A DNA stretch of 64,000 nucleotides from Acidilobaceae archaeon (lineage in GTDB: Archaea; Thermoproteota; Thermoprotei_A; Sulfolobales; Acidilobaceae), in assembly GCA_038824665.1 (NCBI GenBank), contig JAWBBK010000001.1, positions 128,001 to 192,000 of the forward strand, given 5' to 3'. The notes below the pieces were generated by a model, which saw only the letters and a list, made by a program, of their open reading frames with translations, made no database searches and was not told the DNA's origin. Shown here piece after piece: positions 1 to 64,000 of the stretch; positions within the stretch are counted from its first letter, which is position 1; each line of letters opens with the position of its first letter. The translations under genes and the position numbers were made by a program.

Positions 1-53
1 CAGAGATAAAAAGGAAGGCTTGAAGTCTTTAGCTTTAGCTAGCTTCTGAGGCT

Positions 54-1157
54 TTGGTGAGCTTAGTGAAGCATCTGCTCTCTGAGCTCAAATCTCTTGA
101 GAAGTTCTTGAAGATCAAGCCTCTGTACTTCGATGTTGAGTCTATGGAATTCGTTTGGCTCGATACTACTCTTATCCCCTTTAAGGAGGTCTATAGGAGA
201 ACAAGAGACTACAGGAGAGTAGCTGAGGCTATTAAATCTATGGAGATAAGAGGAGCTCCTGCAATAGGCGTTGCAGCGGCTTTCGGAATGGCTCTTGCAG
301 CTCATGAGTTCAGAAATATTAAGGACCTTCTTCCCTTTCTTGAAAACTTAGACAGAGCTAGGAAACACTTAGAGTCAACGAGACCTACTGCTGTTAATCT
401 CTTTTGGGCTCTTTCAAGAGTTTGGGAAACAGTTAAAAAGAGAGATAACGAGAGTCCAGATAAAATAGCCGATATAGTCTTAGAAGAGGCGATCAAGATC
501 TACATCGAAGATATAAAAACTAACATAGAGATCGGAAGAATAGGTTCTAGTCTAATTGAGAACAACCAAACAGTGCTAACGCATTGCAATACTGGAGCTC
601 TAGCTACTGCAGGCTTTGGTACAGCGCTTGGCGTCATTAGATACGCCTGGTATGAAGGAAAGAACATTAAGGTTATAACTACAGAGACAAGACCCCTTCT
701 TCAAGGAGCCAGACTTAATGCATGGGAACTCAAAAAAGAAGGAATACCGTTTAAGCTAATAGTAGACGGAGCAGTAGCGTACATGATGTCTAAAAAGATG
801 GTCGACTTGGTTTTAGTAGGGGCAGACAGGATAGTGCTCACAGGGCATACCGCTAACAAGATCGGGACCTTTCAAGTAGCGCTGGCAGCTTCTTATCACA
901 AAGTGCCTTTCTACGTTGTGGCTCCTACGACCACAATAGATAAAGATCTAAACCCAGACGAGATAGTGATAGAAGAAAGAAGCTCTGAGGAGGTTAAAAA
1001 AATCATGGGAACAACGTATATAACTTTAGAAGACGTTGAAGCTCTTAACCCCTCTTTTGATGTAACGCCTCCTGACCTGATAACAGGGTTTGTTACAGAA
1101 AGGGGGATCGTGAACAGACCGTTTGAGAAGAACCTACTTAAGGTTCTAAAGACTTAA
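54..1157 (+). CDS. mtnA: S-methyl-5-thioribose-1-phosphate isomerase (eIF-2B alpha/beta/delta family)
   Basis: Motifs MEIRGAPAIG, RPTAVNL, THCNTGALATAGFGTA, ETRPLLQGARL, GADRI..G.TANKIGT. Confidence 0.88.
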   Translation: MVSLVKHLLSELKSLEKFLKIKPLYFDVESMEFVWLDTTLIPFKEVYRRTRDYRRVAEAIKSMEIRGAPAIGVAAAFGMALAAHEFRNIKDLLPFLENLDRARKHLESTRPTAVNLFWALSRVWETVKKRDNESPDKIADIVLEEAIKIYIEDIKTNIEIGRIGSSLIENNQTVLTHCNTGALATAGFGTALGVIRYAWYEGKNIKVITTETRPLLQGARLNAWELKKEGIPFKLIVDGAVAYMMSKKMVDLVLVGADRIVLTGHTANKIGTFQVALAASYHKVPFYVVAPTTTIDKDLNPDEIVIEERSSEEVKKIMGTTYITLEDVEALNPSFDVTPPDLITGFVTERGIVNRPFEKNLLKVLKT

Positions 1158-2140
1158 AGAGCGATCAGAACTACCATATCATCTATCAAAAACCTGTACA
1201 GCTTCCTCATCGAAGATTCTCTTATCTTTAGCACCTTAGCGATCTCGGCTTGGCTGAGGTCGAATCCGAAGAGTCTAGCTATTAAATAGATAGTAGCGGC
1301 AGCTACAGCTTCAGGTTTCTTTCCATAAAGACTCTTTCCGCTTTTCGTTACGGCTTTGAGGAAGTCCAAAGAGTAGCTCCTTATTTCCATAGGTAAACCG
1401 AATTCTTGGACAGCTTTAGTTATATATGTGTCTATCCTGTTGAGCATTCTCTCAGTTCCGGAAGTTGTAGAGTCGTTTCGAGACAGAGCTGAGAGAACTC
1501 CTGATTGGCTAAGCTTCATCTTCGCATTCCACATATCGAAGGCTTCTACTTCAAGTTTCTCAAGTATTTCTTGTTGAGAGACTCCCAGATTGTACTTCTC
1601 CACTATCTTGTGGATTATAGCAGCCATTATCGCTCTACCCTCTTTTGCGCTTGGAACACCTACTCTATTTGTGAACTCGTGGAGGAGATGGCCGGCTTCT
1701 TGGAGTTGAGCTGCGCTAAGTCCTAGCAGACTAGCGGCTTCTCGTAGCGTTTGAAAGAGTTGACTCTCCTGTCTTTCTCTTCTGCTCATAGCTAGTGCTC
1801 TGTGCTTTTTGACCAGTTGTCTCATAGCGACCATTTTCTCTTTCTTTAAAACGTTTCTCGTGCGTTTAGCGTAGATGTCGACGACTATTCCATAGGCGTG
1901 GTGAGAGTAGTCTACAGGACCACCGTGCCTCTTCGAGAACTTCCCGTCGTCTCTATATATCCTCTCTGGGGCGCTACTGATAGTATTTTCTCCAAGGACC
2001 TCGCCCGTATCTGTACAGACCTCGTAGCCTTCGGGAGTCACGACTACGTTTTCACAATGCTTTACTTCGTGAAGAGAACTCTCGTAGTAGTCTGAAGGTT
2101 CCTCTATGTATTCGTAGTCGAAGAGATATTCATCTTTCAC
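1154..2140 (-). CDS. tfb: Transcription initiation factor IIB (TFB) paralog, divergent
   Basis: Degenerate Zn-ribbon (VCTDTGEVLGE), two cyclin repeats (GKKPEAVAAATIYL, SQAEIAKVL); GTG at 2140 with GGAGGT upstream preferred over the ORF-track start; follows gar1. Confidence 0.8.
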   Translation of the reverse strand: MKDEYLFDYEYIEEPSDYYESSLHEVKHCENVVVTPEGYEVCTDTGEVLGENTISSAPERIYRDDGKFSKRHGGPVDYSHHAYGIVVDIYAKRTRNVLKKEKMVAMRQLVKKHRALAMSRRERQESQLFQTLREAASLLGLSAAQLQEAGHLLHEFTNRVGVPSAKEGRAIMAAIIHKIVEKYNLGVSQQEILEKLEVEAFDMWNAKMKLSQSGVLSALSRNDSTTSGTERMLNRIDTYITKAVQEFGLPMEIRSYSLDFLKAVTKSGKSLYGKKPEAVAAATIYLIARLFGFDLSQAEIAKVLKIRESSMRKLYRFLIDDMVVLIAL

Positions 2141-2456
2141 TGCTTCTCGACCTCCTCGATCTCTGTGCCTTTCGCTTTCTCTCCAACTCGTAATATAGCA
2201 GAGTTTGAGCGGAGATCTCGACGTCTTCTTCAAGTTTGACCACAGCATAAGGTCTCTCAACACTCCCTATCACATCGATCAGCTTACCCACATATTTGAC
2301 TCTATCGTCATCTTTTATATAAACGCTTAAACCTAAAGGCAGAGGCTTCTTTCTAAACATTGAGACTAACGTTAAGCCCATTTTGGTAGTTTTCTCAAGA
2401 CGTCCTAGGGGTTTGAGACGTTGTGAACTGAAGGAGAAGACCAAGAACAGCACCAT
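2130..2456 (-). CDS. gar1: Gar1/Naf1 family H/ACA RNP subunit
   Basis: VGKLIDVIGSVERPYAVVK is the Gar1 signature; gar1-tfb adjacency; start uncertain. Confidence 0.8.
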   Translation of the reverse strand: MVLFLVFSFSSQRLKPLGRLEKTTKMGLTLVSMFRKKPLPLGLSVYIKDDDRVKYVGKLIDVIGSVERPYAVVKLEEDVEISAQTLLYYELERKRKAQRSRRSRSSER

Positions 2457-2521
2457 AGAGCGTGAGTGTCTATCGCTAATAAGGTGTCCGAGTTCTAAGT
2501 AGATAAAAACATATTTAAGCA

Positions 2522-3238
2522 CTAGAGGTGCCAGTGGTTTCTATGTCTTTTGGCTTTGCCTTCTGCAACGCTTCTCACAAACTCTAACAGGTCCTCTTCG
2601 TAAGGGACTCCCACGAAGGCGAGCTGTCCGTTTATTGCCGTAGCCGGCACGGTCATTACTCCATATTTATCGGCTATATCGGGGTTTTCAAAAGCCTCTA
2701 TAGCTTCGGAGACGAACACTGGGTTGTTCTGTTTGTAGGCCTCGAAGGCGAACATATGAGCTAAGAGCACAGAGTATGGACAATAGGGGCAGGGAGGAGT
2801 CACTATCGTTTCTATATGGATCGGCTTGTCTATAGCCTTTAGCTCTTTCTTAGTTCTAGGCGTTAACCCAGACTCGTTTTCGCTAATTCTCAAAATGGTC
2901 TCTACGAGAGCTCTGATCTCTTCTCCAGCTGGGATGCCTATCCACTTGATCCTGCCGCCGAGCAGAGAGACTGTAGGGACCCTCTGTACATTTTCAGCTA
3001 TGAACTCTTCTCTGTTATCTTTATTGTCATAGTTTAAGATCTTCACCTTTAGAAGAGGACTGTCTCCGTGTTTGGGACTCGCTTCTTCGAAAAGCTTAAG
3101 TAATCTCACAGTGTCTCTACAGGTCTCACACGCTGAAGCAATAAATACCTTTACTTCTACGGGATTCCGCATGTCCGTTAGAGTTTCGGCTAGCTCTCTC
3201 TTGAACCTTTCAGAGAAGTCAATGCTGTAAAATTCCAT
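2522..3238 (-). CDS. Protein disulfide oxidoreductase (two thioredoxin folds)
   Basis: CETC and CPYC active sites, GIPAGEE and VMTVP motifs; ATG at 3238 avoids overlap with the upstream gene. Confidence 0.85.
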   Translation of the reverse strand: MEFYSIDFSERFKRELAETLTDMRNPVEVKVFIASACETCRDTVRLLKLFEEASPKHGDSPLLKVKILNYDNKDNREEFIAENVQRVPTVSLLGGRIKWIGIPAGEEIRALVETILRISENESGLTPRTKKELKAIDKPIHIETIVTPPCPYCPYSVLLAHMFAFEAYKQNNPVFVSEAIEAFENPDIADKYGVMTVPATAINGQLAFVGVPYEEDLLEFVRSVAEGKAKRHRNHWHL

Positions 3239-3368
3239 CGGTAGCACCTCGGAGTGAGGTAGTATTAGAAGCTTAAAACTGACACTCTTTATAATTGTAT
3301 GAGACAGGAAGATCGCTGTAGTCTTAGCTCTCAAGGGTTTTTTAAGAAGTGTTGCTAAAGAGAATGTC

Positions 3369-4259
3369 TTAGTAGATCTTTTCGATATGTAGTGAGAAAT
3401 CAGCTTTGCTACAGACCTCACAAATCTCCTTGTCGCTTGGAGCTCCACAGAACGAGCAAAAGTGGTTGTAGCCTAGTCTGGAGACGCATATCTTTGCGAT
3501 CTTCGTGTAGACGTTGTTGTAGCTGAATTCGAGATCGGGACCTCCTCTTAGTGCTTCGGCTAAAGTCTTGGATAGGACGAGATGCCCAAAGCCTGGTATG
3601 TCGAATTCTTCAAGTAGACCCAAAAGGTAAGCATAAGAGACTACAGCCTCTTCTTCAAGCGGGTACAACGCGTTTACTATGGTGATTTCGTTGGCTCTGT
3701 GTTCTGACATGACCTCGAGCAAGTTATCACACGACCGCCTTATCAAGGCCTCTCCTACAAGCAGAAGGACTAGAGTTCTCGTTAGCGGAAACAAGACGAA
3801 GCTAGCCTTTAGTTCTCTAGAAACTCTTACGGCTGCATGTCTGCTCAACCTTAAGGTTTCGAATAAGTCCGTCGACAAGCTTTTTAGAGGTGGCGATAGA
3901 CGGATCGAGAGAAGGCTCCACCTTTCATATCTAGCTAGGAGAGTGGTCAATCGTTCTACGATCTTAGACGATATCTCTTCGTCCTCAGGATTGTCAAAGA
4001 GAGCTACATAAACGTGTGAATCATGCCCTCTCTTCGACTTAACGATAAGAGTAGCTAGTACTGTCGAGTGTATCGCTAGGTGAGCATAAATAGGGATTAG
4101 CACTCGAGAGGAGGGTCTGAGAACTTTCCATTGCCTAAGATGTTTTCTTATAGCCTTCTCTAGAGAAGACTCAAGGCAGGACTCACAAAGTCTCTCTCCG
4201 CTTGTTCTTCTATAATATCTAGCTGTCTTCACATTACATACATTACATACAGTCACCAT
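3369..4259 (-). CDS. Degenerate TtuA/Ncs6/Ctu1-like protein with terminal Zn fingers
   Basis: N-terminal CNVC..LCESC and C-terminal CSFC..CEVC as in the TtuA family, but the SGGxDS PP-loop is absent. Confidence 0.6.
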   Translation of the reverse strand: MVTVCNVCNVKTARYYRRTSGERLCESCLESSLEKAIRKHLRQWKVLRPSSRVLIPIYAHLAIHSTVLATLIVKSKRGHDSHVYVALFDNPEDEEISSKIVERLTTLLARYERWSLLSIRLSPPLKSLSTDLFETLRLSRHAAVRVSRELKASFVLFPLTRTLVLLLVGEALIRRSCDNLLEVMSEHRANEITIVNALYPLEEEAVVSYAYLLGLLEEFDIPGFGHLVLSKTLAEALRGGPDLEFSYNNVYTKIAKICVSRLGYNHFCSFCGAPSDKEICEVCSKADFSLHIEKIY

Positions 4260-4437
4260 GACTTTAGCCTCCTCGTTAACAGTGAGCTTTCTTTAGTTAA
4301 GACTAAATAAAGGACTCTTGAAGCTACTGATAGTGGCAAACAGATATGCCATAAAACTTTTTAGGCACTTCCGACTCTACTAACTTATATTAATCTTTCT
4401 AGGGATTAAAGAAGAGGCTAAGCAGGAGGTGGTCAGG

Positions 4438-6102
4438 ATGGCTACTATTCCCGTACTGATACTAAAGGAAGGGGCTTCTAGAACTTACGGTAGAGAGGCT
4501 CTTAGAGCAAACATCTTGGCAGCTAAAGTAATGGCTGAGATCCTGAAAACTAGTCTTGGTCCTAGAGGACTCGATAAGATGTTGATAGACTCTTTCGGAG
4601 ATATAACGGTTACTAACGATGGTGCCACAATAGTAAAGGAAATGGAGGTTCAACATCCTGCAGCCAAACTCCTAGTAGAAGTAGCTAAAGCTCAAGATGC
4701 AGAAGTGGGAGACGGAACGACATCCGTAGTAGTTCTTGCAGGAACTCTTCTCGAGAGAGCTGAGAGGTTGCTTGATGAGAACATTCATCCAGTAACCATT
4801 ATTACTGGATACACTAAAGCTTTAAACGAAGCTTTAAAGATTTTAGACTCGATAGCTATACCTATAAACCTCGATGACAAGACTACGTTGCATAACGTAG
4901 CTGATACTACTTTAGCCAGCAAGTATGTAGGTCATGGTCCAGAAAAGTCTAAGCTAATCGATATAGTAATTGAGACGATCAAGATAATAGCTGAAAAGAG
5001 GTCTGATGGCGGTTACAACGTGGACTTAGACAATGTAAAAATAGAGAAAAAGAAAGGAGGAAGTCTCTTCGATTCTAAGATCGTACAAGGTATCGTTCTA
5101 GACAAAGAGGTAGTACATCCCGGCATGCCCAAGAGGGTAGAGAACGCTAAAATACTAGTGCTCGACGCTCCCTTAGAGATCCAGAAGCCAGATCTCACAA
5201 CGAAGATAAGAGTGACAGATGTAGACCAACTAGAGAGATTCCTCGAAGAAGAGACCAAGATCCTTAGAGAGATGGTTGAGAAGATCGCTGAAACCGGAGC
5301 CAATGTGGTCATAACTCAGAAAGGTATTGATGAAGTAGCTCAGCACTTCCTGGCTAAGAAAGGAATACTAGCGGTCAGAAGAGTGAAGAGAAGCGATATA
5401 GAGAAGCTCGCTAGAGCTACGGGAGCTAGGATAGTGACGAGCTTAAGAGAGCTAAAGCCAGATCATCTAGGCTATGCTGCCCTTGTAGAAGAGAGGATGG
5501 TAGGAGAGGACAAGATGGTGTTCGTAGAAGGATGCAAGAATCCGAGAAGTGTGACTATATTGCTTAGAGGGGCCAACGATATGATCCTTGACGAGGCTGA
5601 AAGAAACATTAAAGACGCTCTTCATGCTTTGAGGAACGTGATGAGAGAGCCTAAGATCTTGCCTGGTGGCGGAGCAACAGAGATAGAACTCGCTCTAAGA
5701 CTCAGAAGCTACGCTAGAACTGTAGGAGGGAAGGAGCAACTAGCAATTGAGGCTTTTGCTGACGCCCTTGAAGTGATACCTACAGTCTTAGCTGAAAGCG
5801 CTGGCTTAGATCCTCTTGATTCCCTTCTACAGCTAAGAAGCTTACATACTCAAGGTAACCTCAAGGCAGGTGTGAACGTTCTCGGGGGCAAGATAGTTGA
5901 AGACATACTGACTCTTGGCGTCTTCGAACCTCTCCTAGTTAAGAAGCAAGTTGTGAAGAGCGCAGCAGAGGTAGCTATAAGCGTTCTTAAGATCGATGAC
6001 ATAATTGCAGCTGCTCCACCCAAGAAGGAAAAGGAGAAAGAGAAAGGAGAAAAAGAAGAAGAGGAAGAGAAGCCGTCTCCAGGTAAGCTAGACCTAGATT
6101 AA
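4438..6102 (+). CDS. thsA: Thermosome (group II chaperonin) subunit, probably alpha
   Basis: [30 protein letters not shown] motifs. Confidence 0.93.
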
Positions 6103-6210
6103 AGAACAGCTATCTCATTTAATATTTTGGCTTACATATTTCAGTGCGTTCTTTTTAGACCACATTTTTCGATAAAGTCTAGACAACATCTAGACTTTCA
6201 GGGAGAGACT

Positions 6211-7347
6211 ATGAGGATCGGTCTAGTGATGGATTGGCACCCTTCAAGCACCGGTGGCGTACAAAGTCATGTCAGATACCTTGCTCAGTGGCTCAGTAGA
6301 AGAGGTCATGAGGTCGTTTTGGTGTCGCGTCGTATCGGTGCTAGACATGACGATAGCATTTCGACTCTCGAAAGCCTTGAAGTAGATTCTGTTTTGCCCA
6401 TAGAGTCCTTATTCGTTCCTCCTAATCCTATCAGTCTCAGAGAGGTTTTGTCCAATCAGCGATTCGATGTTATACACTCCCATCACATTTTCACTCTTCT
6501 CCCTCTGATGAGCTTGAAAGTGGCTTGGAGTCTAGGAGTTCCAAGAGTTATAACGAATCACACTCTCTTCTTCTTTCACGACTCAAGTATTTGGAACATG
6601 ATATCCTATCTTACACCAACAAAATACTACTTAAGATATGCTCAAACCGTTATTTCAGTTAGTCAAGAGGGTCGGAAGTTTGTTGAGAATATCATTGGTG
6701 ATAGAACGAATGTCAAGCACGTAGTAATTCCTAACGGTGTTGATTCAGAAAAATACAGCCCTCCAGAGAGAGAGCCAGAAGAAAACAGGATAGTTTTCGT
6801 TGGTAGACTCGTCCACAGGAAGGGGGTTCATGTTCTCATAAGTGCTATACCTCAGATTCTGAACGAAGTGAGAGACCTAGAGGTGGTGATTGTAGGTGAA
6901 GGGTATATGAAAACTGTAGCAAACCTTCTTTCCAAACTCATCGGGGTCTCCAAAAGAGTCAAACTATTGGGATGGCTTCCTGAAAGTGAGAAGATTAAGG
7001 TCTTGAAGAATTCTAAGGTGGCAGTAGCTCCAAGCATATATAACGAGTGTTTCGGTATAACAGCTATAGAAGCTATGGCTGTTGGGAGGCCGGTAGTTGC
7101 ATCGAGAGTCGGAGGACTCAAAGAAGTTGTAGAGCACGGAGTTACAGGACTTCTAGTTTCACCCGGCTCTAAAAAGGAGCTAGTAGAGGCTGTAACTCTT
7201 TTGCTTCAGGACGAGAAGCTTAGAAGAGAGATGGGAAGAAGGGCTAGAGAGACTGTAGAGAAGAAATACTCGTGGAACGTAGTAGTTGAGGACATAATTA
7301 AGGTTTATGATGAAGTTATGAGTGAGACGAGAAGTAGAGGGTTTTAA
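6211..7347 (+). CDS. Glycosyltransferase family 4 (PIG-A-like)
   Basis: GGVQSHV, VIPNGVD, GRLVHRKG, E.FGITAIEAMAVG.PVVAS.VGG. Confidence 0.85.
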   Translation: MRIGLVMDWHPSSTGGVQSHVRYLAQWLSRRGHEVVLVSRRIGARHDDSISTLESLEVDSVLPIESLFVPPNPISLREVLSNQRFDVIHSHHIFTLLPLMSLKVAWSLGVPRVITNHTLFFFHDSSIWNMISYLTPTKYYLRYAQTVISVSQEGRKFVENIIGDRTNVKHVVIPNGVDSEKYSPPEREPEENRIVFVGRLVHRKGVHVLISAIPQILNEVRDLEVVIVGEGYMKTVANLLSKLIGVSKRVKLLGWLPESEKIKVLKNSKVAVAPSIYNECFGITAIEAMAVGRPVVASRVGGLKEVVEHGVTGLLVSPGSKKELVEAVTLLLQDEKLRREMGRRARETVEKKYSWNVVVEDIIKVYDEVMSETRSRGF

Positions 7348-7580
7348 AAGAAGCACAGATAAGGTATGTCAGGACAGAAATCAAATCTTCAGAATGTTTG
7401 TATTTGTCTAAACATGTTCAAATTGAACTGTCTATCGCTATATTAATTTGTTTCTTCATACCATAAACAGTTCGATAAGAAGTAGAACAAGAGAAACTGG
7501 CTACAGACGCTATGATTACTAACATCAACGTTTTAGCATTTAGGGAATAATATAGGCAAGTTAAGTAAATAGAAACTTCG

Positions 7581-8327
7581 TCAGTCAGTTAGTTCATATA
7601 TTTTACTCGGATTGAGCATGAGTTCTGTTCCTATTAGAAAAGCCTTTGCTCCTGCCCTCTTTAGGTATTCTATATCTTTTCTATTCTTTATACCGCTTTC
7701 TGCCACCTTAGTTGCGGTATTGGGTATTTTTTCAAGAACTTTATACGCTTTTGAGAGGTCTATTTCTAATGTCGCTAGATTTCTTGAGTTTACACCGACC
7801 ATTGGAAAGCCCATACTAATCACGTGTTCAGCTTCATCTTCATCGTGGACCTCTATGAGAGCTTCTAGTTTAAAGCTTCTTGCCGTTTCATATAACATAT
7901 CTAGTTCTCTATCAGTAAGTATCGACGCTATTAATAAGATGGCGTCGGCACCTATATTGTATGCTGTTTCCACTTGGTTATAAGATACAACTATATCTTT
8001 CATCAATATAGGCAAATCAGTTATGGATGCTATAGATATGAGATTGTTATAAGAACCTCCGAAGTAAAGCTCTTCAGTAAGCACACTGATCCCTACGGCG
8101 CGTTTTTCTACAAGCTTCACATAATCTATAGGGTCTCTGATTACGTTCAGTCCTGAGGGCGACTTAGTTTTGAACTCAGCTATTATCGCTATGCGACCTC
8201 TGCTATATATCTCTTCTATTTTGTCTCTAAGGCTATGAAAACCACGAGACCTACTCATTCTGATAGCTGGTCTTATACTATTATACTTAATAACCTCTTC
8301 GAGCCATCCTTTAACGTTTTTTGGCAT
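7581..8327 (-). CDS. trpC: Indole-3-glycerol phosphate synthase
   Basis: IIAEFK.KSPSG, SVLTEE.YFGGS, PILMKD, GVNSRNL, VAESGI. Confidence 0.95.
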   Translation of the reverse strand: MPKNVKGWLEEVIKYNSIRPAIRMSRSRGFHSLRDKIEEIYSRGRIAIIAEFKTKSPSGLNVIRDPIDYVKLVEKRAVGISVLTEELYFGGSYNNLISIASITDLPILMKDIVVSYNQVETAYNIGADAILLIASILTDRELDMLYETARSFKLEALIEVHDEDEAEHVISMGFPMVGVNSRNLATLEIDLSKAYKVLEKIPNTATKVAESGIKNRKDIEYLKRAGAKAFLIGTELMLNPSKIYELTD

Positions 8328-8331
8328 AGAG

Positions 8332-8916
8332 CTACACCATATCTACGAAGTTCTTCAGCATTTGCTTACCGTACTCTGTACCCACACTTTCTGGATGAAA
8401 TTGAAGACCATATATTGGGTATTTTATATGATGTACAGCCATGATCTCACCGTCACTTAAAGAGATAGCGTCTATAGCGAGCTCTTCAGGTACGTTATCT
8501 ATAACTAAGCTATGGTATCTGGTTGCTCTAATTATCTTTGGTATATCTTTGAATAGAGCATTTTCGTTTAGTATCTTTATAGTGTCTATTTTTCCATGCA
8601 TAATCGTCCTAGCTCTTCTTATCCTCGCTCCAAATGCGTAACCTATTACTTGATGTCCGAGACATATACCAAGAATAGGTATAGATTTGCCGTATCTCTT
8701 TACAACGTCTAGAGATATACCTATATCTTCTTTCTTCTCAGGAGTTCCAGGACCTGATGAGATTATTATTTTATCTGGATCTATCCTATCTATAGCTGAC
8801 AGAGATATTTCATCGTTTCTCACAACAACAGCTGTAGCGCCTAGCTCGCTGACTATTTGAACTACATTGTACACGAAGCTATCGTAATTGTCTATTATGA
8901 GAATAAGCTCTGACAT
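8332..8916 (-). CDS. trpG: Anthranilate synthase component II
   Basis: IDNYDSFVYN, GICLGHQ, RYHSL, QFHPES. Confidence 0.95.
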   Translation of the reverse strand: MSELILIIDNYDSFVYNVVQIVSELGATAVVVRNDEISLSAIDRIDPDKIIISSGPGTPEKKEDIGISLDVVKRYGKSIPILGICLGHQVIGYAFGARIRRARTIMHGKIDTIKILNENALFKDIPKIIRATRYHSLVIDNVPEELAIDAISLSDGEIMAVHHIKYPIYGLQFHPESVGTEYGKQMLKNFVDMV

Positions 8917-10193
8917 TATCGTCCCCCGATAATGCCTAGAGCTGCCTTTAACGCAGCAAGTTTATGTTCAGTTTCTTCATATTCCATTCTAGGCTTGGAG
9001 TCGTAGACTATACCTGCTCCAGCTTGTATTCTTATAAGGTCTTCGTATATGAAGGCAGACCTAATGGCTATAGCCATTATTGCTTCACCAGAGGATGTAA
9101 AGAACCCCGTAGCTCCAGCATAAGGTCCTCTTTTGTATTCTTCTAACTCTTCTATTAACCTCATTGCAAAAGGCTTTGGAGCACCGCTTACAGTTCCTGC
9201 GGGTAACAATGCTTTCACTAAATCTATAACGTCATATTTCCTCTTCACAACGCCTATAACTTTCGATACCAGGTGTTGTACATGACTGTACTTCTCTATA
9301 TACATAAGCTTCTCGACCTTTATTGTACCAGGTACACATACTTTCCCGAGATCGTTTCTAGCGAGGTCTACAAGCATTAGGTGTTCAGCTCTATCCTTTT
9401 CAGATTTAAGAAGCTCTTCTTCAAGAACTCTATCTTCTTCAACAGTTCTTCCTCTAGGTCTTGTTCCAGCTATTGGATAGGTCTCAACAATCCCATTTCT
9501 ATATGAGTAGAGAAGTTCAGGACTCGCACCCAATATGATTCTGTTACCGAATTTTAAGAAGTATGTGTAGGGTGACGGATTTATCTCTCTAAGATTTAGG
9601 TAAAGGTCAGCGACGTCACCTGTATACGTGAATCTCTGAAACCTCGATAAAACAGCTTGAAAAACATAACCGCTTTTGATGTACTCGAGAGTCTCTTCAA
9701 CGACTTCTTCAAACCTTTTGCCGTCTAGAGAAGAATCATAAAACTCAGCTCTCACATTTTCTCTTCTACTATGTCTATCTTTACACTTTTCTAGCTGTTG
9801 ACCTTCTCCATCGATATAGATAAACCCTCTGTTGTAATCGTATACAGCTACGTTCGCAGGCTCAAAAAACTCTACATAATTCCACTTCTCTGGGTAAGGG
9901 CGAAGGTCCGGTATCTTCTCCCACAACCTTACAGCATCGTATCCAATGTACCCTATAAGAGTTACATCTAGAGGATACATATAGTTACGTATTTCAGCTT
10001 TCTTTAAACTTGCTCTGAGTTCGTCGAGAACGCCCTCATGACTTCCTTTCACAAGGTTTTTAGCTCCCCATGCAACAACGCTATAGCTTCTTCGAGCTAA
10101 GTCTTCGTATACAGCAAAAACCTCTTCCTCTTCATTAATACATTTTATAACGTCTTCAATCTTGGGCATATGCTTTATGTTTATTTTCTCCAT
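8916..10193 (-). CDS. trpE: Anthranilate synthase component I
   Basis: [45 protein letters not shown]. Confidence 0.95.
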
Positions 10194-10780
10194 GTGTATA
10201 CAACCTCCTTGAGCTTTCTAATCTTTTGTATGTCTTTCTTCCTGGGGTGGATCTCGACACCACTGGAGACATCTATCCATCTAGGTTCTAGCTCTAGGAA
10301 TTCATGTACATTTTCTAAAGTGATGCCTCCAGCTACTCCAGCATCCTTATGGTAATCTAGAAGAACTTTAAGCACCTTAGGATCACTAGGCACGCCTCTT
10401 ATTGGTGAATCAAATAACACTAGACTGAAGTATTTTTGCACTTTCTTCAGATAATCTAGATAATGTAGCGATGCAGGCACATACACTATGAACTTCTTTG
10501 TATAGTACGTTGACAAAGTCTCAATCTCCTCGTCTTTCAAGACTCTATGGATCTGCACATAATCTGCAGAACTGTTGACTAACGTTTCAATAGCTCCATG
10601 TACCTTAACGCTAACTAGAGGCGTTGAGACTATACTCTTCAGCTTAGTTACAAACTCTTCAGGAGCATATCTAGGGCTTACAGGATCCGTTACGATGCCT
10701 ATGAAGTCTACACCTATTTTGTCTATTTCTAAAGCGTCGTCTAGATTAGCTACACCACATATTTTCAACATTATTCTCAT
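10181..10780 (-). CDS. trpF: Phosphoribosylanthranilate isomerase
   Basis: KICG, SPRY, VQIH, AGGIT.ENV, IDVSSGVE. Confidence 0.93.
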   Translation of the reverse strand: MRIMLKICGVANLDDALEIDKIGVDFIGIVTDPVSPRYAPEEFVTKLKSIVSTPLVSVKVHGAIETLVNSSADYVQIHRVLKDEEIETLSTYYTKKFIVYVPASLHYLDYLKKVQKYFSLVLFDSPIRGVPSDPKVLKVLLDYHKDAGVAGGITLENVHEFLELEPRWIDVSSGVEIHPRKKDIQKIRKLKEVVYTWRK

Positions 10781-11811
10781 AGAATTCTCACCAACAAGGA
10801 TCTGAACTTATCGATATCGCCATTAGTTTGAACTAACATTTCCATTCTGTCTATCAGCTTCGGCAGAAGACTCTCGGCATACTCAAATCCGTCCTTAAAG
10901 CTCTTAACGATATCGGCTACATATAGCGCTAAAGCTGTATTCATTCCTATAAATGTTTTAGCATCTCTATCTAGTCCTCTAGCGGCTCTCAAGATTCTGA
11001 TCGCAGAATCTTCAACGCTAGATGCCGTGAGTTGCGTTATAGGTATTCTCTTTACTCCAAAGTCCTCCGGCTGTAATGTATAGTATTCAATTTTGGATCT
11101 CTTGACTTCATATACATGCGTTAGACCTGAGGGGCTCGCCTCATCAATACCAGGCTCACCATGTACAACGAGTACTTTCTCGAAATCTAGGCGAGCGGCA
11201 GCTTCAGCTATAATAGGAGCAAAAGATTTTGAAAAAACGCCGACAACCTGTCTTTTTGTTCCTGCAGGGTTCGTTAAAGGACCTAATATATTGAATATTG
11301 TTCTTATTCCTAACGTCTTCCGTATTGGTGCGACTCTCTTCATGGCTGGATGATATAGAGGCGCAAATAGGAATACAAAACCAGTTTTACTTATTAGTTC
11401 AATAGCTTTATCAGGCTCTATTTCTATCCTATAACCAAGAAATTCTAAGACGTCTGCTGAACCGCTTTTACCGCTTACAGCTCTGTTTCCGTGCTTAGCG
11501 ACTGGATAGACAATTGATGTGAGTACTGCCGAAGCTGTACTGACATTTAGTGTTCCGATACCATCTCCACCCGTTCCAACAATATCTATAGCGTAGCTAC
11601 AAGGTATTTTCAGAGACTTCATCCTCATAGCTTTAGCGAAACCGACTATTTCATCAACAGATTCTCCTCGAATCCTTAAAGCTACGAGAATAGCTGAGAT
11701 AACGACTTCCGGTATCTCTCCGTCCATAATGCTTAGCGCTATAGACATAGAATCTTCTTCGCTAAGTCTTTCTCCATTAACTAATTTGTTCAGTATTGCT
11801 CTATAGTCCAT
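10777..11811 (-). CDS. trpD: Anthranilate phosphoribosyltransferase
   Basis: DIVGTGGDG, NVST, KHGNR.VSGKSGSAD, RTIFNILGPLTNP. Confidence 0.95.
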   Translation of the reverse strand: MDYRAILNKLVNGERLSEEDSMSIALSIMDGEIPEVVISAILVALRIRGESVDEIVGFAKAMRMKSLKIPCSYAIDIVGTGGDGIGTLNVSTASAVLTSIVYPVAKHGNRAVSGKSGSADVLEFLGYRIEIEPDKAIELISKTGFVFLFAPLYHPAMKRVAPIRKTLGIRTIFNILGPLTNPAGTKRQVVGVFSKSFAPIIAEAAARLDFEKVLVVHGEPGIDEASPSGLTHVYEVKRSKIEYYTLQPEDFGVKRIPITQLTASSVEDSAIRILRAARGLDRDAKTFIGMNTALALYVADIVKSFKDGFEYAESLLPKLIDRMEMLVQTNGDIDKFRSLLVRIL

Positions 11812-12532
11812 CTAACGCACCCCTAGCGATTTTGACGATTCTTAACGCCTGATCTAATCTACCGCTTTCTAGAGCTTCGACGATAGCTGTACCGATAGCG
11901 ATACCGTCAGCGCCGGCTTCCATGACCTTAGCTATATCGTTTATCGATAAACCGAACCCAACAACAAGGGTATTACTGACGAGCTTTCTAACTCTTTTCA
12001 CTAAGACGACAGGGTCTATAGGTATCGGTATGCCTGTAGCCGGTCTTAAGCCATAATATAGGAACGGCTGACTCAGTGGAGACACTTCAGCTATGAGTTT
12101 ATCAGGCATAGAAGGGGATACGAACAAAGTTGCTTTCAGTCCACAGTTCTCAATCTCTTTGATTATGTCTCGATATCTCTCGAAGTAATCTATGAGCAGA
12201 TCTGGAAAGAGGACGTAATCTATGTCAAGCATGTGTAGGTTTTCAATAAACGCTCTTAGATTCTTTATGTGGTCATCGAGATATGTCAAAACCGCTAGAG
12301 GGGCATCTATGCTTTTTCGAGTAGCTTTGAGCACTTCCCATATATCTACACCAGAACTCTTAACGTAGTCATAACTTCTCCGTATTACCGGACCATCGTA
12401 TTTAGCGAATCTAGGTGGGACTCCTAACTCAAAGAAATCGGTTCCCATGTCTCTTGCTTCTTTTAAGAATGATAAGAACTTATCTACAGATGGAAATCCC
12501 AAGGTGTTATAGACTACGAGATATTTACCCAT
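11801..12532 (-). CDS. trpA: Tryptophan synthase alpha chain
   Basis: ELGVPPRFAKYDGPVIR, VVGFG, GADGIAIGTAIV; operon context. Confidence 0.92.
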   Translation of the reverse strand: MGKYLVVYNTLGFPSVDKFLSFLKEARDMGTDFFELGVPPRFAKYDGPVIRRSYDYVKSSGVDIWEVLKATRKSIDAPLAVLTYLDDHIKNLRAFIENLHMLDIDYVLFPDLLIDYFERYRDIIKEIENCGLKATLFVSPSMPDKLIAEVSPLSQPFLYYGLRPATGIPIPIDPVVLVKRVRKLVSNTLVVGFGLSINDIAKVMEAGADGIAIGTAIVEALESGRLDQALRIVKIARGALDGL

Positions 12533-12554
12533 GTGCCCACCTCTAGGCGTTTTA

Positions 12555-13850
12555 TTAAGTCAACTCCTTTCCATATCTGATCATCATAGATCTGTAATTC
12601 TCTATGTCTAGCAGTCCGTGACCGCTCATATTGAATAATATAACTGATTTCTCATTTCTCTTCTTTGCCTCTAAGGCAATATCTATAACTATCTTGACGG
12701 CATGAGCAGATTCCGGTGCGGGCACTATTCCTTGTGTTTCTGCAAAAACCCTGGCTGCTCTATAGACATCTTTTTCGCTGACTTCAGCATATTCGACGAT
12801 TCCTTCTTTAGCTAGCAGGCTTAAGCTTGGCGCCAACCCGTGATATCTTAATCCACCAGAATAGATAGGTGGCGGTATGAAATCTTTGCCTAACGTGATC
12901 ATTTTAAGGAGAGGCAGGGTTCCTGCAGCGTCTGGATAATCGTAAGTGTATATACCTTTGCTAAACTTAGGTACTTCTGCTGAAGCTACGGCAATAAATT
13001 TCTTGTTTTTGTTTCTAAGCCCTATATACGGATAAGCTAGCCCACCAAAATTGCTTCCGCCACCCACACAAGCTACAATTATGTCAGGCTCTTCACCTAT
13101 AATCTCCATTTGCTTAATGCTCTCCAAACCTATAACGGTTTGGTGAAGTAGAACTACATCTAGAACGCTACCTATAACATATTTGTATTCATGACTAAGC
13201 GCATACTCTATAGCTTCGCTTATAGCTATTCCAAGAGACCCAGGATTCTCGGGATCTTTGCTAAGTATCTCTCTACCGAAGTTCGTTAATTTTGATGGAC
13301 TGGGAACCACTTCTGCTCCATAGAACTCCATGAGAGCTCTTCTAGCAGGCTTATGATCATAACTAACTCTAACCATAAATATAGTCGATCCAATTCTATA
13401 CAGAGATGCAGCTAATGCAACAGCAGAACCCCATTGACCTGCACCAGTTTCTGTCACGACTCTTTCAATACCTTCAATGTAAGCATAATACACCTGCGGT
13501 ATGGCCGTATTGATCTTGTGGGAACCTGTAGGCAGAACTCCCTCATATTTAAAGTATATTTTGGCTGGAGTATTTAGATATCGCTCTAACCCTATAGCTC
13601 TATAAAGAGGTGTAGGTCTACCGACAACTCTATATTTCTCTAAAACGTCTTCAGGGATCTTCACATATCGCTCGATTGTAAACTGTTGCTTTAAAACCTC
13701 TTTGGGCACGATTTTTTGAAGTAGCTCTATTCGAGAAGAACCATCTTCTGGATCCATTGGCGGTGGTAACGGTTTAGACAGATCCGGTATAATGTTATAC
13801 CAGTAGCTAGGTAGGATTTCATCTAGATGCTTTTTAGGTATATCTACCAT
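12555..13850 (-). CDS. trpB: Tryptophan synthase beta chain, type 2 (operon-internal TrpB2)
   Basis: [16 protein letters not shown] (PLP lysine), [33 protein letters not shown]. Confidence 0.95.
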
Positions 13851-13858
13851 TGGCTCAT
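13844..13858 (-). promoter_or_regulatory. Candidate trp leader micro-ORF M-S-Q-W-stop overlapping the trpB start
   Basis: Minus strand GGGGATTGAT-ATG AGC CAA TGG TAG; the TGG TAG overlaps ATG GTA G of trpB. Confidence 0.45.
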
Positions 13859-13895
13859 ATCAATCCCCGGCCACAGTTTCCCATATTTTTCCCAC

Positions 13896-13910
13896 CTATT
13901 AAACTTTGCG
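13896..13910 (-). promoter_or_regulatory. BRE/TATA promoter of the trp operon
   Basis: CGCAAAG-TTTAATAG about 45 nt upstream of the trpB ATG. Confidence 0.55.
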
Positions 13911-14404
13911 CACAATTTGATATGGATAATTGGGTATTTAGTCTAAGAGGTTACTGTTTAGCGCCTTTTGTTAGTGTTTCTCTACAGATATAATGTAGCC
14001 TAATAGGTCCAAGTCTAACGCTTAACTATGAGGAGTCTCCATATCTACATGGATTTCAGAGGTGTGCGAAGAGTTCAACAGTGCTACCTCTATCGGTCTT
14101 TCTACATTTCAAAGGTCATATCGCTCTGCTAGATCATATATCGATAAGGAGAAGATTTCGGTTCTGGACGTTTCTCCTAACGGAACTTTGTGGAAGCACG
14201 CTTTCTTAGAAAACTTCCCATAATACACAGCTGTGGGTTGAGTTCCTAGCTGAGGGGTTGTTTCAAACTCTGTGGAGCCATCACGATGGCTCTAGACAGG
14301 AACTTGTCGGTTTAGCAGTCTTAATAGGTTTCTCACGGTCCATAGACCCGAAAAACGTCGAAAGCGTCTAAAGAGACTAGGAGTACAGAAGAGGTAGTTA
14401 TTAA

Positions 14405-14635
14405 ATGAAGCAAAAACAGAAGAAGCCAAAGGACCAGCTGTTCATTATTCTTATAATGTTAAAGGTAGCTTTGACGCTGGTTTTAGCGGTTGCAGGAACT
14501 CTCCTAGCTGTACTCGGCAGTGAGGTAAGGTCCTCAGTTTTGATCGTAGTTGGCTTTATCATCATCGCTTTTTCTCCTGTTCTATCATACGTGCTTATTC
14601 ACATGATTTTGGTCAAGAGGCTTTATGGTTTGTGA
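14405..14635 (+). CDS. Small membrane protein (2 TM)
   Basis: Basic N-terminus, two hydrophobic helices, GAGGT upstream. Confidence 0.6.
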   Translation: MKQKQKKPKDQLFIILIMLKVALTLVLAVAGTLLAVLGSEVRSSVLIVVGFIIIAFSPVLSYVLIHMILVKRLYGL

Positions 14636-14649
14636 GGAGAGAATAGACG

Positions 14650-14706
14650 GGACGCGGGGAGCGCGGCTCCAAAGCCCCGCATCCTGGGCCGCTAGACGAC
14701 CCGGCT
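14650..14706 (-). tRNA. Split tRNA-Gln(TTG) 5' half (exon 14706-14669) plus complementary trailer (14668-14650)
   Basis: Minus strand AGCCGGG TC GTCT AGCGGCCCA GGAT G CGGGG CT TTG G, then AGCCGCGCTCCCCGCGTCC; no T-arm follows; TTTTAA box at 14739-14734. Confidence 0.92.
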
Positions 14707-14796
14707 ACCGATTCTAGACCGCTTCTAGGACGCTTAAAAGCTTGAAGTTTAAAAGACGATCTAGAACACGAGAGCTGAAAAAGAGGTACATAGGTC

Positions 14797-15762
14797 TTGA
14801 AGAAAGTAGAGTTCGTGAGAAGAGTACAGCTTTTGGGTAAGTCTACCTATGCTGTGACCCTACCTAAAGAATGGGCTAGACTTCACGGACTTACGAGAGG
14901 CTCAAAGGTATTTATGGAGGTCATGTCTGACGGGAGTCTGAGGATTAAGCTCGCTCCGTTATTGCATGAGTATAGAGCCAGCAGATACATAAAGTTCTCT
15001 TCGAACGAAGAAGCAGACCAGGTATTCTTTGAGGTCGCTTCTGCTCTAATATCGGGTTACGACTTTGTGATCGTATCATTCAATGAACTAACGTCTAGCT
15101 ATATCAAAGCCTTTTGTGACAAACTGTCTCGTCTAGTTCCAGGACTTCAGGTCGAACAGGAAGGTTTTGAGGTTAAGATCTCAACTTTAGGAGAGAGGAG
15201 TTCAAGAACTCTCGAAACACGTGTATCGTTAGTTGTAAAGCTCTTAGCTGAGGCTTTGAAGTCTCCAGACAAGCTGTCCTTAGCTGTGCTGGCTTTTAGT
15301 GACTTCAGGAAGACAGTAATAGAGTATGAGCTTCACAAAAGGTCTAGCCTTATATCAGGCGTTCATGAACTTCCGCTCGTGAGTCTACGTAGCCTCTCCG
15401 TTATTCTTCATCAAATCAAAGACTTGACAGTTGCGTATAGAACTCTCAGGCTTGTTGCCGAAAGTCCCAAAACAGAAAGAAAGGCTTTGGATTCGATAGA
15501 AGTGGTTGGAAGTCTGCTAGCAGATCTCTTTTGGTCAATAATAAAGGTCTTCAATAACCCTTCTGAAGAAACGTACAGAGGAGTTCTGAGAGCGTACTCA
15601 AAATTGGTCAAAGAGATTGAGAAGTCGCGAGAGTTCTGTAGCGAAGAGATCAAAGCTCATCTCGAGAACATTCTCGTAGGTTTAGAGGATTTAATGCTAG
15701 AACTAGGAATTTATGTCTCAGTTTTAAAGATTGCGAGCGCTAGTTTTGAAGACACTTCTTAA
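14797..15762 (+). CDS. AbrB-domain/PhoU-like regulator
   Basis: N-terminal RRVQLLGKSTYAVTLPKEW..G is typical of archaeal AbrB-PhoU proteins; helical C-terminus. Confidence 0.75.
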   Translation: MKKVEFVRRVQLLGKSTYAVTLPKEWARLHGLTRGSKVFMEVMSDGSLRIKLAPLLHEYRASRYIKFSSNEEADQVFFEVASALISGYDFVIVSFNELTSSYIKAFCDKLSRLVPGLQVEQEGFEVKISTLGERSSRTLETRVSLVVKLLAEALKSPDKLSLAVLAFSDFRKTVIEYELHKRSSLISGVHELPLVSLRSLSVILHQIKDLTVAYRTLRLVAESPKTERKALDSIEVVGSLLADLFWSIIKVFNNPSEETYRGVLRAYSKLVKEIEKSREFCSEEIKAHLENILVGLEDLMLELGIYVSVLKIASASFEDTS

Positions 15763-15809
15763 TTTAATCACTTCTTAACTCAATGTTGGGGTCTTCAGAC
15801 TAACGATTT

Positions 15810-17201
15810 TCAATGAAAATCTACCACCTTTATTATGTCGGAATTCTCTAACCTTTCCGCCTTCAAGTATCTATACGATACCTCTCTGAGGTCTTGGTTA
15901 TTTCCATGGATCATTACGGTGTGGAGCCTTGCGTTCGCTTTAGAGAGAGCGCTTTTTACGACGTTTACATTGATTTTATCCTCTCCATCTGAGATCAAAA
16001 TGATATCGCTAACTCCTTTAGTTTCTCTACCTTTAACTATATCGTTGCAGGCGATAAGTACGGCTCTCATTATATCGGTACCGCCTCCGGCAGTTACTTT
16101 GGCCAAGCTGAGAAGAGCTCTGACCACCTCAGAGGCGTAAGGGTTGCTTTTCACTTTAGTCAGTTCGTAAGGAACGGAGTCAAAATATCTTGCGTAAAAA
16201 GCTCTAGACTCTCCAATAGCTCTTTTAAGTAGAGCTACAGCTACAGCTCGAGCCCAGTCTATCTTCTCTCCCACCATGCTTCCACTTTTATCTAACAGGA
16301 CATAGATGGGACCTCTCGATACCTCTTCATGTTTTGAGTACAAAAGCAGTCTCGATTCAGCAAACGCGATCATAAAGTACGTTGAAGGTAACGCTAGTTG
16401 AGAGTAGTGCAGTCTCTCGAGGTCGCTACCTATTTCTATTCCTTCAGCCCAACCTTTCCTAAATCTGATTTTCTTTCCCTTAACGCCGGGGATGTCCAGA
16501 CCTTCTATTCTCTCTAATATCTTAGCTATGTCCGTTAGTCTCGCTAATTTAAGCACCTCTTCTGCTGAATCTTCAAAGCTAAGAACGGATCCCGTACCGG
16601 CCAGTTTGGAGAGAAGTTCTGATTTAATCTTCTTGGCGGTTTCGGTATCTCTTAGAGCCTGGTCTAAAGCTTCGTTTAATACATCCTCCAGACTATCTAG
16701 AGCGTCTCCTTCTCCGTCGCTTTTCAAACCAGAGCGGTCTTTTGACGAATTTTTTTCGTCACTCTCATTTTCGCTTGAGTCTTTTCTTCCAAATCCTTTC
16801 TCGCTTAGAAAGTGAACGAGTTTATCAAGTATTGAGGCAGCGGCTACAGTACTGACTAGGCTGTCAGCAACAGTATAGACTCTTATACGGTGTAGTTTGG
16901 GATTTTTCAGCAATTGGGCAATTATGTTATATCTTTCTATATATTCATCATCATGTTCCTCATTCTCTTCACTTTCCTCTAACATTGGAATCGGTAGGTT
17001 AAGAACGTAAAAGAGGTCTGTAGCTAGCTCAGGTCTGAGGAGACCGCGTCCTTCAATAGCGTTCTCTTTGGGTGAGAGATCTCCACGAAGAGTGTTCCTG
17101 AGTTCAATAACTGTACGAATTACTCTCTCTCCTCTATACATCTTCAGCTCGTCTAGAACTCCTACACCCATTACAGTGCTTTTCTTAAACCTCAATGACA
17201 A
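15810..17201 (-). CDS. VWA domain protein (ViaA-like partner of MoxR ATPase)
   Basis: MIDAS DKSGS, GGGTD, ISDGED. Confidence 0.85.
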   Translation of the reverse strand: MSLRFKKSTVMGVGVLDELKMYRGERVIRTVIELRNTLRGDLSPKENAIEGRGLLRPELATDLFYVLNLPIPMLEESEENEEHDDEYIERYNIIAQLLKNPKLHRIRVYTVADSLVSTVAAASILDKLVHFLSEKGFGRKDSSENESDEKNSSKDRSGLKSDGEGDALDSLEDVLNEALDQALRDTETAKKIKSELLSKLAGTGSVLSFEDSAEEVLKLARLTDIAKILERIEGLDIPGVKGKKIRFRKGWAEGIEIGSDLERLHYSQLALPSTYFMIAFAESRLLLYSKHEEVSRGPIYVLLDKSGSMVGEKIDWARAVAVALLKRAIGESRAFYARYFDSVPYELTKVKSNPYASEVVRALLSLAKVTAGGGTDIMRAVLIACNDIVKGRETKGVSDIILISDGEDKINVNVVKSALSKANARLHTVMIHGNNQDLREVSYRYLKAERLENSDIIKVVDFH

Positions 17202-17205
17202 CCCC

Positions 17206-18441
17206 TTAGCTAAGTTTAGAGTTTATTACATCAAGCAATTCGTCTATGCTGTCTAAAATCTCGGAGTAAATCCTTCTAACCTCTTCATCCTCTTCGAAGT
17301 CTTTAACTAAGCTTACGACTCTGTTCCTTGCACTTCTCAGACTTCTGCTATAGTCTATGAGGCGAGGATCGAAGGGAGGTAGACTTCTGATCTTATTAGT
17401 AGCCAGCTTGACGTTAGCTTTGATCTCACTGAGTTCTCTTAAAACTCTATCCTTAGTCTTCAGTTCGTCCATGAGTATTACGGTTATCTTTTCGAAGTCT
17501 TCAATAGTTTTTGGCGCAACATATTTTATAACGATCAGGTCGTCAACAGAAGCGGAGATCCTTCCATTGATTACTGCGTGAGCGGCTATGACCTTCATGA
17601 GCTTTCCCTTTCTTCTATCCGTTAGATGTATGCTCTTTGATTCCAAGGCTAAGAGTAACTTGAGGATGTGATTTTTCACGTTCTCTAGATTTACTGAAAG
17701 CACAATCTTGTTGATGTTCTTTAAGTCCTCCATAGTCATGAGTGGTTTTGAGGTAGGTATGTCTCCACGCTCTATCTTCCAGCTGGCATCTAGAAGTCTA
17801 GACCAGAGTTCTTGGCTGAGAGGTTTTACATAAGTTCTTAATAAGAACCTATCGTAGAGCGCTTCTGTTTCAGGGTCTTCAGGCACTTTATTGGAGGCTC
17901 CAAAGAGACTCCAAAGCTTTGTCCTTATCTCCACATATCCATCGTATATTACACGTTCCATCATTAAACTCAACAAACAGTTCAGAACCGCGCTACTAGC
18001 GTTGAAGATCTCGTCGAGAAACGCTATCTCGGCTTCTGGTAGTTTGTCTTTAGTGATTCTAACATAAGAACCTTTTAGTAAAGCGTTTACATCAAGAGGT
18101 CCGAAGAGTTCGCTGGGCTCAGTATATTTGGTTAACAGGTACTTGAAGAACTTAGCGTTAAGAAGGTCTGAAGCTCTTCTAACCAAAGCGCTCTTAGCAG
18201 TGCCTGGTTCTCCTATCAAGACAGCGTGCTCTCCTGTGAGAAGCGCTAGAGTTATTAGCAGTACCTCTTCCTGTCTTCCTACAAAGGGAGCTTCGAGTTC
18301 GTTCATAAACTTCCGAATTTTAGCCAAAGCCGAATCAAGAGAACGGCTCATACCTTCAGAGTTCTGTTCCTCCTTAAGATGAGTGGGTTTCAGAGAGCGC
18401 TCTAGACTTTTGTAGGTTTCTGGCTGAAAAACAGACACCAA
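17206..18441 (-). CDS. MoxR-family AAA+ ATPase (RavA-like)
   Basis: GEPGTAKS, TEPSELFGP, FLDEIFNA, ASN..P, ALYDRF; true start probably at MSRSL. Confidence 0.88.
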   Translation of the reverse strand: MVSVFQPETYKSLERSLKPTHLKEEQNSEGMSRSLDSALAKIRKFMNELEAPFVGRQEEVLLITLALLTGEHAVLIGEPGTAKSALVRRASDLLNAKFFKYLLTKYTEPSELFGPLDVNALLKGSYVRITKDKLPEAEIAFLDEIFNASSAVLNCLLSLMMERVIYDGYVEIRTKLWSLFGASNKVPEDPETEALYDRFLLRTYVKPLSQELWSRLLDASWKIERGDIPTSKPLMTMEDLKNINKIVLSVNLENVKNHILKLLLALESKSIHLTDRRKGKLMKVIAAHAVINGRISASVDDLIVIKYVAPKTIEDFEKITVILMDELKTKDRVLRELSEIKANVKLATNKIRSLPPFDPRLIDYSRSLRSARNRVVSLVKDFEEDEEVRRIYSEILDSIDELLDVINSKLS

Positions 18442-18500
18442 CTCACCCCGAACTCTGCTGACTTAATTAAGGATAAACCCAAAGTAATTTAATTTAACTC

Positions 18501-19472
18501 TCAACTAGTCGTGGCGCGTTCTACAAAAGTCTCTACGATAAGAGCTGTCGTTAAAAGAAGCAGGGCCGACCTAGAGAAGTGTGCGTTCTCGCTTAGGATT
18601 TTCATGATTTCTTCGTTTCCTTCTTTTAAAGACTTAAGAATTCTTAGAGCATAGGGAATAGGAAGGAGGGTCAGTAGAGCTACAAGTGGACTCACTATCT
18701 CTTTTATCGTAGATAGCAACAAGGACAACACAAAAATCATCAGTACGAGAAAGTAGCCTATCCACACCTTTTCTTTGAGGAGAATTGGAAGAGTCCTTCT
18801 TCCATACTTGATGTCAACTTTGACATCAGCTAAATGGTTTATATAAAGCGTGATTGTTGAGAGAGCCCCATATGTTGCTCCTAAAAAGATTGCTGATGTG
18901 TGGAGTTCCTTAGTAGCTACGTAGGCACAACCGAGAAACACTAGAACACTCCTCATAAAGGCTCCGAACTCTCCTAGTCCAAGTCTAAGCAGATAGGGAT
19001 CATAGAGCAATATTATCAAGGCTCCAGCGATTACAAACAACAAGAGCACAAGACCGTAGAGAGCGCTAAGATATAGCCCTATAGAAAGGGCAACTATGAA
19101 GGTGAGTGTAGCTAAGACAAAGGCTTCAGTCAAAGAGATCTTCCCTTCAACTAAGATCTTTGTCCCTCCGCTAAAAGGAGTCTTTAAAGTCTCTCTGTCT
19201 AGTCCGCTTTTATAGTCCTGTATTTCGTTGAGAGCGTTTACGCTGAGGTGAGCGAGCGTGACTCCAATAACGGCCAAGATTGATTCAAAAATAATACACT
19301 CTTCTGTTGTTTTACAACCATAGAAAATACCTCCTAAGCCTGCCAGTATAGTGCTAAGAGAGGTCTCAGGTCGCAAAAATCTCCAGTAAACACCGAACTT
19401 TTCTTTCCAGATCGGAATCTTCAGAAAAGATAGAACGATATTGTTTAAACTCTTCTTAATAAGTGATGTCAT
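18501..19472 (-). CDS. UbiA/MenA-family prenyltransferase
   Basis: RPET, NALNEIQDYKSGLD, TPFSGG, NHLADVKVD..GRRTL, multiple TMs. Confidence 0.85.
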   Translation of the reverse strand: MTSLIKKSLNNIVLSFLKIPIWKEKFGVYWRFLRPETSLSTILAGLGGIFYGCKTTEECIIFESILAVIGVTLAHLSVNALNEIQDYKSGLDRETLKTPFSGGTKILVEGKISLTEAFVLATLTFIVALSIGLYLSALYGLVLLLFVIAGALIILLYDPYLLRLGLGEFGAFMRSVLVFLGCAYVATKELHTSAIFLGATYGALSTITLYINHLADVKVDIKYGRRTLPILLKEKVWIGYFLVLMIFVLSLLLSTIKEIVSPLVALLTLLPIPYALRILKSLKEGNEEIMKILSENAHFSRSALLLLTTALIVETFVERATTS

Positions 19473-19528
19473 TTGAGTCCCTTAAAGAACAAATAGTTCA
19501 AGCTTTTTAGTTTGGAGATTTATACACT

Positions 19529-20425
19529 CTAAGGACGCGGGGTAGCGGCGGAGAGCCCCCGTGACCGGGGTTCGAATCCCCGCCCGGCTACCAATACTTT
19601 ACAATAGCTTTCTTTCTCGAGATCACTCTCTCTAAGACCTCCACGAAAGTTTTTTGACAGATCCTTTTTTCCTATTACTATAAAACGCGAAGGCTCAGGA
19701 TATGTCCTTTCGAGAGCTTGTTCGATCACGTCTTCTCTAATGACCTCAACTAGCTGGTGTCTTGAAATTATGTGACCAAAACATATATCACTTTCCAACA
19801 TGGCTTTTGTATATCTCTTCGGATAGTGAGGTCCTCCGAAAGCCGTTGCAGACATGCAGTTAGGAAGACCTTCTTCTAATTTGTTTACGACGTTGCTTAC
19901 AGTAAGAGCCAGAGCGAGGATTGCTTTCATATCTCTCCATTGTTCCTCACAGCTACCTACCTCGATGAAGACTAGAGGCTTCTTTGATCCTGTGGGTCCG
20001 TGGTGAGTAGCTTCAAGAGTAACCTCATAAGTACTATCTAATTTGAGCTCTTGAGAAAGCTTGAAGTAGTAGAAAATAAGAGCTTTAGCTAGAGCAGGAT
20101 AAGAAACGCCTAGTTCGAACGGCTTTCCCCCATTTGTTAGACTTGTAGGGTTTCCAACGTGATGAACACTAAGCGTGCCTCTACACTCGCGAGAAGCGTG
20201 GCGAGAGAGCGCTATAAGAGGTCTTACTTCACTTCTAGGACTTACGTCAAGAATCTCTAAATCTAAGAGTTCTTGTTCGTAGCCGGCTATTAGTCCTCCC
20301 TCATAGCGATAACACTCTTTGGCTCCAGGACAGGTCGAAGGACTAGCTCTGAGATGTTCTACGAGCAGTTTTGAAGCTGAGACTCCTACAGGATCTTTTA
20401 CCGAATATACTATGTCTATCTCCAT
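19529..20425 (-). CDS. dtdA: D-aminoacyl-tRNA deacylase (archaeal DTD2); C-terminus probably frameshifted
   Basis: LSRHAS, SVHHVGNP, VTLEATHHGPT, FIEVGS, FGGPHY, GHII. Confidence 0.88.
   Translation of the reverse strand: MEIDIVYSVKDPVGVSASKLLVEHLRASPSTCPGAKECYRYEGGLIAGYEQELLDLEILDVSPRSEVRPLIALSRHASRECRGTLSVHHVGNPTSLTNGGKPFELGVSYPALAKALIFYYFKLSQELKLDSTYEVTLEATHHGPTGSKKPLVFIEVGSCEEQWRDMKAILALALTVSNVVNKLEEGLPNCMSATAFGGPHYPKRYTKAMLESDICFGHIISRHQLVEVIREDVIEQALERTYPEPSRFIVIGKKDLSKNFRGGLRESDLEKESYCKVLVAGRGFEPRSRGLSAATPRP
19533..19593 (+). tRNA. Split tRNA-Gln 3' half (exon 19556-19593) with complementary leader (19533-19555)
   Basis: Leader GGACGCGGGGTAGCGGCGGAGAG, then C CCCCG TGAC CGGGG TTCGAAT CCCCG CCCGGCT A CCA; acceptor and anticodon stems pair exactly with the 5' half at 14669-14706. 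Confidence 0.92.
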
Positions 20426-20952
20426 GTCTCTTCATCCAGCCGACGCCTGGCTATCATTAACAACAACATAGTCTTCAAATCTCTTATCTTTCCTTTGCGC
20501 AGGAGTTCGAACGCTTCATCAAGACTGACGACTAAGCGTTCTAAAACTTCGTGAGGCTCGGGAACACCATCGCTCGGTTCAGGGTCCCAAGCTATGAATA
20601 AAGTCATATATTCTGTAGAGTATCCAGGAGATACAAAGCCTTCGTTAACTCGTTCTAGCTCTTTGGTTGTAAGCCCTGCTTCTTCTTTCAGCTCTCTCAG
20701 AGCAGCCTCTTCGGGGCTTTCACCCTCTTTCTGTGTACCCGCAGGAGCTTCTAGAAGCCACTCTCTAACTGCAGGTCTGTACTGTCTTACTAGTACAGTT
20801 GTTCTCTCCTTTCTCCATATGGGGAGCACGGCTACGCTTTTGGGAAAAACGACTCTGTCTACAAACATCTTAATCCCGTTGGGCAAAACCTCTTCACGAC
20901 ACTCTAAAGAGACCCTTCTACATTTGATGCTGTTTGGATCTTTTGTTTTCAA
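20416..20952 (-). CDS. NUDIX hydrolase (ADP-ribose pyrophosphatase type)
   Basis: VRQYRP, PAG....GESPEEAALRELKEEAG Nudix box, SPG. Confidence 0.9.
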   Translation of the reverse strand: MKTKDPNSIKCRRVSLECREEVLPNGIKMFVDRVVFPKSVAVLPIWRKERTTVLVRQYRPAVREWLLEAPAGTQKEGESPEEAALRELKEEAGLTTKELERVNEGFVSPGYSTEYMTLFIAWDPEPSDGVPEPHEVLERLVVSLDEAFELLRKGKIRDLKTMLLLMIARRRLDEETWR

Positions 20953-21099
20953 AAAGCTTCACCTCGATGATACAAATCTTTTTTCTATACTCTTTAGCGA
21001 CGGAGGGCGCTTTTGTTCTTTAGAAGGATATAGAACCACTTGTTTCCTCATCTCCTTATTTTAGCTTTGGAAGGAACTAGTTTTGTGAGCGTGTAGTAA

Positions 21100-21552
21100 A
21101 TGAGTAGAACTAGCGGCTTCATTAAGGTAAGTGATTTAAAAGAGGGGTTAGAAGGTCTGACCTTGAGGGTTCGTGTTCTCGAGGTTTACGATAAAAAAGT
21201 CGTCGAGACCAAGAGAGGTCCCAGGACGCTTAGCGAAGCTTTAGTGGGCGATGAAACCGGGAGAGTTAAGCTTACCTTGTGGGGTAAGCTTGCTGGAAGC
21301 TTAAAGGCTGGAGAAGTTATCGAGATCTCCAACTGTTGGACTACTAGCTACAAAGGTGAAGTTCAAGTCAATGCAGGTAGCTTGAGTTCAATAAAGAGAA
21401 TAGAGGAGAAAGAGCTTCCTAACGTTGAGGAGATTCCGGAAGACCGTCCTAGGACTTCAACTAAAGGGTCTGAGTTTAGAGCCGAGAGAAAGAGCAATCC
21501 CAAGAATAGAGAAGGCCGAAGAGCTGGAAGAGGACGGATTCAGAGATTCTAA
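21100..21552 (+). CDS. ssb: Crenarchaeal single-stranded DNA-binding protein
   Basis: Single OB fold (VGDETGRVKLTLWG) with flexible charged tail. Confidence 0.88.
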   Translation: MSRTSGFIKVSDLKEGLEGLTLRVRVLEVYDKKVVETKRGPRTLSEALVGDETGRVKLTLWGKLAGSLKAGEVIEISNCWTTSYKGEVQVNAGSLSSIKRIEEKELPNVEEIPEDRPRTSTKGSEFRAERKSNPKNREGRRAGRGRIQRF

Positions 21553-21644
21553 GCCGGAATCGAAGTCTCAGTAGATAAACTTAATAAAGCACAGATCTAC
21601 GCAAACTATAATTAACTTTGGATAATAAGATTCCATAGGAGCTG

Positions 21645-22262
21645 GTGCTAAACCCAATGAGTATACTACATTCAGGCAAGTACGTTAGCGTCGTTGTCGA
21701 TAACACTAAAGTAAAAATTGGAGGGAGAATTTATGAAACAGGTCACGTTTTTATAGTGGGAGCGCATTCAATTGTTGTCGAAGCGACTTCGCTGAAGTTC
21801 AGGATGGAAACTCTTGTCCCGATAGAGTCGCGTATAGACTCCACTATGGAAGATGTATTAAAGGTCTATGTACCAGAATACAAATTTGAAGTAGACTCTT
21901 ATGGTTCTAAGATGAATGTCAAGCAGAACGGCGTTATCGAGATGGTAGGAGAGATTGTAACTCTCAAGCTTGAGTCAGATATAGAGACAGAGTCGGTTAT
22001 AGTAAAGATACCGAGGTTCAAGAAGGTTAAGGCCCAGAAAGTTAAGATCACAGCCGAGAACGAAGTTTCAGCGAACTTCATTCTGAATCCTCTCGTAGGA
22101 GTTATCTCAATATCTAAAGCTCGTTGTGTTCTTAAAGAATCAGAAAGCGAGCTAGAGATCTCTTGTACTTTCAACGAAAACGCTTTCATCGAGAAAGAAG
22201 AGATCAGAGAGCCTATAGAGGCGAAGAGACCAGTTGCTGAAAGCCACAGATTCGAGCAATAA
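21645..22262 (+). CDS. Hypothetical beta-rich protein
   Basis: 205-aa ORF with normal codon style; no recognised motif. Confidence 0.7.
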   Translation: MLNPMSILHSGKYVSVVVDNTKVKIGGRIYETGHVFIVGAHSIVVEATSLKFRMETLVPIESRIDSTMEDVLKVYVPEYKFEVDSYGSKMNVKQNGVIEMVGEIVTLKLESDIETESVIVKIPRFKKVKAQKVKITAENEVSANFILNPLVGVISISKARCVLKESESELEISCTFNENAFIEKEEIREPIEAKRPVAESHRFEQ

Positions 22263-22608
22263 GTTCAGAACCTCATGCTATTTTTGTAGTTCCTTAGCAA
22301 CATCTTCCTGTTCATCATGTGGAAGACCTGTATGTGATAAGCACTTAATCGATTTAAGAATATGTAGCGTTTGCTTAGAAGCTTTGTGCAGACTCTGCAG
22401 AGAGCGCCTCTCAACATCTTCCTGTTCATCATGTGGAAGACCTGTATGCTTTCAGTGTTCAAAACAAATCGATAATGTGCGCAGAGTTTGTAGAGACTGT
22501 TTGAAGGCTTCTAGAAGGGGAGCGGAGATCATTCATGTTGAAAGAGTCAAGAAGACTTATGAGATCTTAAGGCTTTCTGAAAAGGGAAGCCAGGATCAGC
22601 AAAAATAA
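22234..22608 (+). CDS. Cys-rich tandem zinc-finger (B-box-like) protein
   Basis: Two repeats of CxxC..CSSCGRPVC..H/C..CxxC. Confidence 0.7.
   Translation: MLKATDSSNKFRTSCYFCSSLATSSCSSCGRPVCDKHLIDLRICSVCLEALCRLCRERLSTSSCSSCGRPVCFQCSKQIDNVRRVCRDCLKASRRGAEIIHVERVKKTYEILRLSEKGSQDQQK
22298..22448 (+). repeat. Perfect 37-bp direct repeat (22298-22334, 22412-22448)
   Basis: CAACATCTTCCTGTTCATCATGTGGAAGACCTGTATG twice, 114-nt period. Confidence 0.9.
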
Positions 22609-22641
22609 GCCTTCAGTTTAAGGAGAGAGTGGGCATAGGCT

Positions 22642-23184
22642 ATGAGACATGATGTAATAGCTAGAGAGCAAAGCGTTTTAGAGAACCTAATCTCTAAAGC
22701 TCCAAAACAGGGCTATCGGTCTCTTGTTTCGCTTTCACTGATTTCAGAACTTCTTAGATTAGTAAAGCTTGCTGGAGAAGTTCTAGCTAAGACTGAGTGT
22801 TCAGTTAGAGGTAAGGGCTCTTGTATCAGCGGAGGTTCAGGAGAAAAGTACTGTCATACCGGTTGCTACGGTTATAGAGTGGTAGAGAAATCCGGTATAT
22901 CAACGCTATTTCGTTATACCGATAGACCTTTGGCTATAAGTGCTGGAGAGAACTTTCTTAAAATCTCGACAAAGCTTTACTCCATAGAGTTAATGGGCAG
23001 TAGGGTTAGGGCTGTTCTTCGCGACGTGCCTAAAGAGTTAGAAGTAGATTTAGCTGATAGTGATTCGTTGGCTACTAGCGCTCATCTCTTTAAAATAACG
23101 TTACCAGAACTCATCAGGGAGTTGGAAGTAGCAAACGTTAACTTATCTACCTGTTTGAGGATGTCAGCGATAGCATGCTCTTGA
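22642..23184 (+). CDS. Hypothetical protein
   Basis: 180-aa ORF with SD-like GGAG/GTGG upstream. Confidence 0.65.
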   Translation: MRHDVIAREQSVLENLISKAPKQGYRSLVSLSLISELLRLVKLAGEVLAKTECSVRGKGSCISGGSGEKYCHTGCYGYRVVEKSGISTLFRYTDRPLAISAGENFLKISTKLYSIELMGSRVRAVLRDVPKELEVDLADSDSLATSAHLFKITLPELIRELEVANVNLSTCLRMSAIACS

Positions 23185-23208
23185 CTACAAACGATTCAGG
23201 TTTCAATC

Positions 23209-23820
23209 TTGATCGTTAGACACATAGGCATAATTCCTGACGGCAATAGACGCTGGGCTAAACTTCATAGAACGAGCTTGCGCGAAGCATATGAGAGAGG
23301 TCTAAGAGTCCTCGAGAGAACGGTTCTAAACCTCTTTGAGTTGCCTGTAAGTTCCGTTACTATCTATGCTCTTAGCTATGAGAACTGCACTGCTAGAAGT
23401 AGAGAAGAGCTGGAAGTTCTAGAAGAAGTGATCAGATTAGGGCTCGAGTCTCTCCAGAAGTTCGTAGAAAGAAACGTGGTCGCTGTTAGAGTCTACGGGG
23501 ATGAAAGTAGGCTCTCAGAGGAGATTAGGAACAAAATAAAAGAGTTAGAAGAAGAGTCTCCATTATCTTCTTTCATGTTGAACATAGGTCTGTGCTATAG
23601 ATGTGAACCAAAAACAGGATACAAAAGGGGAGAGCTTCAACAACCTGTCGATTTAGTTATAAGAACTGGAGGTAGGTCTCGTTTAAGCGGCTTCTTCCCT
23701 ATAGATTCAAGTTATGCTGAGATATATGTAACGGAAAAGCTATGGCCGGACTTTACGGAGAACGATTTGGAGGAGGCAATTATGTGGTTTATGAAGCAAA
23801 AAAGGAACTTCGGTAGATGA
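23209..23820 (+). CDS. uppS: cis-prenyltransferase (undecaprenyl diphosphate synthase family)
   Basis: HIGIIPDGNRRWA, YALSYEN, DLVIRTGG..RLSGF, LWPDF, RNFGR. Confidence 0.92.
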   Translation: MIVRHIGIIPDGNRRWAKLHRTSLREAYERGLRVLERTVLNLFELPVSSVTIYALSYENCTARSREELEVLEEVIRLGLESLQKFVERNVVAVRVYGDESRLSEEIRNKIKELEEESPLSSFMLNIGLCYRCEPKTGYKRGELQQPVDLVIRTGGRSRLSGFFPIDSSYAEIYVTEKLWPDFTENDLEEAIMWFMKQKRNFGR

Positions 23821-23897
23821 GAGATGACTAACTTAAAGACCGTTTAGGTTTTGAAAAGGAGTCCTTTAGATTTCTAAGATGTAAAATTGCGAGATCT

Positions 23898-25016
23898 TCA
23901 CATTATTTTTTTCAATACCACTTCTAGAATGCCGGCAGTAATTCCTCCCAAAGCTAAAAACAATATGAAGTTGCTTTCCAATATGGCTCTTATTAAGACT
24001 TCTGAAGTTAAGCCTTCAGTGGTAGTCACAAGAGCTTCGAGAGTTGAGCCTAAGCTGTAGAATCCTCCGGATAATAGGAGAAAAGCTACAGAGAGGACTA
24101 AAGAATCCACAGATTTGAACTCTCCGAGCAGAAGGTCTCTCAATACGTTTCCTATTAGCAAAGCTAGAGAGAATCCGATTAAAGCTAGGGGGGCAGAGAA
24201 CCCTAGGAAGGCTACGAGACCTTCTGTCATACCTTCTCTCATTGAGGCTTCGATCGTTATGTAGGCGCTGGCAGACGTAAGGGCTAAAAGTATGGTTAAA
24301 GCGACTAATCTGATATAAAGAGGTTCTTTTATGTAGTTCAGAGTCCTCACAGCTAAGGACATAGCGTAGTCTTCAAGACCAAATCCCCGTATAAACATTA
24401 CTGTTCCCAATATTATCAGAGAGATCTTGACAGCAAGACTCAACATATTGAAGACAGCTAATATCCCCAATAGAGTTAAAATCAGACCTGGAATACCTAA
24501 AAAGTATCTGACAAACCTAGGGTCTTCTAAAGCCTTTCTTAAGTATCTGGAAAACAATACATAGCTCGTCTCTATACCTGCATGTTGTTCTACAACGATC
24601 CTTTTGACCACAGCTATGGGAGCAACATCGCTCAAGATCTCTCCTATCATGACTTCGTCTAACCCGTCTCCGACTATGTAGAGTTCTACATTTCCTTCCA
24701 AACTATCAACTATTTTTCTGATCCTTTCTTTAATTTTGAGCTGGGCTTCTACTTCATCACCTTTATGTCCTCCTACTATAGCTATTTCTGGTTTTGCATC
24801 TCTTTCTTGAAGTCTCCAATAAAGACTGAGTCCATAAAATATAGCATTGAGATCTGCGTCTTCAGATCTGGTTTTAGCATAAGATAAGGCAGCAGAGAGA
24901 ACGCTTTCAGCTCCTATGATCACGCTAGATCCCGTTACCTCGAATATGTCGTTATCGATATCAACTATGACCACAAACGGCCTTCTAGACACAGTGAACT
25001 CCCTAGTCTCTTCCAT
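23898..25016 (-). CDS. DUF373-family membrane protein
   Basis: VDIDNDI, EDADLN, DG.DE, KRIVVEQ...IE.SY followed by TM helices. Confidence 0.75.
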   Translation of the reverse strand: MEETREFTVSRRPFVVIVDIDNDIFEVTGSSVIIGAESVLSAALSYAKTRSEDADLNAIFYGLSLYWRLQERDAKPEIAIVGGHKGDEVEAQLKIKERIRKIVDSLEGNVELYIVGDGLDEVMIGEILSDVAPIAVVKRIVVEQHAGIETSYVLFSRYLRKALEDPRFVRYFLGIPGLILTLLGILAVFNMLSLAVKISLIILGTVMFIRGFGLEDYAMSLAVRTLNYIKEPLYIRLVALTILLALTSASAYITIEASMREGMTEGLVAFLGFSAPLALIGFSLALLIGNVLRDLLLGEFKSVDSLVLSVAFLLLSGGFYSLGSTLEALVTTTEGLTSEVLIRAILESNFILFLALGGITAGILEVVLKKIM

Positions 25017-25201
25017 ATCTGGCTATATTCAAGGACGTATTTTAGTCTAACTCTAACTCTTTGTAATAAACGTTTAACATAAGCATAGCGGGTTGAGGAT
25101 AACGCTTAGACCAAATCCATAAACTCTTGTTCTCGAGCCTGGAGAGTTCTGACAAATACAAGCATAGGACGGTAGTGAGGCCAGGTTTTTCTGTTTTTTC
25201 G

Positions 25202-25798
25202 TCATCTAGAGCTGAGGGCTATCCTCTCTATCTCTTCTTTCTGTCTTATAGCATAACTTTCTGGAGAGTTTCTCGACGCCTTTATGATCTCTTCCGCTAG
25301 ACACTCCTCTATAGATTTAGGACTTCTGAATGCACAGAGCCTAGCTCCTTCAACTATAAATCGAAGAGCCAGATCCACTCTCCTCTGAGGGGATACGTCT
25401 ACAGAAACATGATATGTTATGCCTCCATACATTATCCTTGTTGTCTCCTCTCTTGGGGCTGAGTTCTCTATGGCTTTTACCAGAACTTGAATAGGATTTT
25501 CTTTTGTTTCGTAATATATGATCTCGAAAGCCGTTTTGGTTATATTGTAGGCTAAATGCTTTTTGCCTCCGTTCTTACCTGGAAACATGAGTTTGTTGAT
25601 TAAGCGCTCTACTATGTTGACCTCAGCTTTGCTGAACCTTCTGTGTTCATGTCTTCCTCCGCTATGGGGAAGATAGACAGGCTTTAGACAGATGTACTTT
25701 TTGAGACCAGGATCTCTGACCTCTATTCCTGCGAAGCTCCACTTACCGAAAAGCAGAGGCTCGCTAAGCTCTACTCTCAGCGTTTTCTCCTCGCTCAT
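25202..25798 (-). CDS. rps7: 30S ribosomal protein S7
   Basis: [51 protein letters not shown]. Confidence 0.96.
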
Positions 25799-25936
25799 CT
25801 ATTCCAGCCCTTCTTATCCAGGCAAACGGTTCAACTTTTTATATTGTTTACTTCTCCAAAGTAGACAAGAGAAACGCCACTTCTCGTGGGCTATCATGAA
25901 AATATATATTCCGAGAGTTTAGCGTGCTTCTGGCGA

Positions 25937-26218
25937 ATGAAGTTGAGCGAATACCTAGCTCAAGCGTTCGATATAATTAAACTCGAGCTAGAGAAATATG
26001 AAATAAAGATCGTAAGAAAAGATAAGGACACCTTCGAGCTTCAAAGAAAAGGAGAGACGTTCATGAGCGTTCGAGATGCTAGAGACTACGTAGAGATTAG
26101 CTTTAAAGGTAAGAAATACTCTTATGACAAGTGGTATACGAAACCTCAACATTTAGCCAACACGATACTAAATGTATTGAAGTATCACATAGAAGGGCGT
26201 ACTACAGAGACTACGTAG
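25937..26218 (+). CDS. Small conserved hypothetical protein
   Basis: Compact ORF (YDKWYTKPQHLA) upstream of tuf. Confidence 0.6.
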   Translation: MKLSEYLAQAFDIIKLELEKYEIKIVRKDKDTFELQRKGETFMSVRDARDYVEISFKGKKYSYDKWYTKPQHLANTILNVLKYHIEGRTTETT

Positions 26219-26381
26219 AGAATAGTTTTCACTTACTTTCTTCGTCATGTCGGACTCTACTATCTTGTAAGCGCTTTTTATATAATACAAGCTCATGTTC
26301 TTTATATTTCGTGCCCTCAGGACTTTATAAGATAAGACCGGTAACTTATAAATACTGGGCGCTAGTCCTTTTGGAGGCGGG

Positions 26382-27713
26382 GTGATAGAGAGTATGACGA
26401 CTCCCTCTAAGCCTCACTTAAACCTAGTCATAATAGGACATGTAGATCACGGAAAGAGCACGATGACAGGTCACCTGCTCTATAGATTAGGCTATGTAGA
26501 TGAGAAAAAACTAAAAGAAATAGAAGAGCTGGCTAAACAGAAAGGCAAAGAGAGCTTCAAGTTCGCTTGGATTCTAGACAAGATGAAGGAGGAAAGAGAA
26601 AGAGGCATTACGATTGATCCTGCTTTCGTAAAGTTCGAAACTAAAAAGTACTACTTCACGATCATCGACGCTCCTGGTCACAGAGACTTCGTTAAAAACA
26701 TGATCACAGGAGCTAGCCAGGCCGATGCCGCCATTTTAGTCGTCTCCGCTAGAAAAGGAGAGTTTGAAGCAGGTATGAGTCCAGAAGGTCAAACTAGAGA
26801 GCACTTGCTTTTAGCTAAGACTCTAGGCATAGAACAACTAGTCGTTGCTGTTAACAAGATGGACGCTACCGAACCTCCTTACAGCAAACAGAGATATGAA
26901 GAAGTAGTGGGGATAATGAAGAAGTACATGAAGAGCATCGGTTATGATCCAGAGAAGACGCTCTTCATTCCGATCAGTGCGTGGACTGGTGAGAACCTCA
27001 TAGAGAGATCTCCTAACATGCCTTGGTATGACGGACCGGTGCTTGTCGAAGTCTTAGATAGCTTCAAGCCGCCTGCTAAACCTGTGGACAAGCCTCTTAG
27101 AATTCCCATTGCTGGAGTCTACTCTATACCCGGAGCCGGCACTGTACCTGTCGGTAGGGTTGAGTCAGGAGTTCTCAAAGTTGGAGACAAGGTAGTGATT
27201 ATGCCTACAGGAGTGCTGACTGAAGTCAGAAGCATTCAGATGCATTATCAGGACTTACCCAAAGCCGAGCCTGGAGACAATATAGGCTTCGCTCTCAGAG
27301 GCGTCTCAAAGGACGACGTAAAACGTGGCGATGTTGTAGGACATCCCGATACAGCCCCAACGGTGGTCGAAGAGTTTACTGCAAGACTTTTCGTCGTCTG
27401 GCATCCCAGCGCTATAGCTCCAGGTTATACGCCAGTTATACACGTACACACAGCTAGCGTAAGCGCTAGGATGACTGAAATAGTGGCCAAGCTAGACCCT
27501 AGGACAGGTAAAGTTCTTGAAGAAAAGCCGCAGTTCCTTAAGCCTGGAGATGTAGCTATAGTTAAGTTCAAACCCATCAAGCCTTTAGTGATAGAGAAGT
27601 TCAGCGACTTCCCTGCTCTCGGAAGGTTCGCTATGAGAGACATGAACAGAACTATAGGGATAGGGATAGTAACCGATGTTAAGCCCATGAAGGTCGACAT
27701 AAAGGCTAAGTAA
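26382..27713 (+). CDS. tuf: Elongation factor 1-alpha
   Basis: GHVDHGKST, ERERGITI, DAPGHRDF, NKMD, LGRFAMRD. Confidence 0.98.
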   Translation: MIESMTTPSKPHLNLVIIGHVDHGKSTMTGHLLYRLGYVDEKKLKEIEELAKQKGKESFKFAWILDKMKEERERGITIDPAFVKFETKKYYFTIIDAPGHRDFVKNMITGASQADAAILVVSARKGEFEAGMSPEGQTREHLLLAKTLGIEQLVVAVNKMDATEPPYSKQRYEEVVGIMKKYMKSIGYDPEKTLFIPISAWTGENLIERSPNMPWYDGPVLVEVLDSFKPPAKPVDKPLRIPIAGVYSIPGAGTVPVGRVESGVLKVGDKVVIMPTGVLTEVRSIQMHYQDLPKAEPGDNIGFALRGVSKDDVKRGDVVGHPDTAPTVVEEFTARLFVVWHPSAIAPGYTPVIHVHTASVSARMTEIVAKLDPRTGKVLEEKPQFLKPGDVAIVKFKPIKPLVIEKFSDFPALGRFAMRDMNRTIGIGIVTDVKPMKVDIKAK

Positions 27714-27747
27714 GATAGCTTCTTTACAACCTTAGGGGTTTTTAGCG

Positions 27748-28062
27748 ATGATTTTTAAGCTAAGGATTTGGTTGTGGAGCAATAACGTAGAGAGTTTGGA
27801 GAACGTAGCTCATCAGATAAAAGATATTGCTGAGAAATCTGGAGTAAGGATAAGAGGACCCGTACCTCTTCCGACGAAAAAGCTAAGGATAGCTGTACCT
27901 CGGCTACCTCATGGAGAGGGATCGAAGTATTGGGAGCGCTGGGAGCTGAGGGTCCACAAGAGACTGATAGATATAGAAGCCGATGAGAGAGTGCTTAGAA
28001 AGATAATGAGGATCCAGGTCCCTTCAGACGTGTATATAGAGATAAAACAGCTATCTAGATAA
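27748..28062 (+). CDS. rps10: 30S ribosomal protein S10
   Basis: [29 protein letters not shown]. Confidence 0.96.
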
Positions 28063-28215
28063 TTTGATACCTTCTGTTACTTATGAAGACCCTTTTATAG
28101 TGGACTTTATGTATTTAACTAATATTTTGAGATAGTGAAGTAGTCATTTTATCAGAACTCCACCAACTTATGGAAGCCAGATAACCGCGGCTTTCGAGAG
28201 ATCTCGTAGAGTTGC

Positions 28216-28304
28216 GCCGGGGTGCCCGAGCGGACCAAGGGGACGGGCTGGAGACCCGTTGCCCCTTCGGGGGCGCGCGGGTTCGAATCCCGCCCCCGGC
28301 GCCA
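28216..28304 (+). tRNA. tRNA-Ser(GGA)
   Basis: Cloverleaf with long variable arm, anticodon loop CT GGA GA, TTCGAAT, encoded CCA; follows tuf-rps10. Confidence 0.95.
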
Positions 28305-28309
28305 ACTTT

Positions 28310-28990
28310 TCAGTTTCCATCATCTAACCTGCGCTTGAGAGGCTGAGGTATTATCAGAGCGGTCTTCTCAAGCCCTTCTTTAAAGGGTAGTTCGAACTTG
28401 TTTGAACTCATTCTCAGCCTCTGAGCTTTAGCTATATTTAAGAAGCTATCGAGAGGATCGAGAGGAAGCATAGAACCCGGTAGCCAATAGTGGAGAGGCA
28501 TAACCATTTTAGGTTCTAAAATTCTAACGAGATGCCAAGCTTCTCCTCCATCTATAGTGTAAACTCCTCCTATGGGGAGCATCAAAAGGTCTACCTCTTT
28601 AAATTCGTGAAGCTGGTCTTCTTGAGGCACGTGTCCTATGTCTCCTAAGTGACAGATTCTAATTTTCTCGATCTCCAAACAATATGCTGCGACAAGTCCT
28701 CTCAGCTTGCCTCTGTTCTTGTCATGATAGAACTCTCGTCCTACTATTTTAACGTCATGAAAAGTCCTCTCTCCTTTGGCTGACTCTAAAACTATAGAGT
28801 TAGGTCCTTTAGCTACCGATATAGCGTTGTGATCGTAATGGTTATGAGTAATGAGGACTAAGTCAGCATTCAGTGAGCACGTCGGTAGCCCTACGCTCAA
28901 ACCATCGTGTGGGTCTATAGCTATAGTGAGTCCCTTTTCTATTAACCTTAAAACCACATAAGAGTGATTACACCACATGATTTCGATCAC
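28310..28990 (-). CDS. MBL-fold metallo-hydrolase
   Basis: IDPH, THNHYDH, HLGDIGH, PIGG.YT, PLHY. Confidence 0.88.
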   Translation of the reverse strand: MIEIMWCNHSYVVLRLIEKGLTIAIDPHDGLSVGLPTCSLNADLVLITHNHYDHNAISVAKGPNSIVLESAKGERTFHDVKIVGREFYHDKNRGKLRGLVAAYCLEIEKIRICHLGDIGHVPQEDQLHEFKEVDLLMLPIGGVYTIDGGEAWHLVRILEPKMVMPLHYWLPGSMLPLDPLDSFLNIAKAQRLRMSSNKFELPFKEGLEKTALIIPQPLKRRLDDGN

Positions 28991-29075
28991 TAGACGCTCC
29001 CTAGGCGGATGGTTATTCTCGACTTAATTTATTAATTTAATTAGGGTAGCTGTTCTATCAGCTGGTGACCTCTGG

Positions 29076-30320
29076 TTGTTGAATTTCAACGACCTTAGAA
29101 TAGCTACTTTAGACGATGTCGATGTGAGAGGTCGACGTGTGCTCTTGAGGGTCGACTTTAACTCCCCAGTTAACCCAGAAACAGGCGAACTAATTGACGA
29201 CACGAGAATTAAGTCACATAGAGAAACGATGTTAGAACTTATTGAAAAGGAAGCTATGGTGGTGGTTGTAAGCCATCAGGGTAGACCTTTCGATAAAGAC
29301 TTCATCAGCTTAAGACAACACTCCTACGTTTTGAGTAAAGTTTTGAATCATGAGGTAAAGTTCGTAGAGGACATATGTTTCGACTCGGCGATTAAAGCAA
29401 TAAAGAATATGAAGTCAGGAGAGGTCTTGGTCCTTGAAAACGTCAGATTGCTCGCTGAAGAAAACATTGAGGGAACTCCCGAACAACATGCTAAAAGCTA
29501 TTTGGTCGCTAAATTAGCTCCTCTCTTCTCGCTCTATATAAATGACGCGTTTTCAGCTTGTCATAGAAGTCAGGCTAGTCTCGTAGGCTTTCCTTTGAGA
29601 CTTCTAGGAGTAGCCGGAAGGCTACTAGAGAAGGAGGTAAGAGCTTTAGCGAGAGCTCTCGAGACAGGAGCTCGCCCACGAGCTTTAGTGGTCGGTGGCT
29701 CTAAGGTCGACGACGTCCTCAAATCTGTAGATAAAGCTCTAGTCAGAGGGGTCGTGGATTTGGTGCTGACTACGGGCGTTATTGCTCTAACGTTCTTAGC
29801 TAGCAAGGGTCAAATCCCTCCAGACATCGTTCCTAAACAAGCCAGAGATGAGAAGTTGCTCGTCTTGGCTAAAAAGATCCTAAGCGAACATAAAGACAAG
29901 ATCCTTACGCCTATAGATTTCGTAGTTGAAGAGAGTAGTCAAGTTTCGGCTAAACATATTGAGAAACTAACCACTCCCCCTAAAGACATAGGTCCCGAAA
30001 CTGTAGAAAGCTATGGTAGAGCGCTAGAAAGAGCTGGGCTCATAGTAATGAAGGGACCAGCTGGGGTGATAGAGGATCCGAGATTCAGACGGGGCACAGA
30101 GGAGTTAGTCATACGGGCTCTTAAGTCTAACGCGTTTACGATATTTGGTGGAGGACATCTGATTTCTATCGTAGAACAAATGCCTGAAGACTTACGAAAG
30201 CGTGTAGGTCATCTCAGCGTTGCTGGAGGAGCTCTTTTGTATGGGCTAGCAGGAGAGAGACTACCCTGTCTTGAAGCTCTCTCTCGTTCTGCAAGTCTAT
30301 TCGGTCTGAACTCAACTTAG
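29076..30320 (+). CDS. pgk: Phosphoglycerate kinase
   Basis: RVDFNSP, SHQGRP, LENVR, NDAFSACHR, DIGPET, GGGH. Confidence 0.95.
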   Translation: MLNFNDLRIATLDDVDVRGRRVLLRVDFNSPVNPETGELIDDTRIKSHRETMLELIEKEAMVVVVSHQGRPFDKDFISLRQHSYVLSKVLNHEVKFVEDICFDSAIKAIKNMKSGEVLVLENVRLLAEENIEGTPEQHAKSYLVAKLAPLFSLYINDAFSACHRSQASLVGFPLRLLGVAGRLLEKEVRALARALETGARPRALVVGGSKVDDVLKSVDKALVRGVVDLVLTTGVIALTFLASKGQIPPDIVPKQARDEKLLVLAKKILSEHKDKILTPIDFVVEESSQVSAKHIEKLTTPPKDIGPETVESYGRALERAGLIVMKGPAGVIEDPRFRRGTEELVIRALKSNAFTIFGGGHLISIVEQMPEDLRKRVGHLSVAGGALLYGLAGERLPCLEALSRSASLFGLNST

Positions 30321-30429
30321 AGCGTACATAGGGAAGACCGGAGAGCCTTAAGCTATGATCTAATCTAACAAATTTTTTACAAAAACACTTAAAGGACAGT
30401 TCGCCTTCTTCTCGATACGGCTGGTCGAG

Positions 30430-31461
30430 GTGAGGCCAATCAGAGTAGGCGTTATAGGTTACGGAACCATAGGCAAAAGGGTTGCTCAAGCTGTTCTTAA
30501 ACAAGACGATATGGTTTTAGAAGGTGTTTGTGAAGTCGCTCCCAGCTACGCTACTCTTCAGGCTTTCAAAAGTGGGGTTAAGATCTACGTGAGCAAACAG
30601 GAGAACGTGAAGTTGTTCGAAGAGTTAGGAATCAAAGTTTCGGGGCTTCTAGAAGACTTGCTCAACAAAATAGATGTGGTAGTTGATGCTACACCAGCTG
30701 GAGTGGGAGAGAAAAATAAACCCATATACGAGAAGTTCGGAATCAAACAGGTTTATGAGGGAGGCGAGAAAGCTCACGTAGCTCAGCTATCTTTCAGCTC
30801 TCTCTGTAACTACGAAGAAGCCGTAGGCAAGAGTAGCGCTAGAGTGGTCTCATGTAACACCACAGCTCTTCTAAGACTCATCTGTACTCTACATAAAAGC
30901 TTTGGGGTGGAGAAAGTTCAAGCTGTCATAATCAGAAGAGGAGCCGACCCTAAGGAGGTTGAAAGAGGTCCAATAAATTCAGTAGAGCTTGACCCTCCTA
31001 AAACACCTAGTCATCACGCGTATGATGTAAAGACAGTTCTTCCATGGCTAGACATATACACAGCTGCGGTCGTGGTTCCGACAACGCTCATGCATGTACA
31101 CCACGTTACTCTCAGGCTCACACGCGATGTAGAGAAGAAAGACGTGATTAATGTGCTAAGCGAGGCTCCACGGATCATGTTGATTCCAGCAACACGTTTG
31201 AAGATCTCGGGGACAGCAGGCATAGTTGAAGCGGCTCGAGAGGTCAGACAAAGATATGATGTTCCAGAACTCATGATATTTGAGGACTCCATTTCGGTTT
31301 CAGGTAGAGAGGTCCATCTATTTCAGGCAGTTCATCAGGAGTCAATAGTGATCCCTGAGAACGTAGACGCTATAAGAGCTCTAGCTGGCATAGAGAAGTC
31401 TCCAGAGGTCTCGATAAAGAAAACAGACAAGTCGCTAGGTCTCACTAAGTCTCTCTGGTAG
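30430..31461 (+). CDS. gap: Glyceraldehyde-3-phosphate dehydrogenase, archaeal type II
   Basis: GYGTIGKRVA, VVSCNTT, PSHH, HQESIVIPENVDAIRA. Confidence 0.95.
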   Translation: MRPIRVGVIGYGTIGKRVAQAVLKQDDMVLEGVCEVAPSYATLQAFKSGVKIYVSKQENVKLFEELGIKVSGLLEDLLNKIDVVVDATPAGVGEKNKPIYEKFGIKQVYEGGEKAHVAQLSFSSLCNYEEAVGKSSARVVSCNTTALLRLICTLHKSFGVEKVQAVIIRRGADPKEVERGPINSVELDPPKTPSHHAYDVKTVLPWLDIYTAAVVVPTTLMHVHHVTLRLTRDVEKKDVINVLSEAPRIMLIPATRLKISGTAGIVEAAREVRQRYDVPELMIFEDSISVSGREVHLFQAVHQESIVIPENVDAIRALAGIEKSPEVSIKKTDKSLGLTKSLW

Positions 31462-31544
31462 AGAGCGAGAGAGCGTAAGAACTCTCGCTTCCACAAAACT
31501 TTTTAAATGTCTCCAGAGCCCGAATCAGATAGTCGGGTATGTGT

Positions 31545-31618
31545 GGGCCCGTAGCTCAGCCTGGTAGAGCGGCGGGCTCTTAACCCGTAGGTCCCGGGTT
31601 CAAATCCCGGCGGGCCCG
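31545..31618 (+). tRNA. tRNA-Lys(CTT), intron-less, CCA not encoded
   Basis: GGGCCCG..GCGGG CT CTT AA CCCGT..TTCAAAT..CGGGCCC G. Confidence 0.95.
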
Positions 31619-31737
31619 TCACATCATTTTAGGGGCTCCATGAACTTTCCTTTTGCGATAGTTTTTTAAGAACTCCCTAGAACTAAGGGGATCTTCAAAA
31701 CGCTTAATAGTTTGTCTAGAACTTCCTTCGTAGAGGA

Positions 31738-31828
31738 GCCGCCGTAGCTCAGCTCGGTAGAGCGCCGGCCTCGTAACGGTATGCGAGCAAGCCGGTGGTC
31801 GCGGGTTCAAATCCCGCCGGCGGCTCCA
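31738..31828 (+). tRNA. tRNA-Thr(CGT) with 14-nt intron at 37/38 (31776-31789)
   Basis: GCCGCCG..CCGGC CT CGT A [ACGGTATGCGAGCA] A GCCGG..; CTCG/CGAG BHB helix; encoded CCA. Confidence 0.93.
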
Positions 31829-31845
31829 TCTTAGAAAGCTCCATC

Positions 31846-32274
31846 TTAAAAAGAGATTTTCCTTCTGCTAGCAATTGCTGCCAACACTTTAGAGTGTAAC
31901 CTCTCTAGCTTGTTGATCACGCTGACATCTAGGACGTCTCTCTCGATAGCCCAAGAAAGGAGTTCAGAGAGCCCGGAGACTAGGTCTTCTACCATTATCT
32001 TGACGTACTCCCGAACTTCTTCTTCTTCCGCTATTTCAAGTAACTTGATTAAGGTCTCATCGCTAGGATGTGTCGCACCGGACTTATATTTACTTATAGC
32101 GGCTATTGAGACATCTAGAGCTTCAGAGAGTTCTTTCAAGGTCCTACGTGAAAGGGCTTCCTCAATTATCTTCTTTCTCGCCTCTTTGCTGAGAAGATGG
32201 ACGAACTTGTTGTTCAAGTTCCAATACCCACAGTCATCAGATGAGCTTAGAAGATTTAACGAGAACACCTTCAA
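31846..32274 (-). CDS. XRE-type HTH protein
   Basis: LKELSEALDVSIAAISKYKSGATHPSD. Confidence 0.8.
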   Translation of the reverse strand: MKVFSLNLLSSSDDCGYWNLNNKFVHLLSKEARKKIIEEALSRRTLKELSEALDVSIAAISKYKSGATHPSDETLIKLLEIAEEEEVREYVKIMVEDLVSGLSELLSWAIERDVLDVSVINKLERLHSKVLAAIASRRKISF

Positions 32275-32538
32275 ACAGAGCTAACCATCCTTTTAGCTCT
32301 TCTGAGCATTTGATTATACCTTACTTCTTGACGCTCTACCTGCTGAGAGTTACTTTCATCTTTTTGTTATGATGTACATATAAAAGTACTAAGATATCTA
32401 GAAATATAAATAACAGAGCCTGTGAGAGAGCGGACGGACTATGTGGAGTTCTCAAGTTAGCTTAGCAGACCCTTCTTTGGAGAGGAGACAGGAATTTAAG
32501 GTTGGCGTTTAGAGTCCAAAGGGGGTGGGCTTAAACAC

Positions 32539-32802
32539 ATGAGTTCGAGCGGTCTAAGTAGAAAGATACTAGAGCATGAGTTGGTGCCAGAACATAGAGT
32601 GCTTAGCTTAGAAGAAGCAATAGAGGTGCTTCAAAAACTAGGTGTGAAGCCCTGGCAGCTTCCTCAAATAAACATAAACGACCCCGTGGTGAGACTCTTG
32701 GGAGCAAAGCCTGGAGACATAATTGAAATAAAAAGGAAAACGCCGCGAGGAGACGTGAGCATAGCTTATAGAATCGTTGTTGCTTTTGAAAAGAAGAAAT
32801 AA
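32539..32802 (+). CDS. rpoH: RNA polymerase subunit Rpo5 (H)
   Basis: [26 protein letters not shown]. Confidence 0.96.
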
Positions 32803-32816
32803 GGGGGGGTTCATTA

Positions 32817-35800
32817 ATGCGTAAAAAAACTCATCAACAAGCTATAACTCCCGAAGATCTGTGGGTTGTGTTCAAATCTTATGTAGAGTCTTTGGGATTA
32901 GCTAGACAGCACTTAGACTCCTATAACAAGTTTGTTACGAAGAAGTTAGCTGAAATAGTCAAAGCCAACTCCGAGGTTAGACCTGCTTGGTGGAGAATAA
33001 AGAAAACACAGGTGGTCGGAGCTCCTGAAATGAAAGTCGTCATAACGGTCCTCGAGAAGCCAGAGCAGGCTTTTGGAAAGCCCATGGTTAAAGAGGCAGA
33101 CGGCTATCAGCATCCAATAACTCCCTACGAGTGCAGGATTAGAGACATATCCTACGTAGCTCCTCTCTACGCAGAGGTGGCTTTAGTTCAAGACGGAGTA
33201 GAAGTTGAAAGAAAGGTCGTTAAGATAGCTGACTTTCCCATAATGGTCAAGTCGGCTATAGACCCTCTCAGCAAGCTTAAACCGGAAGAACTCATAGCTA
33301 TAGGCGAAGATCCTCGAGATCCAGGAGGGTATTTCATAATAAACGGCAACGAGAAGGTCATAGTGGCTCAAGAGGACCTAGCTGTGAACAGAATAATAGT
33401 TGGTCCTGCTCAAGCCGGTACGGCTAGGATTACTCATTCGGCTAAAGTAGTCTCTACAGCACTAGGAGTCAGAAGACAAGTCATTGTCGATAGGATGAGC
33501 GATGGTAGCCTTGAGGTAACGGTCTCCAAGCTGAACTACAGAATACCCTTCGTAGTCCTTATGAGAGCTTTAGGTTTAGAGAAGGATATCGAAATAGTCT
33601 TGGCTGTTTCGACAGATCCCGAGGTTCAGAGAGAACTCTTACCGAGCTTTGAGAAAGTAGTTGAAATTGTGAGGACCACAGAAGATGCGCTCAAGTTCTT
33701 AGGCAATAGGCTCGCACCTGGACAGCCAGTTGAAGTGAGAATAGGGAGAGCAGAAGAGTTCCTCGACAAACAACTCCTACCCCATTTGGGCACTAGCCCT
33801 AAGGACAGAAAGAGGAAGGCTTATTATTTAGCTGAGATGGCTCGAAGAGTTATAGAGTGCTATCTCGGAAAAAGGAGTCCTGACGATAAAGACCATTATT
33901 CAAACAAGAGGATAAGGCTGGCTGGCGACCTGATAGCAGAGATCTTCAGGGAGTCCTATGAAGCTCTTGTCAGAAACATTCAGAGCAGAATGGAGGAAAT
34001 GATATCGCAGAGAAGAAAGGTAAGGATCATCAACTTAATTCGAAGCGACATAATATCGGAAAGACTAAGAACAGCTATAGCTACAGGGAACTGGAGTCTA
34101 GAGAGAACAGGGATAAGTCAGGCTTTAGATAGAACCAACTGGATCAGTCTTTTAAGTCATTTGCGTAGAGTGGTTTCTCCTTTAAGCAAAGTCCAGGCTC
34201 ACTTTGAAGCTAGAGACCTTCATGGAACCCATTGGGGTAGACTGTGTCCCTTTGAGACTCCTGAAGGTATAAACTGCGGTCTCGTAAAGAACCTAGCCTT
34301 ATACTCTTACATATCTGTAGGTGTCGATGAGACCTTCGTTGAGAACATGTTATATGAAGAGTTTGGGGTTCAGAATATAGAAGAGCTGATCTCAACAGCG
34401 TTGAAGAACGGAACTCCTCCCGAGGTTATGGTTAAAGGAGCTAGAGTACTTCTTAACGGTAGACCTATAGGGTATCATCCAGATGGAGAGGCTCTAGTCA
34501 ATGACCTCAGAAGCAGAAGAAGGTCTAACATGCTCTGTAGCGGCAGAGCACTTGAGCACAGATGTTTTGAGATAAGCGTCGCTCACATAAAGACGGAGTT
34601 CATAGACGAGGTTTACATCAACACCGATGAAGGCAGACTTATGAGACCATTGGTCTTGGTCGAAGACGGAAAGCCCAAACTAACTAAAGAGCACGTGGAG
34701 AAACTCAAGACAGGCGAGATCACAATTTGGGACTTAGTTGAAGAGGGCATTATTGAATTCTTAGACCCTGATGAAGAAGAGAACGCATACATAGCTGAAC
34801 TTCCTAGCGACCTGACTCAAGAACACACTCATTTAGAGCTGTGGCCTCCCGGCATATTAGGCGTTGCAGCATCTACGATACCGTATGCTGAGCATAATCA
34901 AAGCCCCAGAAACACCTATCAGTCGGCTATGGCAAAACAGGCATTAGGGCTTTACGCTCTTAATTACAAATTCAGAATGGATAGCCACTCTTATTTGCTT
35001 CAATATCCTCAGAGACCCATAGTTCAAACTAAAGGCTTAGAACTCATAGGTTATAACGAAAGACCTTCAGGACAAAACATGGTTTTGGCTATCCTGCCTT
35101 TCGAGGGCTATAACATGGAAGACGCAATAGTTTTCAACAAAACATCCATAGACTACGGGTTAGCGCGAGCATACTTCTTCCGCACTTACATAGCTCAAGA
35201 ACAAGACTATCCGGGAGGTCTAAGCGATAAAATAACGGTTCCCTCTCCAAAGCTTTATGACCACAAGGGGGATCACTACTACAGGAAGCTCTCACCTGAC
35301 GGAGTTATATGGCCAGAGGTAGAGGTTAGCGGAGGAGACGTTCTCGTTGGAAGAGAGAGTCCTCCCAGGTTTATGGGTGAGGAGAGAGTCATATCGACAG
35401 CTCTCATGTCATACAGAGATACCAGCATACAGCTCAGATACGGAGAGTCGGGTATTGTGGACACAGTGGTCTTAACAAAGACTTTAGAGAAGAACAAGCT
35501 GGTCAAGGTGAGAGTGAGAGATCAGAGAATACCCGAGATCGGAGACAAGTTTGCGACAAGACACGGACAGAAAGGAGTTATAGGGATGCTATATCCAGCT
35601 TACGACTTACCGTATACAGAAGAAGGTATAATTCCAGACGTTATAATGAATCCTCATGCCATACCTTCTAGAATGACGGTAGGCCAGATATTAGAGGTTA
35701 TAGCTGGAAAAGTGGGAGCAATTAAGGCTAGATACGTAGATGCCACACCTTTCTATAAAGAGGTTATTGACTCGCTTAAAATAGAGCTGTTGAAATCTGG

Positions 35801-36314
35801 ATACGATCCGAACTCGAGAGAGATCCTATATGACGGTAGAACGGGCGAGATCATAGAGAATCCAATAGTCATAGGCATATCGTTTTACCAGAGGCTATAC
35901 CACATGGTGTCAGACAAGATGCACGCCAGAGCTACAGGAAAGGTACAACTCCTCACAAGACAACCTACAGAAGGTAAGGCTAGACAAGGAGGTCTGAGGT
36001 TTGGCGAAATGGAGAGAGATAGCCTAGTAGGTCATGGAGCCTCAATGTTAGTGCGAGAGCGTCTTCTAGAGTCTAGCGACGTTTACGTTATGTATGTATG
36101 TAACTTCTGTGGACATATCTCTTGGTTTAACAGAAAGAAGGGGGTCTACGAGTGTCCTATTCATGGAGAGGAAGGAGACGTGAAGCCCGTTAAAGTCCCC
36201 TATGCATTCAAGCTGCTTCTGCAAGAGTTGCTAAGTATGGGTATAAAGCCAGAGATCAAGGTATCCGATAAGATCTCGTTGCTAAGACGAGAGCTTACTG
36301 GAGAAAGCGAATAG
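32817..36314 (+). CDS. rpoB: RNA polymerase subunit Rpo2 (B, unsplit)
   Basis: DPGGYFIING, ETPEG, GDKFATRHGQKG, GGLRFGEMERD. Confidence 0.98.
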   Translation: MRKKTHQQAITPEDLWVVFKSYVESLGLARQHLDSYNKFVTKKLAEIVKANSEVRPAWWRIKKTQVVGAPEMKVVITVLEKPEQAFGKPMVKEADGYQHPITPYECRIRDISYVAPLYAEVALVQDGVEVERKVVKIADFPIMVKSAIDPLSKLKPEELIAIGEDPRDPGGYFIINGNEKVIVAQEDLAVNRIIVGPAQAGTARITHSAKVVSTALGVRRQVIVDRMSDGSLEVTVSKLNYRIPFVVLMRALGLEKDIEIVLAVSTDPEVQRELLPSFEKVVEIVRTTEDALKFLGNRLAPGQPVEVRIGRAEEFLDKQLLPHLGTSPKDRKRKAYYLAEMARRVIECYLGKRSPDDKDHYSNKRIRLAGDLIAEIFRESYEALVRNIQSRMEEMISQRRKVRIINLIRSDIISERLRTAIATGNWSLERTGISQALDRTNWISLLSHLRRVVSPLSKVQAHFEARDLHGTHWGRLCPFETPEGINCGLVKNLALYSYISVGVDETFVENMLYEEFGVQNIEELISTALKNGTPPEVMVKGARVLLNGRPIGYHPDGEALVNDLRSRRRSNMLCSGRALEHRCFEISVAHIKTEFIDEVYINTDEGRLMRPLVLVEDGKPKLTKEHVEKLKTGEITIWDLVEEGIIEFLDPDEEENAYIAELPSDLTQEHTHLELWPPGILGVAASTIPYAEHNQSPRNTYQSAMAKQALGLYALNYKFRMDSHSYLLQYPQRPIVQTKGLELIGYNERPSGQNMVLAILPFEGYNMEDAIVFNKTSIDYGLARAYFFRTYIAQEQDYPGGLSDKITVPSPKLYDHKGDHYYRKLSPDGVIWPEVEVSGGDVLVGRESPPRFMGEERVISTALMSYRDTSIQLRYGESGIVDTVVLTKTLEKNKLVKVRVRDQRIPEIGDKFATRHGQKGVIGMLYPAYDLPYTEEGIIPDVIMNPHAIPSRMTVGQILEVIAGKVGAIKARYVDATPFYKEVIDSLKIELLKSGYDPNSREILYDGRTGEIIENPIVIGISFYQRLYHMVSDKMHARATGKVQLLTRQPTEGKARQGGLRFGEMERDSLVGHGASMLVRERLLESSDVYVMYVCNFCGHISWFNRKKGVYECPIHGEEGDVKPVKVPYAFKLLLQELLSMGIKPEIKVSDKISLLRRELTGESE

Positions 36315-36319
36315 AAAGG

Positions 36320-39004
36320 GTGGGACCAATGGTCGTCGTGAGACGCGAGCTTGTTGAAGAGGCATATGTTATTGAATCCATATTCTTCGGTCTTCTATCA
36401 CCTCAAGAAATAAGAAAGATGTCAAGAACCAGCATAGTCAGATCCGACATATACGAACCCGACGGCTCTCCAGTAGTCGGAGGATTGAGAGACCCTAGTC
36501 TGGGGGCTATAGAGCCCGGAGAAAGATGTCCTGTTTGTGGGAACACGAGAGAAGAGTGTCCCGGTCACTTCGGAAGGTTGGAGCTTGCAAGGCCCGTTCT
36601 CATACCGCACGCAGGCGAGTACATTCATCTTGTACTTCAAGCTACTTGTAGAAGATGTGGTAGAATCAAGATCCCACCAGACAAGTTAGCTAAGTACAAG
36701 AGCATTCTTAAGAGACTTAAGAAGTGGTCCAGATTAGCTGAGGCCTTCACTAAGTCTGTAGCTAGAGAGGCTTCCAATGAGACTACATGTCCTTATTGTG
36801 GAGAGAGGAACTTCAAGATAAGATTCATCAGACCGATAATATTTTATGAGGCCGGAGTGGAGGGAGAGGTTAGACTCAATCCTCTTCAAATCCGAGAGAG
36901 GTTGGAAAGAGTTCCTAACGAGGACGTAGAACTCTTAGGTTTAGACCCTCAGCGAGCTAGACCCGAATGGGCTGTACTAACGGTTCTTCCCATACCGCCT
37001 CTTTCTGTAAGGCCTCCAATAACTCTAGAGACAGGTATGAGAGCTGAAGACGATTTAGCACATGCCTTGGCCGAGATCGTCAGATACAACGAGAAGCTTA
37101 AGAGTCTCATATCTACAAACGCTCCCGAGCATATGGTTGAAGACGCTTGGATAGCTCTCCAACAGCTAGTAGCTGCTTATTTCGATAACGAGCTTCCCAA
37201 CGTGATCCAACTCATGCATAGAGGTAAAAGACCTCTTAAGACTCTAGCTCAGAGGCTTAAGGGGAAGGAGGGAAGGCTTAGAGGGAACCTTTCGGGAAAG
37301 AGAGTAAACTTCTCTTCAAGGACAGTCATAAGCCCAGATCCTTGGATAAGCATAAATGAGGTCGGAGTTCCAGAAGATGTAGCGAAAACTCTCACAGTTC
37401 AAGTTCGAGTGACTCCTTATAATATAGAGGAACTTCGAAGATATGTAAAGAACGGACCTTATGTCTGGCCCGGCGCCGCTTTTGTATACAAAGCTGACAC
37501 GGATAAGAAGATCGACCTCAGATACTATAAGAACTACCGGCAGGTAGCCGACGAGCTGAAGCCTGGAGATATAGTTGAGAGGCATCTAGTTGATGGAGAC
37601 ATAGTTTTATTCAACAGACAACCTACTCTACACAGAATGTCAATAATGGGACATATCGTTAAGGTCATGAAGGGCAAGACTTTTAGAATAAACCCGCTAG
37701 TTTGTCCACCTTATAACGCAGACTTCGATGGTGACGAGATGAACCTACACGTTCCGAGACTCGAGGAAGCTAGAGCAGAAGCTAGAGAGATCCTGCTCGT
37801 AGAAAAGCACATATTGACGCCGAGGTATGGAGGTCCGATAATAGGAGGCAGACAAGATTACGTGAGCGGAGCTTTCCTACTCTCTTTGAAGACTACCCTC
37901 TTAACTCGAGAACAGCTTTTGATGTTCATCGGGGCTAGCGGGCGACTCGTAGAGGTCCCAGAGCCAGCTATACTCAAACCAGGTCCTTACTGGACTGGAA
38001 AGCAATTGGTCAGTCTCTTTCTACCAAAAGACTTCAACTACAGGGGCAGAGCTAAGTTTAGTAGCGGAACTTTAAGGTGTGATAACGAACTCTGTATGTA
38101 TGACTCTTTCGTTGTAGTAAGAAACGGCAAGTTGCTTATGGGGGCTCTGGATAAGAACTCTATAGGAGCAGAACAACCTGGAGCCATTATACATCTCATC
38201 GCTTTAGAATATGGAGAGAAGAAGTGCGCAGAACTAATGGATACACTTTTCAGAATCTTTATAAGGGCTCTTGAAGCTAAAGGGTTAACTATGTCTTATA
38301 GCGAAATAGAGGTGCCTCCTAGCGCCAGAAACGAGATAAACGAGTTGATTGAAGAAGTCAGAAACGAGATAAACGAGTTGATCAGACAGTATCGAGAAGG
38401 TAGCTTAGAACTGATACCCGGTAGGACAGCTGAAGAAAGTCTTGAACTCAAGATAATTGAGAGATTACAGAAGCTCAGAACGACTTCTGGAGATTCTACA
38501 ATCAAGTACTTCGGCATGGATAATGGGGTCTTCATTATGGCTAGGACAGGCGCTAGAGGAAGCGATGTCAACATCACACAGATGGCTACTATGTTAGGAC
38601 AACAAACGATTAGAGGTAAGAGAATAATCAGAGGCTTTAGAACCAGAACTCTTCCTCACTTTAAACATAATGACTTGAGCCCCGAGGCTAGAGGCTTCAT
38701 AAAAGGCAACTTTAGAGACGGTTTGAGACCTACAGAACTCTTTTTCCATACAGTGGCAGGAAGAGAGGGTCTCGTAGACACGGCTGTAAAGACCTCTCAA
38801 AGCGGCTACATGCAGAGGAGGCTGATAAATGCTCTACAAGATATCGTGGTATACAGTGACGGAACAGTTCGAGATCTTTGGAACAACGTGATCCAGTTTA
38901 AGTATGGAGAAGACGGTGTCGACCCCTCTAGAACTTATCACGGAGTTCCTGTTGATATAGATAGAATCATTGAGAGAGTCAGGTCCAAGAGGTGGGTGAA
39001 GTGA
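36320..39004 (+). CDS. rpoA1: RNA polymerase subunit Rpo1N (A')
   Basis: [39 protein letters not shown]. Confidence 0.98.
38326..38382 (+). repeat. Perfect 24-bp direct repeat inside rpoA1
   Basis: CAGAAACGAGATAAACGAGTTGAT at 38326 and 38359 (33-nt period). Confidence 0.85.
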
Positions 39005-40206
39005 AGAAGAGAGATCTCATCGATTCTTTAAAGCTAGCCGAGAAAGTGCTTCCTCTAAGTCTCTACTCAGAGTTGAAGAACAAACTAGAAAAGGCGCAAG
39101 ACCTAACTGAAGAAGAGAAAATAGAAGTGGTAGAAGAGACTATAAGAGGATATCTGGCATCATTGGTCCAGCCAGGAGAGCCTGTAGGCACCGTTGCGGC
39201 TCAATCTATTGGTGAGCCCGGAACTCAAATGACTTTAAGGACCTTCCATTATGCTGGACTCATGGAGTTCGACGTTACTCTAGGATTACCCAGACTCATA
39301 GAGATAGTGGACGCTAAGAGCGAGCCCTCAGTGATGATCATGGAGGTCTATCTCGACGAGAACTTCAGATTCGATGAGCAAAAGGCTAGAGAAGTAGCGA
39401 GAAAGCTGGAGTACACTACTTTAGAGAAGGTTATGCAAAGCGTTGAGTACAGCTTAGGGGACAGAAGAATCGTGATCAAGCTCGATCCAGAGATGCTAGA
39501 AGACAAAGGAGTAACTCCAGAGATGGTTCTAAAGGCTCTAGAGTCTCTAAACTTAGGAGATGTTGAGATCACAGAGCCCTACACTGTGGTCCTCAACTTG
39601 AGCGAAAAAGCCCTACCTGAAGAGAAGCTTTATGATTTCAAAGCTTATAGAGACATAGAAGCCAGACTCAGAAAGCTCTACTTGAAGGGGATTAAAGGCA
39701 TAACTAGAACAATAATCAAAGTACGCGAGACTGTGGTCGAAGGAAAGCCTGTCAAGGAATACTATATAGTTACTGAAGGTAGCAACTTAGCTGAAGTTCT
39801 CGAGGTAGAGGGAGTAGACTATAGGAGAACTCGAACCAATAACATCTTCGAGATAGCTGAAGTTCTCGGAATAGAAGCGGCTAGAGCTGTGATAATTAAT
39901 GAGATAATGAAAGTTCTTCAAGACTCGGGGTTAGACGTAGATGTGAGACACGTCATACTCGTAGCCGACATAATGACGTGGACAGGAACTATAAGACAAA
40001 TAGGGAGATTAGGAGTAGCTGGAGAAAAGCCTAGCGTTATAGCCAGAGCAGCTTTCGAAGTCACGGTCAAACACTTTTATGATGCAGCCTTTAGAGGAGC
40101 TAGGGAAAGCTTAAGAGGCGTAACGGAGTCCATCATTGCAGGTCTACCCCCAAGAGTAGGGACCGGACAAGTGTTGCTATCTGTAGAGCGCAGGAGGTCG
40201 AGTTAA
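38992..40206 (+). CDS. rpoA2: RNA polymerase subunit Rpo1C (A'')
   Basis: [41 protein letters not shown]. Confidence 0.97.
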
Positions 40207-40207
40207 G

Positions 40208-40528
40208 ATGTCTGCAACGGTAAGTACGGCTTTGGAGAGAGAACTCAAAAACCTCATAAAAAGCGGAAGGTATTATTTAGGTTACAAGAAGTCGCTCAAA
40301 GCTTTAGCTAGAGGAGAAGCCAGACTAATCATAGTGGCTAGCGGAGCTCCTCCTGCAATCAGAGAGAAAGCTCTTTATTATGCAAAGCTTTCAGGGACCC
40401 CCGTTATGGTTTATGAAGGAAGAAGCGTTGACTTAGGAGGGACCATAGGAAAGCCGTTTCCTGTTTCAATCATAGCTGTTGTAGATCCAGGGACATCTAG
40501 GATAATTGAGTTAGCGACAAGAGGTTAG
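40208..40528 (+). CDS. rpl30e: 50S ribosomal protein L30e
   Basis: YYAKLS, LGGTIGKPF, DPGTS; conserved position. Confidence 0.95.
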   Translation: MSATVSTALERELKNLIKSGRYYLGYKKSLKALARGEARLIIVASGAPPAIREKALYYAKLSGTPVMVYEGRSVDLGGTIGKPFPVSIIAVVDPGTSRIIELATRG

Positions 40529-40539
40529 GGGTACCTCTC

Positions 40540-40977
40540 TTGAGCAACGAGGCGGACAAAATCACGGCCACGGAGCTGAGGTTGATCTCTGTTTTTAATG
40601 AACTTACGAAGTGTTCAGCTCTCAGATGCTTTATAGACTCAGAGAGCAACAGGATAATATTCCTTGTAGACAAAAGCGAGTACGGTAGAGCTGTAGGGAA
40701 GAACGGAAGAAACATCAAACTCTTAAGTCAGATTTTCAAAAGACCTGTAGAGATAGTCAAGTATTCCGATAATCTAGAAGAAATGGTTAGCTACCTTTTC
40801 CCAGCAGAAGGCATTGAGGAGGTAAGTCTGGTAGACGGTAGAGACGGTAAAAGCGTTACGATCAAGATCAGAGACGAATACAAGGGCAAAGCTATAGGGA
40901 AGAACGGAAGAAACATCAAAAGGGCTAGACTGCTTCTAAAAGCTCTCTTCAACGTGACTAAGGTCTCGATAAAATGA
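40540..40977 (+). CDS. nusA: Archaeal NusA (two KH domains)
   Basis: Two GKNGRNIK KH loops; conserved position. Confidence 0.93.
   Translation: MSNEADKITATELRLISVFNELTKCSALRCFIDSESNRIIFLVDKSEYGRAVGKNGRNIKLLSQIFKRPVEIVKYSDNLEEMVSYLFPAEGIEEVSLVDGRDGKSVTIKIRDEYKGKAIGKNGRNIKRARLLLKALFNVTKVSIK
40689..40920 (+). repeat. Near-perfect 31-bp direct repeat between the two nusA KH motifs
   Basis: AGCT(G/A)TAGGGAAGAACGGAAGAAACATCAAA at 40689-40719 and 40890-40920. Confidence 0.85.
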
Positions 40978-41021
40978 GGAGAAGTTAAAGGCTTTCGCGC
41001 TTAAACAGCGAGGGAGCACAC

Positions 41022-41465
41022 ATGGCCGGCAAGAAGTCCCCTCTAGGTCTCTATGCCGCTAGAAAGCTGAGAAGAAAGAGACTCAAGTTTAGATGGAGTC
41101 AGAGAGACTTCAGAGTGCGCATGTTAAAATTAAAAGAGAAGTACGACCCTCTTGAAGGAGCTCCAATGGCTAGAGGCATAGTGCTAGAGAAGGTAGGAAT
41201 AGAGTCAAGACAACCTAACTCTGCTCTTAGAAAGTGTGTGAGGGTTCAGTTAGCTAAAAACAAAAAAGTGGTTACAGCGTTCGTCCCTTACGACGGAGGG
41301 GTGCTCTACATAGATGAGCACGACGAAGTGATAATTGAGGGAATCGGTGGTAGCAGAGGCAGATCTATGGGAGACCTGCCTGGCGTTAGATATAAAGTCG
41401 TCATGGTCAACGGGGTCTCACTGAAGGCTCTTTGGTTGGGAAAGAGGCAAAAGCCTAAGAGATGA
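41022..41465 (+). CDS. rps12: 30S ribosomal protein S12
   Basis: [25 protein letters not shown]. Confidence 0.97.
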
Positions 41466-41466
41466 T

Positions 41467-42093
41467 TTAATGGAAGAGAGTTCTAATCTTTCTTTTATTT
41501 GAAGCTATTATTATCGTTATCGTGACGGCTGAGACCAATACCAGCGCTATAATCGCCAGGTTGATCAGGTCTTTCCTATATAGCTCTCTTTGCTCAGAAG
41601 TCGTCTCTAAGCATTCTTTCCAAGTCTTTGGATCGAACTCGTTGAAGTGATCCCATATTGTAGCGTAGCGTAAGAGCACTAGATGATAGTTTACGTTGAG
41701 AATGCATGTGTCATTGACTTTAAAGTAGACTATTGCAACAAGTCGTCCGTATTTGTCTCTAAGCTCTATATCATCTACATCTAGATACACTATAGTCCCT
41801 TTACTCAGAAGTCTCTCTAAATACAGCTTAGCGCTTTCTCCTTGAGGTGTTTTCAGCTCTGGTGCGTTTATGTCGGCTAGTCTAACTCTTTCGATAGACC
41901 CCGGAGAAATTTTAGAGGTTCTACTTTCTACTATAGTGACCACTATAGTATCCCCATCGATCACCCTCTCTACTACAGCTATCGCATCGAAGTCTGCCTC
42001 AACAAAAGCTGTAGAGTAAAGGAAAACTAGGAGGAGAGCTAAGAGACACAGAAGCCTTTCGAGATTTTTCAAGTCAGGTCCCCGCAAGCACAA
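41467..42093 (-). CDS. Membrane-anchored thermonuclease (SNase family)
   Basis: RVIDGDT, RVRLADINAPE, DKYGRLVA; N-terminal signal and C-terminal TM. Confidence 0.88.
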   Translation of the reverse strand: MCLRGPDLKNLERLLCLLALLLVFLYSTAFVEADFDAIAVVERVIDGDTIVVTIVESRTSKISPGSIERVRLADINAPELKTPQGESAKLYLERLLSKGTIVYLDVDDIELRDKYGRLVAIVYFKVNDTCILNVNYHLVLLRYATIWDHFNEFDPKTWKECLETTSEQRELYRKDLINLAIIALVLVSAVTITIIIASNKRKIRTLFH

Positions 42094-42833
42094 AGAAATT
42101 CGTGAGCTACTCTATGGAGTTCCTCCATTCCTAGTCCTATCTTCGCTGACACATGAGGTACTTTAATACTTTTCACATACTTGACTACAACATCCAGTAG
42201 CTCTGATAAGAATTCTCCATATATAACTCTGCCTTCTTTCAAATACTCGGCTAGAGCTTCTGAGTCTCTTCTGAGGTCACCCGTGAACTTTAAGACGGGA
42301 TTCAGATCGATTTTATTAACTACGGGAACGACCTCACATCCCAGTTTTCCACGAAGAGAAGCACCTAGAATGACTGCGAAAGCGTAGTCTTCAGGTCTTA
42401 ATATTGTGGTAGCGTCTATAACGAAGAGAACGAGTACTCGCTCTCTAGAGACCTCTCTCAAAGCGTTCACTAAGTCGAGACCGAAGCCTGAGAGCAGAAA
42501 GAGGTCCATCTGACCAGGCGTATCGACTAACATATAGTCTCTAGAGATTTTCATCATAGACTTTACGTGTTTCTCAAGGTCTTCTTTCACGATCTCGAGA
42601 GCTTTCATTAGAGCTCCGTTTGGTCCTAGACCTAATTTGATTATGAGGTCTTTTACATTTACGAACTTCCTTATATCGTAGTCAGGCTCGTATGGAACAA
42701 ATTCAGTAGCGGGGTCCATGTTAATTAAAGACACCTCTAGATCTTGTACTTCTCGAAGCCACTTGCCGTAGGCGGCAGTGAGACTTGACTTACCGGCTCC
42801 CGCTGGACCAACAAACATCACCACCTTGGTCAT
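42069..42833 (-). CDS. GPN-loop GTPase
   Basis: GPAGAGKS, NMDP, LGPNGAL, DTPGQ, NKID. Confidence 0.9.
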   Translation of the reverse strand: MTKVVMFVGPAGAGKSSLTAAYGKWLREVQDLEVSLINMDPATEFVPYEPDYDIRKFVNVKDLIIKLGLGPNGALMKALEIVKEDLEKHVKSMMKISRDYMLVDTPGQMDLFLLSGFGLDLVNALREVSRERVLVLFVIDATTILRPEDYAFAVILGASLRGKLGCEVVPVVNKIDLNPVLKFTGDLRRDSEALAEYLKEGRVIYGEFLSELLDVVVKYVKSIKVPHVSAKIGLGMEELHRVAHEFLCACGDLT

Positions 42834-42883
42834 ATCTCTCCCTCTTTGAAGTTGCGTTTGAGAGAGCTTTAGTTGTTGAGCTG

Positions 42884-44458
42884 TCAGACTGAAATCGAGA
42901 CGTAACTGACTGATCCGTTTTTGAGTGATGCAGAGTCTTCTGAAGACGTTTGCTCATTTCTTTTTCCTATCTCAAAGTCTGTTCGTTTTAAAAGGTCTCT
43001 ATTTAACCACTCCTCGAAGTTATATACCGATATCAAAACCGGCGGTCTATCTCCTATCTTCAAAAACGCATGTCCGACCGGCAGTCTGAGAAGGTCCTCT
43101 GGACTAGGTATTCCTAGTCGGTGAACGAACTCTGTATAGTTTTTAGTAAAGCCTCCGAAGACTATTGCGGTTCTTGTGTTGTCTAAAACAATTGGAGGTA
43201 CGTCGGTTGGCGATTGAGTAGCATAGATCAGGTGTAGCTTTTTGCTTCTTCCCTCTCTAGCGGCTAGAGTCAAATGAAAAGCCACGTTAGTGGAGATCCT
43301 CCAAGCTTCATCTATAACGACAACTACTCTTCCTGCTAGTCCTCTCTCCTCAGCTTCAACTATGAGGCTTGAAAGCGCTAACGCTACCGCTACGTTTCTC
43401 TCACTGCTTTCAAGCTCTGAGAGGTCGTAAACTACAAGTCCGCGCTCTAGGAGAGACCCTTGACATGTATAGATTTCTACGCTCTTAGTCCAAGAGGTCT
43501 CTCTGCTTGAGTCTAATAACTTCAGAGCGAGATCCCTTGTTGAAGGGAATGGAATACAGCTACTCTTTCTGACCTTATTTACTCTGGTCGCTACTCTCAG
43601 CAAAAGCCTCGTGAGGTCGCCTTTAGGGTCTAGGACTAAAACCATATGGGGATCGAGCGAGAGGTCAGACATTATTCCTAGCTGAGCCGCTATGCCGGCT
43701 AGTAGCACGCTCTTGCCTCTTCCGGTTGGTCCAAAAACTCCAACATGAGCTTCGAAATCTCCAGGCCAGGAGAGCGTCACTACGCTATGTTCTCCTGCTC
43801 TCCTTCCTAGAACTACTCCTAGCGGCTCATGAAAGTCTGAGGAGGAGATCATGATTGGCTTTAGCTTCAACGAGTCTTCTATAGATGGAGGTCTCAGAAG
43901 ATCTACAAAACTTCTAACCTCGACCTCTCTGAAAGAGACGCCTGTCTCTGCTTCTAGCAGAGCTCTAAAAGATCCAGCAACCTCTTTTACAGGTTCTCTG
44001 TCAGGGACCCAAACTACTACTGCGAGAGATCCAACGAGAGGTCTGTAATCAGTTAACACTCTCTTATAGAGTTCTCTTAAAAACTTCGTCCTTTCTAAGT
44101 ATCTTATATGTTTTGATGATTCATATGCTAACTCAGCTCTCTTCAGCTCATCATCTATGTGACTCAAGAGTCGTCCTTTGTTTATAGTGAATGCTGTCGA
44201 CACTAAAGTCACACTGACTCCCAGCGATCTAGCTATCTCTCCAATCCTTTCTGCGAGGAGCCGATCTCCCTCGAGCACCTTATCGGCTAGAAACGCTACA
44301 CCTTTGTATCTTCTGTTGTCGATCTCTACTTCCATTCTACCTGTCTCTGAAACCTGCAAGGGGTAAAGCACGTCTCGCGAGAAGAGCATGTTCTTAGCGA
44401 TCAAGAATAAAGAGGTCCCAGCTAAAACAACTATAGCTATATCGATCAAGGAAACCAC
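42884..44458 (-). CDS. cedB: CedB, VirB4/HerA-like DNA import ATPase
   Basis: N-terminal TM, GPTGRGKS, LDPKGD, VIDEAW, YATQSP; follows cedA. Confidence 0.8.
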   Translation of the reverse strand: MVSLIDIAIVVLAGTSLFLIAKNMLFSRDVLYPLQVSETGRMEVEIDNRRYKGVAFLADKVLEGDRLLAERIGEIARSLGVSVTLVSTAFTINKGRLLSHIDDELKRAELAYESSKHIRYLERTKFLRELYKRVLTDYRPLVGSLAVVVWVPDREPVKEVAGSFRALLEAETGVSFREVEVRSFVDLLRPPSIEDSLKLKPIMISSSDFHEPLGVVLGRRAGEHSVVTLSWPGDFEAHVGVFGPTGRGKSVLLAGIAAQLGIMSDLSLDPHMVLVLDPKGDLTRLLLRVATRVNKVRKSSCIPFPSTRDLALKLLDSSRETSWTKSVEIYTCQGSLLERGLVVYDLSELESSERNVAVALALSSLIVEAEERGLAGRVVVVIDEAWRISTNVAFHLTLAAREGRSKKLHLIYATQSPTDVPPIVLDNTRTAIVFGGFTKNYTEFVHRLGIPSPEDLLRLPVGHAFLKIGDRPPVLISVYNFEEWLNRDLLKRTDFEIGKRNEQTSSEDSASLKNGSVSYVSISV

Positions 44459-44459
44459 T

Positions 44460-45833
44460 CTACACCACTCTCATACTGAGCTTACCTTTACCTCCAAGGA
44501 GCCTCGTCACCGTAGCTGTAGTTAGGAAGAGAGTAGTTACGTAAAGAGTAGGGACTGTGAGATAGTAAAGCACGAAGGACTTAAAGAGGTTCCAGTCTAT
44601 GAGAACTGCCTGCGAGGCCACATAGTCCAGATAGTCTAATGTAGAGACGCTTGAGAACGTAGGGTTTTCACAATCTTTGATTGAGAGCTGGACTCTAATC
44701 TCTCCAGACTTTAACCCAACGAATCTGATAGCATTGCCTTCTACTCCTCTCCATCGCCATACTCCTTTCTTTATCTCTACATCTCCATAGTGTCTAATCT
44801 CGACGCTACACAACCTGTGATATCTGACATCTATGTAGTCCCCAGCTTCAGCTTTGATCTTCACTTCCCACATACCCTCTTTGTATTCGAGGCTGTGCAA
44901 AGTGGTAGACGAGAATACAGCAACGCCAGGCTCGGCTACGAGGATCAGATGAGGAGCCCTTAGGACAAAGTCTTTGTTCTCCGATTTCACAACGAGAGGC
45001 CATGGAGAGAGTCCGAACTCCGTTCCCACATATTGGAGATAAGCGTAAAGGGTTTTATTGACTGGAAGAGCTACGATCTCGTAGTGGGAAACATAGCTTG
45101 ATCTCGCTATACCGTTTTCTGTGAGTTCGTAAATAGCTACCGCATCTCCCTTCTCGTTTCTTAACACCAGAACTCCGAAGCTGACTGGATGCCCGTAAGC
45201 GCTTGTCACAGAAACTCTAGAGATAGAAAAGGGCTCTAGAGAGATCTGTTGTAGCTTTTCAGACCCTAGTTGAATCAAGAAAACAGGGAGCAGAGGTAAA
45301 CCTATGCTAAACACTAGGACAAAAGAGATCAGCCACGCTCCAGCATCCTTTCCGATCTTTAAGGGTAGCGCGTAGAGAACTAGTCCTAAGCCTATCAAGA
45401 TATGCCCGTAGGATTTGACCAAAGTGGCTATAGCTGCTAGGACTACACAAAGCAATACTGTCAACGTAGCCATTCTAGACAAAGGCGACACCACGACGTT
45501 GATGAGTGGAGACAGCTTAGAGAAAAGAGGAAAGAAGGATATCAAGCTCTCTAAGACTTTAATCGTAGCTGATAGGGATAGAGCTCGAGATAACCATATA
45601 TCGAAGGCACCCCAGGTTCCTCCTAAGTAGTACGCTATCTTTCCTGTTGCGTCGTATATGGCGAACACTGTAAGAGCTAGGAAAAATGCATACACAGCGT
45701 CTACTAAGAGCTCAGGAGCGAGTCTCTTCAACCTAGCTACGGGTACAGGAAGAGCGTAGACGAGAACTCCTAGATAGAACGTTAGCACGGCAAGCTTAAT
45801 GGCTAGGATAACGAAGTCCTCGGTTTCAGACAT
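44460..45833 (-). CDS. cedA: CedA DNA import membrane protein (long form)
   Basis: FYLGVLVYALPVP...K, GAWLISF.LVF.IGLP.LP; multiple TMs; ced context. Confidence 0.78.
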   Translation of the reverse strand: MSETEDFVILAIKLAVLTFYLGVLVYALPVPVARLKRLAPELLVDAVYAFFLALTVFAIYDATGKIAYYLGGTWGAFDIWLSRALSLSATIKVLESLISFFPLFSKLSPLINVVVSPLSRMATLTVLLCVVLAAIATLVKSYGHILIGLGLVLYALPLKIGKDAGAWLISFVLVFSIGLPLLPVFLIQLGSEKLQQISLEPFSISRVSVTSAYGHPVSFGVLVLRNEKGDAVAIYELTENGIARSSYVSHYEIVALPVNKTLYAYLQYVGTEFGLSPWPLVVKSENKDFVLRAPHLILVAEPGVAVFSSTTLHSLEYKEGMWEVKIKAEAGDYIDVRYHRLCSVEIRHYGDVEIKKGVWRWRGVEGNAIRFVGLKSGEIRVQLSIKDCENPTFSSVSTLDYLDYVASQAVLIDWNLFKSFVLYYLTVPTLYVTTLFLTTATVTRLLGGKGKLSMRVV

Positions 45834-45840
45834 ATTTAAA

Positions 45841-46092
45841 CTACCTGATCGAGTTAGCCAAGACTGAGGTCACATACACTATTATCTTGAATACAAGAGA
45901 TCCGCTGGCCAGCCAGAAGGCAGCCCATACAGCGTCTTCTGCTAGACTACCTCCGATCTTCTTGATCTTGGGCAGAGGTACAGGAACCCCTCTAAGAGTC
46001 CAAGCTATGCTCCACGTCAGGAGCAAGAGAGCCCAAGCCAGCGCAGTGATCTTTGTAGTCCACTCGTCGATAACTTGAATTAAAGAGTCCAT
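45841..46092 (-). CDS. cedA1: CedA1 pilin-like subunit
   Basis: AWALLLLTWSIAWTLRGVPVP..K..G...EDAVWAAFWLA, 2 TM; precedes cedA. Confidence 0.82.
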   Translation of the reverse strand: MDSLIQVIDEWTTKITALAWALLLLTWSIAWTLRGVPVPLPKIKKIGGSLAEDAVWAAFWLASGSLVFKIIVYVTSVLANSIR

Positions 46093-46206
46093 TACGACGC
46101 CCTAGGACCAGGAGAAGCTATAAGTTGCAGAGAGTCTCTCAGGTGACACTAGTTTTCGCTAAGCGATACTTTAAGAGCTTCAGGACTGACATAGTCGGAA
46201 AAGGGC

Positions 46207-47115
46207 ATGCTTTTGAAGGTTAGAATTCTAGGAGCGGACAGCATGGGCGTTAGAAGCCTGGCTACTCTCATAGACTGCAACGGTGTTCTCATCGGCATCG
46301 ACCTAGGAGCCTCACTTGCCCCAGTCAGGTTTGGGCTTCCTCCTCACGAGTTAGAATTCAGAAGACTTGAGGAAACCTTAGATCTGATTAGAAGAGCTTT
46401 AGCGGAGTCTCAAATTACGGTGATAACACACTATCACTACGATCATTACATGAGGGACGAAATAGAACTCTACTTCGGAAAGACCCTTATAGTGAAGGAC
46501 CCTCATAGAGACATAAACTTCAGTCAGAGAATTAGAAGTTATAGGTTTCTGAAGAAGAGCGGCTTAATTCATAAAGCTAAGGTCGAGCTAGGAGACGGTA
46601 GAACCTTTTCTATAGAGAAGGACTTGACAATAGAAGTCTCTCCTCCAGTCTGGCATGGAGAGACAGAGAGCGCTGTAGGAAAGGTCTTGATGGTTAAGAT
46701 ACTTTGTAACGATACTGTTGCGATCTTTGCTAGCGACACGCAGGGTCCTGTAGACGACAAGGCTTTAAGGACTTTGTTAGACTGGTCCGAATCAAGGGTT
46801 AAGTTTCTAATAATGGGAGGACCCGCTACATATCTTGAGGGACTTAAGATCAAGAAGAAAGCGTCAGAGAAGGGGCTTGACAACCTCTTTCGCCTAATAG
46901 AGACCGCTAAACCTGAGACCCTCATAGTAGATCATCATCTTCTCAGAGACGAGAATTACAGAACGTATTTAGAGAGACATATACAGGCTGCTAGTCAGCA
47001 TAAAGTAAGGTTAGTGACTGCAGCAGAACATGAGGGCAGACCTATAGAACAGTTAGAGGCAAAGAGGAGGGAGCTTTGGAGAAGGGATATAGAAGACCTG
47101 GATTCATATTCTTAG
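46207..47115 (+). CDS. MBL-fold hydrolase (UPF0282-like)
   Basis: ADSMGVRS, SLAP.RFGLPPH, THYHYDH, SDTQGP, DHHLLRD. Confidence 0.85.
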   Translation: MLLKVRILGADSMGVRSLATLIDCNGVLIGIDLGASLAPVRFGLPPHELEFRRLEETLDLIRRALAESQITVITHYHYDHYMRDEIELYFGKTLIVKDPHRDINFSQRIRSYRFLKKSGLIHKAKVELGDGRTFSIEKDLTIEVSPPVWHGETESAVGKVLMVKILCNDTVAIFASDTQGPVDDKALRTLLDWSESRVKFLIMGGPATYLEGLKIKKKASEKGLDNLFRLIETAKPETLIVDHHLLRDENYRTYLERHIQAASQHKVRLVTAAEHEGRPIEQLEAKRRELWRRDIEDLDSYS

Positions 47116-47783
47116 AGTGTGCGGTCGAGATAGTTCCACCTCAAATCAGAAGCCATCCAAAGGTTTTGAAGAGCGCTAAGAGGTATTCCACTAGCCCAGA
47201 ACTAATGCTCCTCGACAAGAGCATACACTACCAAGCTATGAGGAGCTTAGAAAAGAGGTGGAAGAGAGGAAGGCCCGATATACTGCATGCATGTCTTCTT
47301 GTTTTAAGCGATACTCCACTTCGTTCTCGAGGAACTTTAGGAGTCTACTTCCAGTCTTACGACGGCAGGGTTTTCGAAGTGAACTCTATCACTAGGATTC
47401 CAAAGACTTATGAGAGATTCAAAGGGGTCATAGCTAGCGTCTTGGTCCGGGAGAGAGTCTCCGACGAAGAGGGAAGACCTTTGATATTCAAAATAGCCGA
47501 CAGCTTACAGGAGTTCCTTTTGAAGACCGGTTATGATTTGTTTCTGTTTTGGGAAAGGGGTCAACCTATTGAGGTCGAGGAGTTGGCCGAGTTAGCGATA
47601 GAGACAGGAGCACTAATCGGTATCGGATGTTTTCCTAGAGGAGACTTTGAAGAAGTGACGGTTAGCTTAGCTAAAAAGAAGTTCTCAGTCTTTTGTGGCG
47701 AGAAGCTTACAGCGTGGGGTGTCGCGTTCAGAGCGCTGACAGCTTTAGAGAAAATAACGCTTAAAGACTGTCGGACTCTCTAG
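47076..47783 (+). CDS. nep1: Nep1/Emg1 16S rRNA pseudouridine N1-methyltransferase
   Basis: LLDKSIHY.AM, RGRPDILH, RIPKTYERFKG, IGCFPRGDF. Confidence 0.88.
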   Translation: MEKGYRRPGFIFLECAVEIVPPQIRSHPKVLKSAKRYSTSPELMLLDKSIHYQAMRSLEKRWKRGRPDILHACLLVLSDTPLRSRGTLGVYFQSYDGRVFEVNSITRIPKTYERFKGVIASVLVRERVSDEEGRPLIFKIADSLQEFLLKTGYDLFLFWERGQPIEVEELAELAIETGALIGIGCFPRGDFEEVTVSLAKKKFSVFCGEKLTAWGVAFRALTALEKITLKDCRTL

Positions 47784-47815
47784 AAAGGTAAAGACAAGGA
47801 AAAAGTGGTGCTGTA

Positions 47816-48283
47816 TTGATGGAACGAGGTAAGGAAGACAGGCTGATTAAGGTTTCAGATGTTGTAGTCAGCTGGAAGCAGATTCAAGACCCCTATACGG
47901 GTTATACTGACTACGTTCTTGGACTCGACCTGATACTAGAGGATAAGAGAGTCTTTAGCATGGTCAACATACCTTCGGACGTAGCTGAAGCGATTAGAGT
48001 TATGAAAGGCGAGGCGCAAGCTCCTCGTAGACAGAGCTTTTTCGTTCTCGCCCTCTTTCACGAATCTTTGAAAGAGGCGCTTTCACAACACATAGAAGAT
48101 GTGGTGATAGACGAGCTAGACAGAGCTACAGGACTCTACTCGGCTTCTGTGAGGTTCACTGAGAACGGTGCTGTGCTTACGATAAAAATGATACCTAGTC
48201 ACGCTGTGTTCTTGGCGCTATTATCGAATAAGCCCATATATGTTCTTGAAAAGCTGGTCGAAGACAGCTATGTAGAGCCATAA
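47816..48283 (+). CDS. Bifunctional nuclease (DUF151)-like protein
   Basis: VVIDEL...GLYSA.V, PSHAVFLAL...PIYV. Confidence 0.65.
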   Translation: MMERGKEDRLIKVSDVVVSWKQIQDPYTGYTDYVLGLDLILEDKRVFSMVNIPSDVAEAIRVMKGEAQAPRRQSFFVLALFHESLKEALSQHIEDVVIDELDRATGLYSASVRFTENGAVLTIKMIPSHAVFLALLSNKPIYVLEKLVEDSYVEP

Positions 48284-48927
48284 GTTGTTATGAAGTCTTA
48301 GACCTAGAGGTTGAATTAGTAGCTTTTACTTTCCTATGTTCAGCGCTCTCCTCCTTAATACTTAGAATATCGATTTATCATATCGAATTATCGTAATAGA
48401 AGCTGAGAATTGGGAACATTTCATCAATCGTTATTGGTTATAAGCCATGCTCATAAATATCGAGTTGTTTTTAGCTTTATGTCAAGAGATAGAACTCGCG
48501 TCTTATAGTTGGTAACTGACAGGTTACAGACTTTCACGTTTTAACGTTAGTCTTTAGCTATACGCTTCTCAACTGTTTGTTCTCTTTTCCACTTTATCTG
48601 TGGAAATACACTACTTACCTGTCGCTTGCTGTTCATCTCGTTCCCTTGAGAGAGGCTGGGACACATGTTGTTGACAGACCTTGTTGAGCTTATCCATGTG
48701 GTGAGAGTTCTATCTGTGCACAAGTGTTTGTATGCTTTCTAGGTGTTTAACATCAACGTATCTCTCAATGTTAACGTGTGATTTAAAATAGGAAAAGCTG
48801 TGACGGTTACAAAACATATAAACAACCTGAATGGATTTTAAAGAGAAAGCGATCTAAAACTAAAATTTATGAATCAAGAGCCGATATCAAACCGTGTCAA
48901 CTAATATGAAATCCAAACCTCGAGAGG

Positions 48928-50007
48928 TCAGTTTCTGATCTTCAGACCCAGTAGCTCACAGGCTCTTCTGAACTCTTGAAGGCTTATTGGCAACCAGCTT
49001 GAAATCTCTGAGTAGTCTTCTAAAGTGACATAAGAACCCATTAAGCTTCTTTTCGCTCTGACCTCAAGCTCTTTTAGAAGTCTTCTTCTCATGTCTCTAA
49101 AGCTCATACACGAGATAACAGCCTTATCTACATCACCTCTGAATTCATAGATCGCTTTTAGTAGCACACATAATAGTCTCGAAGGTCTTGTAGGAACTCC
49201 TACGTTAGAGCCTTTCAGTTCTATTCTTCTTAGCTTACCCCAAGGAACTAGAGATTCGAGAAAACTCCTCGATCTGAAGTCGTCTTCATTGTGAGCAACG
49301 GGGAGCACGTATGCATCATAGCTGTAGACTTCTTCGGGAGTTAGAGCTTTCGAGGCAGTCTTGGTTATCACAGCCACTCTATCTATGCCTCGGCTCCAGA
49401 GGAACTCAGCAGAACTCCTAGAGGTCAAGATCACTCTGTTGTGACCCACGCTCTTCTCCAAAGCCTCTAAGAGTTTGGGAATAGAACTGGTTATCACTAA
49501 GTTCTCATCCCAAACGTATCTTCTGATGTACTCAATAGCGGTAGCGATATCTACATCTAGATCTACTCCTTCAAAAAAGAAGTCTCTTAGCTCTAGTGAC
49601 TCTCTTCCCTTTAGGGCTCCTAAGTCTACTATGAAGAAGGGCCTGACCTCTTGCGACGTCAGTTTGGCTAGAGCCTCTCGAGATATGACTATCTTTTCAA
49701 GACATTTATGTCTGCGAACCAGGGCTACATCAGCCTTTACTTGGCCTGGAGGCACTACTATTCGGAACGTCTGCTGACTTAAGCTCTCCGTTCTGAGAAC
49801 CTCGCCTAACACGCTTTCGTAGCATAATACTGCATCGTTTAGAAGGACCTCTAGAGCTACTTTCTGAAATCCATACTTAAACAATACGTTTTGGTTAGAA
49901 ACTAGTCTAACTCCAACATCATGAATTCCTTTAAGCTCGAGGACCTCTAGGAAGACTTCGCGAAGAGTCTTGAAGCTGCTCAATTCTTCCTCTTTATAGG
50001 TACTCAT
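48928..50007 (-). CDS. Divergent archaeal Trm10-like SPOUT protein
   Basis: PFFIVDL, IRRYVWDENL, RRIELKGSNVGVP.R resemble crenarchaeal Trm10; the GGIVD motif is replaced. Confidence 0.55.
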   Translation of the reverse strand: MSTYKEEELSSFKTLREVFLEVLELKGIHDVGVRLVSNQNVLFKYGFQKVALEVLLNDAVLCYESVLGEVLRTESLSQQTFRIVVPPGQVKADVALVRRHKCLEKIVISREALAKLTSQEVRPFFIVDLGALKGRESLELRDFFFEGVDLDVDIATAIEYIRRYVWDENLVITSSIPKLLEALEKSVGHNRVILTSRSSAEFLWSRGIDRVAVITKTASKALTPEEVYSYDAYVLPVAHNEDDFRSRSFLESLVPWGKLRRIELKGSNVGVPTRPSRLLCVLLKAIYEFRGDVDKAVISCMSFRDMRRRLLKELEVRAKRSLMGSYVTLEDYSEISSWLPISLQEFRRACELLGLKIRN

Positions 50008-50731
50008 CCAGGCTTTTATAGTAAACGTTAGACTTCTTCTTTATCTTCTTATATCCTAGCTTCTCTAGAGTCTCCCAAGAATATCTGAGAATTGGAAGGC
50101 GATCACCTCTTTTGAGGACCATTTCAAGCCATTTCAGAGTCCTCTCGTCTGAGGGATAACCGCTTCCCTCAACTCCATAAATGTCCGTAAGAACCTTTAT
50201 TCTAACATCTCTGAGGTGTTTAGCTATAATGCTTGCAGCCGCTACCTCAACATATTTATCATCCGCTTTCTCTTCAATTAGGATTTGTCCTTTAAACCCT
50301 TTGGCTCTGAGCTTAGAGAGAAGTCTAGAAGGGTCTCCAAATCGATCTATCACGATCTTGGCTTGAAGAATTTCGTCTCCTAGTCTAGCTCTTAGGTTTT
50401 CTAGCAAACTCAGAATCTTGACCTCCTCTAGGACGTTTACGTTGTATGTGTCTATCTCTCGAGGGGTCACAACGGTTACCGAAAAGGGCCACCTCTTAAG
50501 CACATGATATAAATCTCTCCTCTGCTTCTCGCTTAACTTTTTACTGTCCTTAACTCCTAACTCTATGAGAGTTTTCTCATCTTCATCGCTTATGACTATA
50601 GCTGCTATAAACATCTCTCCTACGATGCTCCCTCTGCCAGCCTCATCAATGCCTATCCTCAGCAAGCTGCCTGAAGGCATCGAACCCATTGAAGCTGGCC
50701 GTTGTCGTGACGAGAACTCTAACATCAACAA
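49994..50731 (-). CDS. rnhB: Ribonuclease HII
   Basis: GIDEAGRG, VKDSKKL, KAD, AAASIIAK, GSGYPSD; C-terminal PIP-like SLDEYL; start probably a few codons downstream. Confidence 0.93.
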   Translation of the reverse strand: MLMLEFSSRQRPASMGSMPSGSLLRIGIDEAGRGSIVGEMFIAAIVISDEDEKTLIELGVKDSKKLSEKQRRDLYHVLKRWPFSVTVVTPREIDTYNVNVLEEVKILSLLENLRARLGDEILQAKIVIDRFGDPSRLLSKLRAKGFKGQILIEEKADDKYVEVAAASIIAKHLRDVRIKVLTDIYGVEGSGYPSDERTLKWLEMVLKRGDRLPILRYSWETLEKLGYKKIKKKSNVYYKSLDEYL

Positions 50732-50732
50732 G

Positions 50733-51806
50733 TCATCTCCTAGGTTTTGTTTGTGAAGCTAAGGCTTTGACCCATTTAATTATCTTATGCTCAGGAGTCT
50801 CTAGGACTTCTAGAACTTTTTGAGAATCTACTCTGTGCTTTTCTGGGTCTCTCAATATGCTCTTTAAAACCTCTTTTGCTTCCTCGTAGTTTTTAGCGTA
50901 GGTTATAGATAAGCCTAGCTCAGCTAGCTTGAGGTCTATCTTTATCGGCTTATGAAAGACAGAGATGCCAGGAACTCCTAGAAGCGCTGCCTCTCTAGCC
51001 ATTGTTATCCCACCTGTAGCTACGGCAGCAGCATAACACTCTAACGCAGGTCCGAGAACAGGTTCGTCGACTACTTTGACCCCTTTGAGGGAAGTCAAGA
51101 CGCTCCTTTGTTCTTCATATCTGGGGAACAGGACTGGTTTATAGCCTTCATTCAAAACAACTTCTATTAGCTTAAACACTAAGCTCTCTCCACGGAACTC
51201 GTAGTAATGTGCTTTGAACTCTTCAGGTCTTAAGAGCACATAGCCGAGAGGCTCTAGACCTAGTTTCTTCACTTCCTCTAAATGTTCTTTACATTTGAAC
51301 TTCTTTATCCAGAGTAACTCGTCTACGCCAGCATAGGTCTCTATTATAGTGAAGTCCTTGAGAAAGAACTTAGCCAAATCTTCAATTACGAACTCACTTA
51401 TCACTGCAACCTTAGCTAAAGGATAAGACAATCTGTTCATAGCTTCTCCATGTGGAGTGTCCCCCATAGCTATGTATGGAATGCCGAGCCCGTAAGCTAC
51501 TCTAACGGCAGGAGGCGAAGGGTAAGAGATCAGAGCCACCACGTTTTTGTCTTCGAGAACTGAGAGCAGGTCTATCATTCTCCCTATATCGGCTACGAGC
51601 TTTCCTTTGAGCGACTCTCCTCCGTGAACTCCCACAACGACGTAGCTGAAGGGTTTAAGCTTTGAAAGCATCTTCAAACTATAGTCATAACTCCTTACAG
51701 TAATGAGAGGCTTAAATCCTTCGGCTTCTAGGGCTTCAGCTAGACTTGCTGATAGGAGGAGTCTTTTAGGAGTCGAGGCGTCGAGCCATACTACTTCAGA
51801 ACCCAG
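50733..51806 (-). CDS. DUF354-family (GT-B fold) protein, probable CTG start
   Basis: GVHGG, DTPH, MAREAALLGVP; the frame extends upstream through VVWLDASTPK to a CTG preceded by GGTGGA. Confidence 0.75.
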   Translation of the reverse strand: MGSEVVWLDASTPKRLLLSASLAEALEAEGFKPLITVRSYDYSLKMLSKLKPFSYVVVGVHGGESLKGKLVADIGRMIDLLSVLEDKNVVALISYPSPPAVRVAYGLGIPYIAMGDTPHGEAMNRLSYPLAKVAVISEFVIEDLAKFFLKDFTIIETYAGVDELLWIKKFKCKEHLEEVKKLGLEPLGYVLLRPEEFKAHYYEFRGESLVFKLIEVVLNEGYKPVLFPRYEEQRSVLTSLKGVKVVDEPVLGPALECYAAAVATGGITMAREAALLGVPGISVFHKPIKIDLKLAELGLSITYAKNYEEAKEVLKSILRDPEKHRVDSQKVLEVLETPEHKIIKWVKALASQTKPRR

Positions 51807-51906
51807 CTCGTTCCACCGCTGCTACCAGCTCTGACTTCGCTTTAATTTATGTTCTATATCTCTTATTTAAGATTCTGTTCTGAAACACTGCTACGGAGAT
51901 TAAACG

Positions 51907-53286
51907 ATGCGAGAAAAGAGGCTTTTTGGAACAGATGGAGTTAGAGGGATAACGGGTAGAGACTTAACTCCTGAACTCGCTTTGAGATTAGGAAGAGCGA
52001 TAGGAGCTTTTTTCGGAAAAGGAGCTAGAGTTCTGTTAGGTAGAGACGTTCGTTATGGAGGCGATATGATAGCTTCAGCTGTAGCTTCAGGACTTCTTGC
52101 TGAAGGAGTGAAAGTCTATTACGTTGGTCTTATCCCTACTCCAGCTCTTCAGTTTTCAGTTAGAACTTTAGGTTACGACGGAGGAGTTGTTGTAACTGCA
52201 AGCCACAACCCGCCTGAATACAACGGGATTAAAGTGATAGCTTCAGATGGAATTGAGTTAGACAGAGAATCGGAAAAAGTCGTTGAAGAGCTCTTCTTTT
52301 CTCAACGGTCTTCTGAGATAGAGTGGAGAGGCTTTGAAGACATAGTAGAAATCAGAACAAACCTTATAGAAAAATACGTTAATTCTATAGCTGAACACGT
52401 AGACTCTGAAGCTATAGCTAAAAGAGGGTTTAAAGTCGTAATAGATTGTGGAAACAGCGTTGGAGCTTTAGCTACTCCGTTATTGCTTAAAAAGCTTAAA
52501 GTCAAAACGTTAAGTCTTAACTGTCATCTAGATTCAGAGTTTCCAGGTAGAGAGCCAGAGCCTACTCCTCAATCTCTAAAAGAGGCATCGGCTTTAGTTA
52601 AAGAAGCTAAAGCAGATCTAGGAGTAGCTCATGACGGAGATGCCGATAGAGCTGTCTTTATAGATGAAAAAGGAAGAGTTGTATGGGGAGATAGAAGCGG
52701 AGCTGTGTTAGCGGCTTACGCTAGCTCTAAATGGTCAAACTATCCTAAAGTTGTCTTTACTGCTGTTTCTAGCAGTCCTTTAGTAGAAGAGTACTTAAAG
52801 AAATACAACATCTCAGTTAAATGGACTCCAGTAGGCTCTATAGTGATAGCTAGAAGCTTGATCAAAGAAGGAGGCATAGCTGGTTTTGAAGAAAACGGAG
52901 GCTATATACATGCTCCTTTTCAACCAGTTAGAGATGGAGCTATGGCTACTGCTTTAATGCTTGAAGCTTTAGCTAAAGAAAAAAAAGCTCTCTCTAGCTA
53001 TCTTGACGAAATGCCTCAACTTCATGTAATCAAAACAAAGATACCAACAGTTAAAGAGATAAGAGAATGTGCTATAGAAGCTGTAAAAAAGGCTTTCGCT
53101 AACTATAGGATTATAGAAATAGATGGAGTTAAAGCGATATCGGATAAAGGATGGGTTTTAGTAAGACCTAGCGGTACAGAGCCTGTGATCAGAATAGTTG
53201 TAGAAGGAAGAACTGAAAACGAAGCAGAACAGATGCTAAACGAAGCGATTAAAGCTATAGAGATAGAGTGTAAGAGGTTGAGATAG
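51907..53286 (+). CDS. Phosphoglucomutase/phosphomannomutase (GlmM family)
   Basis: LFGTDGVRG, TASHNP, DGDADR, FEENGG, RPSGTEP. Confidence 0.92.
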   Translation: MREKRLFGTDGVRGITGRDLTPELALRLGRAIGAFFGKGARVLLGRDVRYGGDMIASAVASGLLAEGVKVYYVGLIPTPALQFSVRTLGYDGGVVVTASHNPPEYNGIKVIASDGIELDRESEKVVEELFFSQRSSEIEWRGFEDIVEIRTNLIEKYVNSIAEHVDSEAIAKRGFKVVIDCGNSVGALATPLLLKKLKVKTLSLNCHLDSEFPGREPEPTPQSLKEASALVKEAKADLGVAHDGDADRAVFIDEKGRVVWGDRSGAVLAAYASSKWSNYPKVVFTAVSSSPLVEEYLKKYNISVKWTPVGSIVIARSLIKEGGIAGFEENGGYIHAPFQPVRDGAMATALMLEALAKEKKALSSYLDEMPQLHVIKTKIPTVKEIRECAIEAVKKAFANYRIIEIDGVKAISDKGWVLVRPSGTEPVIRIVVEGRTENEAEQMLNEAIKAIEIECKRLR

Positions 53287-53679
53287 TTGAGATTTTATTT
53301 TTTAGAGCTGTTAGCTTGTCCTAAATGTAAGTCTGCTAACCTCAAGCTTTTCGTACTGAAAGAAGAGGTCAGAGAGGTACGAAGTCCTCTCGAGAAGTTG
53401 AGATGCAAAAGGTTCTGCGGGCTTTACAGAAGGCCTGCAGAAGAGACTCCTATCGATTTGTGTAAAGAGTGTGTCAGAAGAGTCATAGTAGACGGAGTGA
53501 TCGTGTGTCTTGATTGTAACAGATGGTATCCAATTATCGACTCGATCCCGGTTATGTTGCCAGATAAGTACAGAGGAGGTCCAGAGGACAGAAGCTTTCT
53601 CAAAAAGTACTGGAACTCTCTCTCTGAGGATTTGAAAACAGTGATGAAAGAGCCTGAACCTAAAGGGCTTCTTGGCTGA
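53287..53679 (+). CDS. Trm112-like protein with extra Cys-rich insert
   Basis: LELLACP.CK, G..VC.DCNRWYPIIDSIPVMLP. Confidence 0.75.
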   Translation: MRFYFLELLACPKCKSANLKLFVLKEEVREVRSPLEKLRCKRFCGLYRRPAEETPIDLCKECVRRVIVDGVIVCLDCNRWYPIIDSIPVMLPDKYRGGPEDRSFLKKYWNSLSEDLKTVMKEPEPKGLLG

Positions 53680-54235
53680 AGACTGTATTAAGAAGTTCTT
53701 CCGGCTAGAAGACCCAGGCCAGAAGATAGCTAAGGGAGCTTTGGTGATAGAAGAGAGGAAAGAGCCGGCCACATTAGAAGAGATAGCCGAGTGGATTAAG
53801 AAGAGGTTAAAGGAGGTAGAAGAAGAAGAGAGAATGTTGAGAACTCTTCTTTTACTCATAGAAGAGAGAGAGGTGTCGAGACCAGACGAGATAGTAGAAG
53901 AGATAAGAGTTGGGAAGAAGAGGATCGGAAGATTGCATAAAGGAAGCAACTACGTAAGAGCAGTTCCAGAAGCTCCTATAATCTTAGTGACTGAGGTCAG
54001 AGAATATTTATTAAGCTTAGAGGAAGAACTCAGAGGATCTTCTCACAACATGTTGGAACCTCCTAGACTTATCGTAAAGGAGAGACCTGACGGAACTGTT
54101 CAAGAGATAAGGTTTGAGAACCTTCAAACTACGCTAGAGTTTATAAAAGCCAAGGCTGGCCTTACGTATGCCATTGAGACATCTTTTCAACTAGTGAAGA
54201 ACAAGAGTCGAGAGAGAGAAGCAGAGGCTCTTTGA
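53672..54235 (+). CDS. Hypothetical coiled-coil protein
   Basis: E/K/R-rich helical ORF overlapping the upstream gene. Confidence 0.65.
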   Translation: MAEDCIKKFFRLEDPGQKIAKGALVIEERKEPATLEEIAEWIKKRLKEVEEEERMLRTLLLLIEEREVSRPDEIVEEIRVGKKRIGRLHKGSNYVRAVPEAPIILVTEVREYLLSLEEELRGSSHNMLEPPRLIVKERPDGTVQEIRFENLQTTLEFIKAKAGLTYAIETSFQLVKNKSREREAEAL

Positions 54236-54259
54236 GGGTCTTTGGTTACATCAGATAGA

Positions 54260-54697
54260 TCAGATAGATATGGACGGCCATCTGCGCTCTTGATCTTCTC
54301 GCACTTCTCCTGAAGTCCATCTTGTTTGAAATAGCACCGGGCTTAACTTGTTATCAGCATGATACTTCTCTATAGTATTCCTCACTTCAGTTGTATGTGT
54401 CATGTCGAGCTTGAGGAGTAACTCCAAGACCTGCATAGTAGTCTTCCAAACTTCTAGGAGCTGTTCTTTCGTTAGAACGCTAGCGATTAAGGGGTCTTGC
54501 ATCCAATCGTCGAATGCTTTGAGAGTTCTTATCAGATGATTGAATGCTGCTCTAGTGTGGATGATCATGTGAAGTCTATCTGCGCTTTCTATCTTTGAAT
54601 CGACTTGTTTGAAGCTCTCTAGCATGTACTTCTGGTAGCTAACCCACCTTTCCAAGCTTCTTAAAAACTCTTTTATATCTCTCTGAGAGCTAGACAA
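54260..54697 (-). CDS. DUF2153-like crenarchaeal protein
   Basis: ADRL....R.AF.H..RTLKAFDDWMQDP. Confidence 0.7.
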   Translation of the reverse strand: MSSSQRDIKEFLRSLERWVSYQKYMLESFKQVDSKIESADRLHMIIHTRAAFNHLIRTLKAFDDWMQDPLIASVLTKEQLLEVWKTTMQVLELLLKLDMTHTTEVRNTIEKYHADNKLSPVLFQTRWTSGEVREDQERRWPSISI

Positions 54698-55103
54698 GCT
54701 TGCACCCGTTAGATTTCGACAGGCGAGACCTAATTTTTAGTTGTGGTCTTTAGATTCATAGGAGATTAGAGACGACTTCTGAATATGTCTAGTCGTTTTG
54801 TCTGAATTTGCTAAGGCTAATAGTTTACTGGCTTATCTTCTAAATAGACAATTTTTGAAGACCAAAAAAGCTCGTACACATTTAGGTTGAGCAGGAAAAA
54901 CTTTCTTCACATCAGCCTTAGAGACCTCTTTAGCTATATCTGTGACAGGTTTTGTTACGTTGAGGCGAGATCTTCAGGGGTTCTCATGTCTTCTGCTTAG
55001 GGACTTTGAGACACTTCTTTAAGACTAAATTCAGTCAACTCGAAAGTCTATCTCATTAAGTTCGTTAAGCTTGGCTTAAAGCGAGATGACCAAAAAGCTT
55101 TCC

Positions 55104-55166
55104 GGTCAATCCTTTGACCCCACATCAACGGAGCTTCCTCAGACTATGTCGGCTCTATCATCCCAG
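55104..55166 (-). ncRNA. Candidate C/D box sRNA guiding to 23S rRNA domain V
   Basis: GGGATGA-TAGAGCCGACATAGT-CTGA...TTGATGT-GGGGTCAAAGGA-TTGA; GAGCCGACAT is antisense to the conserved 23S sequence AUGUCGGCUC. Confidence 0.55.
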
Positions 55167-55213
55167 TTATGTCTTGTTGACTGAAGCCTTTAAGCAGAGA
55201 GCTGTGACGTATC

Positions 55214-55741
55214 TCAGCTTAGCGTCTCTAACTCACAGTTCTTTTCTCTCTTACACGCTTCTATAGCTATGTTGAAAAGAGCTTGACTCATTATATTCAG
55301 GGTTTCTCCTAACGTGATCATCCAGTCCTGTTGAGTTCCTAGTATTAAGCTACAGAGAACTCTCTCAGCTCTTCTCACTATAGCCCTTCCCACGTGTATA
55401 GCGGCCACTTCAGGAGGTCCTGAGGGAGCTAGAAAGGCTTTAGGCCTTTCGCCTCCTCTTTTTTTGAGAACTTCTTTCATGAAGTTTATATCTTCGTTAG
55501 TGACGAGCAAGCTACCTAGATAGACCGAAGCTGCGACTTTGTATAGGATCTCTTGGATGCGTTTGAGATCCTCTTTGAGTTCCTTATCTTTCAGAAAGGC
55601 TCTAGCTAACCCGAGCGTAGCTACAGCTTCGTCAATGCTACCGTAGAACTCCACCAGCGTATGACTCTTGGGTACCCTTAGACCTCCTTTACCTAGAGTA
55701 TAACAGACCTCGACTTCTTCCACCAAGTTCTTCGCCTCCAT
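55214..55741 (-). CDS. PduO-type ATP:cob(I)alamin adenosyltransferase-like protein
   Basis: RVPK....EFYGSIDEA.A.LG, HVGRAIVRRAER; N-terminal TGD.G motif degenerate. Confidence 0.75.
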   Translation of the reverse strand: MEAKNLVEEVEVCYTLGKGGLRVPKSHTLVEFYGSIDEAVATLGLARAFLKDKELKEDLKRIQEILYKVAASVYLGSLLVTNEDINFMKEVLKKRGGERPKAFLAPSGPPEVAAIHVGRAIVRRAERVLCSLILGTQQDWMITLGETLNIMSQALFNIAIEACKREKNCELETLS

Positions 55742-55967
55742 CGTCTAAGTCCTTCAAGATCTCTAAAAGGAGGTCTACTCTCCTATCTCTTCTAAGCTCT
55801 TCGAGTTTCTTCTTCAGTCTCCAGTTTTTTCTCCTTCCTGAAATCTTTATTGCCAAATTCAATGCTTTCAGTCCTTCGGAGGTCAGAAGACCTCTCTTAT
55901 CGTAATAAGTTCCTTGACCTTCAGCTATTATCTTGAGCAAACAGAACAGATCGTACTCAAAACTCAA
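55689..55967 (-). CDS. Hypothetical protein
   Basis: 92-aa ORF with GAGGAG upstream, overlaps the next gene. Confidence 0.55.
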   Translation of the reverse strand: MSFEYDLFCLLKIIAEGQGTYYDKRGLLTSEGLKALNLAIKISGRRKNWRLKKKLEELRRDRRVDLLLEILKDLDDGGEELGGRSRGLLYSR

Positions 55968-56060
55968 AAGAGGCTCCTCGGAGACTTTTTATGACTTTCA
56001 ACACCTTTAACTGCTCTGATCTACTTCAGCTATCGTAAGGACTTGGGAACCTTGATCTGT

Positions 56061-56267
56061 TTAAACTTGATAGAGCTTTTGGACAACGTCTGGAGGTAAA
56101 TCTTTCTCGTGAATTACCTTAAAGCTTCTGGGAACTCTTCTTGTTTTTAGATCAAGGATCACGTACTTAGATGAGTCTTTCTCGTCTCTGCTCTTAAGCA
56201 CTCTGAGCTTAACGTACCATCCGTCTTTCCTTCTCACGTAGGCATACTTTTCGTGCTTTCCGCTCAT
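56061..56267 (-). CDS. Small basic conserved crenarchaeal protein
   Basis: KH.KY.YV...DGWYVKLRVLK...DLP; compact and basic. Confidence 0.7.
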   Translation of the reverse strand: MSGKHEKYAYVRRKDGWYVKLRVLKSRDEKDSSKYVILDLKTRRVPRSFKVIHEKDLPPDVVQKLYQV

Positions 56268-56329
56268 ATGGATCCCTATTCGAAGAGAGCGGTAGACCTT
56301 AAAAACAATGATGTCTTTTTAAATAAGTT

Positions 56330-57091
56330 TTGGAGACTGAGATGATAGTTTACGATATACATTGTCATCTCTATGAGTACAACGATGAAGAAATAGCCAG
56401 ACTCTTCGAGGAAGACAAGAACTTACGTGTAGTTGCTGTTTCAGACGATAGAGAGTCGCTTATAAGAACTGTTGCTTTAGGTCAAGCGTATCCTGATAGA
56501 GTAATTCCATGTGCAGGTTTTCATCCTTGGAACTTGAAGCGAGAACGAGGTTCAACAGAAGCTGAAGAGATATTAAGACTCGCCTACAGACTTGACATTT
56601 CTTGTCTGGGCGAGATAGGGCTAGACGCTAAGTTCCTATCTGACCACACATTGCAGATACAGAAAGAGATTTTGGCTAAGTTTCTCCTATTAGCTCGAGA
56701 GGTTCCAGTCTTCCTTGTACTTCACTCTCCAGACGCGTGGAAAGAGGTCTTCCTGATGCTTGTAGAGCACGATATCGATAAAGCGGTCTTTCACTGGTAT
56801 ACAGGCTCAATTAATCTAGCTCAGTTAATAGCGACGAGAGGTTACAAGATTTCGATTAATCCAGCTGTCAGGGTTCAGGAAAAGCACGCTCAGGTAGCTA
56901 AGAGCGTTCCGTTAGACTCCATAGTGTTAGAGAGCGACGCCCCATATGATTACAAAGGACTAAAGTTAAGTCCTCTGATGATCCGAGAGACTCTAAAGTT
57001 TCTAGCTGAAGTAAGGAGACGCTCTGTAGAAGAGCTTCTAGAGATCGTTAGGGAGAACAGCGAGAAGCTGATAGGGAGAGCTCTTGTCTAG
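56330..57091 (+). CDS. TatD-family deoxyribonuclease
   Basis: DIHCH, GFHPW, GEIGLD, FHWYTG, LESDAPY. Confidence 0.9.
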   Translation: METEMIVYDIHCHLYEYNDEEIARLFEEDKNLRVVAVSDDRESLIRTVALGQAYPDRVIPCAGFHPWNLKRERGSTEAEEILRLAYRLDISCLGEIGLDAKFLSDHTLQIQKEILAKFLLLAREVPVFLVLHSPDAWKEVFLMLVEHDIDKAVFHWYTGSINLAQLIATRGYKISINPAVRVQEKHAQVAKSVPLDSIVLESDAPYDYKGLKLSPLMIRETLKFLAEVRRRSVEELLEIVRENSEKLIGRALV

Positions 57092-57807
57092 TTCTTCACA
57101 GTTACACATTCCCCTTCGTTCTTAGGCTCGAGCCAAGCTTTCTCAATATCTAGACGATATGTATCGAGAGCCTCTTTTACAGCACGTCCCTCTAGACATA
57201 ACTTTTCGTGGAAGAGAGGAGCATCTACGACCAGCGTCTCAGCTTCTCCTCCTTCGAAAGCGGGATTGAAGCCGTACCTTTTAGAGAGCGCTACTATTTC
57301 AGCTACGTGTTTGGGTTGGAGCACGACTCCTAGGTGTTTAATGCCTAGTCCCATTGTCGAGATCTTAACTATCACGATTTTGAAACCCTCTCTAACGAGA
57401 GAGTTCAGATAAACTTCTTGGTTTATGCCCCAAAGAGGAGCATAGACTTTAAGTCCCAACCTAGACGCTATAGCCATTATTCGGTCTTTCTGGAATCTGC
57501 TCGAGATAACGCCTATAGCTATACCTTCGATGTCATACTTCTCGATAACAGTTTTAAGTACGTTCTCCAGCTCGAACAGTTCGGAACCTTTAGACCCCGA
57601 TACCAAGAACTCTTCTAATCTGTCTTTCATCCTCATGGCTTCGGCTTGTAGACTCACTAGAGAGGTAGCAGGAACATGAAAGAGCCAGCTCTCTCCACTC
57701 ATGCTGTGAAAGACTATAAGACACTCGACGCTATGTCCTTCCCAAATGGCTTTATGAAGTGAGTAAACGCTATCCTTCCCTCCTGAAATCAAAACGCAGA
57801 GCCTCAA
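57088..57807 (-). CDS. dph6: Diphthine-ammonia ligase
   Basis: SGGKDS, SWLFH, APLW, FEGGEAETLVVDAPLF. Confidence 0.88.
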   Translation of the reverse strand: MRLCVLISGGKDSVYSLHKAIWEGHSVECLIVFHSMSGESWLFHVPATSLVSLQAEAMRMKDRLEEFLVSGSKGSELFELENVLKTVIEKYDIEGIAIGVISSRFQKDRIMAIASRLGLKVYAPLWGINQEVYLNSLVREGFKIVIVKISTMGLGIKHLGVVLQPKHVAEIVALSKRYGFNPAFEGGEAETLVVDAPLFHEKLCLEGRAVKEALDTYRLDIEKAWLEPKNEGECVTVKN

Positions 57808-58132
57808 GAAGCTCTTGCGCCTCCTTCAAGCAGATGTTCCTAGCTCTTGAGAGAGACCCCTCTGCAGGATCTCCTTCAGCTTTAGTCTTTAGTCTCAAGC
57901 TAATCGCATCAAACCTCTTTTCTTCAAATGCGAGAATCACAGCTTCACAAAGCCGAAGTCTAGCGTAACAGAGCTTTACAGAGCCTAGAGAGAGAGCATC
58001 GAAACATCTCTCTGGAGGTTTCGAGAGTTCTGCGTAGAAGTCTATGCTATATAGTCTTTCTCCGTTAGGAGAGTCTACGCGAATAACTCTATAAAATCTA
58101 TTGAAGTACTCTTCCAGAACGGGAGATAACAT
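57770..58132 (-). CDS. Hypothetical protein
   Basis: 120-aa ORF with GGAG SD, coupled to dph6. Confidence 0.65.
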   Translation of the reverse strand: MLSPVLEEYFNRFYRVIRVDSPNGERLYSIDFYAELSKPPERCFDALSLGSVKLCYARLRLCEAVILAFEEKRFDAISLRLKTKAEGDPAEGSLSRARNICLKEAQELLEALRFDFRREG

Positions 58133-58140
58133 ACAGCTCC

Positions 58141-58398
58141 TTACTCCTCAAAAACAGGCGTCGCTATAAGCAGTTTGCTTCCACAGTAGGGACATTTGTA
58201 CTTCATTGTTCTGCTACACGCATGACAGAAGTACGCTTCGACAGTTGTCCTACACTTAGGACAGACATAGGCTATTTGTTTTTTAGATTTACCTATGCTA
58301 CCTAGCAGGTCTAATGGAGTAGCGCAAATCCTACACTTCACTGTAAACCATCCGGTGTGACCCATCGCGTTTGCTCCTTTCAGTAAGCCTATAGTCAC
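58141..58398 (-). CDS. Small zinc-finger protein
   Basis: CRIC, CPKC, CHAC, CPYC; start probably at MGHTG. Confidence 0.7.
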   Translation of the reverse strand: MTIGLLKGANAMGHTGWFTVKCRICATPLDLLGSIGKSKKQIAYVCPKCRTTVEAYFCHACSRTMKYKCPYCGSKLLIATPVFEE

Positions 58399-58533
58399 TC
58401 TCTTTCGCCTCCGAATCCCTCCTCTCTCGGACCTTATATCAGCTTAGCTCTCCGTTAGCCCGAGCTGACTCGACTTCAGCTCTTCGGAAACCCTTATAAG
58501 TCTTCGGGGGAGGATTGTGGAGATTAAGGGAAC

Positions 58534-58610
<77 letters not shown>

Positions 58611-58695
58611 GTTCCTACCTCTTCTGTTCTACTGAACTATGTCTAGATGAAACTTTATAGGGGGTGGGATTAAAGGCTGAAGAGAGAGGGGGTTA

Positions 58696-59937
58696 ATGAG
58701 AGGGGACAGACTTACTAGAAACGTCTATGTAGAGGAGTGGAAGGCTCCTAGTGTTTCAGATATGGAAGTAGAGATCGTGGAGAGAAAGGGTCTCGGACAT
58801 CCAGACCATATATGTGATGCAGTTTCTGAAGCTGTCAGTATAGCCCTAAGCAGGTATTACATTGAAAGGTTCGGGAGAATTCTACATCACAATGTAGACA
58901 AGGTACTTCTCGTAGGAGGACAAGCAAAGCCTCGCTTCGGTGGAGGTGAGGTTCTTCAGCCCATAAGGATAATAGTATCGGGTAGAGTCACAACTGAGGT
59001 AATCGATAACGGTAACGTCGAATACGTCCCCTTTGGGACTTTGGTAATAGAAGCTACGAAGTCCTGGCTTAAAAAGAACTTCAGGTTTTTAGACCCAGAC
59101 TTCCATGTAATAGTAGACTATAAAATCGGTAAGGGTAGCGCTGACTTAAGATCAGTTGTTGAGGCCGAGTCTAAAATACCTCTAGCTAATGATACTAGCG
59201 TAGGTCTAGGCTTTGCACCTCTCTCAACTTTAGAAAAGCTAGTGTTAGAAACCGAGAAGTTTTTGAACGATAAAGAGTTCAAGAAAAAGTATCCGGCTGT
59301 AGGAGAAGACGTTAAAGTAATGGGTCTACGCAAAGGCAAGAAGATAATGCTAACCGTAGCGGCTGCTATGATAAGCGGTCTGATACTAGACCCCGACGAG
59401 TACTTCTCCATAAAAGAAGACATAAAGGAGGAAGTTCTGTCCCTAACATCCAGGATAGCTCCAGAACACGAGGTAGAGGTCTACATCAACACTGCAGACT
59501 CTAAAGAGAAAGGGATCTATTACCTAACCGTTACAGGTACTAGTGCTGAACACGGAGACGACGGAGCTACGGGCAGAGGGAATAGAGCGAATGGTCTCAT
59601 CACCCCCTTCAGACCCATGAGTCTTGAGGCTACAGCAGGAAAGAATCCTATAAGTCACGTTGGTAAGATATACAATGTAGTGGCTAAGGACATAGCTGAG
59701 TCTGTGTACTCACGTCTAGAGTCGAGAGGAGTCAGAGAGGTCTACGTTTCTCTGCTCAGCCAGATCGGAAGACCTATAGATGACCCATTGATCGCAGACA
59801 TCAAGATCAAGATGAGACAAGGATACTCGCTGACCTCTGATATAGCTAACGAGGCTCTAGGAGTCGCGGAGGAGAAGCTGGAGAACATAACCTCATATGT
59901 TGAAAAGATCCTCAGAGGAGAGGTCCAACTGTTTTAA
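58696..59937 (+). CDS. mat: S-adenosylmethionine synthetase, archaeal type
   Basis: [49 protein letters not shown]. Confidence 0.95.
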
Positions 59938-60000
59938 AACCAATACAGACGTTTTTTTAATTAACTCCTTTTAAAGTTTAAAAACGCTGTTTTAAGGTAC

Positions 60001-60366
60001 TTGTCACGAGGGCTTCTACGGTTGGAGATTGCTTTTGAAGGGCTTGCAAAGTTCTTTAAATTGCTTTCAGACCCCACGAGATTAAAGATATTGATGTACA
60101 TAATGGCTCTAGGTCCTACCTCTCCTTTAAAGATTTCTCAAGACTTAGGAAAGTCTACCAACCTGGTCTCCTACCACTTAGGCTTTCTTAGCAGAATCGG
60201 ACTTGTAAGCAAAAAGCGACAAGGTAAGAGAGTACTTTACACTTTGTCTGACAAGGAGTTCGAAAAGTTGCTTTCTCTCCTAGCAGATTACTTCAAACGC
60301 AAGAGTTCTATGGACAGCTTACAGTTCAGAAGGTTCAGATCTAACTCTAGTGGAGGTCGTGTCTAA
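60001..60366 (+). CDS. ArsR/SmtB-family transcriptional regulator
   Basis: FKLLSDPTRLKIL, VSYHL..L...GLV...RQGK...Y. Confidence 0.85.
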   Translation: MSRGLLRLEIAFEGLAKFFKLLSDPTRLKILMYIMALGPTSPLKISQDLGKSTNLVSYHLGFLSRIGLVSKKRQGKRVLYTLSDKEFEKLLSLLADYFKRKSSMDSLQFRRFRSNSSGGRV

Positions 60367-60368
60367 AT

Positions 60369-61010
60369 ATGAAGAGAGTTGAGTTTCAATATGGTCTTTT
60401 ACTATTTCTGACACTCATATTAGTTGCGGCTCTTCCGACTAGCGCTACTAGCGCTTTAGAGGGCTCAGGAGAACTCTGGGTTCTCGCTTCTGGCGACGTC
60501 AAAGCTACTTATACGATCAAAACAAGAACTCTTCCAACTGATGTCGAGACCTACATAATAGCAGGAGCGGTTTACGTAAACGTTTACTGTGATGGTGAGC
60601 CCATCCCGTTTGAGTACAACAGCGTGAGCGGAACTCTGAGGTTCACAATGACTTGCGGAACAGCCAGAATAGAAGCCGTTAGCTCTGAGCTCACCTCGAA
60701 AAGCGGAATGCTGTGGACTCTCAAGATGAACCCCCACGATTTCTCTATTAGTGTACTGCTACCGCCTGAAGCTATCGTGGTTTCGGTCAAGCCAACAGAT
60801 TTCAGAGCGACTTTCCGAGATGATAGGATAGTCTTAACGTTTCCCGCTAGATCTGAGGTCGAGGTTGAGTTCCTGTTAGTCACTCGACAACAAGCTCAAG
60901 AAGGGCTGTCTCTTCCGCTTGTCGTCGCTGTGTTTATAGCTATAGCTGTCTTAGCTCTCATAGCTGTAACTATATACAAAATCAAATTTCGCGAGGAGAG
61001 AAAGAGCTGA
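60369..61010 (+). CDS. Exported, membrane-anchored protein (N-terminal part of a COG2512-type regulator)
   Basis: Signal peptide, beta-rich domain (LTSK.G..W, V.LP..A.V), C-terminal TM. Confidence 0.7.
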   Translation: MKRVEFQYGLLLFLTLILVAALPTSATSALEGSGELWVLASGDVKATYTIKTRTLPTDVETYIIAGAVYVNVYCDGEPIPFEYNSVSGTLRFTMTCGTARIEAVSSELTSKSGMLWTLKMNPHDFSISVLLPPEAIVVSVKPTDFRATFRDDRIVLTFPARSEVEVEFLLVTRQQAQEGLSLPLVVAVFIAIAVLALIAVTIYKIKFREERKS

Positions 61011-61011
61011 T

Positions 61012-61227
61012 ATGAGCTTAGAGCTAGATGATAGAGACAAGGCGATAATCGAGACTCTCAGAGAACAAGGTGAGGCTACAGTGGCTGAACTCCAGCAGAA
61101 GACAGGAATACCTAAGACTCCTCTGTACAGAAGACTCAAGAAGCTTGAAGAGATGGGATTGATAGAACCACGTGAGACAGGAGGAGCTAGAAAATATAGG
61201 CTAAAGAGCGATAAGCGTGAAAGCTAG
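61012..61227 (+). CDS. Winged-HTH protein
   Basis: LDDRDKAII..L...G....ELQQKTGIPKT.LYRRLKKLEEMGLI. Confidence 0.75.
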   Translation: MSLELDDRDKAIIETLREQGEATVAELQQKTGIPKTPLYRRLKKLEEMGLIEPRETGGARKYRLKSDKRES

Positions 61228-61271
61228 GTTTAGAGAAGACACTTTTAAGCTCTGTCCGTTTCTATAGTGCT

Positions 61272-61328
61272 GAATGATGAATACACGGCAAAGCGATACC
61301 TAGATGAGCTCTCCTGGCCTTTCTGAGA
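61272..61328 (+). ncRNA. C/D box sRNA
   Basis: C box ATGATGA 61274, D' GCGA, C' TAGATGA, D box CTGA 61323; TTTTAAG about 30 nt upstream. Confidence 0.7.
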
Positions 61329-61330
61329 CC

Positions 61331-61645
61331 TCAATTGATCAAGATATCGAAGACTACTGTAGCCGTTACCAAAAAGCTTAGGAATTGCGCTATAGATATC
61401 TCGAGAATTCTAAACAAGTCCGTAGACTTCAGCAAATGAGCTTTGATTAGAGCGACAACGTAGACTGCTCCTATAACAGCATTGGCTAGGAGGCCTAGGG
61501 CTGTGACCGTTCTCAGCTGGTCTGGGTATAGGGAACCCTTAAAAGCCCATACCAGTAATGTGTAGAACAACCCTATGACGAAGCCTACAGCTATAGCGAT
61601 AGCCACATAAAGCTTAAAGAAGGACTTCGTGTTGTTGTAGCTCAA
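61331..61645 (-). CDS. Small membrane protein (3 TM)
   Basis: Three hydrophobic segments. Confidence 0.6.
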   Translation of the reverse strand: MSYNNTKSFFKLYVAIAIAVGFVIGLFYTLLVWAFKGSLYPDQLRTVTALGLLANAVIGAVYVVALIKAHLLKSTDLFRILEISIAQFLSFLVTATVVFDILIN

Positions 61646-61649
61646 AGTC

Positions 61650-62201
61650 TTATACCTTCATAGCTCCAGATCTCCAGAGGATCATCCATGACTCTTCTTT
61701 TAGCTCATAGATTCTCGAGTTCCAGTAGACGAGAGGAGTTTCTGTAGATTCTGAGTAGGCATCAACGACCTTCCCTATGACCAACACGTGGTCTCCTATC
61801 TCTATATCTTTGTAAAGTTCACACTCTAAAATCAGAGGCGACTCAGGTATTATGGGAGCTGTAACTCTTCTCCCTTTTTTAGGCGTTATCCGAGCGGCAT
61901 CGAACTTATCTATTCTAGAACCTGAGAGTCCTCCGAAGACGTTTAGAGCGGCTTGTAGAAGCCTCCGCGATACAGCGTTGACAGCAAAAGCGTTGAATTC
62001 TTTGACTAGTTTAAAGGTATGTCTGTTTGGAGCTGAGATAAAGCCTACGAGAAGAGGGTCTCTCGAGAGTTGGGTGAAGAGGACTACGAGCATGCCTCCT
62101 CGTCTACTCGGTTGTTCTGGGTCTCCAGCAGTTACTATGAGGAGCGGTTGCGGCACTCTGTCTACGTAGTCTAAAATATCCGGAGTCCTGATCTCTCCCA
62201 T
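61650..62201 (-). CDS. Flavin reductase-like FMN-binding protein
   Basis: PQPLLIVT, FGGLSG..IDKF, LECE, GDHVLVIGKV. Confidence 0.85.
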   Translation of the reverse strand: MGEIRTPDILDYVDRVPQPLLIVTAGDPEQPSRRGGMLVVLFTQLSRDPLLVGFISAPNRHTFKLVKEFNAFAVNAVSRRLLQAALNVFGGLSGSRIDKFDAARITPKKGRRVTAPIIPESPLILECELYKDIEIGDHVLVIGKVVDAYSESTETPLVYWNSRIYELKEESWMILWRSGAMKV

Positions 62202-62246
62202 TAAGAAGACCCCGTTGTTTTTTGTTGAAGTTCTTGTTTAAAAACT

Positions 62247-62885
62247 TTGCGGGACAGGGTTTTCCTTTTTGTTCACGTCTTTGTACAATTAAGCTCAGGT
62301 TCTCAACATATCGCTGGGGGGTTGACCGTAAGAGTCATCTGTTGGACTAGAGGAGATCCCGAGTTCATAGCTGTCGTCAGAAAGATGAAGAGTCTCCTTG
62401 AAATACAAGGTCTCTCGCTAGTCTTGACTTCAGATGTCTCCACTCTCTCTTGTCACGCTATAGTTTGTTGTGGCTGTAACTCCGAAAAAGAGGTCTGTCA
62501 TAGCGATCCTTGGGTCTCACTTTTCAAAGCGTTATCTCCTTCAGGTCGGTTTCGTTCTTTAAGAATTGGGGTTGATCCTGGTTCCTTCTGTTCTTTAGCC
62601 GCCTATGCGGACAACTTGCTGATATGGCTTGAGAAAGGAGAGTGTGAGGAGATAGCTAAGAGGATAAAGTGGCTGACCTCTATAGCTCCTTCAGACGTCA
62701 TAACTATCAACGTAGGTAGCGGTTCTGGATGGGAGCGCGTGGCTATAGAACTCACCAAACTGGAGTTGTCTTTTAGATTAGTAGAGGAGTCTAGAACTAG
62801 CTCTAGACCTATCTACAGCAAACTCAAAGACAAAATAAAAGATGAAGACCTCCTCGCAGCCATGACTATATCTCTGAGCCTCTAG
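62247..62885 (+). CDS. Hypothetical protein with RNase H-like (YqgF-type) motif
   Basis: IGVDPG, VGSG, VEESRTS, D..AA; start uncertain. Confidence 0.55.
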   Translation: MRDRVFLFVHVFVQLSSGSQHIAGGLTVRVICWTRGDPEFIAVVRKMKSLLEIQGLSLVLTSDVSTLSCHAIVCCGCNSEKEVCHSDPWVSLFKALSPSGRFRSLRIGVDPGSFCSLAAYADNLLIWLEKGECEEIAKRIKWLTSIAPSDVITINVGSGSGWERVAIELTKLELSFRLVEESRTSSRPIYSKLKDKIKDEDLLAAMTISLSL

Positions 62886-62891
62886 ACCCAA

Positions 62892-63707
62892 TCATTCTTT
62901 AGGCTCTACGTGGACTGTGACCTCTAACCTGAATCTACCAGCTAGCTCTTTCTCGACAGTTGAAGCAATTTCATGAGCTTCCTCTACGCTCATGTAGCTC
63001 GGCAACTCTATAGTGAGGTCTCCGATCAGTCTATCTCCTACGTCTCTAAACCTCAAAGACTTGACTGTGTAGCCTTTGTCCTCCAGATACTTTCTAACCT
63101 CCATAGTGAGAGCGGGCTCGACTCTTTCCGCTATTATGTTTACTAGAGTCAACATGTTTTTCGTTGTTTCGACAGTCCAAAAGACTACGAGTAAGACAGC
63201 TCCTAACAGGTCTATAAAGTAGTAGTAAAGAGATCCTCCAAGACTAGCTAGCACTGTCACTAGACTCTCCAGGATCTCGCCGTAAGTGTATTTTGCGTAC
63301 ACTTCTCCTTCTCTTCCTAGTCTCCTCCCAATCATAATGGCTAATCCATAGAAAAGAGCGCCAATTGTGGCTAACACGGGAGCCTGAGTCTCTACAACAT
63401 ATTTCTCTCTGAACGAGAAGAAGAGGTAGGCGACCAGAACTCCTAGAACAAGGCTATAGGTGCTCGTGGCTACGGCTATAGAGGCAAGCCTAAATCTCTT
63501 ATGTCCGTAAGTGTGATCAGCATCAGGTGCCTTTAGGCTGAGCCTGTAAAATAAAACCATAACTAAAGCGACGACTAGGTTGGCAAAGCATGTTGTAGCG
63601 TCAACTATGAGAGACTTGGAGCCGTAGAGCGCTCCACCAACTGCTTTCGCTAGGCCTCCGGCCAAGCTCAGAGCTAGCACTATGATGAACGAGATCGCTT
63701 CGCTCAA
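62892..63707 (-). CDS. Cation diffusion facilitator transporter
   Basis: PDADHTYGH.R, SVEEAHEIA, VTVHVEP; TM helices. Confidence 0.88.
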   Translation of the reverse strand: MSEAISFIIVLALSLAGGLAKAVGGALYGSKSLIVDATTCFANLVVALVMVLFYRLSLKAPDADHTYGHKRFRLASIAVATSTYSLVLGVLVAYLFFSFREKYVVETQAPVLATIGALFYGLAIMIGRRLGREGEVYAKYTYGEILESLVTVLASLGGSLYYYFIDLLGAVLLVVFWTVETTKNMLTLVNIIAERVEPALTMEVRKYLEDKGYTVKSLRFRDVGDRLIGDLTIELPSYMSVEEAHEIASTVEKELAGRFRLEVTVHVEPKE

Positions 63708-63792
63708 CTTTCTAGCTCCTCGGTCGTTTAGGCAGATTATACCTCAGCTCTTATCTTATGCGCTTTCAAGAGTTCCTTGAAAAGGTTTTGTT

Positions 63793-64000
63793 CTAGACTG
63801 GGAGGTCTCTTCTCTCATATAGAGTGATAGCTGTAACTAGGAAGACCAGTGTGACTATGATCAGAACGGTTATGTTGTTCATATTGAAAACGCCTCTTAT
63901 GGCTATGTCAAGAACTTCGTAGTAGCGTGAGAGAGAAAGATAGCCTATAGACTCTATGCTCGTATTTAACGTCATGACATCGAGCACGTAACCAACCACC
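63793..64000 (-). CDS. C-terminus of ABC-2 type permease (partial)
   Basis: YLSL..YY...TM..YERRDLPV ending; runs off the window edge. Confidence 0.6.
   Translation of the reverse strand, partial: VVGYVLDVMTLNTSIESIGYLSLSRYYEVLDIAIRGVFNMNNITVLIIVTLVFLVTAITLYERRDLPV

Follow-up and report, generated by a model that had tools for sequence, protein, structure and literature searches.

How does the archaeon whose DNA is analysed here read CAA, the commoner of its Gln codons (2,583 occurrences, compared to 2,252 for CAG, counted over open frames of 200 codons or longer)? The window, by which we mean the whole 64,000-nt stretch of this Acidilobaceae-labelled genome (assembly G000), contains two pieces of a tRNA-Gln(UUG) gene that lie 4.8 kb apart on opposite strands, are transcribed divergently and are separated by four protein genes. 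In our assessment these pieces are very probably the halves of a functional, trans-spliced split gene, which is the best explanation of the sequence. As the sequence-only reading of this DNA had anticipated, standard annotation misses them: neither ARAGORN nor Rfam at its gathering threshold makes a call at either half, and below that threshold Rfam yields a partial tRNA match of 17.3 bits for the 3' half only. Such annotation would report a genome unable to read CAA. The one ARAGORN intron-mode call ending at position 19593, a 'tRNA-Pro(agg)' with a 937-nt intron, is spurious, its 5' part lying inside the coding region of a UbiA prenyltransferase.

The 5' exon (14706..14669, minus strand) is 38 nt long and corresponds to tRNA positions 1-37 with one extra D-loop base. 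It supplies the 5' strand of the acceptor stem, the D arm, the 5' strand of the anticodon stem and the residues C32, U33, U34, U35, G36 and G37, so that its 3' terminus reads ...CUUUGG. It is followed by a trailer (14650..14668, minus strand) composed of A, GCCGC, GCU and CCCCGCGUCC, in which the A is the third base of the 5' bulge while GCCGC and CCCCGCGTCC pair with the leader of the other half. The 3' exon (19556..19593, plus strand), also of 38 nt, runs from C38 through the 3' strand of the anticodon stem, variable loop, T arm, 3' strand of the acceptor stem and A73 to an encoded CCA. Its leader (19533..19555, plus strand) reads GGACGCGGGG, UA, GCGGC, GGAG and AG: GGACGCGGGG and GCGGC belong to the outer helix, GGAG forms the central 4-bp helix with C32-U35, and AG together with C38 makes up the 3' bulge. 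Joined without overlap or gap, the exons (38 + 38 nt) are recognised by ARAGORN as tRNA-Gln(ttg), 76 nt in length and of standard cloverleaf form. Only the wobble base, one position in 76, distinguishes this sequence from the intact Gln(CUG) gene, which is found at C3:13753-13828. Since the halves occupy opposite strands, cis splicing is impossible and joining must occur in trans. The genes between and beside them encode an AbrB-domain protein, a VWA protein, a MoxR ATPase, the UbiA prenyltransferase, a D-aminoacyl-tRNA deacylase and a NUDIX hydrolase; the deacylase gene adjoins the 3' half, and in relatives it adjoins uninterrupted Gln(UUG) genes in the same manner.

The trailer and leader form a GC-rich helix of 5 + 10 bp adjoining a bulge-helix-bulge at 37/38, the latter consisting of two 3-nt bulges, GGA and AGC, around the 4-bp helix CUUU/GGAG. 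The predicted energy of the trailer-leader duplex is -35.0 kcal/mol. Not one of 19,996 23-mers drawn at random from the genome equals this figure, and of 5,000 shuffled leaders three do. The cloverleaf with its hBHBh' structure contains canonical pairs only and has an energy of -65.9 kcal/mol. The minimum-free-energy co-fold of the two precursors reaches -77.7 kcal/mol, compared to -58.8 +/- 3.8 for 300 shuffles, and includes the 10+5 bp helix and the acceptor stem; this thermodynamic optimum is, however, a register-shifted continuous helix, the canonical bulge-helix-bulge with cloverleaf attaining only the -65.9 kcal/mol just mentioned. The coordinates and sequences of both halves, the full cloverleaf, the pairing of 10 plus 5 bp and the CUUU/GGAG junction had all been proposed from the letters alone: the first of these is borne out to the base, and the calculations agree with the remainder, the suggested co-folding of the precursors recovering the trans helix with the change of register described.

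The earlier claim of a T/A box upstream of each half was assessed with a weight matrix trained on the regions upstream of the 42 Rfam tRNAs of the genome, for which the consensus is AAACGTTTAAAG and the modal spacing 26-28 nt. A BRE/TATA-like box, CAAGCTTTTAAG, is located at 14733..14744 on the minus strand, ending 26 nt before tRNA position 1 (score 8.0), and a second, CAAGCTTTTTAG, at 19499..19510 on the plus strand, ending 22 nt before the leader begins. The score of the latter, 6.5, is the tenth lowest among the 42 tRNA promoters. Both scores are moderate: among random 60-nt stretches of the genome, 5.5% and 13%, respectively, contain at any position a site that scores as well. In the sister species (G001) the 5'-half box is kept at the same spacing, and the leader is preceded, at a distance of 26 nt, by a related box, AAGCTTTTAAA.

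From these features we infer that both boxes drive transcription and that the products anneal, are cut and are ligated, as follows. Two independent units would produce a 5' half-precursor (exon 1-37 plus the 19-nt trailer) and a 3' half-precursor (the 23-nt leader plus exon 38-76 with CCA), and trailer and leader would anneal in trans through their GC-rich helix. Together with the acceptor and anticodon stems, this helix would create a pre-tRNA-like complex having an hBHBh' at 37/38, with bulges G36-G37^A and A-G^C38 around the central helix. A heteromeric splicing endonuclease composed of two EndA paralogs would then cut both bulges, and ligation of G37 to C38 by RtcB would yield the one tRNA that can read CAA. 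The genome encodes the necessary components: two open frames contain EndA domains (181 aa at 89.2 bits and 172 aa at 34.8 bits), and RtcB is present at 601.5 bits. From the number of paralogs we infer that the former make up an (alpha-beta)2 heteromeric enzyme.

The alternative that survives best, itself improbable, is that the halves are dead relics of a rearranged tRNA-Gln(UUG) gene, a working copy residing in an unassembled part of the genome. The window's assembly is 82.9% complete, and several expected tRNAs, including those for Thr and Trp, are missing from its ARAGORN calls. The search for an intact Gln(UUG) gene that the sequence-only reading proposed, carried out with ARAGORN, Rfam and exon BLAST, found none in this assembly nor in that of the sister species, a single scaffold of 89% marker completeness, figures that leave some room for a copy in unassembled DNA. 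Apart from the halves themselves, only the Gln(CUG) gene matches either exon strongly in the two genomes. In the sister species the gene is split in the same way, its halves being 8 kb apart on one strand with the 3' half first, and there is no other Gln(UUG)-like exon. The exons are identical between the two species at all 76 positions (38/38 and 38/38), whereas neighbouring genes are only 66-81% identical. The trans helix, by contrast, has changed in sequence and remained complementary, consisting of 14+3 bp in the sister species, where the central helix is CUUU/AGGG rather than CUUU/GGAG. The cognate duplexes, at -35.0 (window) and -43.3 kcal/mol (sister species), are stronger than the cross-species combinations at -29.4 and -27.4 kcal/mol, a co-variation that is seen between two species only; scans of metagenomes for further members of the genus returned no contig with the leader-plus-3'-exon pattern and none with the 5'-exon-plus-trailer pattern. 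A shared split with no further Gln(UUG)-like exon in the sister genome, exons kept identical, compensated change of this kind and retained promoter boxes would not be expected of a relic. The surroundings of the 3' half are collinear in the two genomes; the 5' half, in contrast, lies at a synteny break in both and is located elsewhere in the genome of the sister species.

Still less probable is an artefact of assembly or binning, in which an ordinary gene with an intron had its flanks mis-joined at the 38-nt exons. Mis-joining is conceivable since the exons are common to many organisms of the metagenome: the public contigs end inside both of them because these sequences are shared by many community members, with depths of about 450-2000 in the exons compared to about 5-12 in the flanks, a difference of about 100-fold. 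One contig in X4, of low depth (2.7) and with a shorter side of 36 letters, connects 14668 with 19550 in a near-contiguous gene with a 7-nt insert. However, a single contig of 4,903 nt from run X1 covers 14680-19582, placing 4.8 kb of housekeeping genes before the leader and speaking against the misassembly between 14650 and 19533 that the sequence-only reading had itself named as a danger. Contigs from two further samples, X2 and X3, reproduce the junction of promoter with 5' exon and that of upstream region, leader and 3' exon, and among the pieces listed the bridge from trailer into exon is found in X1 (the possible source sample) only. The trailer, moreover, runs on for at least 850 nt into a contig reaching 13800 in which no 3' exon is found. 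Finally, the independently assembled genome of the sister species also has separated halves, with a trailer and leader that match one another, and the collinear neighbourhood of the 3' half would not be expected from mis-joining.

That the pieces are instead tRNA fragments with another role, either attachment-site duplicates of an integrating element or independent small RNAs, is equally hard to credit: tRNA genes are described as common sites of integration and rearrangement in Chan et al. (2011), the 5' half sits at a synteny break and an orphan tRNA 3' fragment is present at C8:8182-8226, but the pieces partition the tRNA exactly at 37/38 where attachment-site duplicates would repeat the same part of it, their flanks are mutually complementary and build a bulge-helix-bulge, and neither an integrase nor any other mobile gene is found between the pieces or next to them.

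The origin of the trans-spliced gene can be approached through its relatives, in which the corresponding locus, next to the D-aminoacyl-tRNA deacylase gene, carries a tRNA-Gln(UUG) with a cis intron at 37/38. In the sister species and at five of 12 other UUG loci, the Gln(UUG) gene or its 3' half has this deacylase gene as a neighbour. In all 19 Gln genes of relatives that were examined (15 contiguous or same-strand, four at separate loci) the central helix has four of four pairs and the bulges at 37/38 are of 3 nt. The cis intron of relatives at the deacylase locus argues that the split in the window is late and took place inside the intron. The ancestor would have carried a tRNA-Gln(UUG) gene with a cis 37/38 intron adjoining the deacylase gene, and a genome rearrangement would have broken it within that intron; the 3' half would have stayed in place, and the 5' half would have moved with its own promoter and a small convergent ORF. 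An ORF at 14405-14635 (orf76) was considered as a homing-endonuclease remnant and rejected: it encodes a small hydrophobic protein for which blastp against the intron endonucleases gives E values above 5.

Between them the relatives exhibit tRNA-Gln(UUG) genes with no intron, with introns of 14-61 nt, with introns of 155-221 nt and, in some, with an intron of about 0.7 kb containing a homing-endonuclease gene. Elsewhere the tRNA-Gln halves are separated by two antisense genes or lie kilobases to hundreds of kilobases apart, and one 3' half is seen to serve two 5' halves. These forms look like most of the intermediate stages in the splitting of one tRNA, and the comparison favours a derived rather than an ancestral split tRNA-Gln. 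Further tRNA-Gln splits are found in G071, G002, G032, G040 and G034, representing at least three other families, and the relatives appear to have split this tRNA repeatedly. Over 67 family genomes, 5' and 3' matches were paired by their coordinates, which put some 140-180 nt between the matches in G076, G078 and G079. One apparent distant split, in G077, was discarded: its two contigs overlap by 99 nt, reducing the separation to a 726-nt gap on the same strand.

The homing-endonuclease gene, of the LAGLIDADG type, is antisense and occurs in three of the 67 family genomes, from three genera, each time inside the Gln(UUG) intron. A search of PDB sequences with the intron endonuclease gave no matches at E values up to 0.01, and no remnant of the gene was found in the window's assembly (tblastn with three endonuclease open frames) or in the sister species. 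Tentatively, and with more doubt than confidence, tRNA-Gln might be regarded as a hot spot at which fission has recurred throughout this archaeal order, the driving force being a mobile intron with its endonuclease and the gene in the window being one of at least five independent fissions. Growth of the intron and endonuclease-associated breakage or rearrangement may on that reading have led to adjacent halves, then to distant halves and lastly to a shared 3' half, the causal link between endonuclease and split being a proposal.

Among known systems, Nanoarchaeum equitans reportedly has split tRNAs that include tRNA-Gln(UUG) and two tRNA-Glu species with one common 3' half. It shares with the present case halves that are far apart and sometimes on opposite strands, a GC-rich trailer-leader helix, a bulge-helix-bulge with heteromeric EndA (here a putative heteromer), and the isoacceptor, Gln(UUG), itself. 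It differs in the position of the cut, 32/33 rather than 37/38, in its host, a nanoarchaeon rather than a crenarchaeon, and in having six split tRNAs compared to the one detected in the window's assembly. The split tRNA of Staphylothermus resembles the present one in several respects: the order-level lineage, a promoter (here putative) for each half, a 37/38 split with hBHBh' (there of tRNA-Asp), halves at synteny breaks, and a congener having the orthologous split with a diverged joining helix. Taken together, these features argue for a late origin. Here, however, the isotype is Gln, the 5' half has moved between congeners where the Staphylothermus arrangement is syntenic, and relatives seem to preserve this one intron at many intermediate stages. 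Caldivirga maquilingensis is said to possess both split and tri-split tRNAs; there too trans-spliced halves are joined through bulge-helix-bulge motifs by a crenarchaeal EndA, but the order (Thermoproteales), the isotypes, some of the split positions and the three-piece genes are different.

The cis 37/38 intron of the relatives' tRNA-Gln involves the same exons, bulges and central helix and has homologous ends, the 19-nt example in G029 starting with AGCC and finishing with GCGGCGGAGAA; in that case both exons are on one transcript, unlike the opposite strands of the window. A resemblance may also be noted to the permuted tRNA genes that Chan et al. (2011) describe for Thermofilum pendens and Cyanidioschyzon merolae, since in the sister species the 3' half precedes the 5' half on one strand. 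Permuted genes, however, have adjacent parts, a single RNA and a circular intermediate, whereas in the present case genes separate the halves, which are 4.8-8 kb from one another and, in the window, on opposite strands.

Table 1 of Chan et al. (2011) contains about a dozen trans-spliced tRNAs from six archaeal species, one entry being the split tRNA-Gln(UUG) of N. equitans, cut at 32/33. The suggestion that a split Gln is a new case thus stands for the lineage and for the 37/38 site in Gln(UUG), but not for the isotype, and the arrangement is rare but known. Our literature search found no report of a split tRNA-Gln in the lineage of the window. Whether split tRNAs are ancestral or derived is a long-running question, and the series of stages in relatives makes it directly testable within one clade.

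A T-arm scan of the window's assembly detected no split tRNA besides Gln(UUG). Seven T-arm-like sites were found beyond the 42 Rfam tRNAs: the Gln 3' half, an intron-containing tRNA at C1:268031-268133, the orphan 3' fragment on C8, a hairpin at C5:104294 and three judged to be chance occurrences. The hairpin at C5:104294 sits downstream of a coding region.

The 5′ half, on the minus strand at 14706-14669, spans 38 nt and reads as the start of an archaeal tRNA-Gln, with the acceptor strand AGCCGGG, the D arm, the anticodon-stem strand CGGGG and the loop sequence C-U-U-U-G-G. Directly 3′ of it on the same strand (14668-14650) lies a trailer reading A GCCGC GCT CCCCGCGTCC. The 3′ half, on the plus strand, is preceded within 19533-19593 by the leader GGACGCGGGG TA GCGGC GGAG AG and runs from C through the anticodon-stem strand CCCCG, the variable loop, the T arm and the acceptor strand CCCGGCT to A and CCA, ending at 19593. 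Both halves (14706-14669, minus; 19556-19593, plus) thus have the sequences given for them in the sequence-only reading, and the full cloverleaf proposed there was reproduced: the exons, joined by script, are called by ARAGORN as a 76-nt tRNA-Gln(ttg) of standard form. The joined product differs from the intact tRNA-Gln(CUG) gene of the same genome (contig C3, 13753-13828) by a single mismatch, at the wobble base. Since the halves are transcribed divergently, no single transcript can hold both. As had been anticipated for standard annotation, ARAGORN and Rfam (at its gathering threshold) both miss the two halves, and a whole-assembly Rfam search yields only a partial match (17.3 bits) at the 3′ half. 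Run in intron mode, ARAGORN proposes a Pro(agg) with a 937-nt intron ending at 19593, a spurious call whose 5′ part lies inside the UbiA gene.

In the register of the cloverleaf, the junction consists of the anticodon stem CGGGG/CCCCG, a 4-bp central helix pairing C32-U35 with GGAG, and the 3-nt bulges A-G-C38 and G36-G37-A. The outer helix comprises 5 bp of GCCGC/GCGGC plus 10 bp of CCCCGCGTCC/GGACGCGGGG, so that both helices of the previously proposed trailer-leader pairing were recovered. At -35.0 kcal/mol this duplex was matched by none of 19,996 random genomic 23-mers, and was reached by 3 of 5,000 composition-matched leader shuffles. The unconstrained minimum-energy dimer of the two precursors (-77.7 kcal/mol, versus -58.8 ± 3.8 for 300 shuffles) retains the outer helix and the acceptor stem, with the anticodon region slid into a continuous helix. 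The proposed bulge-helix-bulge (BHB) junction therefore stands in so far as the complete cloverleaf plus BHB structure has canonical pairs throughout, at -65.9 kcal/mol, but the co-fold optimum shifts its anticodon region and thermodynamics alone does not pick it out.

Comparison was possible with G001, the only congeneric species available in the genome collection, assembled as a single 1.16-Mb scaffold. This sister species shares the split: both halves lie on one strand, and the 3′ half (near 565.37 kb) precedes the 5′ half (near 573.48 kb). Each exon agrees with its window counterpart at 38/38 positions, while spacers and flanks differ and the DNA identity of neighbouring genes is 66-81%. 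The joining helix is different in sequence (trailer GCC-G-GCCCCGCGCCCCGC, leader GCGGGGCGCGGGGC-GGC) and still forms 14 + 3 bp; the partner of the central helix is AGGG, as against GGAG in the window, with 4/4 pairs retained. The cognate trailer-leader duplexes (-35.0 and -43.3 kcal/mol) are both stronger than the cross-species combinations (-29.4 and -27.4).

Promoters were assessed with a 12-nt weight matrix learned from the 60 nt upstream of 42 Rfam tRNAs, which has the consensus AAACGTTTAAAG and a modal distance to position 1 of 26-28 nt. Candidates for the T/A box claimed upstream of each half are present, with moderate scores: CAAGCTTTTAAG ends 26 nt upstream of the 5′ half (score 8.0, around the middle of the tRNA set) and CAAGCTTTTTAG ends 22 nt before the leader of the 3′ half (score 6.5, 10th lowest against the 42 tRNA promoters). 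Because equal or better sites occur somewhere in 5.5% and 13%, respectively, of random 60-nt windows, these putative boxes constitute, taken alone, modest evidence. Both are kept in G001, each 26 nt upstream.

A possible misassembly between 14650 and 19533 was checked in four hot-spring metagenome DNA runs (X1-X4) in which this DNA was found; among the runs listed for it, none was of RNA. X1, possibly the source sample, argues against misassembly, with a 4,903-nt contig linking exon to exon, from 14680 in the 5′ exon to 19582 in the 3′ exon; a second contig extends between 13800 and 14693, the latter position lying inside the 5′ exon. Contigs from X2 and X3, which are other samples (X3 from a different study), cover 14677-15803, 14680-16926, 19308-19579 and 19365-19573. 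Every contig of X1-X3 ends within exons; exon depth is around 100-fold higher because exon sequences are common to many community members. In one X4 contig of depth 2.7, whose shorter side has 36 letters, positions 14668 and 19550 are joined, with a 7-nt insert between the exons. We read this near-contiguous gene as another organism's, perhaps a mini-intron Gln gene; it may instead be a rare variant.

An intact Gln(TTG) gene was looked for elsewhere. No strong exon match besides the Gln(CUG) gene is found either in the window's genome, an assembly of 1.10 Mb in 10 contigs (45% G+C, 82.9% complete) of which the largest carries the window, or in single-scaffold G001. Counted over open frames 200 or more codons long, CAA (2,583) outnumbers CAG (2,252), and under established wobble rules a C34 tRNA is unable to read CAA. 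The genome also encodes two proteins with the domain of the splicing endonuclease EndA (C3:86352-86597 and C1:127510-127737), and the RNA ligase RtcB (C1:430628-431932). On every feature tested, the candidate promoters apart, the window gene matches the split-tRNA class as described by Chan et al. 2011. We consider it highly likely, on this sequence evidence, that the window carries a genuine trans-spliced tRNA-Gln(UUG), very probably a functional one, which arose late from a gene with an intron. For a split tRNA-Gln in this lineage, put forward earlier as a new case, full-text searches of openly available articles found no earlier description. The mechanism itself is already known; the case gains significance from the repeated splitting of this tRNA among relatives.

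Exon comparison covered 41 genomes at genus, family and order level, followed by all 67 species in the family. The tRNA-Gln exons of these genomes are 88-100% identical to those of the window and mostly adjacent to each other; wherever the sequence was inspected, the gap between them is a 37/38 intron, and some genes are without one. Introns measure 14, 19, 20, 22, 29, 61, 155 or 711 nt in Gln(UUG) genes and 19, 34, 34, 35 or 221 nt in Gln(CUG) genes. A 19-nt example, in G029, starts with AGCC and ends with GCGGCGGAGAA, resembling the start of the window's trailer and the end of its leader. Among 19 genes analysed in detail, 15 on one strand and four on separate loci, the central helix is paired 4/4 in every case. 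Seventeen have GGA as the 5′ bulge and two have GGC; as the 3′ bulge, AGC occurs in 14, AAC in four and ATC in one. Co-variation with the anticodon is seen in the central helix, where CUUU faces GGAG, GAAG, GAGG, AGGG or AAAG and CUCU faces GGGG or GGAG. The tRNA-Gln(UUG) genes of two genera (L019 of G017 and L021 of G011) have C at position 33, where U is near-universal, within the loop CCUUGG; the intron base opposite is G and the helix thereby stays paired.

The genes between the halves encode an AbrB/MazE-domain protein, a VWA protein, a MoxR ATPase and a UbiA prenyltransferase; after the 3′ half come a D-aminoacyl-tRNA deacylase and then NUDIX. No integrase or other mobile gene is found among the genes between or beside the halves. 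The order AbrB-VWA-MoxR-UbiA-3′ half-deacylase-NUDIX is collinear between the window and G001. In loci of ~3 kb, G001 and 5/12 other UUG loci have the deacylase gene adjoining Gln(UUG), be it the gene or its 3′ half. The 5′ half is at a synteny break in both genomes, its position shifted between them. A 76-aa hydrophobic ORF (14405-14635, plus) converges on the 5′ half, ending 15 nt from the trailer; in G001 the relocated 5′ half likewise has a homologue of it alongside (44% identity, E = 6.5e-10). From this shared position we infer that ORF and 5′ half moved as one block. In the simplest history, a break would have occurred inside a pre-existing cis intron, the 3′ half staying at the ancestral locus and the 5′ half relocating together with its promoter and the convergent ORF. 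The deacylase open frame (19529-20425, minus) runs antisense across the entire 3′ half and 27 nt of leader before its stop; its Pfam domain stops at residue 261 of 298, and the same overlap is seen in G001.

Some of the longer introns contain a gene. Antisense open frames with two LAGLIDADG motifs occupy gaps of 711, 726 and 745 nt in G006 (C7:1908-2495; L008), G077 (C95:20887-21459 plus the end of C6) and G075 (C10:4706-5473; L154, 1104-1874, minus), members of three genera. The frame in G075 clears three Pfam cut-offs for homing endonucleases; the gene recurs at ~54% amino-acid identity, and the matches in two of the three genomes, G006 and G077, contain in-frame stops. A protein search of the 67 family genomes located the gene in these three, one per genus and always inside the Gln(UUG) 37/38 intron, and it was absent from the window's genome and G001. 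Full-text searches of openly available articles found no earlier description of such a gene within a tRNA intron of an archaeon.

Further split tRNA-Gln genes were recognised in relatives, outside the window, where trailer and leader matched. G071, of the same family and another genus, has a split Gln(UUG) on C59 and C97 (L150, L151), the halves being more than 30 kb apart by contig placement. In G002 the halves of Gln(CUG) are separated by 1.9 kb on C101 (L145), with DeoC aldolase and PfkB kinase genes on the opposite strand. Congeners of both have contiguous Gln genes, and the two fissions are therefore most simply independent. Gln(CUG) is also split in the closed genome of G032, from another family (C1, ~932.8 and ~665.7 kb; L157, L158), where the halves are 267 kb apart with a helix of ~27 bp; the leader of the 3′ half follows the 3′ end of another tRNA at a distance of ~50 nt. 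In G040, from a third family, the Gln(CUG) halves are on different contigs (C44:520-557 and C1 ~61.0 kb; L162, L163). Its congener G030 carries the same 3′ half, and CCA is unencoded in both. The closed 1.32-Mb genome of G034, from a fourth family, has UUG and CUG 5′ halves and a single 3′ half (C1 ~963.1, 102.1 and 1,009.0 kb; L159, L160, L161). Both trailers are CT-rich and complementary to the leader of this sole Gln 3′ half, which apparently serves two 5′ halves. The predicted arrangement, one 3′ half common to two 5′ halves, resembles the sharing of one half by two tRNA-Glu species in N. equitans, as listed in Table 1 of Chan et al. 2011.

Searches of the window's genome (82.9% complete) left Thr, Trp and a third CAT unassigned to genes. 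A tRNA with a non-canonical intron (C1:268031-268133, plus) reaches just 21 bits in Rfam, and ARAGORN calls it wrongly. An orphan tRNA 3′ fragment (C8:8182-8226, minus), comprising a partial anticodon arm, T arm, acceptor strand and CCA, has no nearby 5′ partner and adjoins a short repeated GTTTCAG-containing stretch; it may be a remnant of integration or rearrangement.
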